A stretch of 64,000 bases of DNA from an uncultured delta proteobacterium. GTDB taxonomy: Bacteria; Desulfobacterota; Desulfobacteria; Desulfobacterales; Desulfosalsimonadaceae. A model generated the notes under the pieces. It had not been told where the DNA came from and ran no database searches. It saw only the letters and a list, made by a program, of their open reading frames with translations. A program made the translations under genes and the position numbers. Below are positions 1-64,000 of the stretch, piece by piece (position 1 is the stretch's first letter; each line of letters opens with the position of its first letter). The stretch covers positions 576,001 to 640,000 of the forward strand of contig CAWGYD010000001.1 of assembly GCA_963826785.1 (NCBI GenBank), given 5' to 3'.

Positions 1-1265
1 GCGCGGCCTCGGCGATGATTTTTTTTGTCTGGTGGATCTCCTCGCATCCCGAGATCATGGGCAGCAGCATCCGGACCGGATCCATGGGCCGCCGCTCTGA
101 GGATGGCCCGGATCTGGGTCGTAAATATTTCGGGCTTTCTCAGGCAGAAGCGGATCGCGCGGAGGCCCAGGGCCGGATTGGCTTCCTCCGGGGTGGGAAC
201 GGCCGAAATTTCCTTGTCGCCGTTGATATCCAGGGTCCGGATGGTCACCGGGTGGGGCGCCATCAGTTCCACCACCTCCCGGTAATGATTGAACAGCTCC
301 TGTTCGTCGGGGAAACTGGTCCGTCCCATGTACTGAAACTCGGTTCGAAACAGGCCGATGCCGTCCCCGCCGTGATCCCTGACCGCCACGATTTCTTCGG
401 GCCGCTCGATATTGCCCATCACCTGAAACAGCCGCCCGTCCGCGCTGGTGGCCGGGTAGAACCCGATCCTGAGTATATCCGCTTTGTGGGCCTCGTAGCG
501 TTTTCCAAGATCGCTGTACTTGATGAGCGTTTCGTCCTCCGGGTTGATGATGACGATGCCCGCGGTGCCGTCGACGATGATGATGTCGCCGTTGCCGATC
601 ATCCGGGTGGCGCTGTCAAGGCCCAGTACCGCCGGGATCTCCAGGGTGCGGGCGATGATGCTGGTGTGGGAGGCCACCCCGCCCCGGTCGGTGATGAACC
701 CCATGATCTTTTCCAGTTGGATCTGGCTGGTTTCGGCCGGCGACAGGCTGTGCGCCACCAGGATGACCCGCTTGTCGATATTGGAGATGTTGATGTCCTT
801 GAACCCGGTGAGATTGCACATGATGCGGTCCGATACGTGCTCGATATCGGCCGAGCGGCTCCTCAGATAGGGATCGGCGATGTTGTTGAAAATGGATTTG
901 GCCTGGAAAGTCGCCTCCTTGAGCGCCCATTCCGCATTCACCCGCTCCGTTTTGATGATATTGATGGTCTTTTCATAGAGCATCTTATCCTTGTGAAGCA
1001 GCATGTGCGTCTCGAGGATGGATGCCTGCTGGCGGAGGTCTTCGGGCAGATCGGCGATGATCTGTGCCAGTTCGCTTTTGGCCTTGCAGACCGCCTGCTT
1101 GAAGCGGTTGACCTCTTTGGTGGCCTGATCTTTGGGGATGTGATATTTTTCAATGACATCGACGCCTTCCTTGTCCACCAGGTAGGCCCTGCCGATGCAT
1201 ATGCCGGGGGATCCGCTGATTCCCTTCAAGATCATTTCACTGGTTTCGGCTGAAGCCATCAGCAT
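1..1265 (-). CDS. ptsI: PTS enzyme I (phosphoenolpyruvate-protein phosphotransferase), 3' end outside the window; apparent 1-nt frameshift near nt 80
   Basis: Manual translation (not in ORF track): MLMASAETSEMILKGISGSPGICIGRAYLVD...; phospho-His motif GGVASHTSIIARTLEIPAV; EANPALGLRAIRFCL; adjacent to HPr. Confidence 0.93.
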   Translation of the reverse strand, partial: MLMASAETSEMILKGISGSPGICIGRAYLVDKEGVDVIEKYHIPKDQATKEVNRFKQAVCKAKSELAQIIADLPEDLRQQASILETHMLLHKDKMLYEKTINIIKTERVNAEWALKEATFQAKSIFNNIADPYLRSRSADIEHVSDRIMCNLTGFKDINISNIDKRVILVAHSLSPAETSQIQLEKIMGFITDRGGVASHTSIIARTLEIPAVLGLDSATRMIGNGDIIIVDGTAGIVIINPEDETLIKYSDLGKRYEAHKADILRIGFYPATSADGRLFQVMGNIERPEEIVAVRDHGGDGIGLFRTEFQYMGRTSFPDEQELFNHYREVVELMAPHPVTIRTLDINGDKEISAVPTPEEANPALGLRAIRFCLRKPEIFTTQIRAILRAAAHGSGPDAAAHDLGMRGDPPDKKNHRRGR

Positions 1266-1266
1266 C

Positions 1267-1548
1267 TCACTCCCCGAATCCTCTTTCAAATAAATCGATG
1301 ATGTCATCTAAAATATCCATATCCGCGGGATCGTCAATCTGCAGGGTCACCTGCGTGCCCTTCAGGCAGGCAGTGGACAAAATATCGATAATGCTGGAGG
1401 CGTCCACCCGCTGATCGTCATTGATCAGCCAGATATTGGATTTCGCTTTCAGTGCCCGCTCGGCGATCATCGCTGCGGGCCGGGCGTGGAGGCCCAATTC
1501 ATTGATCACGATGGCGTTTCTGGTCAATCTTTTATCTAACCCATCCAT
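1267..1548 (-). CDS. ptsH: HPr phosphocarrier protein
   Basis: NELGLHARPAAMI (His15 motif) and VDASSIIDIL; start taken at MDGLDK. Confidence 0.93.
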   Translation of the reverse strand: MDGLDKRLTRNAIVINELGLHARPAAMIAERALKAKSNIWLINDDQRVDASSIIDILSTACLKGTQVTLQIDDPADMDILDDIIDLFERGFGE

Positions 1549-1733
1549 TTTAAAAGATATAGTTTTGTATAAAACTTTAAAAAAGTAACACGTTGGGCCC
1601 AAATTTGTCAAACTAAATCATTGACAACCCGAGGGGTGACTGCTATTTACGAAAAAATCATTTCTTTTACAACCTGCTGATTTTATATTTAGAAACTTTT
1701 TATAAATCGGGTAATTCGCCTAAGATGCCGATC

Positions 1734-1961
1734 ATGACGCAAAAAGTCCACATATTCGGTAAAATGACCTGACCTTTCACCCGGGCGGCCCGTGAGGCCT
1801 ACTCCAAGCGTGGGATTGAGTGCGAATTTGTCGACGTGCTGGCCAGCGCCGAAAACCTGGCGCAGATGCTGGCCTGTTCCGGCGGTCAGCGCAAGATTCC
1901 GGTGATTGTCGATGGCGATGAGGTGATCATCGGGTTCAACGGCCGGGGGTGACGGGTCTGA
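1734..1961 (+). CDS. Uxx-star family glutaredoxin-like selenoprotein with two in-frame UGA (Sec) codons
   Basis: MTQKVHIFGKMT-U-PFTRAAREAYSKRGIECEFVDVLASAENLAQMLACSGGQRKIPVIVDGDEVIIGFNGRG-U-RV*; TGA at 1770-1772 and 1950-1952; glutaredoxin/NrdH-like KIPVIV..IIGF motif; hairpin after each TGA. Confidence 0.85.
1773..1798 (+). promoter_or_regulatory. putative SECIS hairpin for the first UGA
   Basis: cctttcacccgggcggcccgtgaggc can fold (tcac/gtga, ggg/ccc) with GG in the loop, directly 3' of the TGA. Confidence 0.5.
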
Positions 1962-1963
1962 TA

Positions 1964-1982
1964 GACCGGCGGTCCGCCGGTC
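1964..1982 (+). promoter_or_regulatory. putative SECIS hairpin for the second UGA
   Basis: gaccggc-GGTCC-gccggtc, 7-bp perfect stem beginning 11 nt after TGA 1950-1952. Confidence 0.65.
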
Positions 1983-2046
1983 GCGCATTTGACTGCCGAT
2001 CCCTGCATTTGATGACATATTTTCTCTGATACAGGAAAAAGCAATT

Positions 2047-2703
2047 ATGGAAAGACAATACATCATCGACGAAATGGGGCTGAGCGAGTCCTGGCGGCTG
2101 TTTAAAATCATGGGCGAATTTGTCGACGGGGTCGAGGCCCTGCACGAACTCGGCCCGGCAGTGAGCATCTTCGGTTCCGCCCGGGTGCCCAAAGAACATC
2201 CGTATTATAAAAAGACGGAGGAAATCGCCGGGATGCTGGCGGAAAACGGGCTGGCCGTGATTACCGGCGGGGGCGGCGGCATCATGGAGGCGGCGAACAA
2301 GGGGGCCGCGGAAAAAGGGGGCAAATCGGTGGGGCTGAACATCGTTTTGCCCATGGAGCAGAAACCCAACCCCTATGCCAATATCGGGCTGCAGTTCAAT
2401 TATTTCTTCGTGCGCAAGGTCATGTTCGTCAAGTATGCGGTTGCCTACATCATCATGCCGGGCGGAATCGGGACATTGGATGAACTCTTCGAGGCCGTCA
2501 CCCTGATTCAGACCCACCGGATCAAACCCCTTCCCGTGATCCTCTATGATACGGAATACTGGTCCGGGCTGATCAAGTGGATCAAGGCCCGGCTGCTTGA
2601 AAATAAGATGATCTCCGCAGATGACCTGGACATCATCACCATGACCGATGATCCGCAGAAAATTTTAAAAATCGTCAAGAGCGCCGCCCGTCTGACGGCC
2701 TGA
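2047..2703 (+). CDS. LOG family nucleotide phosphoribohydrolase (TIGR00730-like Rossmann fold)
   Basis: VSIFGSAR, TGGGGGIMEAANKGA, FFVRKVMFVKY, PGGIGTLDELFE. Confidence 0.9.
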   Translation: MERQYIIDEMGLSESWRLFKIMGEFVDGVEALHELGPAVSIFGSARVPKEHPYYKKTEEIAGMLAENGLAVITGGGGGIMEAANKGAAEKGGKSVGLNIVLPMEQKPNPYANIGLQFNYFFVRKVMFVKYAVAYIIMPGGIGTLDELFEAVTLIQTHRIKPLPVILYDTEYWSGLIKWIKARLLENKMISADDLDIITMTDDPQKILKIVKSAARLTA

Positions 2704-2717
2704 CCGGTGCTGATGAT

Positions 2718-3890
2718 ATGAACACGAGCCACCGCATTTTCTTTGGCAATGCCGAAAACATGTCGCCCCTTCCTCCAGAAAGCGTGGACCTGGTGGTGAC
2801 GTCTCCGCCTTATCCCATGATCGAAATGTGGGATAGCGCATTTGCCGCCCTTGATCCGGAGATCGGAAAAGCCCTGTCCGGCTCAGACGGCAATCTCGCT
2901 TTCGAACTGATGCACCGGAAACTCGACCGGGTATGGGATGAAGTGCATCGGGTGCTGCGGCCAGGCGGGTTTGCCTGCATCAACATCGGGGATGCGGTGC
3001 GCACCATCAACGGCAACTTCGTCCTGTATCCGAATCACAGCCGGATTCTGTCGTACTTTTATCCGGAAAAAATGACGCCCCTGCCGCCGGTCATCTGGCG
3101 AAAGCAGACCAATGCCCCCAACAAGTTCATGGGGTCGGGCATGCTCCCGGCCGGCGCTTATGTAACGCTGGAGCATGAATTTATCCTGGTCCTGAGAAAA
3201 GGCGGGAAGCGGACATTTGACTCGGACGAGCAAAAACAGGCCCGCCGGGAGAGCGCCCTGTTCTGGGAGGAGCGCAATACCTGGTTTTCGGATGTGTGGA
3301 TGGATCTCAAGGGGACGCGCCAGGCCCTTTCGGATAAAAGCGCCCGGCAACGCAGCGCAGCCTTCCCCTTCGAACTTCCTTTCCGTCTCATCAACATGTA
3401 TTCGGTCAAGGGCGATACGGTGCTCGATCCCTTCCTGGGAACGGGAACTACGTTGTTTGCGGCCATGGCATCGGGCCGAAACAGCGTGGGCATGGAGATC
3501 GATCCTTCCCTGTTTGAATGCATCTCGGACAAGATGGAGGCGGTGGTCGATTTTTCAAATGATTACATCCGGCAGCGAATGGAAGCCCACCTTGCTTTTG
3601 TCAAAGATCGTCTGGCCCAGGACAAAACCATCAAGCATGTGAATCGCCGATGCGGTTTTCCGGTGGTCACCAACCAGGAAAAGGAACTGGCCTTCGATTA
3701 CCTTACCGGTGTCCGCAAGAGTGCCGATTTTTCATTTGAAGTGAGTTATACCCCCTGTGACGAAAGAAATCCGGCCCTTGTCCCCGCAAGCGCCGGGCCG
3801 CACAAAGAAAAAGCGGACACACCGACCCAGCAGCTTCTATTTGAGGATGCCCCCGAATCCCCCAAAAGAAAAAAACGGGTAAAATCATAA
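2718..3890 (+). CDS. site-specific DNA methyltransferase (N4-C/N6-A, beta-type motif order), orphan
   Basis: VVTSPPY catalytic motif precedes VLDPFLGTGTT SAM-binding motif. Confidence 0.88.
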   Translation: MNTSHRIFFGNAENMSPLPPESVDLVVTSPPYPMIEMWDSAFAALDPEIGKALSGSDGNLAFELMHRKLDRVWDEVHRVLRPGGFACINIGDAVRTINGNFVLYPNHSRILSYFYPEKMTPLPPVIWRKQTNAPNKFMGSGMLPAGAYVTLEHEFILVLRKGGKRTFDSDEQKQARRESALFWEERNTWFSDVWMDLKGTRQALSDKSARQRSAAFPFELPFRLINMYSVKGDTVLDPFLGTGTTLFAAMASGRNSVGMEIDPSLFECISDKMEAVVDFSNDYIRQRMEAHLAFVKDRLAQDKTIKHVNRRCGFPVVTNQEKELAFDYLTGVRKSADFSFEVSYTPCDERNPALVPASAGPHKEKADTPTQQLLFEDAPESPKRKKRVKS

Positions 3891-3912
3891 TCATGAATCG
3901 GACGAGGCTGTT

Positions 3913-5217
3913 GTGAATATCGTTTTTTTCATGATCGTCGCCATTGCCTTTGGTTTTGCCGGGTGGCGCCAGTTGATGTGGGTGCCGGGAAGCACGGATA
4001 TCGCCCCCATCCAGGCGCTTTCCACGGCCATGATCGATTCTGCGACCGGGGCGGTGGAACTGGCCATCGGCTTGATCGGGGTGATGACGCTGTTTCTGGG
4101 GCTGATGAAAATCGCCGAGGAAGGGGGGCTGCTCAAGGTCATTTCCCGGCTGATCCGGCCGCTGATGGTGCGCCTGTTTCCGGAAGTGCCGGCGGATCAT
4201 CCGGCCATGGGGGCCATGATCTTAAACCTTTCCGCAAATGCCCTGGGGCTGGGCAATGCCGCCACACCCTTCGGCATCCGGGCCATGCAGGAACTCGATC
4301 GCTTAAACGCGCAGAAAGGGACCGCCACCAATGCCATGGCCTTGTTTCTGGCCATCAACACCTCAAGCGTCACCCTGCTGCCCACCGGTGTGATCGCCCT
4401 GCGTGCGGCGGCCGGGTCGGGAGACCCGGCGGGAATCCTGCCCACCACCCTTTTTGCCACCATCGGGTCCACCCTTATCGGCATCTTCGCCGCCAAGCTG
4501 TACCAGCGTTTTTCCACCCCGAATCCGCCGCTTAAAAAGGGCGAAATGGCTGAAATGGATGATGCCGGGGAAGAAAAGGCCCATAACCCTTCGGAAATGG
4601 CCGAAGACGCGGATACGGCATACCCCATGTGGGTCAGTGTGGCGGCTATCTGCGCCCTGGTGGCCCTGATTCCCGCCACCATCATCTATGGTGATGCCGT
4701 CTCGCCGTGGATCATCCCTTCGTTGATGATGGGATTTCTCCTTTACGGCGTCATCCGCCGGGTCCGAATTTACGAGGTATTTGTGGACGGCGCCAGGGAA
4801 GGCTTCCAGGTGGCGGTAAAGATCATCCCTTTTCTGGTGGCCATTCTGGTGGCCGTGGGCATGTTCCGGGCCAGCGGCGCCCTGGACGTGATGGTCGGCG
4901 CGCTGGGGCATTTCACGGGCCGGATCGGGCTCCCGGCTGAAGCGCTTCCCATGGCCCTGCTGCGGCCCCTGTCCGGGTCCGGGGCCTACGGCATCCTGGC
5001 CTCCATCATCAACGACCCCGCCGTCGGGCCGGACAGCTACACCGGGTACCTGGTCAGCACCCTGCAGGGGTCGACTGAAACCACCTTCTATGTGCTGGCG
5101 GTCTATTTCGGGGCGGTGCAGGTCCGCCGGGTCCGCCACACCCTGGCCGCCGCCCTCACCGCCGATGTCGCCGGAGTGATTCTGGCCATCATTGCCTGCA
5201 CCTTCTTTCTGATGTAG
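3913..5217 (+). CDS. fused SpmA/SpmB nucleoside-recognition (gate) domain membrane protein
   Basis: ANALGLGNAATPFGIRAMQEL (SpmA), LLRPLSGSGA and GSTETTFYVLAVYFGAV (SpmB). Confidence 0.88.
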   Translation: MNIVFFMIVAIAFGFAGWRQLMWVPGSTDIAPIQALSTAMIDSATGAVELAIGLIGVMTLFLGLMKIAEEGGLLKVISRLIRPLMVRLFPEVPADHPAMGAMILNLSANALGLGNAATPFGIRAMQELDRLNAQKGTATNAMALFLAINTSSVTLLPTGVIALRAAAGSGDPAGILPTTLFATIGSTLIGIFAAKLYQRFSTPNPPLKKGEMAEMDDAGEEKAHNPSEMAEDADTAYPMWVSVAAICALVALIPATIIYGDAVSPWIIPSLMMGFLLYGVIRRVRIYEVFVDGAREGFQVAVKIIPFLVAILVAVGMFRASGALDVMVGALGHFTGRIGLPAEALPMALLRPLSGSGAYGILASIINDPAVGPDSYTGYLVSTLQGSTETTFYVLAVYFGAVQVRRVRHTLAAALTADVAGVILAIIACTFFLM

Positions 5218-5358
5218 CCGTTCAGAAACGGCATCTTTTGCCCCAGGACCGCGTTCTCGCAATTTTGAAATCCTCGACGTAGCGCCGCTACGCCTCCGGT
5301 TTCAAAATTGCTGCGGCCTTGTCCTGAGCCAAAATCTACCCTTTCTGAACGGCTACAT
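5212..5358. repeat. palindromic MITE-like element with 17-bp terminal inverted repeats
   Basis: atgtagccgttcagaaa ... tttctgaacggctacat; nested IR gcaattttgaaa/tttcaaaattgc; central cgtagcg/cgctacg hairpin. Confidence 0.8.
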
Positions 5359-5403
5359 TCCAGAATCTATTTTCACGAGGGTTGCGTTTTCGCCAATTTT
5401 AAA

Positions 5404-5493
5404 TTCCCCCCCTCAAAGGGGAACTGAAATTGATTCCGACCCCTGGATGCGCCTCCCTTTTTTATTCCCCCCTTGAGGGGGGCGCAGGGGGGT
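5404..5493. repeat. REP-like inverted pair of C/G-tract palindromes
   Basis: ttccccccctcaaaggggaa and ttcccccttgaggggggcgcagggggg are near reverse complements. Confidence 0.55.
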
Positions 5494-5634
5494 GTTGGGC
5501 CGCACCTCAGAAATTTTTCACCCCATCATCTTAAATCTTCAAACACCGTCACGGGGCTAAGATCAGTACTTCGATTCGAACCCATGGTTTGAATTTCGGG
5601 CTGTGCAGGAAAGTCACCTCTAAGCGACGTCGGA

Positions 5635-6117
5635 CTACTCCCAGTGGTCGTCTTTCTTTTCGAGTTCGATGGTGCCGGAATCTTTTTTCCCAGGGGTAGG
5701 GGTGCTGATGTCGGAGAAAAAACGGGTCAGCAGCCAGTTGGTGATGCTGATGATGATGGAACCGAAAATTGCGGACCAGAACCCGACGACGGAAAAGCCG
5801 GGGATCAGGCCGGATGCCATTTTCAGCACCAGGGCGTTGATGACAAAGGCAAACAGGCCGAAGGTGAGCAGCGTAAGGGGGAGGGTGAGGATGAACAGAA
5901 CCGGTTTGACCAGCAGGTTGAGGACGCCGATGGCGCCGGCGCCGAAAAAGGCGCTTGCAAAACCGCTGATCCGGATGCCGTCGATGAGTGCATCGGCCAC
6001 GAACACGGCGGCGGTGAGGATCAGCCATTTGATGATCAGCATGTTTCCCAGGGAGCGGGGCGGGCCGCCCGGGCCGCCTGCGCCGTACTGTGAATATTTA
6101 CGAAATTGAATCTGCAT
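5635..6117 (-). CDS. phage-holin-like 4-TM membrane protein (YvlD family)
   Basis: GVLNLLVKPVLFILTLPLTLLTFGLFAFVINALVL; start uncertain. Confidence 0.85.
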   Translation of the reverse strand: MQIQFRKYSQYGAGGPGGPPRSLGNMLIIKWLILTAAVFVADALIDGIRISGFASAFFGAGAIGVLNLLVKPVLFILTLPLTLLTFGLFAFVINALVLKMASGLIPGFSVVGFWSAIFGSIIISITNWLLTRFFSDISTPTPGKKDSGTIELEKKDDHWE

Positions 6118-6445
6118 GAAAGGATTCTCCATCAATGGTGATCATCAGCCGGTGGTGCGCTTCGCCCGAAGACAGGATCACATGCGCGTTCGAATGGCCC
6201 GACAGCGCCGGATAACGGGAGCGAAGACGCGCAAAGTCGAGCGTTTCCAGGGCATGATGGTAAAAATCGATCTGTTCTTCAAGCCTTTTTTTCGCGCTCG
6301 GCCCGCTTTCCTTGAAGTATGCGCTGAGTGCGCGATTGTAAAGGCGCCTGATCTCGGTTTCAATACAGTGATGATCTAAACATAATACCTTGTTCACCGG
6401 TATCAAAGTCCCTCTGTTTTTTACGAAACCCGGCGGCTTAGACAA
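6098..6445 (-). CDS. hypothetical protein
   Basis: 115-aa ORF with protein-like composition, co-oriented with and overlapping the downstream gene; start uncertain. Confidence 0.6.
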   Translation of the reverse strand: MSKPPGFVKNRGTLIPVNKVLCLDHHCIETEIRRLYNRALSAYFKESGPSAKKRLEEQIDFYHHALETLDFARLRSRYPALSGHSNAHVILSSGEAHHRLMITIDGESFHADSIS

Positions 6446-6623
6446 ACAGGTCCGCCGGGATTATTTTTATTGACAAATTTGCGGGTTCAAATTAAAAAAA
6501 ATCCCTTGCTGCTGCTATCGGCAATTCCGCCGGAATTATCAAGCAAACCATTAATTTACAATTCACCTGCCGTCAATCTCCCAACGGCTGCGCCAAAAAT
6601 CTCATTTCACCGGAGAATACAGC

Positions 6624-7169
6624 ATGTATGTACCACGATATATCTTTTTTACCAAGGGGGTCGGGATTGACAAGGCCCAGCTGGCGTCTTTTGAAAATGC
6701 CCTGCGGGTGGCGGGGATCGCCCACCTGAACCTGGTCCAGGTCTCCTCGATTTTTCCGCCGGGATGCAAAATCATCGAAAAGGACCAGGGCCTGTCCAAG
6801 CTGGAGCCGGGCGAAATTACCCACTGCGTCATGGCCAAGGAGCAGAGCCGGGAACCCGGCCGCCGCATCGTGGCCAGCATCGGCCTGGCCATTCCCGAGG
6901 GGCATGAGCGCTACGGATATCTTTCCGAACATCACGGATTCGGGCAGACGGAAATGGAAGCCGGCGAATACGCCGAAGATCTGGCGGCATCCATGCTGGC
7001 CACCACCCTGGGTATCGAATTTGACCCGGACAAGGATTATGACGAGCGGCGCGATATCTATAAAATGTCCGGAAAAATCATTCAGTCCAAACACACCAGC
7101 CAGGCCGCGCTGGGCGCCGAGGGCAATCTCTGGACCACAGTGATCTCGGCGGCCATATTCGTAAAATAA
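6624..7169 (+). CDS. pdaD: pyruvoyl-dependent arginine decarboxylase
   Basis: [25 protein letters not shown] (Ser-Ser autocleavage site), YGYLSEHH; coupled to agmatinase. Confidence 0.92.
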
Positions 7170-8038
7170 TGACCGGCCCCGATTCAATTTCTTTCGGTGG
7201 AGCGGATCTCCCGGCAGTTTCCCTGGAAGAAGCCGCGGCGCTGATATTGCCGGTCTATTATGAACTGGCCCCCTCCTATGGCACGGGCAGCATGGAGGGG
7301 CCGTTTCATATCCTGACGGCGTCTGCGGAACTCGAAGCCGTGGATGAGGAAACCTTCACCGAATGGGGGGCCATGGGCGTTCACACCCTGCCGGCTCTCC
7401 ATCCGTCCGGGAATCCGGAAGCTTGTGTCGATCAGATCCGTTTATCGGCTGAAGCTTTTTTAAAAACCGGGAAATTCCTGTTGTCCCTGGGCGGGGATCA
7501 TGCCATCACCATCGGCCTGGCTGGTGCCGCAAACCGGGTTTTCGGAAACATCGGCGTCCTGCAGATCGACGCCCATGCGGATCTGCGGGACAGCTATCAC
7601 GGCAGCCGGTACAATCATGCCTGCGTGATGCGCCGGGTGGCCGATGATCTTCATCTCCCGTTTGTCCAGGCGGGAATCCGGTCGTTTTCACCGGAAGAGG
7701 CGGCCTATATCCGATCAAATCGCCTGTCCCCGTTCTATGCCCACCAGATCGACCCGCTGGATCATTCCTGGATGGATGCGGCCATCGACCGGCTGCCGGA
7801 ATCCGTTTACCTGACGCTGGACCTGGACGGTCTCGATCCATCGGTTGTGCCGGGAACCGGGACTCCGGAACCGGGCGGACTGACGTATCGCCAGGTGGTG
7901 GAGCTGATCCGGCGACTGGGAAGCCGCCGCCGGGTGGTCGCCGCAGACATCAATGAACTGGCCAAAATACCCGGAACCCAGGTCTCCGAATACACTGCCG
8001 CCAGACTCGCCGCCAAGATTCTCATCCACTGCATCTGA
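7169..8038 (+). CDS. speB: agmatinase
   Basis: Ureohydrolase motifs GGDHAI, DAHADLRD, DLDGLDPS, GTGTPEPGG. Confidence 0.92.
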   Translation: MTGPDSISFGGADLPAVSLEEAAALILPVYYELAPSYGTGSMEGPFHILTASAELEAVDEETFTEWGAMGVHTLPALHPSGNPEACVDQIRLSAEAFLKTGKFLLSLGGDHAITIGLAGAANRVFGNIGVLQIDAHADLRDSYHGSRYNHACVMRRVADDLHLPFVQAGIRSFSPEEAAYIRSNRLSPFYAHQIDPLDHSWMDAAIDRLPESVYLTLDLDGLDPSVVPGTGTPEPGGLTYRQVVELIRRLGSRRRVVAADINELAKIPGTQVSEYTAARLAAKILIHCI

Positions 8039-8165
8039 TCCGTTAAAATTCAAACTTGAATTTTCCCGATATCCCGGATACAAAATTTAAGGGTTGCAAA
8101 TCCCGTCCGCTTTTCCCAGCGGATGATAAAAATCCCTTCCAATGTAAAGGACACCCGCCGATCCG

Positions 8166-8864
8166 ATGAAACAACTGACCTGGAAAAAGAAGCTGAAGCT
8201 CGAAATATTGTCCATGCTGGTGACCGGCATGGCCCGCCTCTGGTTTGGCACGGTGCGCGTCAAGATCGTAAACCCGGAGGTATACGACCGGTATTTCAAG
8301 GACCCGCAGACGGGAAATGTGGTGGCCGGCAGCTGGCACCGCCACGCGATTTTCATGTTCTATTTTTTTCGGAAACTGGGTCCCCGGGGGATCATGATCA
8401 GCCGGAGCATGGACGGTGAATTGACCGCCCGGATCGCCCGACGGCTGGGATATACCCCCATCCGCGGGTCATCCTCCAAGGGCGGATCTGCCGCGCTGCA
8501 GGAGATGACTGCGTACCTGGGCGAGAAAAATGAAAAAAGGCTGTGCGGGACCCCCGTAGACGGCCCGCGGGGGCCGGCGCGGAAAATGAAAAAAGGGATG
8601 CTGGTGCTGGCCAAAAATTCCGGGTCATGGTTTATCCCCATGGCCTGCTCGGGGACGCGGATGCTCACCTTTGCCAGGGCCTGGGACAAGACCATCATCC
8701 CCAAGCCTTTCAGTAAAATGGTACTGGCTTTCGGCGACCCGGTGCGCATCCCCAAGGACATAGAAGATGACGCCTTCGAAAACCTGCGGGAAGAAATGGA
8801 AATCGAACTCGACGCCCTGACCGACGAGGTGGACCGGATGTGCGGTTATTCGGCAGCAGCATAA
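8166..8864 (+). CDS. DUF374 / lysophospholipid acyltransferase family protein
   Basis: WH..., MISRSMDGE, IRGSSSKGG, PVDGPRGP, WDKTIIPKPFSK. Confidence 0.85.
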   Translation: MKQLTWKKKLKLEILSMLVTGMARLWFGTVRVKIVNPEVYDRYFKDPQTGNVVAGSWHRHAIFMFYFFRKLGPRGIMISRSMDGELTARIARRLGYTPIRGSSSKGGSAALQEMTAYLGEKNEKRLCGTPVDGPRGPARKMKKGMLVLAKNSGSWFIPMACSGTRMLTFARAWDKTIIPKPFSKMVLAFGDPVRIPKDIEDDAFENLREEMEIELDALTDEVDRMCGYSAAA

Positions 8865-8974
8865 AGGGAGATAGAGGGAAGCATGAGCAAACGGCAGCGC
8901 CGCCGATCAATCTCCTGACTTCTGAAGTCTGCACAAAAAAAGCCCGGTGAAACATGGAAATCCATATACTCAGG

Positions 8975-10606
8975 TCAAGATGAATTACATTGGGTCAGGG
9001 AGATAAGGTAGGTTCTCAGGTTGATTTTTTATATTTCAGGTTCAGTTTCTGTCTGATATTTTCGTGATATTTATGTGGAGGGATGATCTATAAACGGCAA
9101 TTTCCTTATTGGTCTTTGCTTCCCGGAATTGGCCACCATGACTTCCGTTGGGGTAAATTCAGATAGGTTGTCTGCAGCTTCCGCAGAACGGCGAGCTACT
9201 TGTTTGATATGCGATTTAATTGTCAGTATATACTCTTTTTCCACTGGCTGATTTTTTCCGATTCAACAATTTTTCAATATATGGGAAAATGTTTTTTTCC
9301 ATATTTTCAAAAACATCCATTTCAAAGTGTTCCTTGTCTTTTTCTCTTTGTTCAGAAGACTTTGAGCGCTGCGTTCATCTCCCCAAGCTTCGGGTTCTTT
9401 CCATAACACGATTCTCCAAAGATCATGGGACTTTTTCAATTCTCTTTCCGCTCTTTTCCGGTCGGAGATGTCCACAAAGGCATACAATATATGGAGGGGT
9501 TCCATTTCCGCGTCGCTGATGGTATTGACGGACAATTGCACATCAAATGTCGATTGGTCGCGACGCTTTACCATCAGTTCGCCTAACCAATTGCCTTTTT
9601 GTAGGATCGCCTTGTTAATTTCTCTGGCGTTTTTTTCCAATCCTGCAAAATTCTGGATCGGGTGGCCGATAATCTCTGCCGGAAAAGAACCGCCCCACAT
9701 CTCATAAAATGCGTCATTTACATAGGTTATATTTCCGTCGATATCCGTGATAGCCATCCCGTTGATGGAACTTGACAGCGCGATGTCCTTGATGCGCATT
9801 TGTTCCTGCATTCGCTTCTGTTCGGTCACATCCACAAAGGAACACATTATACAAATCGGCTGATTGGATGAATCCCTTATCAGGCTGGCGGACAGATGGA
9901 CCGTATTATACGATCCGTCCTTTCGCTTGCCGACAAACTCTCCTCGCCAATAACCTTTTTCTTTAACCACGCTAAAGATGTGCACCATCTCTTCCCAGGA
10001 TTGGGCGAATTTCGCCGCATAATTACCCGAAAGTTCAGATTTTTCACATCTCCAAATCTCGGCGGTGGCATCATTGGCAAAGGTGATTTTCCCTTTGATG
10101 TCGATTAAGATGATACCGGTAATGGATTTTTCAATGGCAATATCCTTAACCCTCATCTGCTCCAACAGTTCTTTTTTCTCGGTGATATCCATAAAGGAAT
10201 ACATCAGGCAGACGGGGATACCCTGTCTGTTCTGGACCAGGTTGGCCTGTAGATAAAGATAATTATGTGTGCCGTCCTTTCTGATGCCGGCAATTTCTCC
10301 GCTCCAGACACCGTCTGACATGGCGCCCTTAAATACCTCCAGGCTATTTTTCTTTGCAAGACTGAATTTCTCGGCAGATCTATTGATGTAATCCGATGGA
10401 TCGGTGCACCGCCACATCTTTACCGCTGCTTCGTTTGCATAAAATATTTTGCCTTTCAGATCCGCAAACACAATGCCGGTAATGGATGTATCGATGGCAT
10501 TGTTTTTAAGCCAAAGCATGTCTGCGGTTTTAGTAAAGTCAAGGTTCTCAAGGGGAAAGCCCCCGGGCGCAAATCGTAATTTTTCCTTCAGAACTTTTTC
10601 AGTCAT
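8975..10606 (-). pseudogene. multi-PAS sensor with C-terminal LuxR-type HTH, C-terminus broken by multiple indels
   Basis: Three tandem PAS/PAC repeats in ORF 9263..10606; out-of-frame continuation reads ...ENIRQKLNLKYKKINLRTYLISLTQCNSS* (stop at 8975). Confidence 0.75.
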
Positions 10607-10847
10607 GACGGACCTCTACGGATTGTGCTGCATAATTTTCTCTGTGAACCTAAGGGCTTTTTTTGTAAGCAATATTATCATTGAATCATATTTGACTTCA
10701 AAAAGAAAGAGGGAGTTTTTGCCTCCTGTTTTGCTCCTTTTTTTTGCCCATTAAATAGACTTGATCGGTCATCCGAAGACACTATATAGTTTTACCTAAC
10801 CAACATATAAGAATTTGTCATAAAAATGGAAAATCGGAGGTCGCCTT

Positions 10848-11639
10848 ATGAAGCTATTTACGAATTATTTATTAAAAACGCTGGTCATTGTTTTTCTTTG
10901 CATCGGACTGTCAGCACTTTCCGCTGAAGCCAGGCCGAAGTTTCAGATGCCGTTTCCATGCAACCAGTCATGGAGCTGCGCCACCTATACCAGTCACAAC
11001 CCGCTCTATGCTGCTGACTTCAACTGTTGCGGCGGATGCAACTCGGATTTGGGGAAGAAAGTGGTTGCATCCTATAAGGGGACCGTAAAAACATCAGCCT
11101 ATTCAACGACATCAGGATATGGGAATTATGTCGTTATAGACCATGGCAACGGATGGACCACCTGGTACTGCCATTTGAACAGCCGCAGTGTCGGCAAGGG
11201 GCAGAAAGTGACAAGGGGGCAGAAAATCGGCACGGTCGGCAACAGCAGCGCCAAATACAATCTTTGCGCCCATCTGCACTATGAACAGCGGCTAAACAAT
11301 GTCGTCAAGAAAATTTATTTTAACGGCAGCCAAATCCCTTATTACAAAACAGTCACCTTAAAAAGCAAAAACTGCACTTCGACTGTGTATAAAACCGGTA
11401 CGGTAAAAACATCAGGTGCCCCGCTCAATATACGTTCAGGGCCCTCAACTTCTTACTCGGTTGTCGGCACGGTTGCAAACGGTAGCAAGGTGACGATCTA
11501 TTGCCAGACCTATGGTCAGAGAATTTCCGGCCCATATGGCACCACCACTGTATGGGACCGTATCGGCGCAGGGAAATATGTTTCCGATGCCTACATTTAC
11601 ACCGGGTCTGATGGTCTGGTGGCACCGCTTTGCAAATAA
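10848..11639 (+). CDS. secreted M23 family metallopeptidase with C-terminal SH3-like domain
   Basis: Signal peptide; H..D in SHNPLYAADFN, GYGNYVVIDHGNGWTTWYCHL, AHLHYE; LNIRSGPSTSYSVVGTV SH3-like motif. Confidence 0.9.
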   Translation: MKLFTNYLLKTLVIVFLCIGLSALSAEARPKFQMPFPCNQSWSCATYTSHNPLYAADFNCCGGCNSDLGKKVVASYKGTVKTSAYSTTSGYGNYVVIDHGNGWTTWYCHLNSRSVGKGQKVTRGQKIGTVGNSSAKYNLCAHLHYEQRLNNVVKKIYFNGSQIPYYKTVTLKSKNCTSTVYKTGTVKTSGAPLNIRSGPSTSYSVVGTVANGSKVTIYCQTYGQRISGPYGTTTVWDRIGAGKYVSDAYIYTGSDGLVAPLCK

Positions 11640-11743
11640 GCAGGTAAGTCAGTTTATACATTTTATCAAATCGAGTTTTCTTACAGGATCGCATACGAAA
11701 TACAGCCGGGTTTTGACCAATACATAAAGATACAGGTTTAACA

Positions 11744-12814
11744 ATGAAACAGATTAAAAGCACAACGTTTATTACTTACCTGCTTGTTTTCGCAATTGGC
11801 GTTCTATCCGGTTGGAACCTGCATTCTTTTCCAGATCCAGACCATGAGCAAGAATATTATCATCAAACAAAGCGGATGGGTGCCGGCGTTGACAACATCA
11901 AAGCGCCGGCCCCGCCACCGGATTCCTCATACGAAAATAGAGAAACGGAATGCATCCCGTGTAATGAATTTAAGGACAAACAGATTTCACCGCATGCGGT
12001 TTTGTCCGAAAATGTATCCGACATCAAGGATAAATCTCCAAGCGGCAGCGAAATGCCCATCGATGAATCGATCTTGGAAAAGCCTGAGGCTGCGCTGCTC
12101 CAGATGGCAAAAGAGGACCCTGAAACATTCATCGAAAATGTTTTGGAACAGTATCGTCCTGAAACAGAACTCAACACCCGTGAATGGCTTGCGGATTTAA
12201 TGCGGTCTGCCAATCCCGGGACACTTGACAAGCTTTCTTTTAAATTGGCGGTCAGCGATGATCCGTTGAAAAGGCGGCTTGCTTTTGAATTGCTTCAGAA
12301 TAAGTCACTGGAAGATCCCGAGGTCTGGCAAACTGTTCTTTATGCCTTGGAAAATGAATATGATGCTGAAACACTTGCTTTGGCCTGCCGGGCAGCCAAT
12401 CCCGCATTGTTACCGGATCATGATGCAGATCAAATAGCGGACCGGCTGCGCAATCTTGCCAGGCATGAAGATCCTGCCGTAAGGGGTTGGAGCATCATTC
12501 AGCTTGCCGCATGGGATAAAGAAAGCGCAGATGTTGTGGAATTCATAAATGCCGGATTGATTGACACTTCCCCTGAAGTGATGAACTGCGCGCTATCGGC
12601 AATAAATGCGGCACACCTCCAGAACAGAGTTCTTCAGAGCAATCTCTTGAATATCGCATCTGATACCCGAATGCAGTTCGAAACCAGGGAAACTGCTGTG
12701 AGACTCTTGAGCGAAAGTCCGCTCAATGATTCTGAACGCAATCGCCTGAAGCTCTATGCCGGAGAACTGACAAGTCGTTATCAACAATCCGAAGGGTCAT
12801 CGGATAACGAATAA
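11744..12814 (+). CDS. N-terminally anchored HEAT-repeat-like protein
   Basis: Hydrophobic N-terminus, low-complexity linker, helical repeats (LARHEDPAVRGWSI, GLIDTSPEVMNCAL). Confidence 0.7.
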   Translation: MKQIKSTTFITYLLVFAIGVLSGWNLHSFPDPDHEQEYYHQTKRMGAGVDNIKAPAPPPDSSYENRETECIPCNEFKDKQISPHAVLSENVSDIKDKSPSGSEMPIDESILEKPEAALLQMAKEDPETFIENVLEQYRPETELNTREWLADLMRSANPGTLDKLSFKLAVSDDPLKRRLAFELLQNKSLEDPEVWQTVLYALENEYDAETLALACRAANPALLPDHDADQIADRLRNLARHEDPAVRGWSIIQLAAWDKESADVVEFINAGLIDTSPEVMNCALSAINAAHLQNRVLQSNLLNIASDTRMQFETRETAVRLLSESPLNDSERNRLKLYAGELTSRYQQSEGSSDNE

Positions 12815-12816
12815 AA

Positions 12817-12900
12817 CGATAGATTAGAGTTAGATCAGTTGCGAGGCGTAAACGTAAAGCCACGGGTCTCATGAAGAGCCCCGGATCGGCAGATAACAAT
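12817..12900 (+). ncRNA. degenerate GEMM-I (c-di-GMP-I / cGAMP) riboswitch-like motif
   Basis: GCGA tetraloop followed by ACGTAAAGCCACGGGTCTC, matching the GEMM-I core GACG(C/G)AAAGCCACGGGUCU; P2 pairing is poor. Confidence 0.35.
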
Positions 12901-12964
12901 CAAAAAAAAAGGGGGCAAAAAGGGGGAATAATCTTAAGGAGATGTGTAGACAATTTTAACCTTT

Positions 12965-13236
12965 TCAAAAGCCGGAGATGAAATTAAAACCGATGTTGTG
13001 ATTACGCCACCGAATATCAATCCGTTTGAAATCACCGACATGAAGGTCCATGATGGCACGAACATACGTTTTGAAATGGAAAAAAAATCAAATCAGACCC
13101 CAGACAGTTTATCCTTCATATTACCAACATCAAACCGGATCCGGGCCGCTATTTTGATAAAATTATGCTGACAACCACCAGTACCATCAGTCCGGATATT
13201 GATATCCGCGGATTTGGTATTATCCGGAAAAAATAA
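12965..13236 (+). pseudogene. C-terminal remnant of a probable DUF1573-type protein
   Basis: SKAGDEIKTDVVITPPNINPFEITDMKVHDGTNIRFEME / QFILHITNIKPDPGRYFDKIMLTTTSTISPDIDIRGFGIIRKK*; one frameshift, no start; family from recall. Confidence 0.5.
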
Positions 13237-13344
13237 TCGATTTCCTGTCCCTTGAGCTATCTTATAGTGGGCAGAGCATGTGCTCAGCATGCGACTGCCA
13301 GGCGGGACAGATACATGGTGCTGTTGAACCGCTCAAGAACAAAG

Positions 13345-13387
13345 AAAAGCCCGGTCTGCTCGCAAACGCAGACCGGGCTTTTATTTT
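13345..13387. terminator. intrinsic terminator downstream of fhs, possibly bidirectional
   Basis: aaaagcccggtctgc-tcgcaaac-gcagaccgggctttt with A and T tracts on either side. Confidence 0.85.
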
Positions 13388-13394
13388 ATCTGGT

Positions 13395-15159
13395 TTAGAA
13401 CAGGCCGGATACCTTTCCGGTGGCCGGATCCACGTCGATTCTTCTGAAGGCCGGGTTGGAACCGGTTCCGGGCATCAGGCTGATGGTGCCTGCGCAGGGG
13501 CAGAGGAACTTCGCGCCGGAGTAGATGAGCACGTCGCGGATGGGCAGCCGCCATCCCTTGGGAACGCCCTTCTTGACCGGGTCGTGGGTCAGGGAAAGGT
13601 GGGTCTTGACCATCATGGTGGCAAAGTCGGCATACTTGGGATCTTTTTCCAGCATTTCGGCTTTGGCGTTGGCATCCGGTGCCCAGTCCACACCATCGGC
13701 GCCGTAAACTTCCTTGGCAATCAATTCCACGCGGTCGCGCAGCTTCATTTCCAGCGGATAGAGGAATTTGAAATCGTTTCCCTCTTCGCAGGCATCGATA
13801 ACCGCGTCGGCGAATTCCAGCGCGCCCTCGCCGCCTTTTTCCCAATGTTTGGACTCGGCGCAGCGGGCGCCGGCCGCTTCGGCAGCCTTCTTCACCAAGG
13901 CCACTTCCGCATCGGTGTCGGTGTAGAAACGGTTGATGCAGACCACCGGGTTGATGCCGGATTTGCGGATCACGCCGATCATGTGGACCATGTTTTCGCA
14001 GCCTTTCTCCACCAGGCTTGAGATTCTCCTTGGTGTAGGCTTCGTCAAGGGCCTTGCCCGCAACGACCTTGGGTCCGCCGCCGTGCATCTTCAGGGCGCG
14101 GATGGTGGCGGTCAGAATGGAGACATGGGGTTTTAAGCCGGAGAAGCGGCATTTCACGTTCCAGAATTTTTCAAATCCGATGTCTGCGGCAAATCCGGAT
14201 TCGGTGACGTGGTAATCCCAGAGTTTCAGGCCCACGCGGTCTGCGATAATCGAGCTCTGGCCCACGGCGATGTTGGCAAACGGGCCGGCATGCACCAGGC
14301 AGGGCTGATATTCGGCCGTGCTCATGAGGGTGGGGTTGATGGTGTTGCGCATAAAGGCCGCCATGGCATTTCCCACTTCGAGATCACGGCAGGTCACCGG
14401 TTTGCCGCTCTTGTCGAAAGCCACGGTGATATTGTTGATGCGCTCTTTCAGGTCGGCAAGATCCGTGGCCACGGCCAGGATGGCCATCAACTCGGAGCCC
14501 ACGGCGATGCCGAATTTGGACTGCATGGTGTAGCCGTCGGTGCGGCCGCCCAGGCCGATGACGATGTTTCTGAGCGCCTGGGCGCAGAAGTCGATGATCC
14601 AGCCCATTTCCACGCGGGTGGGGTCGATGTCGAGGCGGCGCATGCCGGTCAAGCGGGCCAGCTGCTCATCGTTGTAGTTTCTTTCATGCTGCATGCGGGC
14701 GGTCATGGCCACCATGCCCAGGTTGTGGGCGTTCATGATGTCGTTGATGTCGCCGGTAAGTCCCAGGGAGAATTCGGTCATGGGGATCAGCAGGGAGTTT
14801 CCGCCGCCGGCTGCGGTTCCTTTGACGTTCATGGTGGGGCCGCCGGAGGGCTGGCGCAGGGCACCGCCCACGCTTTTGCCCCGGGCGCCCAGGCCTTCCA
14901 TCAGGCCCAGCGATGTGGTGCTTTTGCCTTCACCCAGCGGAGTGGGGGTGATGGCGGTCACTTCGATGTATTTCCCGTCCGGTTTGTCTTTCAGACGGTT
15001 GATGACTTTCAGAAAGTCGATTTTGGACAGCCGGCCCATCGCCAGCATTTCTTCGGGCTCGAGTCCCAGCTTTTCTCTCCACGCTTCCGGCATGGGCATG
15101 TTCTTTTCCGCTTCTTCGGAAATCTGCCAGTCGGCCATTTTGGTTGCATCAAAAGCCAT
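13395..15159 (-). CDS. fhs: formate--tetrahydrofolate ligase (frameshift near 14015)
   Basis: [43 protein letters not shown]-terminus continues in ORF 13395..14063. Confidence 0.95.
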
Positions 15160-15353
15160 TTTCGTTTCTCCTTATCATTAAGGGGTTAATATACTAAGTG
15201 CCCAATATCATTATCACTTATGTATTTATATAAATTTTTACCCTTTTAGCACGAATCCGCTTCTTTGACAAGCGGTATATATATAGGGACCTGATAACCG
15301 TTTTTGCAACAAGAAAGATCGGACAGGGTATGGACACGCGTTTTGCGGGTTCA

Positions 15354-17322
15354 TCACGTTGTCCGTGACGGATGGTTCTGGAACTGATTGAGCCGGAAGT
15401 AGTAGCCTTTCTTTTCCATCAATTCGGCATGGGCGCCCGATTCGACAATTTTCCCGTCGTGGATCACCATGATCTTATCCGCAATCCTGGCGGTGCTCAG
15501 CCGGTGGGCGATGACCAGCATGGTGCGCAGCCGGCTCAGGTTGAGCAGGGCCTTCTGGATCTGATCTTCGGTGTTTGAATCGATATAGGAGGTGGCTTCA
15601 TCGAAGATGATCAGTTCGGGTTTGCTGGCCAATGCCCGGGCGATGGAAATCAGCTGCCGCTGCCCGGAAGACAGGGAGGCGCCGTGCTCGGAAAGCTCGG
15701 CGTCAAGTCCGTTTTCCATCTGCTGGATAAAGGACCGGCTCATGGACTGGGCCAGGATGGTGTCGATTTCTCCGGCGGTCAGGGATTGATCGGCCGGAAG
15801 GATGTTCTCCCGGATGGAGCCGGAAAAGAGAAAGGGGTCCTGGGTCACCAGGGCGATCCGGGAGCGCAGTTCGGCGGCGGCAAACCGCCGGATGTCGATG
15901 CCGTTTAACAGGATGCGGCCGGTGTCCGGATCATAGAACCGGCAGATCAGGTTGATGATGGAGGTCTTTCCAGCGCCGGTGGGCCCCACGATGGCGGTGG
16001 TCTTTCCGGCCTCCAGGGTGAAGGCGATCTGCTGGAGCACCGGTTCCCCGGGAATATAGGAGAAACAGACATCCTCAAATTCAAGTGAATCCAGCCGGGG
16101 CGGAATTCCCGATGCGATCATGGGCGGCCGGTTCGGGGATCGTGTCGGTTTCGTCTAAAATCAGAAACATCCGCTCGGCCGAGGAAAGGGCATTCTGGGT
16201 GATGTTGTATTTTTCAGCGATATCGCGCAGGGGCCGGAAGAACATCCGGATGTAGGAGATAAAAATCACTAAAGATCCCAGGGTGATCCGTTCGGCCAGC
16301 AGGCTGTATCCCCCGTAGAAAATGACAATGGCCAAAGCCACCGAACTCATCATTTCCACAAAGGGCATGAACAGGGCGAATACATTGATCTGGCGCATGC
16401 CGGCCAGGTAGTTTTCATGGTTCAGCGTCTTGAAATTTTCATAGTTGGCCCGCTCCCGGTTGAACAGCTGGATGACCTGGATGCCGCCGATGGTCTCGGA
16501 AAACCGGGAATTGATTTCCGCAATCTTGATGCGCAGGGTCCGAAAGGCCTCCCTGGCGCTGCCGGCAAATCGGAAGGCGGCGTAGAAAACCAGTGGAAAG
16601 AGGGCATATGTGGCCAGGGTCAGCCGCCAGTCGATGGTCAGCAGGACTAAAGTGATGCCGGCCAGCAGAAAGATGTCCTTGATCACGAAGATCAAAACGG
16701 AGTTGAACATTTCCTGCATGTTCTGCACGTCATTGGTCGCCCGGGTCACCAGCCGGCCTACCGGGTTGCGGTTGAAAAAACGGATGGAAAGCCCCTGGAT
16801 ATGGGCGAAAAGCGACATCCGCAGATCGTGCATGATTTTCTGGCCGGCAATTTCCATCAGCATGACCTGGCTGAAATTGACCCCGAAATTGAGCACCACC
16901 AGAAACAGAAGAAAAACCGCGATCCGGGCCACGCCCTTCAGGTCGTTTCTGCGCAGGTAGATGATTTCATCTGCCGGCAGGGTCCTGAGATGCTCATAGG
17001 AAATGCGGACGGCGCCGTCCGTTTTTTCAAAGAGCCGGGGATGCGCGTTTACGATGGCCGTCGCCTTTGGATCGGAAGGGCTTACCACCAGGTATCGCTT
17101 TTCTGCGGATTTTCCGGAGGTGCTCTGGGCGATTTCCCGGGGCACGATGTATTGGTCGATGGCGATTTTGGTCACATAGGGGATGGCCAGTTCGAACAAG
17201 GTGACAAAGACCATCAGGCCCAGCGCCGCCAGGAGCAGGAGCCGGTAGGGCCGGATATAGGGATACAACCGCACAAACAGTCGAAAATCGTGCGATTTGC
17301 CGAGTGTTTTCTCTTCAAACAT
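15354..17322 (-). CDS. ABC exporter permease/ATPase subunit (frameshift near 16100-16125)
   Basis: TMD in 16081..17322; NBD in 15354..16121 with GPTGAGKT, LSSGQRQ, FDEATS, AHRLST. Confidence 0.9.
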
Positions 17323-19045
17323 CGGTCATATTCTGCAGCAGAAAGGTTTTGGCATAATAGGGGCTGGAATCCATCAGTTCCTCGTGGGTTCCCGATGCGG
17401 CGATCCTGCCCTCATCAACGACGATAATGCGGTCTGCGAACATGACCGCGGAAAGCCGGTGGGAGACGATGATCACGGTCTTGTCTGCGGAAAGCGACTT
17501 GATGGTGTCGATGATGGCGGCGGCGGTTTCGGAATCCACCTGGCCCACGGGATCATCGAGCAGGACCACCGGTGTGTCGTGCATCAGGGCACGGGCCAGG
17601 ATGATCCGCTGCTTCTGACCGCCGGAAAGGATCACCCCCCGTTCACCCACCAGCGTGTTAAATCCATTGGGAAACTGCTGGATGGTGTCATACAGGGCGG
17701 CGGCCTTGGCCGCACAGATCAGGTCGGACTCATCCGCCTCGGCCCCGAAGGTCATGTTTTCCCGGATGGTCCCGGAAAACAGGTAGGGTTCCTGGGAGGC
17801 CAGGGCAATTTGTTCCCGAAGGTCATGCAGCCGGATGTTTTGGACATCCTTGCCGTCGATGGTGATTTTTCCGGACACGGCATCATAGAGCCTGGGGATC
17901 AGGTTGAGCAGGGTGGTCTTTCCGCCCCCCTGGGGACCGACAATGCCCAGGGTCGATCCCGCCGGGATTGACAGGTCGATTTCTTCCAGCACCGGCGCGC
18001 CGGAAGCGGAATAGGCGAAGCTGACGTTTGTAAATGCGATATCGCCCCGGGCCGCTTCAAGGGGCAGGGCGCCGGGCGCATCGGCGATGGCCGGCTTGAT
18101 GGTCAGGATCTTATCGATCCGGTCTAAAGAGGCGGTGCCGCGCTGAATCAGGTTGGTGACCCAGCCCAGGGCCATCATGGGCCACATGAGCAGGTTGAGA
18201 TAGCTGATGAACGCCACGAAATCACCGGGGGTGATCCGGTTGAGGATGGTTTCCCGGCCGCCCCAGAACAAAACGATGGTCTGGCTGATATTGGTCATCA
18301 GCAGCATCAGGGGGAAAAAAGAGCCCGTGATGCGCACCAGGTCGATGTTTTTCCGGATGTAGTCCGTGGAAACCGAATCAAGCCGCCGGTATTCGCTCTT
18401 CTCCCGGTTGAAGGCCTTGACGATCTTGATCCCGGAAAAGCTTTCCCGCACCACCTCGGTCATATCCGAAAAGGTCTTCTGGACCGTGGTGTAGCGCCGG
18501 TGCATCTTGCGGCCGAAGATCCGGGTGATCAAGATGATCATGGGCATGGGAATCAGGGTGTACAGGGTAAGCTCGACGCTGATGTAGGCCATGAAGCAGA
18601 TGGCGGCGCTGCCCAGGAAGACCGCGTCGGTCAGTGCCACCATTCCCATCCCCACCGCCATGCGGATATTGTTGATGTCGTTGGTGGCATGGGCCATCAG
18701 GTCGCCGGTTTTCACCGTGCCGAAATATGTGGGGGACAGGGTCTGGATGTGGGAGAAGATCCGGTTCCGGAGTTTTTTTTCCACCACCCGGGAGGTGCCG
18801 ATCAAAAACCGCCGCCAGATGTATCGCAGGATAGCCATGCACAGGGCAATCAGGGCGATATAGCCCGCATAGGCGGCCAGGCGGACCGGGGTCACCTGCA
18901 GGGTGGTCAGATCATCCACCGCGGCCTTGATGATCCGGGGGATGAACAGCTGCAGGATATCCACCACCATCAGGCAGACGATGCCCGATGCAATCAGCAG
19001 CCGCCGTTCAGCGAAATAGGGTTTGACTAAGTACCAGGATTTCAT
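17315..19045 (-). CDS. ABC exporter permease/ATPase subunit, degenerate-site partner of a heterodimer
   Basis: GPQGGGKT, LSGGQKQR, Walker B LLDD (Asp in place of catalytic Glu). Confidence 0.92.
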   Translation of the reverse strand: MKSWYLVKPYFAERRLLIASGIVCLMVVDILQLFIPRIIKAAVDDLTTLQVTPVRLAAYAGYIALIALCMAILRYIWRRFLIGTSRVVEKKLRNRIFSHIQTLSPTYFGTVKTGDLMAHATNDINNIRMAVGMGMVALTDAVFLGSAAICFMAYISVELTLYTLIPMPMIILITRIFGRKMHRRYTTVQKTFSDMTEVVRESFSGIKIVKAFNREKSEYRRLDSVSTDYIRKNIDLVRITGSFFPLMLLMTNISQTIVLFWGGRETILNRITPGDFVAFISYLNLLMWPMMALGWVTNLIQRGTASLDRIDKILTIKPAIADAPGALPLEAARGDIAFTNVSFAYSASGAPVLEEIDLSIPAGSTLGIVGPQGGGKTTLLNLIPRLYDAVSGKITIDGKDVQNIRLHDLREQIALASQEPYLFSGTIRENMTFGAEADESDLICAAKAAALYDTIQQFPNGFNTLVGERGVILSGGQKQRIILARALMHDTPVVLLDDPVGQVDSETAAAIIDTIKSLSADKTVIIVSHRLSAVMFADRIIVVDEGRIAASGTHEELMDSSPYYAKTFLLQNMTDV

Positions 19046-19246
19046 GAAATGGCCTCTTTACTCCACGAAGGGCTTACACTCTGGGCCGTTGGGTGTAAAG
19101 CCTTTTTTAGTGAGACAAACATAAAAGCAAACGCATGAGCGGTCAGGCAATTGTATAAAGACGATTGAAAATAAAAATAGGTATGATATAGGGTTATTGC
19201 AGTTAAATAAAACTGATTTTTCATGAAATCAAAAGGATAGATTCGA

Positions 19247-21883
19247 GTGGAGTCAATGGCCAACATATCGCGTCGGCAATCGGCAAAAGTTTGTTTTTCC
19301 GGCTTTGGCGGATGCATCATTTATATTTTCATCTGTTTACTTTACTGCTCAAACGCATTTTGCGCCTCGGCCCAGAACGGTGCGGCCGCTGCGGAAGACA
19401 AAGGGTTGTACAAGGAAATCGCCGCCTCTGTCCAGTCCGCGCTGGATGCGGAAAAGCAGGAACTCGACAAACTCGATCAGAAACTGGCAAAGGCCGTTGA
19501 GTCGTCACAAATCGGCGAGACCCGGATACAGGCGTACAATCTTCAGGCATCCACGCATAACAATTTGTTGCTGCTTCCGAAGGTCAGCGTAAATGATCTG
19601 ACCCAGGCATATAACGAACAGCTGCTGGCCCGGAGCCGGCTCAAGGACCACCAGGAGGAAATCCGGCAGACCCTCGATGAGATCGATGCCCTGAAACAAA
19701 AAACCGCCGCGCAGCTGAAAAATTATGAACAGCAGCTGGCGGAATTGAAACCCCGGGAAATCAGCAGCCCCATACTGGCGGGGGTGAAAAAGCAGCTGAC
19801 GGAATTGACTGGTATTTTGAATGAAAAAAAACGGCTGCTGGAAGAAATTTCCACGCTGTACCAGACCCAGTCCGACCAGATCCGTCAGACCCGGGAGGAA
19901 ATCGGCACCATTTCCGAAAAGACGGTCAAGAAGATCAGCGAGGCCAAAAAAAGCCGCCTGTATGATCATCAGAAGAGTCCGCTGACCGCCATTTTCGATT
20001 TGCAGGAATGGCAGCCGATGATGCAGCTGCCGGCTGATGCATCCGCTCTCTTTTCAGCCGCATACTGGGAAAAATTCGAGATCGACTGGCCGTCTTATTG
20101 TCTGTTCGCCGGCGGATTCATCCTTCTGCTGCTGATGTCGGAAATCCTGATGATAACGGCCGGCCGGCTGATGCGGCGGCCCCTGCGCTGGAGCCGGGAA
20201 ACCGGAAATTTCGGGCAGTTTTTTACCCTGAAACTGATCCAGCGCTCATTGCCATTTGCCGGCGCGTTGTTATTTTTAAGCTTCTATCCGGTCCGACCGG
20301 AGTACCGGATGACCCCGTTTTTCGCAGCGCTGCCTATTGCCGTTCGGCTCCTGGCCATTATGACGGTAGTGGAATGGGGGCTGGTGCTTTTCCGGACCAT
20401 CCGGCGGATGGACGTAGATCCCTTTTTAATCAGGGTTGCAAGGTGCGCCCCGTTTTTTTTCTGGCCGGTGCTGATATACGGCATCGGACACGTTTTGATT
20501 TCACATCTGGTGTGCACGGACTGCGCCGTGATGGTTTCCTGGCGGCTGGTGTTTGAAATCGGCCTGGTGGTGTGGAGCGCGTTGTTCTTGCGGATGTTCC
20601 GCCGCCGTTCCGTCGCCAGCCCGCTGATGAACACCGCCTGGTTTCCATCGATCCGTCTGCCCCTGATCATTTGCGGGTACCTGATTCCCGGTGCGGCCCT
20701 GCTTTTCGAATTGTCCGGGTTCGGCGGGTTTGCGGACTACTGGCTGGTGTCGTTCGGCAAATCCGCGGCAGTGCTGCTATGGGGGGTGCTGCTGTTTTTC
20801 GTGCTGAGGGAAATCAAGGCCGCACTGGCTGTTCCGGAAACCGATCCGGAAGAGGCGGAAGACGATGATGCGGCGGACAGGCCGTACCCGATCCGCCTGA
20901 CCGTTGTCCATCTTGCCCAGATGCTGCTGGGGGCCTCTTTCCTGGTGGGCCTCCCCCTGATGTGGGGAGCGGAGAAAACATACCTGGCCGACCTGTTTTA
21001 CGCGTTGAATTACAAGGTGGCCGTCGGGGGCATCGAATTCAACGTCATGGGGTTTGTATACGCGATGATCGTGCTGCTGTTCATCCGCCCCCTGGCCCTG
21101 ATCGGAAAATACGTCCTGGCAAACCGCATCCTGGCCGATTCCAAAATCGAATGGGGGGTCAAAGATTCCTTCGGCCGGATCATCGGCTATTTTATATGGA
21201 TGATCGGCATCCTGCTGGCCCTCCGGCTGGTGGGGATCGGCGCCACCTCCATGGCGGTGGTGTTCGGGGCCGTGGGGATCGGGCTCGGTTTCGGGCTGCA
21301 AACGATTTTCAACAACTTTGTTTCCGGCATCATCATCCTTTTCGAGCGGCCCATCAAGGTCGGGGATGTCATTGAAATGGACGGCATCTGGGGGACGGTC
21401 AAGGACATCCGGGTCCGGTCGACGGTGGTCCGGACCTACAACAATTCGGACCTGATCGTTCCCAACTCGGAATTTGTCAGCCAGAAACTGACCAACTGGA
21501 GCTTCCGGGATGCCAAGGTCCGGCGCTCCATCACCGTAGGGGTGGCCTATGGATCGGACACAGGTCTGGTCAGAGAAACGCTGTATGCGATTGCCTTCAA
21601 GCAGACGCGGGTTTTCCGGAGGCCCAAACCGGAGGTTCTGTTCATCGATTTTGGCGACAGCGCCCTTATGTTCAAGCTTCGGTTCTGGACGGATATCGAT
21701 CACATGCTTACGGTAGAAACCGACATCCGCTTCGAAATTGAGAGGCAGTTTGCGGAATTAAACATCAAAATTCCCTTTCCCCAGCGCGATATTCACGTGA
21801 TCGGCGGCGGAAAAAACGCCGGGAATGTGGAGGACGAAATTTACGAACCCGATGAACGCCAAGCCGTTTCCGAGACCCCGTGA
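19247..21883 (+). CDS. large MscS/MscK-like mechanosensitive channel
   Basis: Coiled-coil N-terminus, many TMs, GIGLGFGLQTIFNNFVSGIIILFERPIKVGD, IPFPQRDIH; start uncertain. Confidence 0.9.
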   Translation: MESMANISRRQSAKVCFSGFGGCIIYIFICLLYCSNAFCASAQNGAAAAEDKGLYKEIAASVQSALDAEKQELDKLDQKLAKAVESSQIGETRIQAYNLQASTHNNLLLLPKVSVNDLTQAYNEQLLARSRLKDHQEEIRQTLDEIDALKQKTAAQLKNYEQQLAELKPREISSPILAGVKKQLTELTGILNEKKRLLEEISTLYQTQSDQIRQTREEIGTISEKTVKKISEAKKSRLYDHQKSPLTAIFDLQEWQPMMQLPADASALFSAAYWEKFEIDWPSYCLFAGGFILLLLMSEILMITAGRLMRRPLRWSRETGNFGQFFTLKLIQRSLPFAGALLFLSFYPVRPEYRMTPFFAALPIAVRLLAIMTVVEWGLVLFRTIRRMDVDPFLIRVARCAPFFFWPVLIYGIGHVLISHLVCTDCAVMVSWRLVFEIGLVVWSALFLRMFRRRSVASPLMNTAWFPSIRLPLIICGYLIPGAALLFELSGFGGFADYWLVSFGKSAAVLLWGVLLFFVLREIKAALAVPETDPEEAEDDDAADRPYPIRLTVVHLAQMLLGASFLVGLPLMWGAEKTYLADLFYALNYKVAVGGIEFNVMGFVYAMIVLLFIRPLALIGKYVLANRILADSKIEWGVKDSFGRIIGYFIWMIGILLALRLVGIGATSMAVVFGAVGIGLGFGLQTIFNNFVSGIIILFERPIKVGDVIEMDGIWGTVKDIRVRSTVVRTYNNSDLIVPNSEFVSQKLTNWSFRDAKVRRSITVGVAYGSDTGLVRETLYAIAFKQTRVFRRPKPEVLFIDFGDSALMFKLRFWTDIDHMLTVETDIRFEIERQFAELNIKIPFPQRDIHVIGGGKNAGNVEDEIYEPDERQAVSETP

Positions 21884-22066
21884 TCTTTTGACGCAATCAT
21901 CATGAGCGGAAAAAAAACCCCTTTACCGCCATTTCCGGATTTTGCCGGGAAGAACTACGGGAAGAAAAGTTTTGTGCTTGATTCCGGTGGATACGAACCG
22001 ATATAACCATTTACACGCTAAGCATTCGAACTCAATTTATTTATTTTCAGGAGCGTCCCAAAATTT

Positions 22067-23308
22067 ATGGGTGATTTTCTTTTGTTGTCGATACTGATCC
22101 TGTTGTCGGGTTTCTTTTCGTCTTCCGAAACCGCACTTTTTTCCATTAGTTCACTCAAAGCGCGTCACCTCGCCAAGGAGGCGAGCAATGCCAATATCCT
22201 GATCCTGCGGATGAAGGAGAATCCGCACATGCTGCTGACCACCATCCTCATCGGCAATAATGTGGTCAATATCGGCGCTTCCTCGCTGGCCACGGCCATG
22301 ACGCTGCGGATGATGTCGAACAATCCCGAACTCGCCGGAGCGGGAAATTATGCGGTGGCCGTGGCAACGGGGATCATGACCTTTTTGATCCTGGTGTTCG
22401 GTGAAATTTTTCCCAAGACCCTGGCCACCGCCAATAACGTCATGATCGCCAGAATGGTGATCTATCCGATTTTCTGGCTGTCCAAGCTCTTTTATCCCGT
22501 CATCCTGTTTCTGAACTTCATCCCCAAGCTGGCCGGATTCATCAAGGCCGCGCCCCACGCCACCCAGGAAGAACTGATGACGTTCGTGGATGTGGTTCAC
22601 GAGGAGGGCCAGATCAAGCCGGGAGAAAAGGAGCTGATCAACAACATCGTCCTGCTGGACGACATCAGTGTGGCCCAGATCATGTCCCCCAGCGCGGACA
22701 TGTTCGTCATCGACCGGTCCAAGGAGATCCAGCTGGATAGAATCATCAATTCCGGTTTTACCCGGATCCCCGTCATCGAGGGGGACATCGATCATGTGGT
22801 GGGAGTGATCAACATCAAGGACCTGTTCCGCCAGCAGGTGTCGCCCACTGAAAAATTCAACCTGGATGAAATCATGCGGGAACCGTATTTCGTCCCGGAG
22901 AACAAGAAGCTCGATCAGCTGCTCAACCAGTTCAGGAAACGCAAGGACCATGCCGCCATCGTGGTGGACGAATACGGTGAAGTGTCGGGCATCGTGACCT
23001 TAGAAGACGTGCTGGAAGCCATCGTTGGCGAGATCGTGGACGAAACCGACATCATCAAGCCGCCGGTGGTCAAAATCCGCAACCGGGAATGGCTGGTGCT
23101 CGGGGCGGCGGATGTCGAAACCATCAATGCCAAGCTGCACATGGAAATCCCCGAATCCTCCCATTACGAAACTTTTTCCGGATACATCCTGGAGCAGATC
23201 GGCAGGATCCCCAAGGAAAAAGAGGAGATCGTCATCGACAAGTATCTGATCACCGTCAATGAAATGGAAGGCAACCGGATCAAGTCGTTTATCATCAAAT
23301 ACAAGTAG
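22067..23308 (+). CDS. CNNM/hemolysin-family protein (DUF21, CBS pair, CorC)
   Basis: SGFFSSSETALFS, LVFGEIFPK, GFTRIPV, VVDEYGEVSGIVTLEDVLEAIVGEI. Confidence 0.92.
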   Translation: MGDFLLLSILILLSGFFSSSETALFSISSLKARHLAKEASNANILILRMKENPHMLLTTILIGNNVVNIGASSLATAMTLRMMSNNPELAGAGNYAVAVATGIMTFLILVFGEIFPKTLATANNVMIARMVIYPIFWLSKLFYPVILFLNFIPKLAGFIKAAPHATQEELMTFVDVVHEEGQIKPGEKELINNIVLLDDISVAQIMSPSADMFVIDRSKEIQLDRIINSGFTRIPVIEGDIDHVVGVINIKDLFRQQVSPTEKFNLDEIMREPYFVPENKKLDQLLNQFRKRKDHAAIVVDEYGEVSGIVTLEDVLEAIVGEIVDETDIIKPPVVKIRNREWLVLGAADVETINAKLHMEIPESSHYETFSGYILEQIGRIPKEKEEIVIDKYLITVNEMEGNRIKSFIIKYK

Positions 23309-23498
23309 AGCCTCGATACAAAGCGCATTTTTTTGGCCCGCACGGCGTTCCTCCGCCAACCCTCTTCGCATCCGGCAAAAATCATTTCGGTTTCATGATT
23401 CTTTGATTTCTGATATTATATTTTATTTTAGCTCCTTGACCGAACAGGTCGGGCCGGATTCACCAACAGGTCCTGACGGACCTTAGAACAGGCGGGTT

Positions 23499-25487
23499 AT
23501 GGAACCAGGCACCATCGTCGAATACATCGATCAGCAGAAAATCCAGTGCGGCATCGTTTTGGACAGGGATGATGACCGGGTCCGGCTGCTTACTGCGCAA
23601 CATGAGGAAATTTATCAGAAGATCAGGCGATTGTATCATGTTTCGACCCTTTCGCTGAAATTGAACCAGGGCCGGTCCAGGCTGGTGGAAAAAATCAAGG
23701 AGATTTCCGCCCTGCGCCAGTCGCTTGCCGAGACCATCGATATCCTGGAATTATGGGAAGTCTTGAATCCCCTGGGCGAATGGGTGGATGTCCATACCAT
23801 GACCGGCCTGTGTTTTCCCAACCACGCCTCGCCGGATCATGAAGCCGCGGTGATCCGGGCCGTATTCGAAAACCGCATCTATTTCAAATTCAATTTTGAC
23901 GCTTTTCTTCCCCATTCCGAACACCAGGTGAAGATCAATATCGCCAGGGAGCAGGAGCGGCAGCGTCAGCAGAAGCTGGTGGAAACCGGCGGAGACTGGC
24001 TGTCTCGCATTTTAAATGATCCGAAGGTGCCCGACATCGAGGATCGGGAGGAAATCGTCCGGATTTTAAAGTCCTACTACCTGCACGGGAAAGACAGCCC
24101 GGACAGTTCCATCGGACGGGCCATCGTGTCCAGGGCGGGTCTGGAGAGCCCGGACAAGGTGTTTTCCGCCATGGTGAAGGCGGGGGAATGGCACGTCCAT
24201 CAGAACCTGGAACTGGAGCGCTTCTTCATCCCCATCGAATTTTCCGCGAATGCAGTGGAAAAAGCCGATCGTCTGGCCGAATCCCCTGCGGTCCACGGGT
24301 ATGACGAACGGCGGCGGAACCTGACCGCACTGCCCATGATCACCATCGACAGCCAGGGAACGCTCGATTACGACGATGCCCTCAGCATCGAAAATGAGGG
24401 CGGTGTATATCGGGTGGGGGTCCACATTGCCGATGTGGGCGAGTTTGTGTCCAGAAATGACCCCATCGACCAGGAGGGAATGCGCCGGGGCACCTCCATT
24501 TACATGCCGGACATGCGGATTTCCATGCTGCCGCCCCAATTGGCGGAACATGCCAGCAGTCTGCGCCAGGGTGAAATCCGCCCGGCGATCAGCGTTTTTT
24601 TCAAGATCAGCCGCAGCGCGGATGTGTTCGATTTCGAAGTCGTGCCCTCGGTCATCCGGGTCAGCCGCCAGATGAGCTATCATGAAGTCGACAACATGGT
24701 GGAATCGGATGAGTCCCTGTCGCTGTTTTACGAGATCGCCAAAAACTTCCGCCAGAAGCGGATCGACGACGGGGCGGTGATGATTACGCTCCCGGAAGTC
24801 AGCATCCGGGTATTCGAGAGCGGAGATATCAGCGTGCGGCGGATGGATCGGGAAAGCCCGGGACGATTTCTGGTTTCGGAAATGATGATCATGGCCAACT
24901 GGCTGATGGCCCGATTCCTTTCCAGCCACAACATGCCGGCCGTGTTCCGGGCCCAGCCCGATCCCAAGGCCCGGCTGCACAACCAGAAAGGCGAGGGGAC
25001 CCTGTTTGCCAACTGGATGCAGCGCCGCCTGCTCAACCGGGTGATCCTGGCCCCTTTTCCCCAGTCCCATTCCGGCCTGGGCCTGGACCGGTATCTCACC
25101 GCCACTTCGCCCATCCGGAAATATTACGACCTGGTGACCCAGCGGCAGATCCGGGCCTGTTTCGACATGGAAACCCCCTATACGGCCGATGAGATCCGGA
25201 ATATCCTGCAGGTGCTGGCCCAGCCGCTCTCCCATGCGGCCTACGTGCAGATGCAGCGCCACCGGTACTGGATGCTCCGGTTCCTGGAAACGAAGATCGG
25301 CAGCAAGGAAGAGGCCATCGTGCTGGAACGGCGCCGGGACAAGTACCTGATCCTGATGACCTCCTACCTCCTGGAATGCAAACTGCCCATTTCCGGATCC
25401 TTCAGCTTGAAACCCCAGGACCTGGTCCAGATTACCATCCAGCACGTAGACGCCCGCCGGGACCTGCTCACCATCATCCTGGGGTAG
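23499..25487 (+). CDS. RNB-domain exoribonuclease (RNase II family)
   Basis: TIDSQGTLDYDDALS, VHIADV, RGTSIY, ATSPIRKYYDL. Confidence 0.9.
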   Translation: MEPGTIVEYIDQQKIQCGIVLDRDDDRVRLLTAQHEEIYQKIRRLYHVSTLSLKLNQGRSRLVEKIKEISALRQSLAETIDILELWEVLNPLGEWVDVHTMTGLCFPNHASPDHEAAVIRAVFENRIYFKFNFDAFLPHSEHQVKINIAREQERQRQQKLVETGGDWLSRILNDPKVPDIEDREEIVRILKSYYLHGKDSPDSSIGRAIVSRAGLESPDKVFSAMVKAGEWHVHQNLELERFFIPIEFSANAVEKADRLAESPAVHGYDERRRNLTALPMITIDSQGTLDYDDALSIENEGGVYRVGVHIADVGEFVSRNDPIDQEGMRRGTSIYMPDMRISMLPPQLAEHASSLRQGEIRPAISVFFKISRSADVFDFEVVPSVIRVSRQMSYHEVDNMVESDESLSLFYEIAKNFRQKRIDDGAVMITLPEVSIRVFESGDISVRRMDRESPGRFLVSEMMIMANWLMARFLSSHNMPAVFRAQPDPKARLHNQKGEGTLFANWMQRRLLNRVILAPFPQSHSGLGLDRYLTATSPIRKYYDLVTQRQIRACFDMETPYTADEIRNILQVLAQPLSHAAYVQMQRHRYWMLRFLETKIGSKEEAIVLERRRDKYLILMTSYLLECKLPISGSFSLKPQDLVQITIQHVDARRDLLTIILG

Positions 25488-25610
25488 CCGCGTTTGCATC
25501 CCCTCTGAATATTCCCTATTTTTAATCAACGTCAGTTTTCGTGCACGTAAACGTAAACGCCAATAATAACCGACAATGCGGGCGCTTTCATGCGTCTGCC
25601 GGAAAAAGCC

Positions 25611-27020
25611 ATGCACAAGACCAAAATCGTCTGCACCATCGGCCCGGCCTGTGCCAGCGAATCTGTGCTGATGGAGATGATCGAAAGCGGGATGAATGTC
25701 GCCCGCCTCAATTTTTCCCATGGGGACCACCCGATGCATGCGGAAATGATCCGAATGATCCGGAGTGCCTCGGAGAAGACCGGCACGCCGGTGGCCATTC
25801 TCCAGGACCTGCAGGGGCCCAAAATCCGGGTGGGGGAGATTGCCGGGTCCGGGCTGCACCTGGCTGCGGGCGATACGCTGATCCTGTCCACCCTTTCTTT
25901 TACCGGGGCGGACAACCGCGTGTCCGTGTCCTACCCGCAGCTGCCCGGGGACGTGTCTGCCGGCGACCGCATTCTGCTGGCCGACGGGTTGATGGAAATT
26001 GAGGTGTTGAGCACCACGAGAGACGAAATCCGCTGCAAGGTCATCACCGGCGGGCAGCTGACGTCCCACAAGGGGATCAACCTCCCCTCGGGCACCATCC
26101 GGACGCCGTCGTTTACGGAAAAAGACCGGACGGACCTGATGTTCGGGCTGGATCAGGGGGTGGATTATGTGGCCATGTCGTTTGTCCGGGAAGCGGATGC
26201 CGTGCGCCAGGTAAAGGATGTCATTGCCGAAGCGGGCAAAAAAACCCCGGTAATCGCCAAGATTGAAAAGCATGAGGCACTGAAGCATATCGATGCCATC
26301 ATCGAGGCATCCGACGGAATCATGGTGGCGAGGGGGGACCTGGGCGTTGAAATCGAACTGGAGCGGGTTCCCGGCATCCAGAAAATGCTGGTGAAGAAAA
26401 CCAACCAGGCCGGAAAACCGGTGATCATCGCCACCCAGATGCTCCGGTCCATGGTGGATGCCCCCAGGCCCACGAGGGCCGAGGCCACGGACGTGGCCAA
26501 CGCGGTTTTAGACGGCACCGATGCCCTGATGCTGTCGGAAGAGACCGCCACCGGCAATTATCCGGTCAAGGCCGTGGAATACATGGCGCGGATCGCCGAG
26601 ATCACCGAAGAAAAATACCCCTATGAAAAATCGTTCCAGCAGATTCTGCAGACCCGGATATCCGAATCCGTGGCCCATGCCACCTGCATCCTGGCCGATC
26701 ATTTGAATGCCGTGGCCATCGTCGCCACCACCAAGAGCGGGTTTACCGCCCACCAGGTGGCCCGTTTCCGGCCCAGGGGCTGGATTATCGCGCTCTCCCC
26801 GGACATCAAGACCGTGAGGCGGCTCACCTTGTATTGGGGCTGCATCCCGGGGCATGCCACCTACACCGAAGACACCGACGAGATGTTCGATACGGCCTCA
26901 CGGTTTGCCATCGAATCCGGATACGCGAAAAACGGCGACCTGGTGGTGATCACCGCCGGCCACCCCCTGTGGCAATCCGGCACCACCAACATGATCAGCG
27001 TCCGCCGGCTGGGAAGCTGA
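25611..27020 (+). CDS. pyk: pyruvate kinase
   Basis: KTKIVCTIGPA, ARLNFSHG, DLQGPKIR, IMVARGDLGVE, ATQMLRSM. Confidence 0.97.
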   Translation: MHKTKIVCTIGPACASESVLMEMIESGMNVARLNFSHGDHPMHAEMIRMIRSASEKTGTPVAILQDLQGPKIRVGEIAGSGLHLAAGDTLILSTLSFTGADNRVSVSYPQLPGDVSAGDRILLADGLMEIEVLSTTRDEIRCKVITGGQLTSHKGINLPSGTIRTPSFTEKDRTDLMFGLDQGVDYVAMSFVREADAVRQVKDVIAEAGKKTPVIAKIEKHEALKHIDAIIEASDGIMVARGDLGVEIELERVPGIQKMLVKKTNQAGKPVIIATQMLRSMVDAPRPTRAEATDVANAVLDGTDALMLSEETATGNYPVKAVEYMARIAEITEEKYPYEKSFQQILQTRISESVAHATCILADHLNAVAIVATTKSGFTAHQVARFRPRGWIIALSPDIKTVRRLTLYWGCIPGHATYTEDTDEMFDTASRFAIESGYAKNGDLVVITAGHPLWQSGTTNMISVRRLGS

Positions 27021-27082
27021 GAAAGAGGGCCGTAATTTATGAGCCTTCTTGGAATTGCACCGGGAAAATGGGAAAATGAGTA

Positions 27083-27205
27083 ATGGCTAAGTTAAAAGGC
27101 CCATATACAAGGCGCGGGGATTTTTCATTTGCGAAGGCATACGATGGTATGTTGAGCCAATGAAAAATCCCGCAACGCCGTAGATGGGTATTTTAACGAC
27201 GCCAT
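27083..27205. repeat. palindromic intergenic element between convergent pyk and purH
   Basis: atggc..gttaaaa / ttttaac..gccat ends; inner gggatttttcatt / aatgaaaaatccc IR; central catac/gtatg hairpin. Confidence 0.75.
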
Positions 27206-28461
27206 CAGTGTTTGAAGGATCGCTGGCCCGTGAGCACCATGGTCGCGCCGGCTTCGTTGCAGGCCTCGATGGACTGGTAATCGTTCAAGGAGCCCCCGGG
27301 GTGGACCACGGCGGAAATGCCTTCGGCCAGTCCCACATCCACGCCGTCCCGGAAGGGGAAAAATGCGTCGCTGACCATGGTGGCGCCGATCAGCCCCCCT
27401 TTTTCCCGCGGCCACCCGGGCGTCGATTTCCGCTTTTAGGTCCTTTTCCTTCAGGTCCGCATAGGAGACCCGGTGGGCCTCGAAGCAGTAGCGGTCGGCC
27501 AGTTTCCGGTAGGCCTTGTCCCGGGCGATTTCCGCCACGCCCACCCGGTCCTGCTCGCCCGTCCCGATTCCCACGGTGACACCGTCTTTCACATAGAGGA
27601 CCGAATTTGAGGTGACCCCGGATTCCAGGAGCCAGCCGAAAACGATGTCCTTGTATTCGGCTTCCGTGGGCGGCCGGTTGATGACGTAGTTTTTGCCGTT
27701 GTATTCACACGCGGCCAGGGTGAAATCCGAGATCTTCCTGGGCGAGCGGGCACGAATGACCACTGGGCGACGATGCCGCCGTCGATCAGGTTTTTAAATT
27801 CCACCACCTGTTTACCCACGAAGGACTGGAGCTTTTCGATGTTGCCGATCTTGATGACCCGGAGGTTTTTGCGCTTTGCCAAAATATCGATGACCCCTTC
27901 TTCGAATTCCGGGCGCCACGATGACTTCGGCGTACTGGGCGGCCACCGCTTCGGCGGTGGCCCTGTCCAGCGAGCGGTTGACGGCGATGCATCCGCCGAA
28001 AGCGGCGATCCGGTCGGCCATGTAGGCCTTGTGGTATGCGTCTGCCAGCGTTTCCGCAAACGGCCGCCCCGCAGGGATTGTTATGCTTGACGATCACCAC
28101 TGCCGGCTGATCGGAAAAATAGCGCAGGATGTTCAAGGCATTGTCCGCGTCGGTGAGGTTGGTTTTGCCGGGATGTTTGCCCGACTGCAGCAGTTCGATA
28201 TCCGACACCAGGTAATTCCCCGGCAGGATCATGGACGTTTCCCCCAAGCACCAGATTCCCGTTGACCAGACGGTAGAGGGCGGCTTCCTGCCCCGGGTTC
28301 TCGCCGTACCGAAGCCCCTTCTTCACATTGTCGATGATCCAGTCGACCTTGTCGTAGAGCAGGGTCTGGCGCTTTTCTCCGTCGATGAAGCTGATCTCCA
28401 TTTTCGGCGGGAAGTGATCGTCCATGATGGTTTTATACATCTCTTTCAGGTCAGCAGCCAT
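27205..28461 (-). CDS. purH: AICAR transformylase domain of PurH (several frameshifts)
   Basis: [77 protein letters not shown] spread across frames. Confidence 0.88.
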
Positions 28462-28507
28462 GATTCATTTCCTTATAAATATTGATGAAATCGTAAAGTG
28501 CTATCTA

Positions 28508-29191
28508 TTATCGCACATCCGGATACGCAGCGCGAATGTCTGCCATCGACTGCCCGTCCAGATATCCGGCGATGGCCTTGTCATAGGCTGCGGTGTGGGA
28601 AAAGGCCTTTTTGGCCAGACCGGAGCGCATCTCCAGGGTGGTGCACCCGTTGTTGGCCTTGAGACCGCTGATAATGCCCTCGTAATCGGACGGGTCCACC
28701 ACCGGGGCCGTCCGGATGAAATTCTTGGCCGATGCCCGGATCATGCAGGGCCCGCCGATGTCGATGTTGCCCCGGGCTTCTTCCACGCTCACCCCGGGCC
28801 GGGCCACGGTCTGCTCGAAGGGATATAGATTCACCACCACCATGTCGATGGGTTTGGCGCCGGTGCGTTCGAGGTCCGCCTGGTGGGCCGGATTGTAGGT
28901 TTCGGTGAGCAGGCCCAGGTAGATCTTGAAATCAAGGGTCTTGACCAGCCCCCCCTGGGTTTCGGGCTGTCCGGTGTAGTCGGATACCTGGGTCAGCAGG
29001 GCTTTGGCCTGGTCGCCCAGGATCTGGACCAGCCTGGCATGGGTCCCGCCGGTGGAAAGGATCCGGATATCCGGGTTGATCTGCGCCAGTGCGGGGATGA
29101 ACGTCTCCAGCCCCGCTTTATCCGAAACACTGACCAGAATCGTGTTTACCTTTACCCGGTCGTCGATGGTCTCAACAGTATTCATTCCCAT
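28508..29191 (-). CDS. stand-alone IMP cyclohydrolase (MGS-like N-terminal domain of PurH)
   Basis: LVSVSDKAGL, STGGT, GLVKTL, IDMVVVNLYPF, NIDIGGPCMIRASAKNF. Confidence 0.9.
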   Translation of the reverse strand: MGMNTVETIDDRVKVNTILVSVSDKAGLETFIPALAQINPDIRILSTGGTHARLVQILGDQAKALLTQVSDYTGQPETQGGLVKTLDFKIYLGLLTETYNPAHQADLERTGAKPIDMVVVNLYPFEQTVARPGVSVEEARGNIDIGGPCMIRASAKNFIRTAPVVDPSDYEGIISGLKANNGCTTLEMRSGLAKKAFSHTAAYDKAIAGYLDGQSMADIRAAYPDVR

Positions 29192-29301
29192 AATGATCTT
29201 GGCCGTCCGCCGTCATTATCGGCCTGGGCGCTCCTCCTTTCATCTGATAGATGCAGTCCAATGAATTCGTTTTGAAATTTTGAAAAGATGTTCCCTAAAC
29301 G

Positions 29302-29772
29302 TTATCCGGCGAAATAGTCCGGATGCTCCCGGCGGATCGACTGGATCATCTGATCGAGCTGCTGGAGAAAACGGGACCGGTCCTGTTTTTTCAGCGGCGG
29401 CGGCCCGCCCGTGATCTCCCCTGCGCCCCGAAGGTCGGAGAGCAGGTCCCGGATGGCGACGACCTCGCCGATGTTGTCTTCCGTAAATGCCCTGCCGGTC
29501 GGACCCAGCACACGTGCCCCTTTTTCGATGCAGCGGCGCGCCAGGGGAATGTCCGCAGTGATCACGATGTCTTCCAATTCCGCGTGCTGGACAATCCAGT
29601 CGTCGGCCGCATCGAACCCGTTTTTGACCACTTCGAGGGCAATCCGCGGTTCATCCGGGATCCGCATCCTGCAATTCGCCACCAGTGTGACGTGGAGGCG
29701 GTATCGGCCTGCGACGCGGTACACCTCGGGTTTGACCGGGCACGCATCCGCATCTACAAATATGTGCAGCAA
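29302..29772 (-). CDS. YaiI/YqxD family protein (DUF188)
   Basis: IFVDADACPVK, DAADDWIV, VITADIPLA. Confidence 0.92.
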   Translation of the reverse strand: MLHIFVDADACPVKPEVYRVAGRYRLHVTLVANCRMRIPDEPRIALEVVKNGFDAADDWIVQHAELEDIVITADIPLARRCIEKGARVLGPTGRAFTEDNIGEVVAIRDLLSDLRGAGEITGGPPPLKKQDRSRFLQQLDQMIQSIRREHPDYFAG

Positions 29773-29830
29773 ACCAAAGCCCCCATCACCTGGAAATCGA
29801 TCCTGTATTTGCGGATAAGATATTGTGGCA

Positions 29831-30634
29831 TCAATTTTTCGAGACCTCCACCCGCACCCGTTGCAGGAAATCCGTTTCGGTCATCAAATGGAGCTGATCG
29901 AGAAACGCCACCTGGAACGATCCGGGCCCGGCGGCAGATTCCGCAGCCATTTCACCGGCCACCCCCATGAAGGCCATTGCGCTCATGGCCGCAAAAAAGG
30001 GGTCTTCCGCAACGGATGCGCAAGCGCCGATCAACGCCGTTGCCGTGCATCCCATTCCCGTGACCCTGGCCATCAGTGAATCCCCGTTGAGAACCCGCCC
30101 CTGGTTTTCACCGGCGATAATCATGTCCGCTTTGCCGCTGATGCAGATGACGCTGCCGAGTTTCCCATTTAAATATTTCGCCGCCTCATACGCATTTCCG
30201 GTATCAAGTGAACTGTCCACGCCCTTGGTTTTATGCGCAGAAGAGACCAGCGCCAGGATTTCGGAAGCGTTTGCGCGAATGACCGCTGGCGAAGCCAAGG
30301 AAAGCAGGTGGATCGCCGTTGACGTCCGGAAGGGGGTGGCCCCTGCGCCCACGGGATCGAAGATGATCGGTTTTTGCAATTCCCCGGCCTTCTTCATGGC
30401 CACTTCCATGGCTTCGATCCATTTTGCGCTCAATGTGCCGATGTTGATGACCAGTGCATCGGCGATTTCCACCATATCCGCCACTTCATCCACGGCATGG
30501 GCCATGACCGGCGAGGCACCGGCAGCCAGCAGCGCATTGGCCGTATTGTTCATCACCACGTAATTGGTGATGTTGTGCACCAGGGGAGCGCGCTTTCTCA
30601 CCGCCCCAATCGTTTTCCACATCTGTTCTCTCAT
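29831..30634 (-). CDS. thiM: hydroxyethylthiazole kinase
   Basis: PLVHNITNYVVMNNTANALLAAGASPVMA, DPVGAGAT, VTGMGC. Confidence 0.95.
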   Translation of the reverse strand: MREQMWKTIGAVRKRAPLVHNITNYVVMNNTANALLAAGASPVMAHAVDEVADMVEIADALVINIGTLSAKWIEAMEVAMKKAGELQKPIIFDPVGAGATPFRTSTAIHLLSLASPAVIRANASEILALVSSAHKTKGVDSSLDTGNAYEAAKYLNGKLGSVICISGKADMIIAGENQGRVLNGDSLMARVTGMGCTATALIGACASVAEDPFFAAMSAMAFMGVAGEMAAESAAGPGSFQVAFLDQLHLMTETDFLQRVRVEVSKN

Positions 30635-30685
30635 AGGCCTTTAAATATCCTTATCCATTCGAAGCTGTAAAGTTCTTCCGCCCCC

Positions 30686-31501
30686 TCACCCCAGCGCCAC
30701 ATCCAAAATCATCATCACCGAAAAACCGGCCATGGTTGTCATCGTGACCAGATCGATATTGGCTTCCTGCCGCTGGGATTCCGGAATCAATTCTTCCACC
30801 ACAACGAAAATCATCGCTCCGGCGGCAAAACAGAGGGCGTAGGGCAGAATGTTTTGCATGTAAAGCACAAATGCGGCACCTATCACTCCGGCAATGGGTT
30901 CAACCAGGCCGGATGCCTGACCCATGAAAAAACTTCTGGCCCGACCCATCCCTTCTCTTCTAAGGGGCAAAGACACGGCTGCGCCTTCCGGGAAATTCTG
31001 GAGGCCGATTCCGATGGCCAAGGCAATGGCGCCGCCAATCGTCGCAGAAGAAAGGCCGGCCGCCACTGCCCCGAAAGCCACCCCGACCGCAAGACCTTCA
31101 GGAATATTGTGCAGTGTTATGGCAAGTACCAGCAATGTGCTTCGCTGCCAGGAGGTCTTCACGCCCTCGCTTTGTCTCGTGTCCAGACCCGGATGAAGAT
31201 GCGGCAGCAAAAAGTCGGTCAGTCTCATGAAAATACCGCCGCCCATGAATCCGATGGCAGCCGTCAGCCAGGGAACAAGACCGAGCTGCCCGGCCATCTC
31301 AATGCCCGGTGCTAAAAGCGACCAGAAGCTTGCCGCAATCATGACCCCGGCGGCAAAACCGAGCATGGCATCCATGAGCCGGGGGTTGACTTTTCTGGTG
31401 AAAAAGACGAGTGACGCCCCGGCCGCAGTTACTCCCCATGTAAAGAGCGTGGCGATCAGCGCTTGCGTGACCGGACTGAATTGTTCAATGAGATCGACCA
31501 T
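30686..31501 (-). CDS. ZIP family metal transporter (ZupT/GufA-like)
   Basis: AITLHNIPEGLAVGV, GIGLQNFPEG, EELIPESQ. Confidence 0.93.
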   Translation of the reverse strand: MVDLIEQFSPVTQALIATLFTWGVTAAGASLVFFTRKVNPRLMDAMLGFAAGVMIAASFWSLLAPGIEMAGQLGLVPWLTAAIGFMGGGIFMRLTDFLLPHLHPGLDTRQSEGVKTSWQRSTLLVLAITLHNIPEGLAVGVAFGAVAAGLSSATIGGAIALAIGIGLQNFPEGAAVSLPLRREGMGRARSFFMGQASGLVEPIAGVIGAAFVLYMQNILPYALCFAAGAMIFVVVEELIPESQRQEANIDLVTMTTMAGFSVMMILDVALG

Positions 31502-32020
31502 ATGGGATCCATTCCGATTTTATATTGCTCTTCCGATATTTTTCAAGCCTGTTGCGGACTTCTCATTTTCGTATCATTAAAACCTGTCAGTCAAAAGCAG
31601 TATTTCTGCTCAACCGGCCATGACTTTCTCGAGAGGGTCCAAAATTTTAGATGTTTGCCGCCACCACCGCATCAGAACTGAAGGCACTTCCGATGGTAGA
31701 CGGATATGTTTTTGCTCAACAACGCAGTCGGAAGAAAACGAATGAAAAATAAGGTTTACCCATTTTCTGCCGAATCGGCGAAGCAGAAAGACTTGTCAAT
31801 TTTTATTGACAAGTGCCGTGCAAAATTAAACTCTGGATAGCATGTCGGCTTGGGCGATTGCAATGAGCGGCAGAGCCGCCTGGAAACTCACTGGCCCATA
31901 GCGGGATAAGTTTTGGATCAGGGTTTTCCTTGATTAGAAGAAGGTCATCTACTGATATGGCCCTTTATCCACAGCGCAGCGGTGGCAATCATTACCTGAA
32001 AATTTGAAAGGAGTCTTGCG

Positions 32021-33601
32021 TTGAATATTACGTTTTATGGCGCCGTAAGGGAGGTTACCGGTTCGATGCATCTGTTGACCTCGGGTCCGGACAAGATATT
32101 GCTCGACTGCGGGATGTACCAGGGCCGCCGGAAAGAAGCGGAGCGGAAAAACCGCACCCTGCCGTTTGATCCGAAGATTGTCACCAACGTGATCCTCTCC
32201 CATGCCCATATCGATCATTCCGGCCGGATTCCCCTGGTGACCAAAAACGATTTTTCCGGCCGCGTCATTACCACCCGGGCCACGGCAGACGCGTGCACCT
32301 ACCTGCTCCCCGACAGTGCGCACATCCAGGAATCGGATGCCGGTTATCTCAATTATAAAATGGTGCGGTCCCTGATGTCCGACCTGAGGTCCAATTCCCA
32401 GAAAGGGCCCAAACGGACTCAGGATATAAATGACATCCGCAGATTGCTGAAAAAGGAAAAAGGCGGCTTCGATGCGGAAATGATCGATGAAGTGGCCCGC
32501 AAATATCACATGGATGTGGTCGAACCCCTCTACACCACGGAAGATGCCCAGCATGCACTGACCTTTTTCGACGGCATTCCCTACAGGGACAGCGTATCCA
32601 TCGGAAAAAACACCTCCTGCACCTTCTATGATGCCGGCCACATCCTGGGCTCGGCCATCAGCATCATCCGCACCCATGACAACGGCCGGGATTTTACCGT
32701 GGGGTTCACCGGCGACATCGGCCGGTTTGGAAAACCCATACTGAAGGACCCCACACTTGCCTTTGCAGAAGAAGACCGGAATCTCGATCTGCTGATCCTG
32801 GAGAGCACCTACGGGGACCGGGAGCACGAGCCGGTGATGGATCTCGAGCCGCGCCTGAAACAGGTGATCAATGAAACGGTGGAGCGGGGAGGGACCCTGC
32901 TGATTCCCTCCTTTGCCTTCGGTCGGACCCAGGAACTGCTCTATGTGATTCACGAATTGTACAACAAGAATGAAGTGCCCCGCCTGCCGGTGTATGTGGA
33001 CAGCCCGCTGGCCACGGAAATCACCCGGGTCTTCGGGGAGCATCCGGAAATGTATGATATCGAGACCCACCGGGATTTTCTGCGCGATGGGCAGAATCCG
33101 TTCTTCTTCAAGGAACTCCGGTTTACGGAGTCTGTGGCGGAATCCATGGCCCTGATGCGCGAAACCAGTCCCCATATCGTGATTTCCGCCTCCGGCATGT
33201 GCGAGGCCGGCCGTATTCTGCATCACCTGCGGTACAAGATTCACCAGCCGCAGAATACCATCCTGATCGTCGGGTTCATGGCCCAGCACACCCTGGGCCG
33301 TCGCCTGCTGGATCAAGGCCTGGCCTATGAGGCCTCCGGCCGAAGCGGAAATCCGCCCATCATGCGGTTCATGAACAAAACGTACCCCCTGCGGGCCCGG
33401 GTGGTCCGGCTGGGCGGATTTTCCGCCCACGGGGACAAAAACGAAATGCTTAAGTTCGTGACCGAATCGAACCTGAAGATCAACAAGATCGCCCTGGTCC
33501 ACGGCGAGGAGGAGCAGACCCTGTCGTTTGCCGACCTTCTGAAAAACAAAGGGTTTGACATATTCGTTCCCCGGGTGGGCGAGTCCCTTGCCCTGCGCTG
33601 A
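32021..33601 (+). CDS. MBL-fold beta-CASP ribonuclease
   Basis: SHAHIDHSG, AGHILGS, ESTYG, SASGM, FSAHGD, LVHGE. Confidence 0.92.
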   Translation: MNITFYGAVREVTGSMHLLTSGPDKILLDCGMYQGRRKEAERKNRTLPFDPKIVTNVILSHAHIDHSGRIPLVTKNDFSGRVITTRATADACTYLLPDSAHIQESDAGYLNYKMVRSLMSDLRSNSQKGPKRTQDINDIRRLLKKEKGGFDAEMIDEVARKYHMDVVEPLYTTEDAQHALTFFDGIPYRDSVSIGKNTSCTFYDAGHILGSAISIIRTHDNGRDFTVGFTGDIGRFGKPILKDPTLAFAEEDRNLDLLILESTYGDREHEPVMDLEPRLKQVINETVERGGTLLIPSFAFGRTQELLYVIHELYNKNEVPRLPVYVDSPLATEITRVFGEHPEMYDIETHRDFLRDGQNPFFFKELRFTESVAESMALMRETSPHIVISASGMCEAGRILHHLRYKIHQPQNTILIVGFMAQHTLGRRLLDQGLAYEASGRSGNPPIMRFMNKTYPLRARVVRLGGFSAHGDKNEMLKFVTESNLKINKIALVHGEEEQTLSFADLLKNKGFDIFVPRVGESLALR

Positions 33602-33694
33602 ATCAATCCTATCTTTTACTTGAGTTATAGTGGGTTTATGGATCAGGTCAGCTGCGAGTTTAAAATGATCAACAATCAAATGGTGGTGGATGCA

Positions 33695-34642
33695 TGACCC
33701 CCGATGAACAGGCAGCGATCAACGAATTGGCGGCAGAACCTTTCCGGGGAGGTCCGGATCGGTTACCGGTATACCGAAGATGAACGCAGCCGGGAAATTA
33801 AACGGTTCTGCGATGAACTGGCGATGCTGGCCCCGTTGGTAAAAATCGACAAAAAGGCATCTGATGAGGCCTTTGCTTATATCCAGGTCCGCGACAATGT
33901 GCGGTACCTGGGGGTTCCTCAGGACAAGGAACTGGCGCCATTCCTGGAGGCGCTGGGGGACGGACCGGAAAAAGCAGCAGGGGGGCCGGGCTCTGAAATG
34001 GCGGATCGGATCACGGTTCCGGCGTCCTTGAAAATTTATGTCTCCCCGCACTGCCCCCATTGCCCCACGATGGCGAGGAAGCTGATCGGGCTGGCCCGTA
34101 ATTGCAGCCGGGTCTTTGTTTCCATCATCGATGGCACCTTTTTCCCCCAGATGCCGGAAGATGCGGGGATCCGGTCCGCCCCCACCACCACGCTCGACGA
34201 TCACGTTCGCTGGACCGGTCAGGTGGATCTGGCCGAACTGGTGGAGGTCATCGCCACCCGGGATTTTTCCCGGCTGGGCAGGGATTCCCTGATGCGCCTG
34301 CTCCAGGAGGGGGAAGCAGAGCGACTGGCCCGACTGATGAAGGAAAACGGGCAGATCTCCCCGGAGTTTATCGATCTGCTGACCCACGAGAAATGGTCCA
34401 TCCGCCTGGGGGCCATGGTGGTGTACGAATACCTGGAGGAAAGCGATGCGGCGCTTGCCGACCGGATGCTGGAGATGGCATGGGAGCACTTTGAATCCGC
34501 CGATGATCCTGTAAAGGGGGATATCTTGTTTCTGGTGGGCAAGTCCGGCGCTGAAAAATTTAGAAAGCGGATCAATGCCGTGGCAAACGGACCGTATTCC
34601 GATTCCGTTCGTGAGGCGGCCGGAGAAGCATTATTGGGATAG
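33695..34642 (+). CDS. thioredoxin-fold protein (AhpF-NTD-like, CPHC) with helical C-terminus; probable N-terminal frameshift near 33727
   Basis: YVSPHCPHCP, IRSAPT cis-Pro motif; alternative start MTPDEQAAINE at 33695 lies in another frame. Confidence 0.75.
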
Positions 34643-34757
34643 CGGGTGCACACTTGCATCGGAGATGTTGATATCTGTTAACATCAATGAAGACCCTTTT
34701 GGGTAAAGCATACTTGCCCGTTGCCCGATTCGATTTATAAAATGAAAGAAAACACCT

Positions 34758-35654
34758 ATGCTCAAACTCATCGATCTTGATATACCGGAACTCGGCTACC
34801 GGAAATTTATCACCGCCTGGCTCTATTCGGGGGAGGAGGGGAATTTTCTGGTGGACACCGGGCCGGTGTGCACCACGGATGCGCTTTTTGCAGGTATAAG
34901 CGATGCGGGCGTGGATCACCTGGACTGGATCCTGCTCACCCACATTCACCTGGATCACTCGGGGGGGCTGGGGCATGTGGTCAAGCGGTTTCCCGAAGCG
35001 ACCGTGGTCTGCCACGAAAAGGGGGCGCCCCACCTGGAAGACCCGTCAAAGCTGTGGGATGCATCATTGAAAACCATCGGCAAGGTGGCCGAAATATATG
35101 GCCAGATGGCGCCGGTCCCGGCAGACAGACTGGTCCAAATGGAAGAAATCCCCTTCGGCGGAGGCATCCGGGTGATCGCCACGCCCGGCCATGCGGCCCA
35201 CCACCAGAGTTATGTGTTTTCAGACTGGCTCTTCTGCGGCGAACTGCTGGGCATTTACCTGGATCTTGGCGGCCGGACATATCTGCGGCCGGCCACCCCG
35301 CCCCGGTTCATCCTGGATGAATTTTTATCCTCCATGAACCGGATTTCACCCTATGCGGACCGCAAATTGTGCTTTTCGCATTACGGCATGTCCCCGGACG
35401 GCCGAAAGATCCTGGATACATCAAGAGAACAGCTGAATTTATGGGTCGAGGTGGTCCGATCTCATTTGAAAGCAGAGGGGGGAGCGGCTTCAGAGCAGGC
35501 GGATCTGGATGAGATCTCGGCGGATTTGATGGCAAGGGACCCGATTTTTGCTCAGATCCGGGAACTGCCGGCCGATCTGATGGCCCGGGAAAAATATTAT
35601 GTGAAAAATTCCATCCGGGGAATCATGGCCTACCTGAAGGATTTACGAGGATGA
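34758..35654 (+). CDS. MBL-fold metallo-hydrolase
   Basis: LVDTGP, THIHLDHSGG, TPGHAAHH. Confidence 0.9.
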   Translation: MLKLIDLDIPELGYRKFITAWLYSGEEGNFLVDTGPVCTTDALFAGISDAGVDHLDWILLTHIHLDHSGGLGHVVKRFPEATVVCHEKGAPHLEDPSKLWDASLKTIGKVAEIYGQMAPVPADRLVQMEEIPFGGGIRVIATPGHAAHHQSYVFSDWLFCGELLGIYLDLGGRTYLRPATPPRFILDEFLSSMNRISPYADRKLCFSHYGMSPDGRKILDTSREQLNLWVEVVRSHLKAEGGAASEQADLDEISADLMARDPIFAQIRELPADLMAREKYYVKNSIRGIMAYLKDLRG

Positions 35655-38375
35655 ATTGAGGATTTCGTATACGGTTTTTGCGATATCTTCCAGCAGGTAG
35701 GGTTTTTTCAAACAGCCGCCCGCACCCAGGGCCTGTGCTTCCATGATCCGTTCCGAGGTGGAAAAACCGGTGGCGATAACGGCCTTCTGGGCCGGGTTGA
35801 TCGAAATGATTTCCCTGAAGGTGTCCAGTCCGTCCAGCCCCGGCTCCATGATCATGTCCAGAATGATCAGATCCACCGGCGTGTGCCGGATATGCTCGAT
35901 GGCGGCTTCTCCGGAAGGCGCCGTTTCCACCGAGTAGCCAAGCTGCATCAGGATTTGCCCCGCCAGGTCCCGCTGCTCTTTCAGATCATCCACCACCAGG
36001 ATGGATTCCCCTTTGCCCGGATATTGATCCAGTGCAAACGGAAGCTTTGCCGCCGCCTCCACCTCCGACAGAAGCGCCGGAAAATAGATGTGAATGGCGG
36101 TTCCCGCGCCTGGCGTGCTTTCGATATCGATATATCCCTGGTGATCCTGCACCGCCCCCCATACCAGCGCCATGCCCAGGCCCGAGCCGCTGCGGCCCAT
36201 GGTTTTTTTGGTGTAGAAGGGCTCGAATATCCGCTCCTTTTCCTCGGCCGAAATGCCGGTCCCCTCATCGGCCACGGTCAAATGGACATAATGATTCTCC
36301 TTGATATCCGCATAGCCGGGCAGGGGCTTTTCCATGTACCGGCTGGAAGTGGAAATGGTAATATAGCCGCCTTCGGGCATGGCTTCGGCCGCATTTGAAA
36401 CCAGGTTCATCATGATTTTTGCCAGGTGAACCCGGGATGCGGAAATGTGGAGCGGATTTTCGTCCAGTGCGGTGCGCACATCGACCATGGGATGGTAGAT
36501 CAAAAGGTTGTTGTGCTCCGGGCTTTTGAGGTAATCCTCGATCATGTTGTTGAGATTGACCACCTCCATGTTGGCCAGACCTTTTCGGGCCATGGTCAGC
36601 AGGTCGGCCACGATGGCCGCGGCCCGCTCCCCCGATTTCTTGATGGTCTCGATGGGTTTGCGCAGGTCGCTGGCCGGCGGCAGTTTCATCAACAGCAGGT
36701 CTGGATAGCTCACGATGCCCGACAGGATGTTGTTGAGATCGTGGGCGACCCCGCCGGCCAGGGTGCCGATGGCCTCCATCTTCTGGGCATGCCGCAGCTG
36801 CTTTTCCAGTTTCTCTTTTTGCGTTTCCGATTCGATCTGCCAGGTAATGTCCCTGATGATTCCCCTGAATCCGGCCGGCTGCTTCAAGTCATCTTCAATC
36901 AGGGCGATGGAGCCTTCCACGAAACGCCGGGTGCCATCCTTGCGCACCAGTTTCAAATTGAACGCCCGGGTGGACCGGCGGGTCCGGTAAACACGGTTGA
37001 ACGTCTGCCGGATTTCCGCAATGTCATCTTTATCCGAAAACGTTTGAAAACGCATGCCGGACAGCTCGCTTTTCGAATACCCCAGGATCTGGCACAATGA
37101 CGGATTGAAAAAGGTCAGGTTTCCTTTGAGATCGGTCTCGTAGTATCCCTCCTCGATGCTGTTCAAAATATTCCTGTATTTTTCGCTGCTGTCTTGAATC
37201 GCGCGTTCGTGTTTTTCCCGCTGCGCGATGAGGACATCGAAATCCTGTTTAATCAGAGAAAGCGCCTCCACGACGGGATAGAAAGGATGCGAGGCATCCA
37301 TTTTCCGGTGAACGGGGTCGCTTCCCGGATGGTCCCAGCTGATGTCGGCCATGATGCGGATCAGCTCATCCACATGGCGCTGGTGGGGGGCCGCGGCCCG
37401 GCGGATGGATGGTTTGCCGCCGCCGGCAGCGGGCTGTGCCCGGCGGGTCTTATCGGTTTGGATCATCGAAAGGGCGTCTTTGACATCACTGACCACATGG
37501 ATGTCATAGGGTGCGCTGACCCGGGCCAGGTTGATGGCCGCCCGGATCATCCAGTTGGTCCTGTAAAAAATGAGCATCTGGAACGGATGCTGATGAAACC
37601 ATTGCCGATTGCGTTCGGAAAACAGCCGCCGGGCCTCCATGGAGGCATCCTTCAGCGCCGGTGTGCCGACCACCAGGTAATAGGGGGCCTGTCCGGGATT
37701 GAATTCGTCGTAGGCCTTGGCCTGGAGATCGAAAATAGCTTCGACATATTCCGCTTTCATGGACCCGCTTGCCAATACGTGAAGAATATCCCCGTCAATG
37801 ACTTCAAGACGCAGATCAAAACCATCCATTGCCAGGGACCAGTGATCCCTGGTGGTCACGGATGGAATCGGCGGGGGTGAAATCGGTTTTGCCCCGGTGT
37901 GAACGTCGGCAAGCATCTGCCGGGCCAGGGGAAGGGCGTCTTTGAGATTTTCGGCCATGGCCACGGGGAAGGGGGGCGGGTTGATGCGCATGCCGAGCTT
38001 GATGCTCAGTCTTAAGAGGGCCGACGCATTGCAGAAGATAAAGCCTGCAATATCCGGCCGCTGCTTCAGGTCATTGATAAAAAGCCGCCGGGCTTCCAGA
38101 GAGGACCCTTCCAGGCGGGACAGGTCTTCAATCTGGATATAGGGCGTCCCGTCGGCAATCTTCTTCCGGACCACATCACGGATCATGCCGACAGCCTCCC
38201 GCATGTCCGCCAGACTGGCATATCCGGAGGGGCGGCTGACCAGGACAGCCGCCCCCTTCAGCCAGTGAAAATTTGGCTGAAATGGGTTGCTGCGTTTTTG
38301 CTTCGGTCGCCCCGGTGCTTTGGGGTTTCGCCGTGAATCTGCAGAGGACGGATGATGTTTTTTGGGATCTGACAC
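35643..38375 (-). CDS. hybrid sensor histidine kinase (PAS-HisKA-HATPase-REC)
   Basis: AGGVAHDLNNIL, NLVSNAAEAM, FEPFYTKK, GSGLG, receiver ILVVDD...ILDMIM. Confidence 0.93.
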   Translation of the reverse strand: MSDPKKHHPSSADSRRNPKAPGRPKQKRSNPFQPNFHWLKGAAVLVSRPSGYASLADMREAVGMIRDVVRKKIADGTPYIQIEDLSRLEGSSLEARRLFINDLKQRPDIAGFIFCNASALLRLSIKLGMRINPPPFPVAMAENLKDALPLARQMLADVHTGAKPISPPPIPSVTTRDHWSLAMDGFDLRLEVIDGDILHVLASGSMKAEYVEAIFDLQAKAYDEFNPGQAPYYLVVGTPALKDASMEARRLFSERNRQWFHQHPFQMLIFYRTNWMIRAAINLARVSAPYDIHVVSDVKDALSMIQTDKTRRAQPAAGGGKPSIRRAAAPHQRHVDELIRIMADISWDHPGSDPVHRKMDASHPFYPVVEALSLIKQDFDVLIAQREKHERAIQDSSEKYRNILNSIEEGYYETDLKGNLTFFNPSLCQILGYSKSELSGMRFQTFSDKDDIAEIRQTFNRVYRTRRSTRAFNLKLVRKDGTRRFVEGSIALIEDDLKQPAGFRGIIRDITWQIESETQKEKLEKQLRHAQKMEAIGTLAGGVAHDLNNILSGIVSYPDLLLMKLPPASDLRKPIETIKKSGERAAAIVADLLTMARKGLANMEVVNLNNMIEDYLKSPEHNNLLIYHPMVDVRTALDENPLHISASRVHLAKIMMNLVSNAAEAMPEGGYITISTSSRYMEKPLPGYADIKENHYVHLTVADEGTGISAEEKERIFEPFYTKKTMGRSGSGLGMALVWGAVQDHQGYIDIESTPGAGTAIHIYFPALLSEVEAAAKLPFALDQYPGKGESILVVDDLKEQRDLAGQILMQLGYSVETAPSGEAAIEHIRHTPVDLIILDMIMEPGLDGLDTFREIISINPAQKAVIATGFSTSERIMEAQALGAGGCLKKPYLLEDIAKTVYEILNSSS

Positions 38376-38390
38376 GTGGGTCCGACGCTT

Positions 38391-39020
38391 TTAAGTGCTC
38401 ACTACAAGCTGTTTATGCTTCAGGTTGTCACAGATGAGATCCACGGCCTGGTCCACCGTGGTTTTTCCCATATCGATCACCAGGTCGTATAAACGGGCAT
38501 CATTGATCTCTTCTTTGAAATACTGGCGGATATATTCCGCCGATTCGTTTTCCCTGGCGGCGATAAACTGCTCGGCCGCTTTTGGGGTAATTCCCTTCTG
38601 CTTTACAACCTTTTCCACCTTGAGTGCGGCATCTTTGCGCAACCGGACGTGAAGTGTTCCCGGCTTGTTTTTCAGGATGCATTGCCCGCCCCATCCCAGG
38701 ATGATCATATTGCCGTTTTCATATAGTTTTTCCACCAGCTCCAGCGTTTTTTCATGGTAGGCCCGGTCATCCAGGCACCCGTGCTCCCGGTCGACCACCC
38801 GCTGGATCACCGAACAGGTATACCGGTCCACCAGTCTCAATATCGAGGACCGGGGCTCTTTTTCGAGCATTTTGGCTTCGCTGGGGGAAAGATGCAGTTC
38901 TTTTGCAATCTGAGCGATGAGATCATCGCCGATATATTCATAATGGAGTCTTTCGGCCAGCAGGAACGCCACTTTTTCGCTGTCCGTTTCAAATTCATTG
39001 GTGATGGTAATCGTCGCCAT
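38391..39020 (-). CDS. cytidylate kinase-like family protein
   Basis: TITITNEF..., LAERLHYEY, IILGWGGQCIL, YDLVID; P-loop degenerate. Confidence 0.8.
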   Translation of the reverse strand: MATITITNEFETDSEKVAFLLAERLHYEYIGDDLIAQIAKELHLSPSEAKMLEKEPRSSILRLVDRYTCSVIQRVVDREHGCLDDRAYHEKTLELVEKLYENGNMIILGWGGQCILKNKPGTLHVRLRKDAALKVEKVVKQKGITPKAAEQFIAARENESAEYIRQYFKEEINDARLYDLVIDMGKTTVDQAVDLICDNLKHKQLVVST

Positions 39021-39333
39021 GGTTCCTCCTGCAGTTGGATGTAAATATTGATATACGCGTGATTTCGAAGTTTATGTCCAGCCAGATGATACCATAAGCC
39101 AGATCTCCCATAATTATCAACCAAATAATCAGTTTCGGCACTTTGCATCCCCTGAAGTCGTCTAATTCATATTTATCCTAACTGACGAATATAATTTAGT
39201 TCTTAAATAGAGCGGGGTCAATGGTTGAAGCGGCAGTTGTTTTTAAACACATCCACTAAACTCCACAATTTTTTTCATCGGATTTAATGCTTAAAATTAT
39301 TAATAAAAATTGCAAAATACTTTCCTTTTTTTC

Positions 39334-39361
39334 TTGACAATTTATCACGATATGATATTTT
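39334..39361 (+). promoter_or_regulatory. sigma70-type promoter of the dcw operon
   Basis: TTGACA (39334-39339), 16-nt spacer, extended -10 TGnTATTTT. Confidence 0.55.
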
Positions 39362-39373
39362 TTCCGTAAATCA

Positions 39374-39389
39374 GTGGAGATTAGTGGAG
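39374..39389 (+). promoter_or_regulatory. MraZ binding boxes
   Basis: GTGGAG-n4-GTGGAG at 10-bp period just upstream of mraZ. Confidence 0.7.
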
Positions 39390-39398
39390 TCAAGCCGC

Positions 39399-39851
39399 AT
39401 GTTCCGAGAAAGTTCCTACCATACAATCGATTCCAAAAGCCGGATCATCATTCCGACCCGCTTTCGTGATTCCCTCAGGGGGAAAATGAGCCAGGACCTG
39501 ATCATCACCCGGCTGGTCACGGAGCAGGGGCTTGTGGCGTATCCCCTCGATGTATGGCAGAAAATCGAAGAGCGGTTTGAGGCCTTGACGGAATTGAGTC
39601 CGGGCATGCAGCGTTTCCGGCGGCTGTTCCTCGGCCAGGCCAAGCGTTGTGATCTGGATGGCCAGTCCAGGCTGCTGATTCCACAGCCGCTGAAAGAGTA
39701 CGCCCAGCTGGAAAAAGACATCCTGCTGGTCGGTGTTCTCGATCATTTTGAAATCTGGTCCAAGGAAAACTGGGAAGGCCAGAACCAGAAGTTTGAAGAA
39801 GATCTGCAGAAAGAGGAGGTCGTCAACGAAATAGCCAAACTGGGACTTTGA
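39399..39851 (+). CDS. mraZ: division/cell wall cluster transcriptional repressor MraZ
   Basis: HTIDSKSRIIIPTRFR, DGQSRLLIP, GVLDHFEIWS. Confidence 0.95.
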   Translation: MFRESSYHTIDSKSRIIIPTRFRDSLRGKMSQDLIITRLVTEQGLVAYPLDVWQKIEERFEALTELSPGMQRFRRLFLGQAKRCDLDGQSRLLIPQPLKEYAQLEKDILLVGVLDHFEIWSKENWEGQNQKFEEDLQKEEVVNEIAKLGL

Positions 39852-39854
39852 TCC

Positions 39855-40799
39855 ATGTCATTTCGCCACACCCCCGTTATGGTCAAGGAAGTTCTTGCGC
39901 ATCTGGACTGCGCACCGGGAAAAATAGTGGCGGACTGCACCGTCGGCGGCGCGGGCCATGCCCGGGCCATACTGGATGAAATCCTGCCCGGCGGTCTTCT
40001 CATCGGCATCGATCAGGACCATGCCGCCATCCGGCACGCACAGGAAATGCTTGCCCCACAAGCATCCAGCGTCCGGTTGTTTCATGACAACTTCATACGT
40101 CTTCCTCAAATCCTTTCCCGATTAAACATTTCCGCAATTGACGGCATTCTGGCCGATTTGGGCGTATCCCTGTTCCAGATCGAATCCAGCGGCCGGGGGT
40201 TCAGCTTCAGGGCCGATGAACCCCTTGACATGCGGATGAACTCTGATTCCGACCTCACCGCGGAAATGATCGTCAACACGTTTTCCCAGGACCGTCTCGA
40301 ATCCATTTTCAGGGAGTATGGCGAGGAAAGATGGGCCAAGTCCATTGCCCGAAACATCGTTTCCATACGCAAGCAGCGGGTCATCGGATCCAGCCAGCAG
40401 CTGGCGGACATTGTCCGCGAGTCCATGCCGGCCCGGGCCGTCCGGGAGATGAAAATTCATCCGGCGACCCGGGTCTTTATGGCCATTCGCATCGCCGTAA
40501 ACCGCGAGCTGGAAGTCCTGGACCGATTCATCACCGATGCGGTGGCGGCATTGAAGCCGGGGGGGCGCGTCTGCATACTGTCATTTCATTCCCTGGAGGA
40601 CCGGATCGTCAAAAACAGATTCAGGCAGATGGCGCAGCCCTGCACGTGTCCGCCGGATTTTCCCAGATGTGTCTGCGATCGCAAGCCCGTAATCAAGGTT
40701 TTGACCCGAAAAGTCGTCCGTCCCACGGATGAAGAGATCCGGGTCAATCCCATGTCCCGCAGCACCCGGCTGAGGGCGGCTGAGAAACTCGATGGTTAA
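39855..40799 (+). CDS. rsmH: 16S rRNA m4C1402 methyltransferase
   Basis: HTPVM, DCTVGGAGHA, DLGVS, PLDMRM, SFHSLEDRIVK. Confidence 0.96.
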   Translation: MSFRHTPVMVKEVLAHLDCAPGKIVADCTVGGAGHARAILDEILPGGLLIGIDQDHAAIRHAQEMLAPQASSVRLFHDNFIRLPQILSRLNISAIDGILADLGVSLFQIESSGRGFSFRADEPLDMRMNSDSDLTAEMIVNTFSQDRLESIFREYGEERWAKSIARNIVSIRKQRVIGSSQQLADIVRESMPARAVREMKIHPATRVFMAIRIAVNRELEVLDRFITDAVAALKPGGRVCILSFHSLEDRIVKNRFRQMAQPCTCPPDFPRCVCDRKPVIKVLTRKVVRPTDEEIRVNPMSRSTRLRAAEKLDG

Positions 40800-40837
40800 T
40801 CACTTGCCCTAAAAAGGGTGAAAAGAAAGGGTCAGCC

Positions 40838-40987
40838 ATGAAAACCTCGACGAGAGTTCTTTTTTTTGTACTGCTGGTGTCCATGATATTTGCCCTGGCG
40901 GCATTTGACCGCATGCAGCAGGCCCAACAGTTCATGCTGCCGGCGGGATACTGCCAGTCATGCATTGAACGGTCGGTCCTGGCCTGA
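40838..40987 (+). CDS. small 49-aa membrane-anchored protein with CxxC
   Basis: MKTSTRVLFFVLLVSMIFALAAFDRMQQAQQFMLPAGYCQSCIERSVLA*; purine-rich RBS-like aagaaaggg upstream. Confidence 0.6.
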   Translation: MKTSTRVLFFVLLVSMIFALAAFDRMQQAQQFMLPAGYCQSCIERSVLA

Positions 40988-41057
40988 GGGTGACCCGACT
41001 CAGGGCTGTAGGCCTTGCAGGTTTTTTGTTAATTTTTACGGTTAGTTGAGTTTGTCA

Positions 41058-41366
41058 ATGGTGCGCAAAAGCAATCAAAAAATCCGACCCGTCCTGTTCA
41101 CCCCGCGGCATATCGGTTATTCGGTGGTGCTGATGCTGCTGTTCCTGGTGGAATTTTTCACCCGCACCTGGTGCGGGGTGCAGTGCATCCGGACCGGATA
41201 TGACATTTCCCAGGCCACACTGAAACAGCAGGAGCTGATCGATCTGGGGAAGAATCTCGAAATCGAGCTGGGGCGGCTCAAGTCCCCCCAGGTGCTCGGC
41301 GGGATGGCCAGAGAAAAATTGAACCTTACCATTCCCAAGCCCGGACAGGTGATCGTGGTCCCATGA
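41058..41366 (+). CDS. ftsL: cell division protein FtsL
   Basis: Single TM plus coiled coil LEIELGRLKSP; overlaps ftsI start. Confidence 0.85.
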   Translation: MVRKSNQKIRPVLFTPRHIGYSVVLMLLFLVEFFTRTWCGVQCIRTGYDISQATLKQQELIDLGKNLEIELGRLKSPQVLGGMAREKLNLTIPKPGQVIVVP

Positions 41367-43105
41367 AATCGGCTGAAATCGAAAAAAGGCGCTTGACTCT
41401 GAGGAACCGTCGGATATATCTGATCGGCGCGTTCTTCTCCGTACTGTACCTCATCGTGGGGGGGAAAGCCTTTTATCTGCAGGTGGTTCTGGAGAATAAG
41501 CTGTCCACCCAGGCATTGTCCGAATATCGGAAACAGATGAAATGCCAGGGAAAGCGGGGAACCATCTTTGACACCAAATACCGGGAGCTGGCGCTTTCCA
41601 CCAATGTGGTGGCCATCGGCGCCCATCCCGGCAGGATTGACCAGAAACAAAAATTCGCCCGCCAGGCGGCGGTTCAGTTGAATACGGACCAGCAGGACAT
41701 TTTTAGCAATATCTCCCAGAAGCGCCCCTTCGTCTGGATTGAACGGCAGGCCTCCCCCATCCAGGCGGAAGCCTTGAAGAGTGCCGGATTTCCCGGGCTC
41801 GAGTTTTTTCCCGGCTACTGCCGGGTCTATCCCAACAAGGTTCTGGCCGCGCAAGTCATCGGATTTTCGGGAATCGACGGGGATGGACTGGAAGGTCTGG
41901 AATTCTATTATGACGATTACCTGAAGGGAAACCTGCAGCAGTGGACCGTCATCAAGGACGCCCTGGGCCGGATCTTCGACCGCAAGGATGCCTGCGCGCT
42001 CGATTACGAGGGCAAAAACCTCATTGTCACCATCGATTCGACGATCCAATACATCACCGAAAAAGCACTCAAGAAAGCCGTTGAGGAAAATAACGCCAAG
42101 TCCGGCATCGCCGTGGTGATGGTTCCCCAGACCGGCGCGGTGCGCGCCATTGCCCATTTCCCCACGTTCAATCCCAATTCCCACACCATGTTTCCCAAGG
42201 AAATCTGGAGAAATCGGGTCATCACCGATTCCTTCGAGCCCGGATCGACCCTGAAGGTGTTCGTGGCCGCCGCGGCGCTGGAATCCGGATTGTGCAGACA
42301 GGATTCGGTGTTTGACTGCGAAAATGGGAATTACCGCATCGGCCGGAACACGGTCCACGACACCCATCCCTACGGGCTCCTGACCCTCTATGAAATCATC
42401 AAATATTCCAGCAATATCGGAGCGGTAAAGGTTTCAGAAATCCTCGGCCCCCAGATGCTCTATGACACGCTGAAAAAATTCGGATTCGGAGACAAGACCG
42501 GGATCGACTGCCCCGGGGAAACGCCCGGCCTGTTGCGGCATTATGAGGGCTGGAAGCGGATCGACAATGCCACCATCGCCTTCGGCCAGGGTGTTTCGGT
42601 TTCCGCCATACAGCTGGTCAGTGCCGTCGCGGCCATCGCCAACCACGGGGTGCTGATGCAGCCCAGGCTGGTGGAGGCCATTACGGACAAGAACGGCGAG
42701 ATCATCAAGAGTTTTCCCCCCAGGGAAGTCCGCCAGGCCATATCGCCGGAGACCGCCGCCATTGTCACCCGGATGATGAATTCGGTCACCACGGAGGGGG
42801 GGACCGGCACCATGGCCGTTCCGGTGGGATATGACGTGTGCGGAAAAACCGGCACCGCCCAGAAGATCAACTCCGACGGCACCTATCGCAACTGTGATTA
42901 CAACGGGGTCTTCGTGGGTTTTTCTCCGGCCAACGATCCCCAGCTGGCGGTGCTGGTGGTGATCGATGCCCCCCGGAAGCACCATTACGGCGGCCTGACG
43001 GCAGCCCCCGCTTTTCGGGAAATCATACTGGAATCATTCAACTATTTGAATATTGCACCCCGGCAGACGGATTCGTTGATCACCTGCCGGAAGGGAAAAT
43101 CATAA
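41363..43105 (+). CDS. ftsI: peptidoglycan D,D-transpeptidase FtsI (PBP3)
   Basis: RGTIFD, FEPGSTLK (SxxK), SSN, GKTGTAQK. Confidence 0.93.
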   Translation: MKSAEIEKRRLTLRNRRIYLIGAFFSVLYLIVGGKAFYLQVVLENKLSTQALSEYRKQMKCQGKRGTIFDTKYRELALSTNVVAIGAHPGRIDQKQKFARQAAVQLNTDQQDIFSNISQKRPFVWIERQASPIQAEALKSAGFPGLEFFPGYCRVYPNKVLAAQVIGFSGIDGDGLEGLEFYYDDYLKGNLQQWTVIKDALGRIFDRKDACALDYEGKNLIVTIDSTIQYITEKALKKAVEENNAKSGIAVVMVPQTGAVRAIAHFPTFNPNSHTMFPKEIWRNRVITDSFEPGSTLKVFVAAAALESGLCRQDSVFDCENGNYRIGRNTVHDTHPYGLLTLYEIIKYSSNIGAVKVSEILGPQMLYDTLKKFGFGDKTGIDCPGETPGLLRHYEGWKRIDNATIAFGQGVSVSAIQLVSAVAAIANHGVLMQPRLVEAITDKNGEIIKSFPPREVRQAISPETAAIVTRMMNSVTTEGGTGTMAVPVGYDVCGKTGTAQKINSDGTYRNCDYNGVFVGFSPANDPQLAVLVVIDAPRKHHYGGLTAAPAFREIILESFNYLNIAPRQTDSLITCRKGKS

Positions 43106-43109
43106 TCAT

Positions 43110-44654
43110 ATGAAGTGGTCGCAAATCATCAAATCACTCCATGCGCTCAATATCGCCGGCGAATCCCTCAACGGAACCGGGTCGGACCCGGACATCACCT
43201 CTATCCATTACCGGGCCGACGCCGTGGTTCCGGGAGGCCTGTTCGTGGCGGTGAAGGGGCATAAAGCAGACGGACACGATTATATCGGCCAGGCGCTTGA
43301 CCGGGGAGCGGCAGCGGTGATTGTGGAAAAAGAATGCATTCTGCAGACCGACGCGGTGATCTTACGGGTCGACCATTCCCGCAGGGCGCTGGCGGCGGCG
43401 GCTTCCGCCTTTTACGGCCACCCGGCGGAAAAACTGGTGATGATCGGGATTACCGGGACCAACGGCAAGACCACCACCGCTTATCTGACAGAGGCCATTC
43501 TCAAACAGCAGGGAATCGCCCCCGGAGTGATCGGCACCATCAATTACCGGTACGGAACGAAAAATTGCCCCAATCCCCTCACCACCCCGGAATCGGTGGA
43601 AGTGCAGAAGATCCTGGCGGAAATGGCGGGAGCCGGGGTCACTCATGTGATCATGGAAGTCTCATCCCACGGGATCGCACTGGACCGGATTTTCTCCTGC
43701 GGGTTTGACGTGGGCGTCTTTACCAACCTCAGCCAGGACCACCTCGATTTTCACGGCACCATGGAAGCATACGGCAGCTGTAAAAAGCAGTTCATCACGG
43801 GCCTGGCGCGGCAGGACAGCAAATCTTCGGCCGTGGCGGTAATCAATATGCAAAACCCCGCCGGAAGGGAACTGGCGGAAATGGTTGATCCGTCCGGATG
43901 CATCACCGTGGGCACGGATGCGAAAAACAAGGTGTACCCGGAGGCCCTGTCCATGGACCAGGACGGCATCCGGGGAACCCTGGTGACCCCGTCCGGGAAA
44001 TGCGGCTTCGCATCGGCGCTGTCGGGCGGGTTTAACCTGGAAAACATCCTGTGCGCCGCCGGAATCGCCCATGCGCTGGGTATCCCCCTTTCTTCCATTC
44101 AGAAAGGGATTGATTCATTTGCAAACGTGCCGGGAAGGCTGGAAAAGATTGCCAATACATCCCGGCGCCACGTGTATGTGGATTATGCCCACACTCCCGA
44201 TGCGCTGGAAAATGTGTTGTCCACCTTGAGAAACCTGGCCTCCGGCCGCCTGATCTGCGTATTCGGCTGCGGTGGAGACCGGGATCGGGGCAAGCGGCCC
44301 CAGATGGGTGAAATCGCCGCCCGCCTGGCCGACCTGGTGGTGGTCACCTCGGACAACCCCCGCTCGGAAGACCCTGGGGCCATCATCAAAGACATCCTGC
44401 AGGGCCTTTCTCCGCATATGCCGGCCCCATGCCGCCCCGAAGAAATGCAAAACCAGGGATGCACCAGGGGATACGTGGTGGAGCCCGACCGGGAGAAAGC
44501 CATTTTCCTGGCCGTTGGCATCTTAATGGAAGAAGACACCCTCCTGATTGCCGGAAAAGGGCATGAACCCTACCAGATCATCGGAAAGACCGTGATTGCC
44601 TTTGACGACCGGGAAAAAGCGGCCCGGGCAATGGCGGAAAAAGGGTGGGCATGA
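43110..44654 (+). CDS. murE: UDP-MurNAc-tripeptide synthetase (meso-DAP type)
   Basis: GITGTNGKTT, EVSSHG, DYAHTPDAL, DNPR. Confidence 0.96.
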   Translation: MKWSQIIKSLHALNIAGESLNGTGSDPDITSIHYRADAVVPGGLFVAVKGHKADGHDYIGQALDRGAAAVIVEKECILQTDAVILRVDHSRRALAAAASAFYGHPAEKLVMIGITGTNGKTTTAYLTEAILKQQGIAPGVIGTINYRYGTKNCPNPLTTPESVEVQKILAEMAGAGVTHVIMEVSSHGIALDRIFSCGFDVGVFTNLSQDHLDFHGTMEAYGSCKKQFITGLARQDSKSSAVAVINMQNPAGRELAEMVDPSGCITVGTDAKNKVYPEALSMDQDGIRGTLVTPSGKCGFASALSGGFNLENILCAAGIAHALGIPLSSIQKGIDSFANVPGRLEKIANTSRRHVYVDYAHTPDALENVLSTLRNLASGRLICVFGCGGDRDRGKRPQMGEIAARLADLVVVTSDNPRSEDPGAIIKDILQGLSPHMPAPCRPEEMQNQGCTRGYVVEPDREKAIFLAVGILMEEDTLLIAGKGHEPYQIIGKTVIAFDDREKAARAMAEKGWA

Positions 44655-46057
44655 CAATGACGCCGATATCCTGGACCATAGACGATGTGATCACCGCCAC
44701 CGGCGGCCGGCTGCTTTCCGGAAAAGGGGCGGTATTTGCCTCCATATCCATCGACTCGCGGACGATTGCGCCAGAAAACCTGTTTGCGGCCGTCCGGGGA
44801 GACCGGTTTGACGGCCATGACTTTATTCCCGGGGTGCTCGCCGCCGGCGTTAAGGGCGTGATGGTAAATGCGTCCAAAGCCGATACCCTCCCGCTGGCCC
44901 AGTATGAACAAGACGGCATCTGCGTGATTGCGGTGGAGGACACCGTCGCCGCCCTGGGGGCGCTGGCGTCTTTCCAGCGCAGCCGGGTGAACATTCCGGT
45001 GGTGGCCGTCACCGGTTCAAACGGAAAAACCACCACCAAGGAGATGATCGCCGCGGTGTTGTCGGTCCGGTTTGCCACGCTTTTTACCACGGGAAACTTA
45101 AACAACGAGATCGGTCTGCCCCTGACCCTGTTCAGGCTAAGCGCCTCCCATGAGGCCGCCGTGCTGGAGATGGGAATGAATCATCCCGGCGAAATCGATC
45201 GCCTGGCCGCCATGTGCCGGCCGTGCATCGGCGTGATCACCACCATCGGACCCGCCCATCTGGAAGGGCTGGGGAGCATGGACGCGGTCATGGCGGCCAA
45301 GGGGGAACTGCTTTCCCACATCGAAAGCGGCGGAACGGCCGTGCTGAATGCGGACAATCCATACTGCCGCCGCCTGGCCGAAAAGGCTGCGGTCGATGTT
45401 TTTCGTTTCGGTCTGGATGATACGGCAAACGCTCATGCCGCCGATATCCGGCCCGAAGAAGACGGGACCCGATTCACGCTATCGCTTGGCAGTGAAAAGA
45501 TCGAGGTGCGGCTCCGCCTTGCCGGCGCCGTCAATGTGTCAAACGCGCTTGCCGCCGCCAGCGTGGGGCATCTGCTGGGACTTTCGGCAGCAGAGATTGC
45601 CGAAGGATTGGCATCGGTCCGGCCGGTCAAGGGACGGATGGAGATTATCCGTCTGGAAACCGGGGTCACCCTCATCGACGACACCTACAACGCCAACCCG
45701 GGGTCCATGGCCGCAGCCATCGGCGCCCTCATGGGGCTCAGAGGCCCTGGCCGGACGGTGCTGGTGGCCGGCGACATGCTGGAGCTCGGGGGCGAATCGG
45801 AAAAGCGCCATGAAGATATCGGCGCGCTGGCCGCCCGATCCGGAATCGACCAGCTTTACCTGACCGGTCAATTTGCGCCTGCCGCGCAAAACGGGGCGGT
45901 AAAGGCCGGCATGCCGGCCGGCCGGATCCGGGTGGACGACAAGGCCGCCATCATCGATTCCCTGATCCGGTTCCTCAGGCCCGGCGACCGGGTGCTGGTG
46001 AAGGGGTCCAGGAGCATGGGGATGGAAACCATCGTCAAAGGATTACAGAAATCATGA
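44651..46057 (+). CDS. murF: UDP-MurNAc-tripeptide--D-Ala-D-Ala ligase
   Basis: VTGSNGKTTTKE, NNEIGLP, DDTYNANP, KGSR. Confidence 0.96.
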   Translation: MTMTPISWTIDDVITATGGRLLSGKGAVFASISIDSRTIAPENLFAAVRGDRFDGHDFIPGVLAAGVKGVMVNASKADTLPLAQYEQDGICVIAVEDTVAALGALASFQRSRVNIPVVAVTGSNGKTTTKEMIAAVLSVRFATLFTTGNLNNEIGLPLTLFRLSASHEAAVLEMGMNHPGEIDRLAAMCRPCIGVITTIGPAHLEGLGSMDAVMAAKGELLSHIESGGTAVLNADNPYCRRLAEKAAVDVFRFGLDDTANAHAADIRPEEDGTRFTLSLGSEKIEVRLRLAGAVNVSNALAAASVGHLLGLSAAEIAEGLASVRPVKGRMEIIRLETGVTLIDDTYNANPGSMAAAIGALMGLRGPGRTVLVAGDMLELGGESEKRHEDIGALAARSGIDQLYLTGQFAPAAQNGAVKAGMPAGRIRVDDKAAIIDSLIRFLRPGDRVLVKGSRSMGMETIVKGLQKS

Positions 46058-46104
46058 TCGGAAACGCCATTTTCACGGCGATATATACACAGGTGGATTA
46101 AGAC

Positions 46105-47184
46105 ATGCTTTATCAACTCCTATATGCATTTCACGCAGAGCTGTCGGTGCTCAATGTGTTCCGGTACATCACCTTCCGGACCATCTGCGCCAGCCTGACT
46201 GCGCTGCTCATCAGCTTTCTGCTGGGACCGTGGGTCATCCGGAAGCTCAGCGAAAAACAGATCGGCCAGTACATCCGCCGGGTGGGACCGGCCAGCCACC
46301 AGGACAAGGCCGGCACCCCCACCATGGGCGGGGTGCTGATCATCCTGGCCGTCGGGCTGTCCACCATTTTGTGGATGGATCTGAAGAATTTTTACACCTG
46401 GATCATTCTGTTGATCACCGCGGGCTATTTTTTCGTCGGGTTTACCGATGATTATCTGAAACAGATCAAGAAGCGAAACGCGGGCTTGAGCGCAAGAAAC
46501 AAGTTTTGCCTCCAGGTGGTTTTTGCCGCCCTTGCCGGATGGCTGCTCTACCTCCATCCGGATTTTGACACCAAGGTCACCATCCCGCTGTTTAAAAATT
46601 TCTCCCCCGACCTGGGCGCCGGGTACATCCTTTTTGCCGTCCTGGTGATCGTGGGGACCTCCAATGCGGTCAATCTCACCGACGGCCTGGACGGCCTGGC
46701 CATCGGCCCGGTGATCATCGCCGCGGCCACCTACATGATTTTCGCCTATGTGACCGGGCACGCCCGGATCGCCGAATATCTGCAGATCAATTTCGTCAAC
46801 GGCGCGGGCGAGGTGACCATCCTGTGCGGGGCCATGGCCGGGGCCGGGCTGGGGTTTCTGTGGTTCAATTCCTACCCGGCCCAGATCTTCATGGGGGACG
46901 TGGGGTCGCTCCCCCTGGGCGCCATGCTGGGCGCCATCGCGGTGGTCACTAAGCAGGAAATCCTGATGGTCCTGGTGGGCGGGGTGTTCGTGATCGAGGC
47001 CCTGTCGGTGATCATCCAGGTGGGATATTTCAAGGCCACCCACGGCCGCCGATTCTTTAAAATGGCGCCGCTGCATCATCATTTTGAACTCAAGGGGTGG
47101 GCCGAATCCAAGGTGATCGTCCGCTTCTGGATCGTGGCCATCATCCTGTCCCTGATGGCGCTGAGCACGTTGAAGCTGAGATAG
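46105..47184 (+). CDS. mraY: phospho-MurNAc-pentapeptide transferase
   Basis: [35 protein letters not shown]. Confidence 0.97.
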
Positions 47185-47211
47185 CACAACAACTTTTAAC
47201 AAGATCGACAC

Positions 47212-48570
47212 ATGAACCTGAACGGAAAAAACATACTGATCGTCGGGCTGGGGCGTACGGGCACCTCGCTGGCCCGTTTCCTGGTAAAGCGGGGCGCTTT
47301 TGTCACCGTTACGGATGCATCGCCCGCAAAAAACCTTCAGGCATCACTGGAGCGGCTGGACGGCCTGGATGTCCGCAAGATTCTGGGGGGCCATGATCCC
47401 TGCACATTTTTTTCCGCCGACCTGATCGTGCTGAGTCCGGGGGTGCCCCATACCCTTGAAGTGCTTTCCGCGGCAAGGGAAAAGAACATCCCCGTCATCG
47501 GCGAAATCGAACTGGCGTCAAAGTTCATGCACACGCCCATCCTGGCGGTGACCGGCACCAACGGGAAATCGACCGCCACCCTGCTGCTGGGAGAGATGCT
47601 CAAGGCTTCCGGCTTTTCCGTATTTGTCGGCGGCAACCTGGGAACGCCGTTGATCGAGTACGTGGACAACGGCGAAGGATCCGATTTTGCGGTGGCGGAA
47701 ATCAGCAGTTTCCAGCTCGACACCATCAACGACTTCAAGCCGAAGGTGTCGGTGCTGCTTAACATCACCGATGACCATCTGGACCGCTATGATGATTTTG
47801 AAGCTTATGTTCGATCAAAGGCCCGGGTGTTTGAAAACCAGGGGGCAGCGGATTTCGCGGTTTTAAACGGATCGGATGCGGCGGTCATGTCGGCAGCAAG
47901 GCACATTTGCGCAAAAAAGTTCGTGTTCAACTGCGAAGACGCTATGCCAAACGGGGCGCAGATATCGGATCGCGCCATCCGTTTTTTCATCGACGGGGCA
48001 GCGCAGGTGCTGGACTGCAAAAACATCCGGATCCCCGGCCGCCACAACCTGGAAAATGTCGCGGCCGCCGGTTTGGCCGCCCTGGCAGCGGGTTCGACCC
48101 TGGAGCAGATCGGTGCGGCGGTGGAAGGTTTTGCCGGTCTGCCCCATCGGATTGCCCACGTGGCGCAAATCAACGGCGTCGACTACTATGACGATTCCAA
48201 GGCCACCAATGTGGACGCGGTGAAAAGGGCGCTTGAAATGTTTAGTGTGCCCGTGGTCCTCATCATGGGCGGACGGGACAAGGGGGGCAGCTATGATGCG
48301 CTGATTCCGGAAATCCGCCGCTGCGTCAGCCGCTTGATCGTGATGGGAGAGGCGGCGGATAAGATCATGGCCGCGCTGGGAAAGCAAACGCCGGCCTCAG
48401 TGGTTTCCTCCATGAAAGAAGCGGTGGCCCTGGCGCACCAGAACGCCCGTCCCGGAGCGGCGGTGCTGCTGTCCCCCGCCTGTTCCAGCTTCGACAGGTA
48501 TGAAAGCTATGCCCAGCGGGGCGATGATTTTGCAGCCCGGGTCCTTTCACTGAAGGGAGATTTTTCATGA
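47212..48570 (+). CDS. murD: UDP-MurNAc-L-Ala--D-Glu ligase
   Basis: VTGTNGKST, EISSFQL, DHLDRY, DDSKATN, LSPACSSFD. Confidence 0.96.
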   Translation: MNLNGKNILIVGLGRTGTSLARFLVKRGAFVTVTDASPAKNLQASLERLDGLDVRKILGGHDPCTFFSADLIVLSPGVPHTLEVLSAAREKNIPVIGEIELASKFMHTPILAVTGTNGKSTATLLLGEMLKASGFSVFVGGNLGTPLIEYVDNGEGSDFAVAEISSFQLDTINDFKPKVSVLLNITDDHLDRYDDFEAYVRSKARVFENQGAADFAVLNGSDAAVMSAARHICAKKFVFNCEDAMPNGAQISDRAIRFFIDGAAQVLDCKNIRIPGRHNLENVAAAGLAALAAGSTLEQIGAAVEGFAGLPHRIAHVAQINGVDYYDDSKATNVDAVKRALEMFSVPVVLIMGGRDKGGSYDALIPEIRRCVSRLIVMGEAADKIMAALGKQTPASVVSSMKEAVALAHQNARPGAAVLLSPACSSFDRYESYAQRGDDFAARVLSLKGDFS

Positions 48571-49682
48571 AGCAAACGGAGAAATCTGCTTCCTGGCTGG
48601 CCTTTGATCACGCCATGCTGCTGCCGGTCCTGCTTCTGACGGGCATCGGCATTGCCATGGTCTACAGCGCCAGCAGTGAGTTGGCGCTCAAACAGCAGGG
48701 CGACGAATACTATTATTTCACCCGGCAGCTGATTTTTGCCGGGCTGGGATGCATTGCCCTGCTCATCGGGCGCTATGTTCCCTATCGGCTCTATTACAAG
48801 CTGACCTACCTGCTGCTGGCGGTGTCGGTTGCCCTTCTGGCGGCGGTGCTGGTGGAGGGGGTGGGCCATTCCGCCGGCGGCGCCACGCGCTGGATCAATC
48901 TCAAATGGTTTCATTTCCAGCCCGTGGAATTCGCCCGGCTCACGCTGATCATTTTCCTGGCGTATTCCCTGACCAAGAAACAGGATCGGGTGGAGGAGTT
49001 CAAGATCGGATTTGTGCCGCATGTGCTGATTCTGGGAATGTTTGCCGTCCTGGTACTGGCCCAGCCGGATTTCGGATCCACCGCCATTTTCTGCATGATC
49101 GCCTGGATCGTCATGTTTGCGGGGCGGGTGCGGCTGCTGCATCTCCTGTCCGCATGCATCGTGGTCCTGCCCATGGCCCTGTACGTCATTTTTACCAGCA
49201 AATACCGCTCCGACCGGATCTGGATCTTCATGGATCCCTGGAAAGATCCGCTGGATACGGGGTATCAGATCATCCATTCCCTGCTGGCGTTCGGCTCCGG
49301 GGGCATCTGGGGAAAAGGCTTCGGCCAGGGATATCAGAAGCTTTTTTACCTGCCCACGCCCCATACGGATTTCATTTTTTCCGTAATCGGCGAAGAAGGC
49401 GGGCTGAGATGGGTAATGATCGTGCTGTGCCTGTTTGTCATTATCCTGTGGCGGGGAATCAGCATTTCCACCACCACCCGGGAATTTTTCGGGTCGATCC
49501 TGGCCCTTGGGCTCACCGTTTCCATCACCATCCAGGCGGTGGTGAACATGGGGGTGGCGGTGAGCCTTCTGCCCACCAAGGGGCTGACCCTGCCGTTTTT
49601 GAGCTACGGCGGGTCCGCCATGATCATGAACATGGCCTGCATCGGCATCCTGATGAACATATGGGCGTCCAACCGAACATGA
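48567..49682 (+). CDS. ftsW: SEDS peptidoglycan glycosyltransferase FtsW
   Basis: GATRWI, FQPVEF, QPDFGS, YLPTPHTDFIFSVIGEE, PTKGLTLPFLSYGGS. Confidence 0.95.
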   Translation: MKQTEKSASWLAFDHAMLLPVLLLTGIGIAMVYSASSELALKQQGDEYYYFTRQLIFAGLGCIALLIGRYVPYRLYYKLTYLLLAVSVALLAAVLVEGVGHSAGGATRWINLKWFHFQPVEFARLTLIIFLAYSLTKKQDRVEEFKIGFVPHVLILGMFAVLVLAQPDFGSTAIFCMIAWIVMFAGRVRLLHLLSACIVVLPMALYVIFTSKYRSDRIWIFMDPWKDPLDTGYQIIHSLLAFGSGGIWGKGFGQGYQKLFYLPTPHTDFIFSVIGEEGGLRWVMIVLCLFVIILWRGISISTTTREFFGSILALGLTVSITIQAVVNMGVAVSLLPTKGLTLPFLSYGGSAMIMNMACIGILMNIWASNRT

Positions 49683-50847
49683 AGAAGGAGCGCAACGTAC
49701 ATATAAACGGCAGCAGGCCTGCCCCGGGGATCCTGATCACCGGCGGCGGCACCGGCGGACACCTGTTTCCGGGAATCGCCGTCGCCCGCGCTTTTTTGCG
49801 CAGATTTCCGGACTGCCGCATCCGGTTTATCAGTAGCGGCCGGCCCATAGAAGAGAGCGTTCTGGCCGGGGCCGGATTTTCGACCAGCGTCATCGGTGCG
49901 GCGGGCATCAAAGGAAAATCCTGGGGGCAGAAGTTAAAAGCTGTGTTCAAACTGCCCGGTGGGGCTGATCCAGTCGGCCACGGTGCTGATAAAGTTTGGG
50001 CCGGATGTGGTGATCGGCCTGGGCGGATACAGCGCCGGCCCGGTGGTGGTGGCCGCCTGGCTGCTTCGCATCCCGCGCGTGATCCAGGAGCAGAACGTGA
50101 TTCCCGGCATCACCAACCGGCTCCTGGCCCGCTTTGCGGACCTGATTTTCACCTCATTTCCGGACACGGCCATTGCCGCACCGATTGAAAAAATCTGTTT
50201 TACCGGAAATCCGGTGCGGGATGAAATCATCAAAGCCTTTGATGCCAGTGCTTCCGAAAAGAACAGGCGGTTTACGGTGCTCATCCTGGGAGGAAGCCAG
50301 GGCGCCCGGGGGCTCAACCGTCTGGTGATCGCGGCCCTGGATCATTTAAAAGAAACGGACCGGTTCAGGTTTATCCACCAGACCGGCCCGGCGGACCTGC
50401 AGGATGCGGCAATCGCCTATGCGGAAAAAGACATTGCAAATACCACCGCCCCCTTTTTTACGGACATGGCTGCCCTCTACGCCCGGGCCGATCTGGTGAT
50501 CTGCCGGGCCGGGGCCACCACCGTGGCGGAGATTATCGCGGCCGGCAAGCCGGCTGTTTTCATCCCTTTTCCCCACGCCACGGACAACCACCAGGTGTAC
50601 AACGCCCAGGGCACTGGTCGACCGGGGGGCGGCCGAAATGTTTCTGGAAAGCGAGATGACCGGATCGGCCCTGGCGGAAAAGATCGTTTATTATGCGGAT
50701 CATCCCGGCGCACTCCGGGAAAGACGAGAAAATATCAGACCTCTCCGGGTGGAAGATGCGGCCGGGCAGATCGTTTCGCGCATCAGCCGGCTCATCGGCC
50801 TGGACACCGGGGACAAAAGCGGTTCACACGCGTCAAACGGAATATAG
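49679..50847 (+). CDS. murG: MurG glycosyltransferase (frameshifts near 49955 and 50610)
   Basis: GGGTGGHLFPG, GGYSAGP, EQNVIPG, GNPVR, GGSQGA, RAGATTVAE, HQVYNA across three frames. Confidence 0.92.
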
Positions 50848-50856
50848 CATAAGCGA

Positions 50857-52231
50857 ATGTATCGAAAACAATATCATATCTTTTTTGTCGGCATCGGCGG
50901 CATCGGCATGAGCGGCATCGCCGAACTGCTGATCAACCTGGGCTACCGGGTGTCCGGTTCGGATAAGACGCTTTCGGATGTGACCGACCGCCTGGAAAAG
51001 CTCGGGGGAACCGTCTACCAGGGACATGCGGCAGACCACATCCATGACGTGGACGTGGTGGTGGCCTCTTCGGCCATCCGGCCGGACAACCCGGAAATCA
51101 GGGCTGCCGTGGAAGCATCGGTCCCGGTGATCCCGCGGGCCGAAATGCTGGCCGAACTGATGCGGCTCAAATACAGCATCGCCGTGGCCGGCGCCCACGG
51201 CAAAACCTCCACCACCTCCATGGTGGCATCCGTTCTGGCCTCCGGCGGGCTCGATCCCACCGTGGTGATCGGGGGAAAGCTCAAAGCCATCAACACCAAT
51301 GCGGTGATGGGTCAAGGGGATTACATCGTGGCCGAGGCCGATGAGAGCGACGGGTCATTTCTGAAATATTCTCCGATCCATTGCCGTGGTGACCAACATC
51401 GACCTGGAGCATGTGGATTTTTACAGGGACCTGGAAAAAATCAAATCCGTGTTCCTCGATTTCATCGACCGGATTCCTTTTTACGGCCTGGCGGTCCTCT
51501 GTCTGGACAACGAGCCGGTCCAGGATATCATCCCGCGGATCCGGAAGCGTTTTGTCACCTATGGGCTGAGCGCCCAGGCCGATTACCAGGCCCGCAATGT
51601 GGAATTTGAGGGCATGAAATCCCGTTTCGAGGTTTTCCAGAATGAAAAAAGGCTGGGGGAAGTCAACCTGAACCTGCCGGGCATGCACAATGTCTACAAT
51701 TCCCTGGCCAGCATCGCAGTCGGAGTCGAACTCGACATCGCCTTTGAAAAGATCCGCCAGGCACTGGAAACCCTGGAAGGGGTGCAGCGGCGACTGGAAA
51801 TCAAGGGGGATGCCGGCGGCGTGAAGGTGATCGATGATTACGGACACCATCCCACCGAGATCAAGACCACCCTGGATGCCGTCCGCAAATGCTGGCCGGG
51901 CAGGCGCGTGGTGGTGGTGTTTCAGCCCCATCGCTACACCCGCACCCGGGCGCTGTTCAATGAATTCACCCGGGCCTTCTACCAGAGCGACATTCTGCGC
52001 CTCCTGCCGATCTATTCGGCCGGAGAGGACGAAATCGAGGGGGTCAGTCACGAGGCGCTCTATGATGGCATCAAGGAGCACGGGCACAAGGATGTGGGGT
52101 TTTGCAGCGGCCGGGAGGAAATGGCCGTCGAAATCAAGGCGCTGGTCAGGCCGGATGATATCGTCCTGACCCTTGGCGCCGGAGACGTGTGGAAGGTGGG
52201 GGAAGTCTTGATCAGGGAATTGGGACTCTAA
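50857..52231 (+). CDS. murC: UDP-MurNAc--L-Ala ligase (frameshift near 51378)
   Basis: [28 protein letters not shown]; then [19 protein letters not shown]. Confidence 0.94.
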
Positions 52232-53197
52232 ATGGGAACGGGGGCGGCAGGAAAGAAAATGGGAATCGACCTCAACAGTCGGATATCTGCTCTAAACGAG
52301 CATTTTGCGCCCATTGTCATCCTGAATGCGCCCATGGCCGACCACACCTCGTTTAAGATCGGCGGGCCGGCGGATGCACTGGCTGCCCCCCGGGATACGG
52401 CGGAACTGGAAGACCTGGTGGCATGGTGCCGAAATCAGGACATTCCATTCATGGTGCTGGGCGCCGGAACCAACCTGCTGGTCAGGGATGCCGGCATCCG
52501 CGGGGTGGTGATTTCCCTGAAGCATTTCTGTGAAATTTTACGGCAGCCTTCGGATCCGGGAACCGTACGGGTCCGAACCATGGCCGGGGCCCGGCTGGGT
52601 GCGCTGTGCCGCTACTGTCTGGTTCATGGCCTGGCCGGCATGAATTTCGCCCTGGGGATTCCCGGAACGGTGGGCGGCGCCATCGTGATGAACGCGGGGA
52701 CCGCCCGGGGGGACATCGATTCTGTTTTAGAGGATATGACGGTGTTGTCCCCTGAAGGCCGCCTGGCGCAATTGAAGCGGCCCGATTTTGAATTCGCCTA
52801 CCGCAGACTGCGCGTGTGCCGAAAAGAATTTGAAGACGCGCTGATCATTTCCGGCGGATTTAAGCTGTTTCCCGCCGATCCGGCTGCGCTTCGGATCGAA
52901 GCGAAGCAGAACATGCTGTCGCGGAAAGCCGGCCAACCCTGGCGGCTGGCCAGCGCCGGGTCATTTTTCAAAAATCCGCCGTCCGGGGAACCGGCCGGCC
53001 GGCTGATCGATCTTTGCGGGTTGAAGGGCTTTCGCATCGGGGATGCACAGGTTTCAAAGATACATGCCAATTTCATCGTCAATCGGGGGAGGGCTGCGGC
53101 CTCGGATGTCATCGCCGTTATGGAGGTGGTCCGGAAGACCGTACATGGGCGGTTTAACATTTTACTGGAACCGGAAGTGAAAATTGTTGGGACATAG
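52232..53197 (+). CDS. murB: UDP-MurNAc dehydrogenase
   Basis: HTSFKIGGPA, GIPGTVGGAIVMNAG, SAGSFFKNP, HANFIVN, LEPEV. Confidence 0.95.
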   Translation: MGTGAAGKKMGIDLNSRISALNEHFAPIVILNAPMADHTSFKIGGPADALAAPRDTAELEDLVAWCRNQDIPFMVLGAGTNLLVRDAGIRGVVISLKHFCEILRQPSDPGTVRVRTMAGARLGALCRYCLVHGLAGMNFALGIPGTVGGAIVMNAGTARGDIDSVLEDMTVLSPEGRLAQLKRPDFEFAYRRLRVCRKEFEDALIISGGFKLFPADPAALRIEAKQNMLSRKAGQPWRLASAGSFFKNPPSGEPAGRLIDLCGLKGFRIGDAQVSKIHANFIVNRGRAAASDVIAVMEVVRKTVHGRFNILLEPEVKIVGT

Positions 53198-54050
53198 AAC
53201 CGTACGCAAAAACAGGTACAGGAAAAAACCGGAAGAGGAGCGGGGGGGCGGGTTTTCCCTCCGGGAGGTGGGACGGATCAGTCTGCGCATGGTCTGCATG
53301 ATCCTGATGTGCATGCTCATGAGCATCACATTTATTTTCGGCCATGACCTGCTCACCCAGTGCGATTACTTCAAAGCGGAGCAGGTTCGGGTCAGGGGTG
53401 CATCGCGGCTGCCCGAAGCGGAGATCCTGAAAACCGCAGAAATCGGGCCCGGCGTCAACATCCTGTCCATCAACCTGTCCACGGCCCGCAAACGGCTGCT
53501 GTCCCATCCGTGGATTGCCCAGGCCGACGTCTACCGGGAACTGCCCAGGTCCATCACCATCGTGATCGAGGAACAGCAGCCCATAGCGGTCCTGGACCTG
53601 GGCAAACCGTTTCTGATCAATCATCGGGGCAATATTTTCAAAGAGGCGGCGCCGTCCGAATCGGGGAATATGCCCGTGATCTGCGGGATCAATTACCCGG
53701 ACTGGAAAACCGATGAGAATAATCAGCCCCGGGTGTTTTCATCGCTGATGGAGGTGCTCTGTTTAGGTCGATCCTCCATCGGGGTGCTTCCGAATGCAAT
53801 GATCAAAAAAATATTGGTGGACCGGGAAATCGGGCTGACGCTGAAGATTGACGGCCCGGTCAAAACCGTCTGCCTGGGATTCGATAAGTATCCGGTAAAA
53901 TACGAGCGCCTGTCGCGAATCCTGGCGTATCAGAATCAGAACGACGCCCTTCCGGCCATCGGGAATCTCGATTTGAGAAATCCGGACCGGGTTGTCGCAA
54001 GACCCGCATCGGAATCGGATCAATCCGGTACCGAGAAAGAGGAGGTTTGA
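53184..54050 (+). CDS. ftsQ: cell division protein FtsQ/DivIB
   Basis: TM plus POTRA (HPWIAQADVYRELP), C-terminal LDLR; between murB and ftsA. Confidence 0.88.
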   Translation: MLGHRTVRKNRYRKKPEEERGGGFSLREVGRISLRMVCMILMCMLMSITFIFGHDLLTQCDYFKAEQVRVRGASRLPEAEILKTAEIGPGVNILSINLSTARKRLLSHPWIAQADVYRELPRSITIVIEEQQPIAVLDLGKPFLINHRGNIFKEAAPSESGNMPVICGINYPDWKTDENNQPRVFSSLMEVLCLGRSSIGVLPNAMIKKILVDREIGLTLKIDGPVKTVCLGFDKYPVKYERLSRILAYQNQNDALPAIGNLDLRNPDRVVARPASESDQSGTEKEEV

Positions 54051-54051
54051 T

Positions 54052-55278
54052 GTGAAACATCAGGAAGAACTGATCGTGGGCCTGGATATCGGCACGACGA
54101 AAATCTGCACGGTGGTGGCCGAATTTTCGGATAACAACGTGAATATCGTCGGCATCGGGAGCCATCCCTCAGTCGGACTTCGCAAAGGCGTCGTGGTCAA
54201 CATCGATTCCACGGTCGAATCCATCAAAAAGGCGGTGGAAGAAGCCGAGGTCATGGCCGGCTGTGAAATCTCATCCGTCTATACCGGAATTGCGGGCGGG
54301 CACATCACAGGGTTTAACAGCAACGGCATTATCGCGGTCAAGGGGGAGGAGATCACCCAGGCCGATGTGGACCGGGTGATCGAGGCGGCGCGCGCGGTGG
54401 CCATTCCCATGGACCGGGAAGTCATCCATGTCCTTCCCCAGGAGTTCATCGTGGACGGCGAACCGGGCATCAACAACCCTGTGGGCATGGCCGGCGTCCG
54501 GCTCGAAGCCAAGATTCACATCGTCACCGGTGCGGTGACCTCTGCCCAGAATATTGTCAAATGCTGCAACAAGGCGGGTTTGGACGTGAGCGACATCATC
54601 CTGGAGCCGATCGCCTCCAGTGAAGCCGTGATCACCCCCGAAGAAAAAGAGATCGGATGCGGACTGATCGATATCGGCGGCGGCACCACCGATCTGGCGA
54701 TTTTTTCCGGCAATAACATCAAACACACCTTCGTGCTCTCCATCGGCGGAAACAACATGACCAACGATATTTCCGTTGGCCTGCGGACGCCCATGGCGGA
54801 AGCGGAAAAGATCAAGGTCCAGTACGGGACCTGCCTGGCCGACAAGATCAAGAGCGATGAAACCATCGAAATATCGGATCTGACCGGACGAGGGCCCCGA
54901 AAACTTCCCCGCCAGATCCTGGCCGAAATCCTGGAGCCCCGGGTGGAGGAGATTTTCACCCTGATCAAGCGGGAGATTCACCGGGCCGGCATGAAAGATT
55001 CCATCTCATCAGGGATCATCCTGACCGGCGGGGCCTGCCTGCTGGAGGGGATTTCCGATATCGCCGAATCGGTATTCGAGCTTCCCGTCCGGGTGGGCAC
55101 GCCCCGGGGGATCACCGGACTGGTGGATGTGGTGAACAGCCCCATGTACGCCACCGGAGTGGGGCTGGTGATCTATGGTTCTAAAAACCAGGAAAAGAAG
55201 AAATTCAGGATACGGGATTCCAACATTTTCAATCGCATCATGAAACGCATGAAAACATGGTTCAAGGAAATTATCTGA
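54052..55278 (+). CDS. ftsA: cell division protein FtsA
   Basis: GLDIGTTKIC, GLRKGVVVNI, DIGGGTTD; GTG start after GGAGG. Confidence 0.96.
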   Translation: MKHQEELIVGLDIGTTKICTVVAEFSDNNVNIVGIGSHPSVGLRKGVVVNIDSTVESIKKAVEEAEVMAGCEISSVYTGIAGGHITGFNSNGIIAVKGEEITQADVDRVIEAARAVAIPMDREVIHVLPQEFIVDGEPGINNPVGMAGVRLEAKIHIVTGAVTSAQNIVKCCNKAGLDVSDIILEPIASSEAVITPEEKEIGCGLIDIGGGTTDLAIFSGNNIKHTFVLSIGGNNMTNDISVGLRTPMAEAEKIKVQYGTCLADKIKSDETIEISDLTGRGPRKLPRQILAEILEPRVEEIFTLIKREIHRAGMKDSISSGIILTGGACLLEGISDIAESVFELPVRVGTPRGITGLVDVVNSPMYATGVGLVIYGSKNQEKKKFRIRDSNIFNRIMKRMKTWFKEII

Positions 55279-55323
55279 AACTATTCCGGCTGCAACGAAA
55301 ACCAAAAACAGGGAGGTGGTCAC

Positions 55324-56577
55324 ATGAGTTTTTCTTTAGTCGATTCTGAAAATTCCGCAAAAATCAAAGTGATCGGCGTGGGCGGCGGCGGTGGAAACGC
55401 AGTCAACAACATGATCACGGCAAACCTGACGGGGATCAGCTTCATCGTCGCCAACACCGATTCCCAGGCGCTGGCCAATGCCAAGGCCAACACCAAGATC
55501 CAGCTGGGAGAGGTTCTCACCGAAGGGCTCGGCGCCGGGGCAGACCCTTCAGTGGGCCGGGATGCGGCACTCGAATCCGCCGAGGTGATCCGGCAGTCAC
55601 TGGCGGACAGCCACATGGTGTTTATCGCCGCGGGTCTGGGCGGCGGCACCGGCACCGGTGCGGCGCCGGTCATTGCCGAAATCTGCAAGGAGATGGGCGC
55701 CCTGACCGTGGCCGTGGTGACCCGGCCGTTTGCCTTCGAAGGCGGAAAAAGAAGAAAGCAGGCCGAAGACGGCATCGCCAAGCTAAAGGAAGTGGCCGAC
55801 ACGGTCATCACCATTCCCAATGACCGCCTGCGGGCCCTGGCCTCCAAGAAATCAAAGCTCACCGACATGTTCAAGATGGCAGACGATATCCTGCACCAGA
55901 GCGTCAAGGGGATCACCGACCTGATCATGCGGCCCGGGCTGATCAACCTTGATTTCGCGGATGTCAAAGCCACCATGTCCAAGGCTGGAATGGCCATCAT
56001 GGGCATCGGCGTGGCGTCCGGCGAGAACCGGGCCATCGAGGCGGCTGAGCGGGCCATCTCCCATCCGCTTCTGGAAGACAACTCCATTGTGGGCGCCCGG
56101 GGCGTGCTCATGAACATCACCTGTAATTCGGATCTGACCATGGAGGAGACCATAGAGGCCTCCGAGCGGATCTATAATGAAATCGGAAATGAAGATGTGG
56201 AGATCATCTGGGGAACGGCTGTGGATGATTCCCTGGGCGACGAACTGCGGGTGACCGTGATCGCCACCGGCATCGGCGAAACCCGCGGCAGGCTTGGCAA
56301 TTCGGATGTGCGCAGGCTGCATCACCGTCCCCAGCCCCAGCAGCAGGTGCAGCCGCCCGCCGGAAAAGTCCGGGTGGCCACTCCCGAAGACCTGCGCTAT
56401 TTTGAAAATGAACTGGTCCGCCCCGCTTATATCCGCAAACAGGAAGCGGCCAAGGAACATCGCATGGAAGAAGACCGGAAAGTCAAGCATTTCACCGCCA
56501 AGGACAAAGGCCGCACCGGAGAGGATGCCTTTGTGGATTATGATATCCCGACCTTTTTGCGCAGAAAAGCAGACTGA
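55324..56577 (+). CDS. ftsZ: cell division protein FtsZ
   Basis: GVGGGGGNAV, GLGGGTGTG, INLDFADV, C-terminal DIPTFLR. Confidence 0.98.
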   Translation: MSFSLVDSENSAKIKVIGVGGGGGNAVNNMITANLTGISFIVANTDSQALANAKANTKIQLGEVLTEGLGAGADPSVGRDAALESAEVIRQSLADSHMVFIAAGLGGGTGTGAAPVIAEICKEMGALTVAVVTRPFAFEGGKRRKQAEDGIAKLKEVADTVITIPNDRLRALASKKSKLTDMFKMADDILHQSVKGITDLIMRPGLINLDFADVKATMSKAGMAIMGIGVASGENRAIEAAERAISHPLLEDNSIVGARGVLMNITCNSDLTMEETIEASERIYNEIGNEDVEIIWGTAVDDSLGDELRVTVIATGIGETRGRLGNSDVRRLHHRPQPQQQVQPPAGKVRVATPEDLRYFENELVRPAYIRKQEAAKEHRMEEDRKVKHFTAKDKGRTGEDAFVDYDIPTFLRRKAD

Positions 56578-56631
56578 TATTCATCACAATGTATCATTAT
56601 TAATGCAGCCCGTTTCACCTCCCTGAACAGC

Positions 56632-56691
56632 CGGACTTTCCGGCGGAAGGAGACGGAATTATCTTCCGCCTCCTTCCGCCGGGCAGGTCCG
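56632..56691 (+). terminator. strong GC hairpin after ftsZ (terminator or stabiliser)
   Basis: ccggcggaaggag...ctccttccgccgg 13-bp stem with extensions; no clear U-tract. Confidence 0.55.
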
Positions 56692-56991
56692 ATTCCCCAT
56701 GGATATCCGCATACAAAGTCCTTGACAAACCAGCCCCAAAATATTAGGTAAACCTTTTCCATTTTCTGCCGAATCCGCGGGCAAATTACCATTCAATGCT
56801 TTTGATATCCCGTAAACGCCCGGGAACGGCAAGAGACAGACGCCATCCAGGTTTCACCTGAGCCTCGCCTGTTTAACCGGGCGATTGCGGGAAAGGGGGT
56901 CCTGCAGATAACGGATATGAACCGATAGTATCACTCAACAGGATGCTTTTCGGTTTTTTTTGGATTTTGTCCCTTTGAAAGGAATTGCAGC

Positions 56992-57624
56992 ATGTCTTCT
57001 AAGAAAGAACTGAGCATCGCGTATATTGTCGGGATCGTGTGCATTATCGTGGGAGCGCTGTCCTACAGCGTGCTCTCGGCCAAACCGCCGGAAGAGCCCC
57101 GCCGGATCATGCTGACGGCCACCGGCGGCAATGTCCTGTTTGACCACCGGAATCACAGCGAGGCCTATGGACTGGAGTGCACCGGCTGCCATCATCCGAT
57201 CCTGGCGGGAGCGGGCGAAACAGAGGCCTGCGGCCAGTGCCACACCAAAGAGAGCGAATATGTGCCGGCGCTGGGCGAAAAGGGAAAGTTCAATCATGAC
57301 GCCCATAGCATGGATTACGGGTTGAGCTGCACCGATTGCCACCACAACTATACGGAAGGCGATCCGGGCGGACCGGAACTGTGCACGGTATGCCACCAGG
57401 CCGGAATGGGGGATGACGTCATTCCGGGCCGGAAAGAGGCCTTTCACCAGCAGTGCATCGGCTGCCACGAAGAGTTGGGTATATCGCCCGGAAAAACGGA
57501 CTGCAATGCTTGTCATGTCCCCCGGAAGCGGACCGATGCATTTCACGACCAGTGCGCGGGATGCCATGAAGAGATGGGTGCCGGGCCGGCCAAGGCGGAT
57601 TGCAAAACCTGTCACGGTTATTAA
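56992..57624 (+). CDS. membrane-anchored octaheme cytochrome c3-family protein (Rnf-associated)
   Basis: N-terminal TM; 8 CxxCH motifs (CTGCH, CGQCH, CTDCH, CTVCH, CIGCH, CNACH, CAGCH, CKTCH). Confidence 0.92.
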   Translation: MSSKKELSIAYIVGIVCIIVGALSYSVLSAKPPEEPRRIMLTATGGNVLFDHRNHSEAYGLECTGCHHPILAGAGETEACGQCHTKESEYVPALGEKGKFNHDAHSMDYGLSCTDCHHNYTEGDPGGPELCTVCHQAGMGDDVIPGRKEAFHQQCIGCHEELGISPGKTDCNACHVPRKRTDAFHDQCAGCHEEMGAGPAKADCKTCHGY

Positions 57625-57689
57625 TTACTGCCCTTTCGGGGCAGGGCATTTTGCCGTTATTCATTCAAGCGTTTTAAAAAGGTTGATCC

Positions 57690-58979
57690 ATGATTAAGCG
57701 ATCATTTTTCGGATTTATCAAACCGAAGCTCAGGTATGAAACCATCGACGACATCCAGTCGGAACCGGTGGCCGTATCCCCCTCTTCGCGCATCATTTTG
57801 TTTTTCGATGAGAAGCTCGACTCCCAGTCGGGTGCGCTGCTGAAGGTCGGGGACCTGATCAGCCGGGGGCAGAAGCTGAAATTGTCCGCCGGATCCGATC
57901 AATATGCCATCGCCAGCCGGTCGGGACGGATCGTTGCCATCACGCCCATGATCGGGCTGATGGGCAAACCCATGACGTCGGTCGCCATCGACATTGATGA
58001 TGAGGCAAATCAACGCATGGACGAGGGGTTTAAAGAAATCTCGACTGCTCCCACACTGGAGAACGCCCGGGCGTATCTGAGCGGGCTGGCGGGCAAACCG
58101 GATCTGAGCGTTTTTGACGACCCAGAACATCCGGTCAAGTCCATCATCGTCGTGGGTGCGGACAACGATCTGCTGAGCATGACCCAACAGCATTTTGTCA
58201 AATCCGCCGTCGTCTGCATCAAGACCGGTGTGGAGATCCTGCGCAAACTGACCGGTATCCACAATGTGGTCCTGGTGGTGCCCCATCATCTGGCGCAGGT
58301 GGCGGGGTCTGCCGGCACGGTGGTCAAAACAGTGGATTCGGAATACCCTGCGGCCCACCCCCAGTTGATTCTGCGGCACATTCTGGAAGAGACATCCGGC
58401 AGCGGCACGCCGCAAGACGCACCGCAAACGGCGATGTTTACGGCTGAATCGGTCTGCGCCATCGGGGCCGCATTCAACACCGGCCAGTTGTCCTTGGACA
58501 AGCTGGTCACCTATGTTGCCAAAGACGGCGCAAAGCATCTGGTCACCGTGCCCATCGGAACCCCCTTGAAGGATATTCTCAATGCCTTCGGACACCGTCT
58601 GGATGAGGGCGATCGGGTGATTTTCGGCGGCCCCATGACCGGCGTCTCGGTATATTCCGAGGACCATCCGGTGCTGGCCGATACCAACATGATCATGGTC
58701 CAGAAAGAATCCGATATCATAGAGCGCGAAGACATCTATTGCATCAATTGCGGTGAGTGCGTCCGGATATGTCCGGCAAACATCGGCGTCAATCTGCTGA
58801 TCCGGTATCTGGAGGCGGGACTGTATGAAACAGCCGAGGAGCAGGCTGATCTGCATTCCTGCATCGAGTGCGGCCTCTGCAGTTATGTGTGTGAATCCCG
58901 GATCCCGATCTTTCAGCACATCATGCTGGCCAAGCACACGCTGGAGAAAATGAAAGCGGCGGAGGAAAACAATGCCTGA
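57690..58979 (+). CDS. rnfC: RnfC-like subunit, divergent
   Basis: VPIGTP, GGPMTG, CINCGECVRICP, CIECGLCSYVCES; operon position. Confidence 0.85.
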   Translation: MIKRSFFGFIKPKLRYETIDDIQSEPVAVSPSSRIILFFDEKLDSQSGALLKVGDLISRGQKLKLSAGSDQYAIASRSGRIVAITPMIGLMGKPMTSVAIDIDDEANQRMDEGFKEISTAPTLENARAYLSGLAGKPDLSVFDDPEHPVKSIIVVGADNDLLSMTQQHFVKSAVVCIKTGVEILRKLTGIHNVVLVVPHHLAQVAGSAGTVVKTVDSEYPAAHPQLILRHILEETSGSGTPQDAPQTAMFTAESVCAIGAAFNTGQLSLDKLVTYVAKDGAKHLVTVPIGTPLKDILNAFGHRLDEGDRVIFGGPMTGVSVYSEDHPVLADTNMIMVQKESDIIEREDIYCINCGECVRICPANIGVNLLIRYLEAGLYETAEEQADLHSCIECGLCSYVCESRIPIFQHIMLAKHTLEKMKAAEENNA

Positions 58980-59940
58980 TACTGTCAAACTGACCGTCTC
59001 GTATGCCCCGTTCTGGCACAACGGGAGCAAAATTTCGACCAAAAGCTACAACATTCTGCTTGCCGGCCTGCTTCCTGTGGCTTTCGGGATCTGGCAGTAC
59101 GGTATTGCCGCCCTTGGGGTCGTGACGCTTGCCATCGGTTCGGCTATTTTCTGGGAACTGCTGATGAATTTCATCATGCGCCGTCCGGTTTCCATCGGAG
59201 ACGGGAATGCGGCGGTGATCGGCATGGTTCTGGCCATGCTGATGCCGGCCACCACCCCCTGGTGGATCGTGGTTTTCGGAACACTGGTGGCGGTGGTCAT
59301 CGGAAAGCAGATTTTCGGCGGCATCGGCGGCAATCCGTTTAATCCGACCATCGTTGCCTTTGCCATCCTCATGCTCTCCTGGCCGCTCTATTTTGATTTC
59401 AATGCGGCCCTGGTCAATTATGAATTTTCCTTCAACCCGGTCTACCCGCTGGTGCTGGCCAAGTCCTTCGGTTCCGGGGCGGTGGCTTCCTTTAGCTTGA
59501 AAGACCTGCTGCTGGGCCATCAGGTGGGCGGCATCGGGTCCACCTTCTCCCTGGGCGTGATCGTCGCCGGGATTTACCTGATGCTCAGAGGATTCATCCG
59601 GTGGGAAATTTCGATTTCCTTCCTGATCGGGGTGATGGTGACCGCGTTTTTCTTTAACCGGGCCAACCCGGTTGCCTATGCCAGCCCCGGCTTTCATCTG
59701 CTGACCGGCTACACCCTGGTGGGGGCCTTCTTCCTGGCCACCGAGGATTCATCATCGCCGGTCAACCTGATACCGATGCTGATCTACGGAATGCTGGGCG
59801 GTGTCCTGACGGTCCTCATCCGGAACATCGGCGCCCACACGGAAGGGGTGCTCTACGCCATCCTGGTGATCAATCTGGCCAATCCCCTGATCGACAAAAT
59901 CAGACCCAAAGCAACGGGAAAGGTAATCAGTCATGCGTGA
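58972..59940 (+). CDS. rnfD: RnfD subunit
   Basis: GKQIFGGIGGNPFNP, GAFFLATE..SSP, EGVLYAIL. Confidence 0.9.
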   Translation: MPDTVKLTVSYAPFWHNGSKISTKSYNILLAGLLPVAFGIWQYGIAALGVVTLAIGSAIFWELLMNFIMRRPVSIGDGNAAVIGMVLAMLMPATTPWWIVVFGTLVAVVIGKQIFGGIGGNPFNPTIVAFAILMLSWPLYFDFNAALVNYEFSFNPVYPLVLAKSFGSGAVASFSLKDLLLGHQVGGIGSTFSLGVIVAGIYLMLRGFIRWEISISFLIGVMVTAFFFNRANPVAYASPGFHLLTGYTLVGAFFLATEDSSSPVNLIPMLIYGMLGGVLTVLIRNIGAHTEGVLYAILVINLANPLIDKIRPKATGKVISHA

Positions 59941-60526
59941 AATGATAAAAATGGTCATCGTCCTGACACTGCTGAGCAGTATTTCCGGCGGTCTGCTGGC
60001 GGCGGTCCGCAGCAGCACCAAAGAGCGGATCGAAGGTCAGGTGCTGGAATTCGTGCAGGGGCCGGCCATCCGGAAAATCATGGAGGGTGCCTCGAATGAT
60101 CCCATCAAAGACCGGTTTACGTTAAAGTCCGGGGATACCGAAAAGAACTTCTTTGTCGGTGTGTTCGACGGCAAGCCCAGCGTGGTGGCTTTTGAAACCT
60201 CTGCCACCGGATTCGGAGGCGAAGTGGGGATCATGGTGGGGGTGGACGTGAAAACGGACAAGATCGTCGGCATCGACGCCACCACCCTCAGTGAAAGCCC
60301 CGGCTACGGCGCCAACCTGGTGACCGACAAGGAATTCAAGAACCAGTTTAAAGGGATGCCGATTGCATCGGCGCCCAAGGTGAAAAAGGACGGCGGCGAT
60401 ATCAACGCCCTGTCCGGCGCCACCATTACCTCCCGGGCAACGGCTGCGGCGGTGACCAAAGCCGGTGAAATCTATCAGCAGTTCAAGCCCGAAATTGAAA
60501 AGCAATTAAATACGTTTTCCGGATAA
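59933..60526 (+). CDS. rnfG: RnfG subunit
   Basis: GFGG, ESPGYG, covalent-FMN motif SGATITS. Confidence 0.92.
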   Translation: MREMIKMVIVLTLLSSISGGLLAAVRSSTKERIEGQVLEFVQGPAIRKIMEGASNDPIKDRFTLKSGDTEKNFFVGVFDGKPSVVAFETSATGFGGEVGIMVGVDVKTDKIVGIDATTLSESPGYGANLVTDKEFKNQFKGMPIASAPKVKKDGGDINALSGATITSRATAAAVTKAGEIYQQFKPEIEKQLNTFSG

Positions 60527-60540
60527 GGGAGATCAGTCAT

Positions 60541-61155
60541 ATGGCTAAAACAATCACGCAGGAATTTGTAAAGGGCCTTTGGGAAGAGATCCCCCCGTTT
60601 CGACTGGTCCTGGGGCTCTGTCCCACGCTGGCGGTTACCAAAACCGTGGAAAACGGCATCGGGATGGGCGTGGCCACGACATTCGTACTGGTATGTTCCA
60701 ACATCCTGGTGGCCATGCTGCGCAATGTCATACCCGCCAAGATCCGGATCGCCTGTTTCATTATCATCATCGCCACCTTCGTGACGGTGGTCGAACTGGT
60801 CATGCAGGCATTTGCCTATCCCCTGTATCTCAAGCTGGGCATCTTCATCCCCCTGATCGTGGTCAACTGTATCGTGCTGGGGCGTGCCGAAGCCTTCGCC
60901 TTTAAAAACAAGATCATGCCGTCCATCGCCGATGGTTTGGGAATCGGCCTGGGATTTACGCTGTCGCTGGCCACCCTCGGGTCGGTTCGGGAATTGTTCG
61001 GCTACGGGACCCTGACGTTCTGGGAAAAACCGGCTTTTAACCTGGCCCATATCATCCCGTCCTTTCAGCCGTTTTCTTTCATGGTGGAAGCGCCGGGGGC
61101 GTTTGTCTGCCTGGGGCTGCTTCTGTGCTTCATGAACATGGCCGGCAAAAAGTAA
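60541..61155 (+). CDS. rnfE: RnfE subunit
   Basis: LGLCPTLAVT, FIPLIVVNCIVLGRAEAFA. Confidence 0.94.
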   Translation: MAKTITQEFVKGLWEEIPPFRLVLGLCPTLAVTKTVENGIGMGVATTFVLVCSNILVAMLRNVIPAKIRIACFIIIIATFVTVVELVMQAFAYPLYLKLGIFIPLIVVNCIVLGRAEAFAFKNKIMPSIADGLGIGLGFTLSLATLGSVRELFGYGTLTFWEKPAFNLAHIIPSFQPFSFMVEAPGAFVCLGLLLCFMNMAGKK

Positions 61156-61201
61156 ACCGGAATTTTTTTCATCGAAAAACGATGAAACACGAGGAGAGGT
61201 T

Positions 61202-61777
61202 ATGAGCGATCTGTTCGTACTGGTTATCAGTTGCATCTTCATCAATAATATCCTGCTGGCCCAGTATCTGGGCAACTGCCCGTTTCTCGGCACATCCAAG
61301 AAAATGGAGACCGCGGTGGGCATGGCCATGGCCGTGGTTTTCGTTCTGGTTCTGGCCGGCGTGATCACCTGGATCGTCAACATTTATTTTCTCAAAAGGC
61401 TGGGGATCGAATTTCTCCAGACCATCTCCTTTATCCTGGTGATCGCATCCCTGGTCCAGTTCGTGGAGATGTTTCTGAAAAAAAGCATCCCCGCGCTGTA
61501 TGCGGGACTGGGCATTTTTCTGCCCCTGATCACCACCAACTGCGCGGTCATGGGCGTCTGTCTGATCAACATCAAGGAAGGATACACCTTTACCCAGGCC
61601 CTGATTGCCTCGTTTGCCTACGCCGTGGGTTTCGGTTTCGCCCTGATCCTGTTCACCGGGATCCGGGAGCGGATCATCCTGGCCCGGGTGCCCAAGCCGC
61701 TGCAGGACACGTCCATCGGACTGGTGACCGCCGGCCTGATTTCACTGGCGTTTTTCGCCTTTCAGGGAATGGTCTGA
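61202..61777 (+). CDS. rnfA: RnfA subunit
   Basis: YLGNCPFLG, LGIFLPLITTNCAVMG. Confidence 0.94.
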   Translation: MSDLFVLVISCIFINNILLAQYLGNCPFLGTSKKMETAVGMAMAVVFVLVLAGVITWIVNIYFLKRLGIEFLQTISFILVIASLVQFVEMFLKKSIPALYAGLGIFLPLITTNCAVMGVCLINIKEGYTFTQALIASFAYAVGFGFALILFTGIRERIILARVPKPLQDTSIGLVTAGLISLAFFAFQGMV

Positions 61778-61878
61778 TCCGGGAAATCTTTGCCTTTTAT
61801 CTCTTGAATTTCCAGGGACAGCCACTATTTTCTGAGGAAATCTTCGGTTTAAAAACACATTAACGTAAAGAGGATATT

Positions 61879-63942
61879 GTGATAGAAGCCATTCTGTTTA
61901 CCTTGGGGCTGGGCGCGACTTGCGGGATTATCCTGAGTTTTGCGTCCAAAATCTTTTATGTCTATGAAGATCCCCGGATTGCACAGGTGGAAAATTTTCT
62001 GGCCGGCGCCAACTGCGGCGGCTGCGGGTTCGCAGGATGTTCGGCGGCCGCCGATTCCATTGTCAATGGCAATGCCCCGCCAAACGCCTGCATTCTGATC
62101 GGGCCTGAAAATGTGTCTGCCATCGCCGGCATCATGGGAGCCGAGGCGGGTACCGCCGAACCCTTGAAATCTGTAAATACGTGTGCAGGCGGAAACCGGG
62201 CTGCGGACCGGTTCCATTACCTGGGGGTGGAATCGTGCAAAGCGCTTTCCGCCTTGTACGGCGGAAAACGGGAGTGCAACATCGGGTGCCTCGGTTTCGG
62301 CGACTGCGTGAAAGCCTGCGGCTTTGACGCCATTGCCATCGGTGCGGACGGCTTCCCTGTGGTCGATCGGGAAAAATGTGTGGGATGCGGTGCCTGCGAA
62401 AAGGCCTGCCCCAAGACGATCCTGGAAGTGCAGTCCATGTCCGCCCGTCTGCTCCATTTGAATGCGCAAAACGATGCGCTGGCGCCCTGCGCCCAGACCT
62501 GCCCGGCGGAAATCGATATTCCCCGGTACATCGACCATATCCGCAAGGGAGAATACGATGCGGCAGTGGATACCATCCGGGAGAGAAACCCCTTGCTGCT
62601 GGCCTGCGGCCGGGTGTGCCCCCATCCCTGTGAAAGCTTCTGCCGCCGCAGCATCGAGGATGAACCGGTTTCCATCAATCAGTTGAAGCGCTTTGTCGCC
62701 GATTACGAAATGAATTCGGGCAAGCGCATCCCCATTCCCTGCGCGCCGGACACCGGAAAACGGGTGGCTGTCATCGGCGGCGGCCCCGCTGGACTGAGTT
62801 GCGCCTACTTTCTGAGACGGGCCGGCCACCATCCCGAAATATTTGAAGCCATGCCCAAGCTGGGCGGCATGCTGCGCTATGGAATTCCCGAGTACCGGCT
62901 TCCCAAGAAAACCCTGGACTGGGAAATCCAGGGCATCCTGAACCTGGGGATCGATCATCATACCAATGTGCGCCTGGGCGTTGATTTTGATTTCAAGTCG
63001 CTGATCGCGGCCGGATTCGACGCGGTATTTTTCTCCATCGGCGCCTGGAACGATTACAAGCTGAATATCCCCGGCGAAGAAATGGAAGGCTGTTTTACCG
63101 GCATCAGCTTCCTGGCGAAAATGGGGAACAACGAGCCGGTACAGATCGGAAAACGGGTGGCCGTCATCGGGGGCGGCAACACCGCCATCGACTGCGCCCG
63201 GACCCTGGTGCGCAAAGGGTGTGAAAAGGTGTACCTGGTCTACCGGCGAACCCGCAAGGAAATGCCGGCCAATGAGGTGGAAATCGTCGCCGCGGATCAC
63301 GAAGGAATCGAATTCGTCTTTCTGGCCGCACCCAACCGGGTGATCGGAAACGCGGACAACCAGGTAACCGGCCTGGAATACCTGAAAATGGAACTGGGCG
63401 AACCGGACGCCAGCGGGCGCCGCCGGCCGGTGCCGGTGGAAGGTTCCGAAACCGTGCTCGATGTGGAAATGATCGTTACCGCCATCGGCCAGTCCCCGGA
63501 TATCGCGTTTAAAGGGCAGGGCGACCGCGTGGATGATCTCAAGATCACCCGATGGAATACCTTTGAGGTGGACCGGGCCACCTGCCAGACCAACGTTCCT
63601 TATATCTTTGCCGCCGGCGACTCCGCCACGGGCCCCGCCCTGGTGGTGGACGCCATCGGCGGGGGCAGGAAGGCCGCCCGCTCCATGGACCAGTTCCTGA
63701 GGGGAAAACCGGTGGCCGCTCAGCCCGACGCCATTTTGAACAAGCAGATTCCCGAAACCCTGTTCTCATCCGTTGCCGGAATCACCCCGAAGAAGCGGAC
63801 CGAGATGCCCGAGTTGCCGGTATCTGAGCGAATTCATACCTTTGAGGAAGTCGATCTGGTGATTACCGAAGCCGATGCCCGGCGAGAATCAGAAAGATGC
63901 CTGAACTGCTGCCGGCTCTGCTACAACCCGGACGCAGCCTGA
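61879..63942 (+). CDS. rnfB: RnfB fused to a GltD/NfnB-like FAD/NAD(P)H oxidoreductase
   Basis: LAGANCGGCGFAGC, CLGFGDCVKAC, CVGCGACEKACP; then CAQTCP, CGRVCPHPCE, GGGPAG, GGGNTAID, YRRT, AAGD, ERCLNC. Confidence 0.92.
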   Translation: MIEAILFTLGLGATCGIILSFASKIFYVYEDPRIAQVENFLAGANCGGCGFAGCSAAADSIVNGNAPPNACILIGPENVSAIAGIMGAEAGTAEPLKSVNTCAGGNRAADRFHYLGVESCKALSALYGGKRECNIGCLGFGDCVKACGFDAIAIGADGFPVVDREKCVGCGACEKACPKTILEVQSMSARLLHLNAQNDALAPCAQTCPAEIDIPRYIDHIRKGEYDAAVDTIRERNPLLLACGRVCPHPCESFCRRSIEDEPVSINQLKRFVADYEMNSGKRIPIPCAPDTGKRVAVIGGGPAGLSCAYFLRRAGHHPEIFEAMPKLGGMLRYGIPEYRLPKKTLDWEIQGILNLGIDHHTNVRLGVDFDFKSLIAAGFDAVFFSIGAWNDYKLNIPGEEMEGCFTGISFLAKMGNNEPVQIGKRVAVIGGGNTAIDCARTLVRKGCEKVYLVYRRTRKEMPANEVEIVAADHEGIEFVFLAAPNRVIGNADNQVTGLEYLKMELGEPDASGRRRPVPVEGSETVLDVEMIVTAIGQSPDIAFKGQGDRVDDLKITRWNTFEVDRATCQTNVPYIFAAGDSATGPALVVDAIGGGRKAARSMDQFLRGKPVAAQPDAILNKQIPETLFSSVAGITPKKRTEMPELPVSERIHTFEEVDLVITEADARRESERCLNCCRLCYNPDAA

Positions 63943-64000
63943 TCTTTGAGTTTATGCCCCGCACCTGTTTGCGGTTTCAAAAATCCAAATTTGCTAAAAA

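What the first reader, a model, noticed from the sequence alone, without database searches (positions are those of the whole stretch)
56992..63942. Rewired Rnf complex: NAD(P)H site apparently moved from RnfC to an RnfB-GltD/NfnB fusion, with a periplasmic octaheme partner
Seen: RnfC keeps both 4Fe-4S motifs but has no recognisable GxxGxGGAGFP or NxxECEP FMN/NADH motifs (the equivalent region reads LSGLAGKPDL...VGADND). RnfD lacks its flavinylation motif, RnfG keeps SGAT, RnfB carries a complete GltD/NfnB-type flavo-FeS module, and a multiheme c3 gene leads the operon. Known: canonical flow is Fd-RnfB-RnfAE-RnfG-RnfD-RnfC-NAD+, and cytochrome-associated Rnf operons occur in sulfate reducers. 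Inference: this complex may link cytoplasmic NADP(H) through B-AE-G to the periplasmic cytochrome pool, leaving C/D as a structural or altered arm. It would then not be an Fd:NAD+ pump.
Basis: partly seen in the sequence, partly recalled or inferred. Interest (0 to 1): 0.8.

Follow-up and report, generated by a model that had tools for sequence, protein, structure and literature searches.

The report
Cytochrome-linked Rnf2 pump, half disconnected
This seven-gene operon encodes the known but biochemically untested "Rnf2" membrane redox pump of sulfate reducers; it lacks the sequence sites for both flavins of the usual NAD+ branch and likely passes electrons from NADPH to periplasmic cytochromes instead, which would supply the unexplained electron donor of the Qrc complex.

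Summary
In detail: octaheme cytochrome, rnfCDGEA, and RnfB fused to an FAD/NADP(H) module; RnfC lacks its FMN/NADH motifs and RnfD has Tyr at the FMN threonine. The architecture is published (Tol2-type Rnf2, core genome of Desulfobacteraceae, untested), and this scan has reported it in at least nine other genomes. Best reading (0.55): an ion-coupled NADPH-RnfB-AE-RnfG-cytochrome wire feeding Qrc. Against it: RnfC's Fe-S ligands are invariant, and dhcA mutants of G20 had almost no phenotype.

The parts
56992..57624 (+). Class III (c3-type) octaheme cytochrome c, 210 aa, N-terminal hydrophobic helix (signal or anchor); predicted periplasmic
   Evidence: 8 CxxCH, 16 His, hydropathy peak at residues 7-27; PF02085; 4-10 heme relatives lead 51 of 60 clade loci
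57690..58979 (+). RnfC, 429 aa, RnfC fold, two [4Fe-4S] motifs kept, FMN/NADH motifs lost
   Evidence: AlphaFold model pLDDT 90.7, TM 0.76-0.79 to solved RnfC
58074..58175 (+). Degenerate FMN/NADH motif region of RnfC (residues 129-162; the Gly-rich loop is shortened by about 11 columns in the alignment, NxxECEP reads GADND)
58972..59940 (+). RnfD, 322 aa, without the flavinylated Thr; riboflavin ligands partly kept (Asn124, Glu258)
59443..59445 (+). Tyr158 codon at the position of the FMN-bearing Thr (A. woodii T156, V. cholerae NqrB T236)
59933..60526 (+). RnfG, 197 aa, SGAT flavinylation motif intact (Thr164 at 60422-60424); RnfG_DVU2794 family
   Evidence: NF045876 247.5 bits, cut-off 205; Thr164 nearly invariant in 41 clade sequences; apbE in genome
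60541..61155 (+). RnfE, 204 aa, Cys27/Cys110 and Na+-path residues Arg69, Leu105, Glu117 intact
   Evidence: invariant in 39 of 39 clade copies; residue roles from PMC11889175
61202..61777 (+). RnfA, 191 aa, Cys26/Cys114, Glu89, Thr111-Thr112-Asn113 intact
   Evidence: invariant in 40 of 40 clade copies
61879..63942 (+). Long RnfB (alpha type), 687 aa: membrane helix, mobile B8-type cluster domain and RnfB core (1-190) fused to an FAD/NADP(H) module
   Evidence: model pLDDT 85.4
62461..63939 (+). GltD-like module closest to the NADP(H) domain of NfnABC/StnC; Lys270 equals StnC K170; GGGNTA and YRR; C-terminal CxxC as in StnC
   Evidence: top sequence and fold matches 9BOV_A, 9N5U_A, 8OH5_C

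Best explanation
The operon encodes an Rnf2-type complex whose RnfC and RnfD lack the FMN sites of the NAD+ branch, and which likely works as an ion-coupled NADPH:cytochrome c oxidoreductase. Shown in sequence: NADP-type motifs on RnfB, intact RnfA/E cluster ligands and Na+ residues, intact RnfG flavinylation motif, loss of the RnfD Thr and RnfC motifs, a c3-type cytochrome at the head of the operon. Inferred: NADPH reduces FAD on RnfB; single electrons run through its [4Fe-4S] chain to the mobile B8 cluster, the AE [2Fe-2S] cluster (the pumping step, one cation out) and FMN of RnfG; with no FMN on RnfD, RnfG would hand them to the anchored cytochrome or a soluble c3; in genomes like this one, where no periplasmic hydrogenase was found, the cytochrome pool would drain mainly through QrcABCD to menaquinone and sulfate reduction. 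RnfC/RnfD would mainly hold the RnfB core in place. The wire should be reversible.
For: T156-equivalent motif (ATP) absent in 60 of 99 RnfD examined; in those 60 the FMN-side Glu (GE motif) is kept in 2, against 39 of 39 ATP-type; RnfC lacks both motifs in 59 of 59 intact partners; a small cytochrome lies in 51 of 60 loci, against 0 of 39. The same Thr-to-Tyr change removes FMN and disrupts electron flow in NqrB. AE ligands and Na+ residues invariant, and pumping is placed at the AE cluster. Alpha RnfB: GGGNTA and YRR in 26 of 26 (class defined on GGGNTA), StnC-type Lys; StnC's domain is a non-bifurcating NADPH site. Precedent: M. acetivorans Rnf does not use NAD(P), RnfG-to-cytochrome transfer is proposed, Na+ is pumped; the Methanosarcina RnfD profile spans about 9 positions where this RnfD has about 33 around the FMN loop (indirect). 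QrcD in 39 of 42 genomes with this Rnf against 1 of 22 with only ATP-type RnfD examined; 16 of the 42 have QrcD and no periplasmic-type NiFe small-subunit match. G000 has qrcABCD above cut-off and only an Mvh-type hydrogenase was found. Two papers state that Qrc's donor in these bacteria is unknown while Rnf2 and Qrc are abundant and constitutive. In G20 rnfD mutants grew poorly or after a lag where rnfA mutants did not grow.
Against: No biochemical data. The Thr-less RnfDs form one clade (SH-aLRT 99 in a quick tree of 81; FastTree 0.77 for 99), so the co-occurrences count as roughly one event, and Qrc tracks the same lineages. 8 of 31 QrcD genomes in the phylum draw had no RnfD match with this query, so Qrc does not need this Rnf. 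RnfC cysteines are invariant and an acid is kept at the riboflavin site in 59 of 60, unlike the cofactor-free NqrA, which suggests the C/D arm still does something. 9 of 60 loci show no cytochrome, and G20 dhcA mutants had a phenotype in only one experiment. Three RnfD keep Thr and eight Ser at the position. The 2025 survey models Rnf2 as an NADH-ferredoxin link. NADPH (about -370 mV) to c3 hemes near -300 mV gives only about 70 mV, too little to pump; the pool must be held near -200 mV (potentials recalled; arithmetic). G000 is 87.8% complete and periplasmic formate dehydrogenases were not searched.
Confidence: 0.55

Rival explanations
1. Same wire, mainly run inward: cytochromes reduced by periplasmic H2, formate or a syntrophic partner drive NADP+ (or, with short RnfB, ferredoxin) reduction at the cost of cation influx, supplying reductant for carbon fixation.
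For: 23 of 42 clade genomes match a periplasmic-type NiFe small subunit. G20 Rnf is needed on H2 and formate and is induced on H2; the authors saw no other route from formate to ferredoxin. The uphill step from c3 to NADP+ is small.
Against: 19 of 42 genomes, and G000, gave no such hydrogenase match; D. multivorans cannot use H2 or formate yet makes Rnf2 under all substrates tested. G20's own sequence was not obtained.
Confidence: 0.18
2. Swapped ends on an intact U-shaped path (close to the published model): NAD(P)H reacts at RnfB and ferredoxin or another low-potential carrier at the RnfC clusters, with a non-covalent flavin or direct G-to-riboflavin transfer in RnfD.
For: Published reading links NADH and ferredoxin pools through Rnf2 and expects another RnfC partner. 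RnfC Fe-S ligands invariant; riboflavin ligands largely kept.
Against: FMN-D bridges RnfG (under 5 A) and riboflavin (7.7 A), so removing it leaves a gap of roughly 20 A (inference); the Glu beside FMN-D is also lost. Short-RnfB members would have no nucleotide site at either end. Inference: the downhill Fd-to-NADP+ direction would run G to AE to B, the ion-importing direction.
Confidence: 0.12
3. The retained RnfC clusters and riboflavin form a separate or alternative branch to menaquinone, as riboflavin does to ubiquinone in Nqr, making the complex a three-way node.
For: Invariant RnfC cysteines, invariant GGxG and Pro of the riboflavin pocket, Asn124 in 44 of 60 and acid 258 in 59 of 60; weak NqrA-domain match of RnfC.
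Against: Asn124 is replaced in 16 of 60, including 8 of 17 loci of the decaheme-rich class; RnfD lacks the N-terminal extension of NqrB (322 aa against 415), which I recall lines the quinone site; no donor to the RnfC clusters is identified.
Confidence: 0.1

Closest known systems
Rnf2 / Desulfobacula toluolica Tol2-type Rnf of Desulfobacteraceae (Doerries 2016 PMC5109826, citing Woehlbrand 2016; Sci Adv 2025 PMC11887813)
   Same: About 700-aa RnfB with nucleotide-binding sites, RnfC without the NADH domain, cytochrome gene in the cluster (passages).
   Different: Nothing in architecture beyond heme number (8 here; the D. multivorans cytochrome is 15 kDa). The passages I read do not mention the RnfD Thr loss, NADP specificity, the second RnfB or a link to Qrc, and model an NADH-ferredoxin link.
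Desulfovibrio dhcA-rnfCDGEABF (G20; Price 2014 PMC4215793, Wang 2016 PMC4841214; survey PMC11434368)
   Same: Cytochrome-first order, RnfG_DVU2794 family; unnamed loci with this layout also lack the RnfC motifs and RnfD ATP motif; a 2024 survey notes an FAD oxidoreductase in place of rnfB in many.
   Different: Decaheme, often short RnfB, apbE in the operon; described in print as a ferredoxin:NADH enzyme and a proton pump.
Methanosarcina acetivorans Rnf with MmcA (Suharti 2014 PMC4023990)
   Same: No NAD(P) reaction at RnfC, RnfC keeps two clusters, RnfG proposed to reduce a multiheme cytochrome, Na+ pumped.
   Different: Ferredoxin input through short RnfB; methanophenazine acceptor; Methanosarcina sequences were not obtained here.
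Canonical Rnf (A. woodii 9ERI, C. tetanomorphum 7ZC6)
   Same: Six subunits, folds, AE cluster ligands, Na+ residues, RnfG FMN motif.
   Different: FMN-C/NAD+ site and FMN-D site lost; distal polyferredoxin part of RnfB replaced by an FAD/NADP module.
Na+-NQR
   Same: Nucleotide input on the B/F side, RnfC/NqrA homologue without FMN, pumping at the D/E (A/E) cluster.
   Different: NQR keeps FMN on NqrB and reduces ubiquinone; NqrA has lost its clusters; NqrF is unrelated to this module.
NADP(H) module of StnC (8OH5) and NfnABC (9BOV, 9N5U)
   Same: Best sequence and fold matches; Lys cluster ligand; C-terminal CxxC.
   Different: Here fused to a membrane-anchored RnfB instead of a NuoG domain; StnC C114 is Ile.

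Membership tests
Rnf2 (Tol2-type) | RnfB of about 700 aa with nucleotide-binding sites | tested here: met
   687 aa, Pyr_redox domains; definition
Rnf2 (Tol2-type) | [quoted passage not shown] | tested here: met
   no Complex1_51K hit; SLBB 19.9 bits, below its cut-off of 27
Rnf2 (Tol2-type) | Cytochrome c gene in the cluster | tested here: met
Rnf2 (Tol2-type) | Sequence identity to the Tol2 or D. multivorans proteins themselves | not tested
Canonical Fd:NAD+ Rnf | RnfC FMN/NADH motifs | tested here: not met
Canonical Fd:NAD+ Rnf | Flavinylated Thr in RnfD | tested here: not met
   Tyr158
Canonical Fd:NAD+ Rnf | RnfG flavinylation motif; AE [2Fe-2S] ligands; Na+-path residues | tested here: met
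Canonical Fd:NAD+ Rnf | Fd:NAD+ activity with ion transport | not testable with these tools
   needs assay
Bifurcating NfnB (NfnL) module | Glu ligand on the FAD-proximal cluster | tested here: not met
   Lys270 in 26 of 26 alpha copies, as StnC K170
Bifurcating NfnB (NfnL) module | Arg hydrogen-bonded to FAD N5 | tested here: inconclusive
   Arg340 is present, but it is also present in non-bifurcating StnC, where only geometry differs
Na+-NQR | NqrF and flavinylated NqrB | tested here: not met
   no NqrF in the operon; all nqr models below cut-off

The most novel reading that the evidence does not exclude
Rnf2 and the Desulfovibrio-type Rnf are one family of half-loop pumps that never touch NAD+ at RnfC: a cation-pumping B-AE-G wire ending on periplasmic cytochromes, with interchangeable cytoplasmic heads (ferredoxin-type short RnfB, NADPH-type alpha RnfB, and a beta RnfB fed by a NuoEF/HydBC-like NADH module). 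It would be the missing donor of Qrc in hydrogenase-less complete oxidizers, and in Desulfovibrio the direct cytochrome-to-ferredoxin route, meaning the Rnf of the model sulfate reducers has been assigned the wrong reaction.
Probability: 0.3. Interest if true: 0.85.

Novelty: new member of a known kind. Interest (0 to 1): 0.5.

Why it matters
Rnf2 is in the core genome of the main marine complete-oxidizing sulfate reducers and is among their abundant constitutive membrane complexes, yet its reaction is unmeasured, and the same papers leave open what feeds their Qrc complex. The sequence evidence gives one testable answer to both, and suggests that metabolic models which count these operons (and Desulfovibrio-type ones) as ferredoxin:NAD+ pumps are wrong. 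The locus itself is an ordinary member of a described type.

Tried and rejected
A published G20 primer scanned against named genomes hit 8 unrelated records and not the G20 operon, so G20 and D. vulgaris are linked to the clade only by gene layout and the RnfG_DVU2794 model. Woehlbrand 2016 and Pereira 2011 are not held; the supplementary text and fig. S18 of PMC11887813 on Rnf2 were not among the files held; the RnfD figure in the PMC4023990 supplement is a picture. Any of these may already state the RnfD loss or the cytochrome route. The careful RnfD tree did not finish; a quick tree was used. No sigma-70 promoter-like site was found upstream. Rejected: decay or sequencing error (same losses in 60 loci, intact frames, RnfD at least 54% identical in 38 of 40 relatives); a canonical rnf elsewhere in G000 supplying RnfC/D (none found by tblastn or TIGR01945; genome 87.8% complete); NfnB-type bifurcation at the fused FAD (StnC-type ligand); the fusion as the cause of C/D loss (short-RnfB members); eight hemes as a defining trait. 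Not run: homologue searches of the large protein collections, read mapping, search for periplasmic formate dehydrogenase.
Full report
Observation. The window holds seven co-oriented genes at 56992-63942: a c3-type cytochrome, rnfC, D, G, E, A and a long rnfB, with gaps of -8 to 101 bp. The cytochrome has 8 CxxCH, 16 His and one N-terminal hydrophobic helix. RnfC aligns over its length to three solved RnfC chains, but the GxVGxGGAxFP and NxxECEP motifs read LSGLAGK and VGADND; it scores 163.6 on TIGR01945 (cut-off 245.95) while a canonical control scores 501.8. Its predicted fold is still RnfC (pLDDT 90.7, TM 0.76-0.79); the model output did not let me inspect the pocket. RnfD Tyr158 aligns with the flavinylated Thr156 of A. 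woodii and with the Tyr of chain 9UD3, the engineered NqrB-T236Y that lacks FMN and has disrupted electron flow. RnfG keeps SGAT. It is the only rnfCDGEA found in G000, which is 87.8% complete. G000 has dsrA, apbE, qrcABCD above cut-off, and only an Mvh-type NiFe hydrogenase was found.

What is known. Doerries et al. 2016 (PMC5109826; passages) describe a 'D. toluolica Tol2-type' Rnf2 with a 700-aa nucleotide-binding RnfB, an RnfC lacking the NADH domain and a cytochrome gene, cite Woehlbrand 2016 (not held) for a different mode of action awaiting verification, and note that Qrc is abundant although the organism cannot use H2 or formate. A 2025 survey (PMC11887813; passages; supplementary text not held) puts Rnf2 in the core genome, models it as an NADH-ferredoxin link, and says Qrc must have a different electron donor. 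So the architecture is published. In searches and the passages read I did not find the RnfD loss or an Rnf2-to-Qrc link; the papers I could not open may contain them, and one earlier scan note says the cytochrome route is published. Nine earlier scan reports describe the same system in other genomes.

Comparative test. A close RnfD (54% identity or more) occurs in 38 of 40 relatives; 59 of 151 phylum genomes matched. I fetched 80 loci from those two searches (a chosen subset, not all hits) and 18 from a 41-genome class search, giving 99 RnfD with the window's. Sixty lack the ATP motif (position 158: Tyr 22, Asp 14, Ser 8, Thr 3, other 13) and 39 have it. Among the 60, the Glu next to FMN-D is kept in 2; RnfC lacks both motifs in 59 of 59 intact copies (one is split); a 4-10 heme cytochrome is present in 51; RnfB is long in 33, short in 16, and absent from the fetched stretch in 11 (the script counted 17 and 10; L051's hit is an unrelated opposite-strand gene). 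Among the 39, RnfC is canonical in 33, and none has a small cytochrome or long RnfB. The 60 form one clade (SH-aLRT 99, quick tree of 81; FastTree 0.77 for 99), so this is about one evolutionary event, not 60 independent ones. It does show that C/D loss is broader than the fusion. Loci with the decaheme-rnfCDGEAB-apbE layout reported for D. alaskensis G20 belong to the clade, and their RnfG pass the RnfG_DVU2794 model (3 of 3 tested, 278-288 bits; 2 of 2 canonical controls fail). G20's own sequence was not obtained, and the 2025 survey calls the Desulfovibrionaceae enzyme Rnf1, so this link is an inference.

What is kept. The four AE cluster cysteines and the Na+-path residues named by Kumar et al. 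2025 (PMC11889175; passages) are invariant in 39 of 39 RnfE and 40 of 40 RnfA of the first clade set. The RnfG Thr is nearly invariant. Also kept: all eight RnfC cysteines (59 of 59), RnfD Asn124 (44 of 60) and an acid at 258 (59 of 60). The last points argue that the C/D arm is not simply dead.

The fused module. Its best sequence and fold matches are the NADP(H) domains of NfnABC (9BOV, 9N5U) and StnC (8OH5), ahead of NfnB and GltD. It has the Lys cluster ligand of StnC (K170) where NfnB has Glu, and StnC's FAD is a non-bifurcating NADPH site (PMC10482914; passages). GGGNTA with YRR is the NADP-type signature (recalled). I therefore read it as a plain NADPH-to-one-electron converter.

A second RnfB. 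G000 has another long RnfB outside the window (C1:662765-664837, 35% identical), followed by an rseC-like gene (name recalled from its motif). Of 60 long RnfB examined, 26 carry GGGNTA/YRR (alpha), 32 belong to this beta class (29 outside an operon, 3 directly after rnfA) and 2 are neither by the rule used; both classes were seen in 15 of 44 genomes, and not every copy was fetched. Beta keeps the cluster cysteines, the Lys and the FAD motif but not the NADP motif. In 4 of 12 wider loci it follows a nuoE/nuoF-like pair, and G000 has a stand-alone pair whose NuoF-like protein is 72-78% identical to those (C3:231744-234099). This suggests an alternative, NADH-fed head for the same membrane core; it is untested, and no earlier scan note matched it.

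Mechanism. Inferred path: NADPH, FAD, RnfB clusters, B8, AE [2Fe-2S] with cation export, RnfG FMN, cytochrome. FMN-D normally bridges RnfG (under 5 A) and riboflavin (7.7 A) (PMC9588780; passages), so its loss should break the return path. M. acetivorans gives a precedent for RnfG-to-cytochrome exit with Na+ pumping (PMC4023990; passages and supplement text), and the Methanosarcina RnfD profile appears to lack most of the FMN loop (indirect). QrcD was found in 39 of 42 genomes with this Rnf and 1 of 22 with only ATP-type RnfD examined; 19 of the 42 gave no periplasmic-type NiFe small-subunit match, 16 of them with QrcD. Against a strict link: in the phylum draw 8 of 31 QrcD genomes had no RnfD match, three clade genomes lack QrcD, and kinship confounds the tally. 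Energetics with recalled potentials: NADPH to menaquinone spans about 300 mV per electron; pumping at the first step needs the cytochrome pool near -200 mV. G20 genetics cut both ways: rnfD mutants are milder than rnfA mutants, but dhcA is nearly dispensable (PMC4215793; passages), which requires that RnfG can also reach soluble c3.

Other papers seen: PMC4014512, PMC12174285, PMC9012536, PMC11434368, bioRxiv 2022.11.23.517749 and 2024.05.23.595608, passages only; none was read whole.

Verdict. Real, conserved, and a member of a described but untested type. Best reading 0.55 for an ion-coupled NADPH:cytochrome wire feeding Qrc; 0.18 for the same wire run inward; 0.12 for swapped ends on an intact path; 0.10 for a quinone branch. 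Interest 0.5: the locus is ordinary for its order, but the reading makes two open questions directly testable.

Noticed in passing
L134:4766-6838 (G000 C1:662765-664837, minus): Second long RnfB (beta class): cluster cysteines and FAD motif kept, NADP motif lost; followed by an rseC-like gene; widespread in the order, in-operon in L052, L053, L071.
   Followed up: partly
G000 C3:231744-234099; L175-L178: Stand-alone nuoE/nuoF-like (HydCB-like) pair with no catalytic partner beside it; close homologues lie directly upstream of beta rnfB in four other genomes.
   Followed up: partly
L206-L222: Decaheme-led rnfCDGEAB(-apbE) operons of another class also lack the RnfC motifs and RnfD ATP motif; 11 of 17 have short RnfB, 6 long.
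   Followed up: partly
L097, L098, L108: Degenerate RnfC with Thr-bearing RnfD; in L097 the gene after rnfA looks NqrF-like by eye: a possible Rnf/Nqr intermediate.
   Followed up: no
L081, L088, L089: Another type with degenerate RnfC but Thr-bearing RnfD and gene order G-E-A-B-(x)-C-D.
   Followed up: no
G000 C1:264587-309392: Dense cluster of about 20 ORFs with 3-15 CxxCH motifs each (some may be overlapping or off-frame), suggesting extracellular electron transfer capacity.
   Followed up: no
window 49959-52231: murG- and murC-like genes (names recalled from sequence) look broken by frameshifts: the first runs into unrelated sequence, the second is split over two overlapping ORFs; possibly assembly errors.
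   Followed up: no
L041, L062, L063: RnfC is split in L041 and RnfE is cut to about 108 aa in L062 and L063 (same genus), by frameshift or a real split.
   Followed up: no
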